Position numbers and translations under genes: made by a program. Under the pieces are notes generated by a model that did no database searches, was not told the origin of the DNA, and saw nothing but the letters and a program-made list of their open reading frames with translations. A DNA stretch of 8,708 nucleotides from the IMG/VR virus record IMGVR_UViG_2703719347_000003; one strand, given 5' to 3'. Source of the stretch: a virus. Lineage: Duplodnaviria > Heunggongvirae > Uroviricota > Caudoviricetes. Below, piece after piece: positions 1 through 8,708 of this stretch (within the stretch, counting starts at the first letter, position 1; every line of letters starts with the position of its first letter).

Positions 1-321
1 GATGAAACAATGGCAATTTACACAGGCGTAGCGCCAGAAGGCAAAACGCTGGGGGCTGATAAAAATGGTAATCCTGCATGGATTGATATCCCGCCACTCT
101 CCGCTGAACAACAGATTATTCAGGCTGAACAGAAAAGAACGGTATTGCGTTCAATGGCTGATAAGGAAATAGTCTGGAGACAGGATGCTTTTGATGCGGA
201 AATCGCGACGGCAGAAGAAACCGCCGCGTTGTCTGAATGGAAAAAATATCGGGTCTTACTGATGCGCGTTGATACATCAAATCCCGTCTGGCCTACGCCT
301 CCGGGGGAGCAGGCCAATTGA
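1..321 (+). CDS. Tail fibre assembly protein (chaperone), 5'-truncated by the window edge; copy in the currently expressed orientation
   Basis: Frame is open from nt 1 (gat gaa aca atg...), so the gene probably starts upstream. The C-terminus ...EWKKYRVLLMRVDTSNPVWPTPPGEQAN carries the conserved Tfa-family motif (RVD-TS-x-WP-x-PP). Stop TGA at 319-321. Confidence 0.75.
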   Translation, partial: DETMAIYTGVAPEGKTLGADKNGNPAWIDIPPLSAEQQIIQAEQKRTVLRSMADKEIVWRQDAFDAEIATAEETAALSEWKKYRVLLMRVDTSNPVWPTPPGEQAN

Positions 322-913
322 TATCCGGCGCGGTGCTGGTATCAGTTGCCGTCACCGCGTCAATGTAATCCAGCACGACGTTAAGCCGGGTGGTTTCTGT
401 CTGCGTCAGTTTTCGCCCGGCCTGCAATTTCAGTTGAATCAGATTAATGGAAGCCATTGCAGTATCAATCAGTGACTGTCGCTGTGTTTCTGCCGCGCCT
501 ACTGCGGCGCTATGCTGTGCCTCAGTATCTGTCACCCATTTCTCACCATCCCATTCATCGTATGGCGTTAACGGGGCGACAGTGGTTGTGTTTTCAGGGT
601 AATCCCCCGGAGTGGTGATTTCTGCTGCCTCACGGGTTTCTGTGTTATAGACTGTCTCACCCCGATGGTCCGGCACGTACTCCCACGCGGTCAGGTCGGC
701 TGTGCGGCAAATTGCATAACCAGCCCGCCTTTCCCCGGGGGCATCAGTGCATGAATGTGCAGGAAGGCCAACGCCCACAGCCAGATATTCGGTTGACGTG
801 CAAAGGTATTCCCGCGTCTTATTATCGTAGCTGTGGACAACAACCTCTCCTGCAACTGTTGCCAGCCGCGATTCATTCAGCACCGCTGTAGTCATGGTTT
901 TCTTGCTCATCAT
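293..913 (-). CDS. Tail fibre assembly protein, alternative copy (Tfa') inside the invertible segment
   Basis: 206-aa ORF whose C-terminus ...LDYIDAVTATDTSTAPDINWPAPPEA matches the Tfa-family C-terminal motif. Its ATG (913-911) overlaps the TGA stop (912-910) of the upstream tail-fibre segment as ATGA, implying translational coupling. Confidence 0.8.
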   Translation of the reverse strand: MMSKKTMTTAVLNESRLATVAGEVVVHSYDNKTREYLCTSTEYLAVGVGLPAHSCTDAPGERRAGYAICRTADLTAWEYVPDHRGETVYNTETREAAEITTPGDYPENTTTVAPLTPYDEWDGEKWVTDTEAQHSAAVGAAETQRQSLIDTAMASINLIQLKLQAGRKLTQTETTRLNVVLDYIDAVTATDTSTAPDINWPAPPEA

Positions 914-1425
914 GCAGCCCTTACGATGTAGTTAAATGCAATGTTACGTGGCCTTGCATAACCCAGATACTGAATCCCCCAGGCTCCCACTGGAACGGGG
1001 TTCCAGATATGTTCTGTAGGTATACTTTTCGCTCTGAGAATATCTGAATTGGTTTCAGTTTTATCCCATCCCAGCAGGGCAATGTCGTTTACCGAAAACT
1101 GCACCACGCTGTCGGGTGATATATTGGCTTCCTGAACCAGATAAGAGCCTTTTTGCCACGACAACAACGTCCGGCTACTGTCCACTCCGCGCCCGTCATC
1201 CCAGCCACGAATAAATTCACCACGTAAATCAGGCAATATATTTGTCGGGTAAGCCTTTGCCAGTTCCGGGTATTCTTCAGCAGAAAATGCCGCCCCGTTG
1301 CATTTCAGCCAGCCTGTTGGCAGTGTGGCTGAAGGCCACGGAACAGGCACACCAACGGGTAATGCAGAGCCTTCTCCCAAACCAACGTTTAAGAAAATGC
1401 AGAGATTACGGCTAACTGGCATCAT
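910..1425 (-). CDS. Alternative tail-fibre C-terminal (receptor-binding) segment, promoterless in this orientation; becomes the 3' end of the tail fibre gene after inversion
   Basis: 171-aa ORF followed by and coupled to its own Tfa'. The frame is open only up to a stop at 1437-1435, and the 5' end contains the crossover site, so the listed ATG is probably not a real start. This is typical of Sv'-type segments of Mu, P1 and e14. Confidence 0.7.
   Translation of the reverse strand: MMPVSRNLCIFLNVGLGEGSALPVGVPVPWPSATLPTGWLKCNGAAFSAEEYPELAKAYPTNILPDLRGEFIRGWDDGRGVDSSRTLLSWQKGSYLVQEANISPDSVVQFSVNDIALLGWDKTETNSDILRAKSIPTEHIWNPVPVGAWGIQYLGYARPRNIAFNYIVRAA
1372..1397. other. 26-bp crossover site for the DNA invertase (gix/hix/cix/pix-like): TTCTCCCAAACC-AA-CGTTTAAGAAAA
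   Basis: Imperfect palindrome of two 12-bp half-sites around a 2-bp AA core, with the AAACC/GGTTT-like inner arms recalled for Hin-family sites (hixL TTCTTGAAAACCAAGGTTTTTGATAA). It lies about 55 bp upstream of the invertase gene and inside the 5' end of the - strand tail-fibre segment, where it encodes IFLNVGLGE. Confidence 0.6.
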
Positions 1426-1452
1426 CTCCGGTTTTTATTCAGGGGATCCATC

Positions 1453-2046
1453 ATGCTTATTGGCTATGTCCGCGTATCAACAAATGACCAGAACACGGAA
1501 TTGCAGCGTAACGCGCTGGAGTGTGCAGGATGTGAGCTGATTTTTGAGGATAAAATCAGCGGCACGAAATCCGACCGACCGGGACTGAAAAAACTGCTCA
1601 GAACATTATCTGAGGGGGATGCACTGGTGGTCTGGAAGCTGGACAGGCTGGGGCGTAGTATGCGGCATCTGGTCATTCTGGTTGAGGAACTGCGCGAACG
1701 CGGCGTTAATTTTCGCAGCCTGACGGATGCTATTGATACCAGCACGCCGATGGGGCGTTTTTTCTTTCATGTGATGGGTGCCCTGGCTGAAATGGAGCGA
1801 GAACTCATTGTCGAGCGGACACGCGCCGGACTGGAAGCAGCCAGAGCCAAAGGTCGTATTGGTGGCAGACGACCGAAACTCACCGCGAGTGAGTGGGAAC
1901 AGGTCGGACGGTTGCTGGCTGCGGGGGAATCTCGTCAACGTGTGGCGCTGATTTTTGATATTGGCCTGTCCACGCTCTATAAAAAATTCCCCGTATCAAC
2001 GACAAAGAATAAATTGTGTCATCCCTTAGCCAACCGGGACAAATAG
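1453..2046 (+). CDS. Site-specific DNA invertase, serine recombinase of the Gin/Pin/Cin/Hin family
   Basis: 197-aa protein starting MLIGYVRVSTNDQ... with the catalytic-serine motif YVRVST, then ...VVWKLDRLGRS...GRFFFHVMGALAEMERELI...GRIGGRRPKLT and a C-terminal helix-turn-helix region. Near-collinear with Gin and Pin as I recall them. A purine-rich RBS-like stretch (AGGGGA, 1441-1446) precedes the ATG. Confidence 0.93.
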   Translation: MLIGYVRVSTNDQNTELQRNALECAGCELIFEDKISGTKSDRPGLKKLLRTLSEGDALVVWKLDRLGRSMRHLVILVEELRERGVNFRSLTDAIDTSTPMGRFFFHVMGALAEMERELIVERTRAGLEAARAKGRIGGRRPKLTASEWEQVGRLLAAGESRQRVALIFDIGLSTLYKKFPVSTTKNKLCHPLANRDK

Positions 2047-2105
2047 CCTGACATCTCCGGCACAACTGAAAATATCACTCACCCATTAACCACGGAGTTA
2101 AACGG

Positions 2106-3296
2106 ATGAGTGACTATCATCACGGCGTGCAGGTGCTGGAGATTAACGACGGCACCCGCGTCATTTCCACCGTATCCACTGCCATTGTCGGCATGGTCTG
2201 CACGGCCAGCGATGCGGATGCGGAAACCTTCCCCCTCAATAAACCGGTGCTGATTACCAATGTGCAGAGCGCGATTGCAAAGGCCGGTAAAAAAGGCACG
2301 CTGGCGGCGTCGTTACAGGCCATCGCCGACCAGTCAAAACCGGTCACCGTTGTCGTGCGTGTGGAAGACGGCACCGGTGACGACGAGGAAACGAAACTCG
2401 CGCAGACCGTTTCCAATATCATCGGCACCACCGACGAAAACGGTCAGTACACCGGACTGAAAGCCCTGCTGGCGGCAGAGTCGGTAACCGGTGTTAAACC
2501 GCGTATTCTCGGCGTGCCGGGACTGGACACCAAAGAGGTGGCTGTTGCACTGGCATCAGTCTGTCAGAAGCTGCGCGCTTTCGGGTATATCAGCGCATGG
2601 GGCTGTAAAACCATTTCCGAGGTGAAAGCCTACCGCCAGAATTTCAGCCAGCGTGAGCTGATGGTCATCTGGCCGGATTTCCTCGCATGGGATACGGTCA
2701 CCAGTACCACCGCCACCGCGTATGCCACCGCCCGTGCGCTGGGTCTGCGCGCTAAAATCGACCAGGAGCAGGGCTGGCATAAAACGCTGTCCAATGTCGG
2801 GGTGAACGGTGTTACCGGCATCAGCGCATCTGTATTCTGGGATTTGCAGGAGTCCGGCACCGATGCTGACCTGCTGAATGAGTCAGGCGTCACAACGCTG
2901 ATTCGCCGTGACGGTTTCCGCTTCTGGGGTAACCGTACCTGCTCTGATGACCCGCTGTTCCTCTTTGAAAACTACACCCGCACCGCGCAGGTGCTGGCCG
3001 ACACGATGGCTGAGGCGCACATGTGGGCGGTGGACAAGCCCATCACCGCAACGCTGATTCGCGACATCGTTGATGGCATCAATGCCAAATTCCGAGAGCT
3101 GAAAACAAACGGCTATATCGTGGATGGCACATGCTGGTTCAGCGAAGAATCCAACGATGCGGAAACCCTCAAGGCCGGAAAACTGTATATCGACTACGAC
3201 TATACACCGGTGCCTCCTCTCGAAAACCTGACCCTGCGCCAGCGTATTACCGATAAATACCTGGCAAATCTGGTCACCTCGGTTAACAGCAATTAA
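2106..3296 (+). CDS. FI: Contractile tail sheath protein (P2 gpFI family)
   Basis: 396-aa ORF beginning MSDYHHGVQVLEINDGTRVISTVSTAIVGMV, as in P2-type sheath proteins. GGAG RBS at 2094-2097. Followed 12 nt later by the tube gene. Confidence 0.92.
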   Translation: MSDYHHGVQVLEINDGTRVISTVSTAIVGMVCTASDADAETFPLNKPVLITNVQSAIAKAGKKGTLAASLQAIADQSKPVTVVVRVEDGTGDDEETKLAQTVSNIIGTTDENGQYTGLKALLAAESVTGVKPRILGVPGLDTKEVAVALASVCQKLRAFGYISAWGCKTISEVKAYRQNFSQRELMVIWPDFLAWDTVTSTTATAYATARALGLRAKIDQEQGWHKTLSNVGVNGVTGISASVFWDLQESGTDADLLNESGVTTLIRRDGFRFWGNRTCSDDPLFLFENYTRTAQVLADTMAEAHMWAVDKPITATLIRDIVDGINAKFRELKTNGYIVDGTCWFSEESNDAETLKAGKLYIDYDYTPVPPLENLTLRQRITDKYLANLVTSVNSN

Positions 3297-3308
3297 GGAG
3301 CCTGACCG

Positions 3309-3827
3309 ATGGCAATGCCGCGCAAACTCAAGTTAATGAACGTCTTTCTGAACGGCTACAGCTATCAGGGCGTTGCAAAGTCCGTCACGCTGCCAAAACT
3401 GACCCGTAAGCTCGAAAACTATCGCGGTGCGGGAATGAACGGCAGCGCACCGGTAGACCTCGGCCTTGATGACGATGCGCTGTCAATGGAGTGGTCGCTC
3501 GGGGGCTTCCCGGATTCGGTTATCTGGGAGCTTTACGCCGCAACCGGTGTGGATGCTGTGCCGATTCGTTTTGCAGGCTCTTACCAGCGTGACGATACCG
3601 GCGAAACGGTGGCCGTCGAGGTGGTCATGCGTGGACGTCAGAAAGAAATCGACACCGGCGAGGGTAAACAGGGAGAAGACACTGAGTCGAAAATCTCCGT
3701 GGTCTGCACCTATTTCCGGCTGACGATGGACGGTAAGGAGCTGGTCGAAATCGACACCATCAACATGATTGAGAAGGTGAACGGCGTCGACCGGCTGGAG
3801 CAACACCGCCGCAATATCGGCCTGTGA
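3309..3827 (+). CDS. FII: Tail tube protein (P2 gpFII family)
   Basis: 172-aa ORF directly downstream of the sheath gene. AAGGAG RBS at 3294-3299 overlaps the FI stop. Size and position match P2 FII. Confidence 0.9.
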   Translation: MAMPRKLKLMNVFLNGYSYQGVAKSVTLPKLTRKLENYRGAGMNGSAPVDLGLDDDALSMEWSLGGFPDSVIWELYAATGVDAVPIRFAGSYQRDDTGETVAVEVVMRGRQKEIDTGEGKQGEDTESKISVVCTYFRLTMDGKELVEIDTINMIEKVNGVDRLEQHRRNIGL

Positions 3828-3834
3828 TTTTCAT

Positions 3835-3855
3835 CCGGTCAGCCTGGCTGACCGG
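3835..3855 (+). other. Perfect RNA hairpin (9-bp stem CCGGTCAGC / GCTGACCGG, 3-nt loop CTG) in the FII-E intergenic region
   Basis: Read directly from the sequence, 8 nt after the FII stop and 29 nt before the E start. No U-tract follows, so it is not a canonical intrinsic terminator. Confidence 0.5.
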
Positions 3856-3883
3856 TTAACCCCGATTCATAAGTGAGAAAACC

Positions 3884-4159
3884 ATGAACAAAGAAAATGT
3901 GATTACCCTGGACAATCCGGTCAAACGTGGTGAGCAGGTTATCGAACAGGTCACGCTGATGAAACCCAGTGCCGGGACGCTGCGCGGTGTCAGTCTGGCA
4001 GCGGTCGCAAACTCCGAAGTCGATGCACTGATTAAGGTGTTGCCGCGCATGACGGCACCGATGCTGACCGAGCAGGAAGTCGCCGCACTGGAACTGCCTG
4101 ACCTTGTGGCGCTGGCCGGTAAGGTGGTCGGTTTTTTGTCGCCGAACTCGGTGCAGTGA
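3884..4159 (+). CDS. E: Tail assembly chaperone (P2 gpE family), zero-frame product
   Basis: 91-aa ORF between the tube and tape-measure genes, with the slippery heptamer T_TTT_TTG near its 3' end. Confidence 0.88.
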   Translation: MNKENVITLDNPVKRGEQVIEQVTLMKPSAGTLRGVSLAAVANSEVDALIKVLPRMTAPMLTEQEVAALELPDLVALAGKVVGFLSPNSVQ

Positions 4160-4311
4160 CGTTTCCGAAAAATCTCTCGGTCGATGACCTGATGGCGGAT
4201 GTGGCAGTGATATTTCACTGGCCGCCATCAGAACTGTATCCCATGAGCCTGACCGAACTCATCACATGGCGCGAAAAGGCGCTCCGGCGAAGCGGAAACA
4301 CGAATGAGTAA
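3884..4311 (+). CDS. E+E': Tail assembly chaperone E+E', made by programmed -1 ribosomal frameshift at 4132-4138
   Basis: After a -1 shift at T_TTT_TTG the -1 frame stays open to TAA at 4309-4311, giving 142 aa by my count (84 aa from E, then 58 aa ...FVAELGAVTFPKNLSVDDLMADV...WREKALRRSGNTNE). The stop overlaps the T start codon at 4304. Confidence 0.75.
4132..4138 (+). other. Slippery heptanucleotide T_TTT_TTG for the E/E+E' -1 frameshift
   Basis: A classic X_XXY_YYZ motif in the E zero frame (GGT TTT TTG), placed so that the -1 frame yields a long extension. Confidence 0.7.
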
Positions 4312-6751
4312 CAATGTAAAATTACAGGTATTGCTCAGGGCTGTTGACCAGGCATCCCGTCCGTTTAAATCCATCCGCACAGCGAGCAAATCGCTGTCGG
4401 GGGATATCCGGGAAACACAAAAATCACTGCGCGAGCTGAACGGTCAGGCATCCCGTATTGAGGGATTTCGCAAGACCAGTGCACAGCTCGCCGTGACTGG
4501 TCATGCACTTGAAAAGGCACGGCAGGAGGCCGAAGCCCTTGCCACACAGTTTAAAAACACCGAACGTCCGACACGTGCTCAGGCGAAAGTGCTGGAATCC
4601 GCGAAGCGTGCGGCGGAGGACTTACAGGCGAAATATAACCGCCTGACGGATTCCGTTAAACGCCAGCAGCGGGAACTGGCCGCTGTGGGAATTAATACCC
4701 GCAATCTTGCACATGATGAGCAGGGACTGAAAAACCGTATCAGTGAAACCACCGCACAGCTTAACCGTCAGCGTGATGCGCTGGCGCGTGTCAGTGCGCA
4801 ACAGGCAAAACTTAACGCAGTCAAACAGCGTTATCAGGCCGGAAAGGAACTGGCCGGAAATATAGCCTCAGTGGGCGCTGCCGGTGTGGGGATTGCGGCG
4901 GCGGGAACGATGGCCGGAGTTAAGCTGCTGATGCCCGGTTATGAGTTTGAGCAGAAAAACTCAGAATTGCAGGCCGTGCTCGGAGTGGCAAAAGACTCCG
5001 CCGAAATGACCGCACTCCGCAAGCAGGCGCGCCAGCTTGGCGACAACACCGCCGCCTCGGCGGATGATGCAGCCGGTGCGCAGATTATCATTGCGAAAGC
5101 CGGCGGGGATGTTGATGCCATTCAGGCGGCAACGCCGGTCACGCTGAATATGGCGCTGGCGAACCGTCGCACGATGGAAGAAAACGCCGCCCTGTTGATG
5201 GGGATGAAATCCGCCTTTCAGCTTTCAAACGATAAGGTCGCTCATATCGGGGATGTTCTCTCCATGACGATGAACAAAACCGCCGCCGATTTTGACGGCA
5301 TGAGCGATGCGCTGACCTATGCCGCACCTGTGGCAAAAAATGCCGGTGTCAGCATTGAAGAAACCGCCGCAATGGTCGGGGCACTGCATGATGCAAAAAT
5401 TACCGGTTCAATGGCGGGGACGGGAAGCCGTGCCGTGTTAAGCCGCCTGCAGGCACCGACGGGAAAAGCATGGGATGCACTGAAAGAGCTTGGTGTGAAA
5501 ACCTCAGACAGCAAGGGAAACACCCGACCAGTATTTACCATTCTGAAAGAAATGCAGGCCAGTTTTGAGAAAAACCGGCTCGGTACTGCCCAGCAGGCTG
5601 AATACATGAAAACTATTTTCGGGGAGGAGGCCAGCTCAGCCGCCGCCGTGCTGATGACTGCCGCCTCAACCGGAAAGCTGGACAAACTGACCGCTGCGTT
5701 TAAAGCCTCAGACGGGAAGACCGCCGAGCTGGTAAATATCATGCAGGACAACCTCGGCGGTGACTTTAAGGAGTTTCAGTCTGCTTATGAGGCGGTGGGG
5801 ACTGACCTGTTTGACCAGCAGGAAGGCGCACTGCGTAATCTCACGCAGACGGCCACAAAGTATGTGTTAAAACTCGACGGCTGGATCAAGAAAAACAAAT
5901 CACTGGCGTCAACCATCGGCCTCATTGTCGGTGGCGCACTGGCGCTTACTGGCATCATCGGTGCCATTGGTCTTGTCGCCTGGCCGGTTATCACCGGCAT
6001 CAATGCCATCATCGCGGCAGCAGGCGCAATGGGGGCAGTCTTCACGACGGTTGGCAGTGCTGTTATGACCGCCATCGGGGCTATTAGCTGGCCGGTTGTG
6101 GCCGTGGTGGCCGCAATTGTCGCCGGGGCGTTGCTTATCCGTAAATACTGGGAGCCTGTCAGCGCATTCTTTGGCGGTGTGGTTGAAGGGCTGAAAGTGG
6201 CATTTGCGCCGGTGGGGGAACTGTTCACGCCACTTAAGCCGGTGTTTGACTGGCTGGGTGAAAAGTTACAGGCCGCGTGGCAGTGGTTTAAAAACCTGAT
6301 TGCCCCGGTCAAAGCCACTCAGGACACCCTGAACCGTTGCCGTGACACGGGGGTCATGTTCGGGCAGGCACTGGCTGACGCGCTGATGCTGCCGCTTAAT
6401 GCGTTCAACAAACTGCGCAGTGGTATTGACTGGGTACTGGAAAAACTCGGTGTTATCAACAAAGAGTCAGACACACTTGACCAGACCGCCGCCAGAACTC
6501 AAGCCGCCACGTATGGCCGCGGTGGTTATATTCCGGCGACCAGCTCTTATGCAGGTTATCAGGCTTATCAGCCGGTCACGGCACCGGCTGGCCGCTCTTA
6601 TGTAGACCAGAGTAAAAACGAATATCACATCAGCCTGACGGGTGGTACTGCGCCGGGGACACAGCTCGACCGCCAGTTACAGGATGCGCTCGAAAAATAC
6701 GAGCGGGATAAACGTGCGCGCGCCCGTGCCAGCATGATGCATGACGGTTAA
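4304..6751 (+). CDS. T: Tail tape measure protein (P2 gpT family)
   Basis: 815-aa ORF immediately after the frameshifted chaperone pair. The N-terminal third is coiled-coil-like (Q/A/R/K/E-rich); a long Gly/Ala-rich hydrophobic stretch lies at about nt 5900-6140. Confidence 0.92.
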   Translation: MSNNVKLQVLLRAVDQASRPFKSIRTASKSLSGDIRETQKSLRELNGQASRIEGFRKTSAQLAVTGHALEKARQEAEALATQFKNTERPTRAQAKVLESAKRAAEDLQAKYNRLTDSVKRQQRELAAVGINTRNLAHDEQGLKNRISETTAQLNRQRDALARVSAQQAKLNAVKQRYQAGKELAGNIASVGAAGVGIAAAGTMAGVKLLMPGYEFEQKNSELQAVLGVAKDSAEMTALRKQARQLGDNTAASADDAAGAQIIIAKAGGDVDAIQAATPVTLNMALANRRTMEENAALLMGMKSAFQLSNDKVAHIGDVLSMTMNKTAADFDGMSDALTYAAPVAKNAGVSIEETAAMVGALHDAKITGSMAGTGSRAVLSRLQAPTGKAWDALKELGVKTSDSKGNTRPVFTILKEMQASFEKNRLGTAQQAEYMKTIFGEEASSAAAVLMTAASTGKLDKLTAAFKASDGKTAELVNIMQDNLGGDFKEFQSAYEAVGTDLFDQQEGALRNLTQTATKYVLKLDGWIKKNKSLASTIGLIVGGALALTGIIGAIGLVAWPVITGINAIIAAAGAMGAVFTTVGSAVMTAIGAISWPVVAVVAAIVAGALLIRKYWEPVSAFFGGVVEGLKVAFAPVGELFTPLKPVFDWLGEKLQAAWQWFKNLIAPVKATQDTLNRCRDTGVMFGQALADALMLPLNAFNKLRSGIDWVLEKLGVINKESDTLDQTAARTQAATYGRGGYIPATSSYAGYQAYQPVTAPAGRSYVDQSKNEYHISLTGGTAPGTQLDRQLQDALEKYERDKRARARASMMHDG

Positions 6752-6765
6752 GGAGGTGACGAAAA

Positions 6766-7245
6766 ATGATGCTCGCGTTAGGTATGTTTGTTTTTATGCG
6801 CCAGACGCTGCCACACCAGACCATGCAGCGTGAATCAGATTATCGCTGGCCGTCAAATTCCCGTATCGGTAAACGGGACGCTTTTCAGTTTCTCGGTGTG
6901 GGTGAGGAAAACATCACGCTTGCCGGTGTGCTTTATCCCGAACTGACCGGCGGCAAGCTGACGATGACCACGCTCAGGCTGATGGCAGAGGAGGGGCGGG
7001 CGTGGCCGTTGCTGGATGGCACCGGCATGATTTACGGCATGTATGTCATCAGCAAGGTGAGTGAAACAGGGAGTATTTTCTTTGCAGACGGCACACCCCG
7101 GAAAATTGATTTTACGCTGTCGCTCACCCGCGTTGATGAATCACTGGCCGCGCTTTATGGCGATATCGGTAAACAGGCGGAGTCGCTCATCGGTAAGGCC
7201 GGCAGTATGGCGACCAGATTCACAGGTATGACGGGGGCGGGATAA
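6766..7245 (+). CDS. U: Tail protein U (P2 gpU family; tail/baseplate assembly)
   Basis: 159-aa ORF with AAGGAGGTGA RBS at 6750-6759. Its stop overlaps the D start as TAATG. Confidence 0.88.
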   Translation: MMLALGMFVFMRQTLPHQTMQRESDYRWPSNSRIGKRDAFQFLGVGEENITLAGVLYPELTGGKLTMTTLRLMAEEGRAWPLLDGTGMIYGMYVISKVSETGSIFFADGTPRKIDFTLSLTRVDESLAALYGDIGKQAESLIGKAGSMATRFTGMTGAG

Positions 7246-8408
7246 TGCTGGATGCGCTGACATTTGATGCAGGCAGCACGCTGACGCCGGATTACATGCT
7301 GATGCTCGACAGCAGGGATATTACCGGCAATATCAGCGACCGTCTGATGAGTATGACCCTGACGGATAACCGGGGCTTTGAGGCTGACCAGCTTGATATT
7401 GAACTGAACGATGCCGACGGGCAGGTCGGGCTGCCGGTTCGTGGCGCTGTCCTGACGGTGTATATCGGCTGGAAAGGTTTTGCCCTGGTATGCAAAGGGA
7501 AATTTACCGTTGATGAGGTTGAACACCGGGGCGCGCCGGATGTGGTCACCATCCGCGCCCGGAGTGCAGATTTTCGCGGGACGCTCAATTCCCGCCGGGA
7601 AGGCTCCTGGCATGACACCACACTCGGTGCGATTGTTGAGGCGATAGCCTCCCGTAACAAGCTGGAGGCCAGTGTCGCTCCGTCACTGGCCGGAATAAAA
7701 ATTCCACACATCGACCAGTCGCAGGAGTCTGATGCGAAATTCCTGACCCGTCTTGCTGAACGCAACGGCGGTGAGGTGTCGGTAAAAATGGGAAAACTGT
7801 TGTTTCTTAAGGCGGGGCAGGGGGTGACGGCCAGCGGTAAAAAAATCCCGCAGATTACCATCACCCGCAGCGACGGCGACCGTCATCATTTTGCGATTGC
7901 TGACCGTGGAGCTTACACCGGCGTAACGGCAAAGTGGTTACACACCAAAGACCCGAAGCCGCAAAAGCAGAAGGTAAAACTGAAACGCAAAAAGAAAGAA
8001 AAACACCTGCGCGCACTGGAGCACCCGAAAGCGAAACCGGTCACGCAGAAGAAAGCGCCAAAAGTACCGGAAGCGCGCGAAGGTGAATACATGGCCGGTG
8101 AAGCTGACAACGTTTTTGCCCTGACTACGGTATATGCCACGAAAGCACAGGCCATGCGCGCCGCTCAGGCGAAGTGGGATAAACTGCAACGGGGCGTTGC
8201 GGAGTTCTCCATCAGCCTTGCCACTGGTCGTGCTGATATTTACACGGAAACACCGGTCAGAGTGTCAGGCTTTAAGCGCGTCATAGACGAGCAGGACTGG
8301 ACAATCACTAAGGTGACACATTTTCTGAATAATAGCGGCTTCACGACGTCCTTAGAGCTTGAGGTCAGGCTTTCTGATGTGGAGTACGAAACAGAAGATG
8401 ATGAGTAA
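7245..8408 (+). CDS. D: Tail protein D (P2 late control gene D family; probable baseplate hub)
   Basis: 387-aa ORF translationally coupled to U. Position and size match P2 D. Contains an internal lysine-rich segment (about 7947-8087). Confidence 0.9.
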   Translation: MLDALTFDAGSTLTPDYMLMLDSRDITGNISDRLMSMTLTDNRGFEADQLDIELNDADGQVGLPVRGAVLTVYIGWKGFALVCKGKFTVDEVEHRGAPDVVTIRARSADFRGTLNSRREGSWHDTTLGAIVEAIASRNKLEASVAPSLAGIKIPHIDQSQESDAKFLTRLAERNGGEVSVKMGKLLFLKAGQGVTASGKKIPQITITRSDGDRHHFAIADRGAYTGVTAKWLHTKDPKPQKQKVKLKRKKKEKHLRALEHPKAKPVTQKKAPKVPEAREGEYMAGEADNVFALTTVYATKAQAMRAAQAKWDKLQRGVAEFSISLATGRADIYTETPVRVSGFKRVIDEQDWTITKVTHFLNNSGFTTSLELEVRLSDVEYETEDDE

Positions 8409-8489
8409 TGTTTTTATTTTATCTGTTTGTTTTATAAGGATAAATTAATTAAAATGGCACCATCAACAAAACCGGAAGAGGTGCTCGCG
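8409..8489 (+). promoter_or_regulatory. AT-rich intergenic region, probable ogr promoter and 5' UTR
   Basis: A short, strongly AT-rich stretch (TGTTTTTATTTTATCTGTTTGTTTTATAAGGATAAATTAATTAAAATGG) between the D stop and the ogr ATG. P2 ogr is known to have its own promoter. The exact -35/-10 elements cannot be fixed by eye. Confidence 0.35.
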
Positions 8490-8708
8490 ATGTTTCATTG
8501 TCCTTTATGCCAGCATGCCGCACATGCGCGTACAAGCCGCTATATCACTGACACGACAAAAGAGCGTTATCACCAGTGTCAGAACGTGAATTGCAGCGCC
8601 ACGTTCATCACTTATGAGTCGGTACAGCGATACATCGTGAAGCCGGGAGAAGTCCATGCCGTGAGGCCGCACCCGTTGCCGTCAGGGCAGCAAATTATGT
8701 GGATGTAA
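8490..8708 (+). CDS. ogr: Ogr, zinc-finger transcriptional activator of P2 late promoters
   Basis: 72-aa product MFHCPLCQHAAHARTSRYITDTTKERYHQCQNVNCSATF... with the CxxC...CxxxxC zinc-binding arrangement. Sits directly after D as in P2. The ORF-track start at 8427 is a TTG in the AT-rich leader and is probably not used. Confidence 0.88.
   Translation: MFHCPLCQHAAHARTSRYITDTTKERYHQCQNVNCSATFITYESVQRYIVKPGEVHAVRPHPLPSGQQIMWM

Follow-up and report, generated by a model that had tools for sequence, protein, structure and literature searches.

A probable two-state Gin/Cin-type invertible tail-fibre cassette in a P2-like Escherichia coli prophage

Gene content of the cassette

The window (the whole stretch analysed, 8,708 nucleotides of IMG/VR record IMGVR_UViG_2703719347_000003) opens inside a tail-fibre assembly gene, of which it contains the 3' part in expressed orientation (1-321, plus strand; Pfam Caudo_TAP 2e-26, PHROG 188 tail fiber assembly 9e-33). 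This G-like tfa comes after H-Sv. The window edge truncates it at the 5' end, leaving 106 codons and the stop; the ORF spans 10-321, with the reading frame open from base 1. The full-length tfa of relatives comprises 138 aa and is annotated directly after the fibre gene H (8905-9321 in relative L001). The minus strand carries Tfa', the chaperone of a silent fibre tip (293-913; Caudo_TAP 7e-32, PHROG 105 1e-89). Positions 293-913 form its longest ORF, and gene callers also use starts at 910 and 895. The start codon of Tfa' and the stop codon of Sv' share bases (ATGA), and at its 3' end Tfa' runs 29 bp into the other tfa, a difference from Mu and P1. Both chaperone genes lie at the positions and in the orientations given by the original prediction, which had been made from the sequence.

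Sv' (910-1384, minus strand) is a silent alternative C-terminal exon of tail fibre H, composed of a collar domain and the tip (Pfam Collar 2.7e-14, PHROG 523 1e-61). Its match to PHROG 523, tail collar fiber protein, covers profile positions 483-638 of 673, i.e. the C-terminal part. The minus-strand ORF extends over 910-1425 and is called as a gene of 171 aa by annotation pipelines; only 910-1384 belongs to the part that inverts, the ATG at 1425 falls beyond it, and Sv' possesses no start of its own inside the invertible segment. This ATG is immediately preceded by GGAG with no spacer, i.e. without a properly spaced ribosome-binding site, and the promoter scan found no site at threshold upstream of the minus-strand ORF. 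The predicted promoterless fibre C-terminus at 910-1425 thus stands as a Collar exon with no promoter-like site upstream, and is shortened to 910-1384 as the part that can invert. The sole promoter-scan match, at 1263-1235 (minus strand) inside Sv', corresponds to the number expected by chance and was dismissed. A terminator-like hairpin at 1414-1433 reaches only -4.9 kcal/mol and has a stem-breaking change in L001, hence it is not taken as a firm feature. NCBIfam yielded no match above its cut-offs.

The switch, or the 910-1425 ORF with its own ATG, could conceivably act at the level of the host, by yielding a free fibre fragment which blocks the receptors of other phages in the manner of e14 StfE2. 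Such an effect is reported for the e14 P segment, where StfE2 is made by PinQ-driven inversion (PMC12529663), and the calling of the 171-aa ORF as a gene would agree with it. The poor spacing of the ATG at 1425 and the result of the promoter scan on the minus strand speak against this reading, and we consider it very improbable. Furthermore, H and its fusions belong to the Ogr-dependent late operon, which is silent in the lysogen, and PADLOC gave no match to defence genes, in line with the earlier claim that the locus holds no defence-type cargo.

Crossover sites and extent of the segment

The right crossover site is a 26 bp element of gix/cix/hix type at 1372-1397, with the structure TTCTCCCAAACC-AA-CGTTTAAGAAAA (in full TTCTCCCAAACCAACGTTTAAGAAAA) and its exchange core AA at 1384-1385. 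It was identified by site scan, by its similarity to gix and cix and from the breakpoints in relatives. When 3 or fewer mismatches are allowed, a 19-nt version of the site is found a single time in the window and in none of 200 shuffles. The site is identical to Mu gixR at 17 of 26 positions and to P1 cixL (reverse complement) at 19 of 26, and lies 55 bp before the invertase ATG (54 bp in Mu). It had been predicted at exactly this position.

The window cuts the cassette, as expected: both the constant part of H and the left site are upstream of it. An inverted partner site had been predicted there, and all close relatives examined possess one, with cores TT/AA: it has the structure TTCTCGCATACC-TT-GGTTTGGGAGAA and is located around codon 272 of H (L001, L003, L005, L013 and L029, near-identical relatives). 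In the genome of the window, gene H would be expected to contain TTCTCGCATACCTTGGTTTGGGAGAA or a close variant, at a distance of about 1.95 kb from 1372-1397.

Of the invertible segment, the window shows positions 1-1384. Joining the upstream DNA of L029 to the window gives a whole segment of 1951 bp between cores, of which about 567 bp (the left site included) precede position 1. The segment consists of two C-terminal fibre exons with their own chaperones on opposite strands, and the left site is placed inside the fibre gene, where either exon is fused in frame. In silico exchange at the 2-bp cores of L001 links H to the minus-strand segment with the reading frame preserved (...LAYLGLGE joined to GSALPVG..., 433 aa), and the same 433-aa in-frame fusion results from the window's own sequence joined to L029 upstream DNA. 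The frame of H in these relatives is accordingly compatible with the minus-strand segment at the core; the two in-frame fibre products have lengths of 431 and 433 aa.

More than two crossover sites with three or more fibre tips would constitute a shufflon, as in plasmid p15B Min or the second EPEC P2-like prophage; a three-site version is reported in one P2-like EPEC prophage (PMC4272514), as opposed to the two sites here. However, window positions 1-2100 contain a single site, only two tips and two chaperones are present, and exactly two sites occur in all eight relatives scanned (L016, L002-L005, L012, L013 and L020; half-site, up to 1 mismatch) and also in L001 at looser thresholds. A multi-site arrangement is accordingly hardly credible.

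DNA invertase and probable enhancer

The predicted invertase gene (1453-2046, plus strand) is intact and encodes a serine DNA invertase of the Gin/Cin/Hin family of 197 aa (Pfam Resolvase 4e-52 and HTH_7 1e-12; full-length match to PDB Gin 3uj3, E=4e-93). It is 79.4% identical to Mu Gin, 79.2% to P1 Cin and 95.9% to the pro483 invertase. The protein comprises an N-terminal catalytic domain, with the catalytic Ser9 and Arg42, and a C-terminal HTH. Residues reported as conserved only in invertases that depend on Fis and the enhancer are Hin K47, R48 and K51 (helix B) and Q151, R154 and L155 (DBD helix 1) (PMC3798978). At the Hin-equivalent positions the invertase carries K46, K47 and R50 as well as Q150, R153 and L154, offset by -1 as in Gin. 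No sigma-70-like site for an invertase promoter reached the scan threshold.

A probable Fis-dependent recombinational enhancer is located at the 5' end of the invertase gene (1471-1542, plus strand); the assignment follows from homology to the stretch labelled as enhancer in the P1 record (cin nt 19-90), with which its position agrees. The stretch is identical to P1 in 58 of 72 positions and to Mu in 56 of 72, but DNA conservation alone does not show Fis sites, because the same stretch also encodes the conserved catalytic N-terminus. Two G-N13-C 15-mers, at 1474-1488 and 1523-1537, are shared with Mu and lie 49 bp apart. Inversion would presumably depend on Fis.

Position in the P2-like genome

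Canonical P2 (NC_001895) carries fun(Z) between the terminator after G and the pF promoter and has no invertase, in accordance with the original prediction. Positions 2015-2105 (plus strand) span the right-hand end of the replaced block together with the region of the late promoter pF (BLAST against P2 and P2 record annotation). A TGT-N12-CCA activator box is found at 2015-2032, and the P2 record annotates an activator site and a transcription start at matching positions. DNA homology to P2 resumes at 2026, within the last codons of the invertase gene, and window 2026-3999 is 97.6% identical to P2 (BLAST). The P2 gene order FI-FII-E/E'-T-U-D-ogr is present with high identity to P2 (ORFs and Pfam), and the late genes from FI to ogr are all open. 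This border, just before pF, is shared with the P2 Z/fun hotspot and bears out the predicted placement between G and FI on the right side. On the left the replaced block reaches beyond the G-FI interval: in a relative it begins at the 3' end of gene I and continues up to window 2026, thus also spanning H and G, and differs further from the hotspot in P2 by the lack of both fun(Z) and defence cargo.

Orientation of the segment in related genomes

Relatives were collected by exact-protein look-ups (Sv', tape measure and invertase); their identity reaches 98.7% at most along the full length and 99.8% along 1-1388, and a 63-nt exact pattern had no match in the genome contigs. Flipped and unflipped junction types both occur in complete E. 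coli genomes. L016 is colinear with an in-silico flipped L001 in a single 4200-bp alignment (98.95%), and L001 versus L016 and L013 versus L021 differ by inverted blocks of 1956 bp. L023 contains window 1-1388 in inverted orientation (99.78% identity), with a breakpoint in 1372-1388, and it is to this interval that natural inversion breakpoints map. In the flipped genomes L016 and L021 a fused H-collar gene is annotated, directly followed by Tfa' on the plus strand; together with the in-frame fusion this supports the view that inversion swaps the fibre tip along with its matching chaperone. Gene calls in L022-L026 and L028 likewise give fusions that contain a collar domain and measure about 424-445 aa. 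Among the eight contigs with the exact invertase, the collar tip is in the expressed position in six (only partly called in L028) and the gp53-like tip in two.

In this prophage family the segment therefore inverts between the two sites, and for the genome of the window the same flipping may be presumed. The invertase would bind the site at 1372-1397 and its inverted partner inside H, host Fis would act on the enhancer in the 5' end of the invertase gene, and strand exchange at the 2-bp cores would flip the 1951-bp segment. In the state seen here, H would consist of its constant part (about 277 aa) and the gp53-like tip, followed by the 138-aa chaperone which ends in window 1-321. After inversion H would continue in frame into the collar-domain tip (910-1384), followed by Tfa' (293-913), and virions from the two states should carry different receptor-binding tips. 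As the tips differ in their Pfam domain (Gp53-like_C versus Collar), different receptors are likely, and the two orientations may confer two host ranges.

The cassette could alternatively be a frozen relic of correct anatomy which no longer flips here, with the left site lost or mutated or the invertase not expressed, and with only the gp53-like tip being made. The left site lies beyond the window, the promoter scan gave no invertase site, and many related prophages are degraded, with ISEc22 in the invertase gene, an IS21-family element in gene D of L001 or, in L011, a loss of the fibre genes. Against such a relic, neither the right site nor the invertase ORF is damaged, the latter retaining every catalytic and Fis-contact residue, the late genes are open, and contigs with an identical invertase protein occur in both orientations, so that we regard it as improbable. 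We thus interpret window 1-2046 as belonging to a two-state invertible tail-fibre cassette of Gin/Cin type, of which it holds the right-hand two thirds, in a P2-like (Peduovirus) E. coli prophage, with a probability of roughly 0.9. The cassette is probably complete in this genome, judging from relatives that are 98-99.8% identical.

In sister prophages, such as the one in the lysogen CRE1493, ISEc22 disrupts the invertase and has removed its catalytic serine. Among these disrupted sisters, two genomes with 100% identical flanks still differ by inversion of the segment, and this points to flipping in trans by invertases that other resident prophages encode. Din-family enzymes can act across elements, as PinQ does on e14 (PMC12529663). 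That the orientation of the fibre switch does not depend on its own invertase alone is a tentative and rather unlikely idea. If true, the fibre type released by a P2-like lysogen would depend on its other prophages, and by analogy with PinQ and e14 the flipped products might also affect the sensitivity of the lysogen to other phages.

Comparison with known inversion systems

The Mu G segment with Gin and the P1 C segment with Cin possess the same order of constant fibre part, site, Sv-U, inverted U'-Sv', site and invertase. The invertase here is 79% identical to theirs, and the 26-bp site is of the same type and precedes the invertase gene by 54-55 bp, as it does in Mu. The present cassette differs from both in its P2-like carrier and in the length of its segment (1.95 kb versus about 3 kb in Mu). 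Its modules for fibre tip and chaperone lack homology to Mu S' and U': Sv' has no significant match to Mu S', and Tfa' only 27% identity to Mu U' in the C-terminal part (E=0.017). Mu homology of the cargo was therefore dropped, and the predicted likeness to the Mu G segment is valid for layout, enzyme and site only.

The same position (gene I/H to FI) and gene order are found in pro483 (NC_028943), Peduovirus magyaro (NC_041848, O157:H43 T22) and P2-like prophages of EPEC E2348/69. Pro483 is annotated with the same layout; its left site is identical and its right site differs by one base, whereas the alleles of the expressed-side tip and chaperone differ, and it matches only from window 289 onward (83-94%). 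Flipping of fibre tip and chaperone pairs by a Din-family invertase is likewise found in the e14 P segment with PinE, although e14, unlike the present prophage, is a lambdoid remnant, and also in the enterobacterial prophage Fels-2 with Fin.

The type of switch, an ordinary Gin/Cin-type inversion that swaps a fibre tip and its matching assembly chaperone, has already been described. The earlier description rests on the pro483 annotation, on sequencing that revealed inversion in EPEC prophages of the P2-like type (Goldberg 2014, PMC4272514) and on a 2024 preprint on Z/fun invertases, according to which the Z/fun hotspot often encodes a DNA invertase, with inversion of adjacent genes (10.1101/2024.10.15.618418). 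The significance of the cassette beyond annotation is thus small. It accounts for the truncated 'phage tail protein' and the two convergent chaperone genes which gene callers report here, and it suggests that the prophage can make two fibre types, which is relevant to host-range prediction and to the comparison of assemblies that differ only by the inversion. It is also a clean example of a P2 Z/fun slot with host-range machinery and not defence cargo, of a kind already noted in the literature.

Outside the P2-like phages, HK97 stf/tfa is 87.7% identical at the DNA level to window 289-1390, a stretch that covers Tfa' and Sv' and ends with the inner half of the crossover site. The HK97 module is presumably fixed, because no invertase is annotated under this match, whereas here it forms one of two switchable alternatives on a P2-type shaft.

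Late genes and fibre modules

The window's 8,708 bases make up the late right arm of a prophage of the P2 type. ORF and Pfam assignments place the sheath gene FI at 2106-3296, the tube gene FII at 3309-3827, E and E' at 3884-4159 and 4156-4311, the tape measure gene T at 4304-6751, U at 6766-7245, D at 7245-8408 and ogr in the stretch running to 8708. Phage P2 DNA is 97.6% identical to the window from 2026 onward (BLAST). Among public sequences, prophages of E. coli come closest; the relatives' loci L005 and L029 share 98.7% identity with the window across all 8,708 bases, and L001 shares 99.2% across 1-2100.

Upstream of FI, all five elements of the originally predicted fibre inversion cassette (Tfa, Tfa', fibre C-terminus, crossover site and invertase) are present. 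The window opens with the 3' end of Tfa, the last 106 codons of the tail-fibre assembly gene that serves the expressed tip (1-321, + strand; Caudo_TAP, 2e-26). A second, complete assembly gene, Tfa', occupies 293-913 on the - strand (Caudo_TAP, 7e-32; PHROG 105, 1e-89), and beside it lies the ORF of the silent tip, Sv' (910-1425, - strand), with a phage tail collar domain (2.7e-14). Sv' aligns only with the C-terminal part of long fibre profiles, e.g. positions 483-638 of 673 in PHROG 523. The Pfam domains of the two tips differ (Gp53-like_C and Collar), so the tips likely recognise different receptors. The convergent assembly genes share 29 bp where their 3' ends meet (293-321); both proteins end in a W-P-x-P-P motif, whose codons lie in or beside this overlap on opposite strands.

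At the DNA level, the silent module (Tfa' and Sv', 289-1390) shares 87.7% identity with stf/tfa from HK97, a lambdoid phage, and about 88% with a group of Klebsiella phages. The HK97 match extends only as far as the crossover site's inner half, which is where it should end if modules are exchanged at sites of this kind.

Crossover sites and in-frame fusion

The 26-bp right crossover site, TTCTCCCAAACC-AA-CGTTTAAGAAAA with core AA, is located at 1372-1397. Even with three mismatches permitted, the window contains a single copy of it and none of 200 shuffles contains any. Of its 26 positions, 17 agree with Mu gixR and 19 with P1 cixL (reverse complement); the site ends 55 bp before the invertase ATG (54 bp in Mu).

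The predicted inverted partner site upstream is present inside the tail-fibre gene H of relatives. Near codon 272 of L001's H (431 aa) lies TTCTCGCATACC-TT-GGTTTGGGAGAA, in the opposite orientation to the right site, with inner half-sites forming perfect inverted repeats and opposed cores (TT and AA). The same pair is found in L002 (phage pro483), L003, L005, L012, L013, L016 and L029, and the left site of L004 is a variant. When the L001 segment is inverted in silico at the cores, H is joined in frame after ...LAYLGLGE to GSALPVGVPVPWP..., giving a fibre of 433 aa. The window sequence combined with L029 upstream DNA behaves likewise (segment 1,951 bp; native fibre 431 aa, flipped 433 aa), so the fibre frame can indeed fuse with the minus-strand segment. 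The left site of the window's own genome is thereby presumed from relatives, which is the residual uncertainty.

In Peduovirus magyaro (L020, NC_041848), the 26-bp sites (2610-2635 and 4471-4496) are perfect inverted repeats over their full length, unlike those of the window's family, whose outer half-sites differ. Its invertase is annotated at only 495 nt.

Invertase and probable enhancer

The invertase gene (1453-2046, + strand) encodes a serine recombinase of 197 aa (Resolvase, 4e-52; HTH_7, 1e-12) that can be aligned over its full length with the crystal structure of Mu Gin (3uj3; E=4e-93). It shares 79.4% of its residues with Gin, 79.2% with P1 Cin and 95.9% with the pro483 invertase. The nucleophile Ser9 and Arg42 are kept, as are K46/K47/R50 and Q150/R153/L154, equivalents of Hin K47/R48/K51 and Q151/R154/L155, which are conserved only among Fis/enhancer-dependent invertases (McLean et al., PMC3798978).

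According to the P1 record annotation, the Cin enhancer lies at cin nucleotides 19-90. Its counterpart in the window, 1471-1542, is identical to P1 at 58 of 72 positions and to Mu at 56 of 72, and G-N13-C 15-mers at 1474-1488 and 1523-1537 are common to window and Mu. A recombinational enhancer here is probable by homology rather than demonstrated, because the same stretch encodes the conserved catalytic N-terminus. A terminator scan of 1-2200 yielded nine terminator-like hairpins, against 2.3 (sd 1.4) expected; the hairpin just upstream of the invertase start (1414-1433) is a weak one (-4.9 kcal/mol), and L001 does not conserve it.

Following the Gin/Cin scheme, invertase dimers would bind both sites, which would synapse with the Fis-bound enhancer; double-strand cleavage at the 2-bp cores, subunit rotation and religation would then swap the pair of tip and chaperone that the late operon carries behind the constant part of H. 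We infer that the switch depends on Fis, that it is active in this genome and that its two states differ in host range.

Both orientations in natural genomes

Both orientations, which the prediction proposed to seek in genome data, occur among public genomes of relatives. Queries for the predicted flipped junctions have full-length matches in complete E. coli genomes, including strain 720632 (L016; left 99.4%, right 97.6%). The annotated order in L016 is an H-collar fusion (433 aa), Tfa' (+), Tfa (-), a 'gp53-like domain' fragment (-) and a recombinase (+), and both chaperones have protein accessions identical to those of L001. L016 aligns with flipped L001 in one 4,200-bp block (98.95%), and with native L001 in three blocks, the middle 1,956 bp inverted (99.85%) with overlaps exactly at both sites. 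Contig L023 matches window 1-1388 inverted (99.78%) and 1372-8708 directly. Among eight contigs with exactly this invertase protein, the collar tip occupies the expressed position in six (L028 only partly called) and the gp53-like tip in two, as in the window. The anatomy, the in-frame fusion and a natural two-state polymorphism are thus observed.

L023 is 99.8% identical to the window over 1-1388, but 98.05% over the remainder (1372-8708); L029, the best full-length relative, is 98.7% identical throughout. This mosaic suggests that the cassette is exchanged among related prophages.

Many E. coli genomes of clinical origin (e.g. CRE1493, ESY00x and AR_01xx strains) have an invertase gene interrupted after about nt 34, equivalent to window ~1478-1486, by ISEc22 of the IS66 family (L013 4721-7167, L021 8309-10759; target duplication CAACAAAT(G)). 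With this insertion, the catalytic Ser9 is lost and the first candidate Fis site is cut in two. The flanks of L021 (EJN001) and L013 (CRE1493) are 100% identical including the IS, yet the 1,956-bp segment is inverted between them. Flipping seems to have continued without a cis invertase, presumably in trans by the invertase of another resident prophage; PinQ acting on e14 is a precedent (PMC12529663). These Ser9-less relatives in both orientations are the one mildly unexpected item, and it comes from relatives, not from the window.

Position relative to P2

Downstream of G, canonical P2 carries a terminator, then fun(Z) in reverse orientation, and next the activator site of pF and FI; no invertase lies in this G-FI interval, as had been stated. 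In the window, the invertase gene physically occupies the fun(Z) slot; the replaced block exceeds the G-FI interval, since in L029 P2 DNA homology ends inside gene I and the H protein is only ~33% identical to that of P2. The pF activator box (TGT-N12-CCA) at 2015-2032 overlaps the last codons of the invertase ORF, and P2 homology restarts at 2026. The ORF runs into P2-backbone DNA and stops inside the pF promoter region, about its last seven codons overlapping the Ogr-type activator box; the tail beyond ~aa 186 is probably a junction by-product. PADLOC models matched none of the four cassette proteins, and no further ORF of any size remains unassigned, in agreement with the predicted lack of defence-type cargo.

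Comparison with known systems

The original observation is confirmed and its interpretation supported. Likeness to the Mu G and P1 C segments holds for layout, enzyme and sites. It does not extend to the Mu fibre cargo: no significant match links Sv' to Mu S', and Tfa' is only weakly similar to Mu U'.

Invertible fibre cassettes in P2-like phages are already known. In the annotation of phage pro483, a fibre, a pair of assembly proteins, a fragment of a collar fibre and a 'DNA invertase' precede the sheath gene, and Peduovirus magyaro shares this layout. Whole-genome sequencing caught inversion in two P2-like EPEC prophages, one two-state and the other a three-site shufflon (Goldberg et al. 2014, PMC4272514), and the Z/fun hotspot often encodes a DNA invertase with adjacent genes inverted (Egorov et al. 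2024, bioRxiv 10.1101/2024.10.15.618418).

Loci L004 and L006-L009 (2500-13200; e.g. CP069093, strain TOE17) belong to a different P2-family prophage that shares the 171-aa Sv' ORF exactly and has a cassette of 93% identity. In these loci D and the baseplate genes lie on one strand and the FI-FII-E-T-U block on the other, with U rather than FI as the invertase's neighbour. Decay is visible in related prophages: gene D of L001 is interrupted by ISEc12, a member of the IS21 family (17316-19897), and IS elements have eliminated the entire fibre region of L011 (2178-5549).

Follow-up and report, generated by a model that had tools for sequence, protein, structure and literature searches.

The 26 bp at positions 1372-1397 of the DNA analysed here, a stretch of 8708 nucleotides that we call the window, very probably form the invertase-proximal site of a two-site invertible tail-fibre segment of the Pin/Gin/Cin type in a P2-like prophage of E. 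coli. Phages Mu and P1 and the E. coli element e14 have for decades been known to possess tail-fibre switches of this sort, so that the finding, though correct, is ordinary: it is a textbook tail-fibre switch, already known, and adds nothing new on serine invertases. The family is defined by two 26-bp sites and a Fis-bound enhancer, which in Mu lies inside the invertase gene (PMC3798978 and references therein); the hix sites are also 26 bp long (PMC3798978). A literature search for crossover-site names as whole words returned no relevant match.

The site is of the pix type, as judged from its sequence, from a Mu/P1 matrix and from its identity to the e14 site, and is composed of an inner half-site TTCTCCCAAACC (1372-1383), a 2-bp core AA (1384-1385) and an outer half-site CGTTTAAGAAAA (1386-1397). 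The full 26-mer is TTCTCCCAAACCAACGTTTAAGAAAA, also written TTCTCCCAAACC-AA-CGTTTAAGAAAa... The original prediction of a 26-bp imperfect palindrome with a 2-bp core is borne out by the sequence, with 8 of the 12 arm positions complementary. Palindromy of this quality is not above chance, since 27 positions of the window reach at least 8 of 12, equally good or better, and it was rejected as evidence for a site. The likeness to known invertase sites, in contrast, is above chance. A half-site matrix derived from the annotated records of Mu gixL/R and P1 cixL/R only gave 22.7 bits for 1372-1397 and 1.1 bits for the runner-up position in the window, in keeping with the predicted Hin-family type; the best score obtained with the same matrix in 200 shuffled sequences was 15.0 bits. 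Alignment with known sites showed that the 26-mer fits the gix and cix half-sites and is identical at 25 of 26 positions to the e14 site TTCTCCCAAACCAACGTTTATGAAAA, which lies directly upstream of pinE (locus L005, 3606-3631) and is found exactly in the sister prophages L001-L003. The sole difference is the A at 1392, in a half-site position that is also variable among gix and cix half-sites. Next to the core the outer half-site reads CGTTT, whereas most family members have a G there (GGTTT); the active e14 site likewise has C. That 1372-1397 is a functionless palindrome arisen by chance might be argued from the 27 palindromes of similar quality, but the probability of this is practically negligible: the consensus score lies far above those of shuffled sequences, the position beside an invertase gene is the expected one, and, as described below, the partner occurs in relatives and both orientations are seen. 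We regard this explanation as refuted by the matrix score, the partner sites and the two orientations.

Left of the core, positions 1-1385 represent the right-hand 1385 bp of an invertible segment of 1953 bp, as recognized by identity to the segments of loci L012, L014, L016, L003 and L008; the other 570 bp or so of the segment and the partner site are situated to the left of position 1. The segment part in the window carries a silent, promoterless cassette for an alternative tail-fibre C-terminus with a tail-collar domain (910-1385, minus strand; Pfam Collar, E = 2.7e-14), its partner gene tfa' for a tail-fibre assembly chaperone (293-913, minus strand; Pfam Caudo_TAP, E = 7e-32; protein WP_024176421.1 in L001-L003), and the 3' part of the tfa gene that is paired with the currently expressed tip (1-321, plus strand; Pfam Caudo_TAP, E = 2e-26). 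The latter is truncated by the start of the window and contig; the full gene of 138 codons is present in L001 (6905-7321). The two tfa genes converge and share their last 29 bp (293-321), and the same 29-bp overlap is found between tfaP and tfaE of e14 (L005, 2518-2546).

The cassette has been annotated as part of a 171-aa open reading frame (910-1425), which reads MMPVSRNLCIFLNVGLGEGSALPVG... and runs past the crossover point into DNA that does not belong to the segment, so that its ATG lies outside the segment. Read in this frame, the minus strand of the site does encode IFLNVGLGE, and the next in-frame upstream stop is the TAA at 1437-1435, just outside the site, both as predicted. The collar cassette is expressed only after inversion has fused it to the constant part of the tail-fibre gene H; it then provides the C-terminus of the 433-aa H protein seen in flipped genomes. 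Both sites are read in one codon phase, in which the TT core supplies bases 2-3 of a Leu codon on the left and of a Val codon on the right. The left site reads (c)TT CTC GCA TAC CTT GGT TTG GGA GAA (LLAYLGLGE) and the minus strand of the right site (a)TT TTC TTA AAC GTT GGT TTG GGA GAA (IFLNVGLGE), the common inner half-site encoding GLGE. Because of this shared codon phase, inversion swaps tips on the constant N-terminal 280 residues of H. Simulated inversion left H open with 433 aa, the junction being ...LLAYLGLGE/GSALPVG..., also written ...LLAYLGLGE/GSALPVGVPVPWPS..., and this product agrees with the annotated H proteins of flipped genomes. The recombinant junction hence keeps the fibre frame, and the proposal that the site codes for the border of constant and variable fibre parts holds as well, H being open across LGLGE in both orientations: the protein has 431 aa with a Gp53-like tip one way and 433 aa with the collar tip the other way. 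In the orientation of the window H ends in the Gp53-like tip and the collar tip is silent; the tfa genes change strand together with the segment.

No partner site is present within the window, where a 26-mer pattern search (up to 3 mismatches) and the matrix scan both gave 1372-1397 only. Contig LIVG01000006.1 (L017; assembly GCA_001420055.1) matches the window with 100% identity over its first 8708 nt, and as the match starts at position 1 of the contig, the left edge of the window is a contig end. The contig begins inside a tfa gene, within the invertible segment, and the partner is therefore missing. Another assembly that contains this element, L016, likewise ends close by, in gene H; the breaks in both assemblies may be due to repeated tfa and stf sequences or to a sequenced culture in which the orientations were mixed. 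Ten loci encode exactly the invertase of the window, and all except L017 reach further upstream. Each of these nine loci contains exactly two sites scoring above 8 bits. The first is in all nine the exact 26-mer of the window, 81 bp before the invertase ATG. The second is inverted and located inside the tail-fibre gene H, 1.90-1.95 kb upstream, so that the inverted upstream partner that had been predicted is found in these relatives, off the window itself. It reads TTCTCGCATACC-TT-GGTTTGGGAGAA in eight of the nine loci and is a one-base variant, TTCTCACATACC..., in L013. The cores, TT and AA, are the same dinucleotide in inverted sense in all nine, with 1902-1953 bp of segment between them. 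Core and inner half-site together make up a perfect 14-bp inverted repeat (TTGGTTTGGGAGAA / TTCTCCCAAACCAA), whereas the outer half-sites differ. The segments of L012, L014 and L016 are 100% identical to positions 1-1385 of the window. Since relatives with identical sequence carry the partner, we infer its presence in the source isolate too: it should lie in gene H as TTCTCGCATACCTTGGTTTGGGAGAA, starting some 580 bp before the first letter of the window.

Other loci with the same invertase, L009, L010, L011, L013 and L015, have different cassettes despite identical or near-identical sites; their segments of 1902-1942 bp are 67%, 86% or 95% identical to that of the window. These loci show that fibre tips and chaperone genes are often replaced between fixed sites.

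Natural isolates differ in the orientation of this segment, which is switched exactly at the two sites. In L002 and L003 one and the same prophage occupies the yegQ/trhP attachment site. Direct alignment of the two loci between the sites gives 24% identity, and alignment after inversion of L003 gives 99.7%, while the flanks are collinear, with both outer half-sites included; the two loci thus differ by an inversion between the 14-bp perfect inverted repeats. The Tfa proteins WP_024176421.1 and WP_025693575.1 are encoded on swapped strands; for the former this is the minus strand in L001 and L002 but the plus strand in L003, which is flipped. When the L003 segment is reverse-complemented, it matches positions 1-1385 of the window with 99.9% identity. 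Locus L008 has an identical invertase and identical sites, and its segment is 99.9% identical to that of the window in inverted sense. Recent inversion is indicated, because loci with the exact invertase and 26-mer show both orientations with 99.9-100% segment identity. In addition, the junctions expected from in-silico inversion of L001 were sought in complete E. coli genomes, and both were found to be contiguous there; in NZ_CP025842.1 they are matched with 99.5% and 97.7% identity at the predicted spacing of 1953 bp. The exchange is confined to the 14 bp common to both sites, i.e. core and inner half-site, which is the resolution limit of such comparisons. As predicted, then, natural flipped genomes (L003, L008 and NZ_CP025842.1) switch inside the sites. 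Inversion of the e14 segment and of P2-like prophage segments in EPEC has been demonstrated by sequencing and PCR (PMC4272514).

The invertase gene (1453-2046, plus strand) starts 55 bp after the crossover site and encodes a serine DNA invertase of the Pin/Gin/Cin/Hin family of 197 aa (Pfam Resolvase 4e-52, HTH_7 1e-12). The protein has a serine aligned to the invariant Ser9 of Gin, Cin and PinE, and a C-terminal HTH. Its identity is 85% with PinE, 76% with Gin and 78% with Cin; the best PDB matches are the DNA-invertase chains 3uj3 and 4m6f (E = 4e-93 and 1e-91). The reading frame is intact and the exact protein is found in 56 blocks of the assembly collection. Positions 1471-1542 are homologous to the recombinational enhancer of P1 cin, which the P1 record annotates at codons 7-30 of cin. 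This stretch is 80.6% identical to the P1 enhancer, as compared to 69% for the gene overall, and identical synonymous codons amount to 32% vs 15% (p = 0.08, which is suggestive but not significant). Because of this p value the assignment of 1471-1542 as an enhancer remains one that we infer from homology.

The invertase gene is interrupted after codon 11 by ISEc22, an element of the IS66 family, in 30 or more complete genomes of E. coli (e.g. L007, 5486-7906; NZ_CP023834.1). The insertion comes with a duplication of CAACAAATG and lies at the equivalent of about position 1486 of the window, inside the enhancer-equivalent stretch. The reading frame downstream of ISEc22 is devoid of residues M1-S9, including the catalytic serine, and is still annotated as 'recombinase family protein'. 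All these interrupted genomes have the orientation of the window, which would fit a locked switch; they may, however, be clonal.

Such frozen derivatives, in which the IS66-family element splits the gene at codon 11/12 and removes Ser9, raise the question of whether the locus in the window is itself a fossil: an invertible architecture with a switch that is stuck, either by loss of the partner or by inactivity of the variant site or of the invertase. The position of the partner outside the window, beyond the contig start, and the one-base difference (A1392) from the site of e14 and L001-L003 would fit this explanation as well. It is nevertheless quite improbable. The invertase reading frame is intact, with the exact protein recurring in the assembly collection as given above; the same invertase and 26-mer are found in both orientations with almost identical segments; and the position of A1392 varies among gix and cix half-sites too. 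An active two-site switch is therefore the preferred reading of the locus.

A further explanation is that the sequence has been kept only for coding the LGLGE junction and marks a boundary at which fibre modules are exchanged by homologous or illegitimate recombination, without being a substrate of the invertase. Phage HK97 has no invertase, and its side tail-fibre gene stf contains a quasi-site, TTCTCCCAAACCAAGGTTTGTGCGAG, scoring 17.1 bits at the same LGLGE/GSALPVG junction (...NLGLGE/GSALPVG...; L018, 2590-2615). The presence of TTCTCCCAAACCAAGGTTTGTGCGAG in this invertase-less phage means that an invertase-site-like sequence coincides with a widely shared fibre module boundary. Homology breakpoints also cluster at the site: megablast against phage records placed those with unrelated phages at 1371, 1385-1390 and 1386. 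What makes a purely coding role highly improbable is the outer half-site (1386-1397), which lies outside the expressed coding sequence yet scores 8.5 bits, against 2.9 in HK97. Moreover, an invertase gene begins 55 bp past the site, orientation isoforms switch exactly at the sites, and a 14-bp repeat is too short for efficient RecA-dependent inversion.

The leader between site and invertase gene had been proposed to contain a second, weaker half-site at 1430-1441, where GGTTTTTATTCA is found just 5' of a Shine-Dalgarno-like GGGG/GGAG. This part of the original prediction did not hold. The stretch ranks 48th of 8697 half-site positions with 2.8 bits, and its GGTTT is not conserved, the aligned sequences being TGCTTT in e14 and CGCTTT in Mu. 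We rejected 1430-1441 as a half-site; a half-site function is not supported and the likeness is best treated as coincidental. The terminator-like pattern at 1414-1443 that emerged from a pattern scan was also discarded as a structured element, the leaders of the window, e14 and Mu folding no better than shuffled sequence (z = 0.03-0.13). A sigma-70 consensus scan gave no promoter in 1250-2150. Between the site and the ATG, at 1416-1425, stands the sequence ATGGCATCAT, which e14 has without change and Mu in nearly the same form (ATGGCATGAT). Its minus strand provides the ATG used to call the silent cassette as a 171-aa protein, and its plus strand looks like an extended -10 element (TGn + CATCAT) and thus makes it a possible promoter of the invertase gene. 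It is conceivable, but in our opinion rather unlikely, that this element in the spacer is indeed the invertase promoter, that occupancy of the site autoregulates the invertase, and that co-resident prophages cross-regulate and cross-flip each other. If this were true, the near-identity to the e14 site would imply a cell-wide network of coupled host-range switches.

The window as a whole is the tail-gene region of a P2-like prophage. Downstream of the invertase it contains the genes for sheath, tube, E/E', tape measure, U, D and ogr; the first five reading frames were named by Pfam and the remaining genes by the RefSeq annotation of near-identical loci. Gene E (3884-4159) and an overlapping reading frame of the GpE family (4156-4311) are arranged like E/E' of P2, as is usual in this group of phages. 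In P2, E/E' is expressed via a programmed -1 frameshift. The late-control gene D is intact in the window (7245-8408). In the closest relative from a complete genome (L001, 14245-16100; NZ_CP150989.1) D is truncated and the IS21-family element ISEc12 is located directly downstream, so that this copy of the prophage is defective.

By analogy with the family (PMC3798978 and references therein), the switch would operate as follows. Invertase dimers would bind both 26-bp sites and synapse on an enhancer that is bound by Fis and located in the 5' part of the invertase gene, after which the catalytic serines would cleave all four strands with 2-bp staggered cuts at the AA/TT core and strand exchange would proceed by subunit rotation. 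Inversion joins the constant part of H either to the Gp53-like tip or to the collar tip of the minus-strand cassette (910-1385), each with its own Tfa gene, and the expected outcome is an alternating phage host range. The site confirms that virions of this P2-like prophage can carry either of two receptor-binding tips, which amounts to a host-range switch for bet hedging. It is wrong to treat the silent cassette as a "phage tail protein" of 171 aa in its own right, as annotation pipelines do. Furthermore, both orientations and swapped cassettes at the site are to be expected in assemblies and comparisons of such prophages.

Among known systems, the P segment of e14 with pinE is similar in its proximal site (25 of 26 positions, and exact in L001-L003), its invertase (85% identity) and its TT/AA cores. 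The gene order is also the same: constant part of stf, site, variable tip, tfa, convergent tfa' with the 29-bp overlap, silent tip, site and invertase. The inner half-site of e14, GGTTTGGGAGAA, is identical to the one described here, but the outer half-site in the fibre gene is CTCTCGAAAACC in e14 and TTCTCGCATACC in gene H. Other differences are the host element, which is here a complete P2-like myovirus prophage with the switch between H/G and FI, whereas e14 is a defective lambdoid element, and the C-terminal tail of the invertase, which is 13 residues longer than that of PinE. The G segment of Mu with gin shares the 26-bp site of two 12-bp half-sites and a 2-bp core, the location of the site at the constant/variable junction of the fibre gene, and an invertase (76% identity) encoded just outside the segment on the same side. 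Its core is TC/GA instead of TT/AA, its segment is 3 kb long instead of 1.95 kb, and its fibre tips are unrelated. The C segment of P1 with cin has the TT/AA cores, the same half-site consensus and an invertase of 78% identity. In P1, cin is transcribed toward a segment of 4.2 kb and cixL overlaps the 3' end of cin, whereas in the present locus the invertase gene follows the site and is directed away from the segment, an arrangement shared with Mu and e14. Finally, the P2-like prophages of EPEC E2348/69, which we liken to ours from their description, also use an invertase and inverted repeats to switch fibre C-termini, and both fibre variants were shown experimentally to coexist in cultures (PMC4272514). 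One of the EPEC loci is a three-repeat shufflon with four variants, whereas the loci described here have two sites only.
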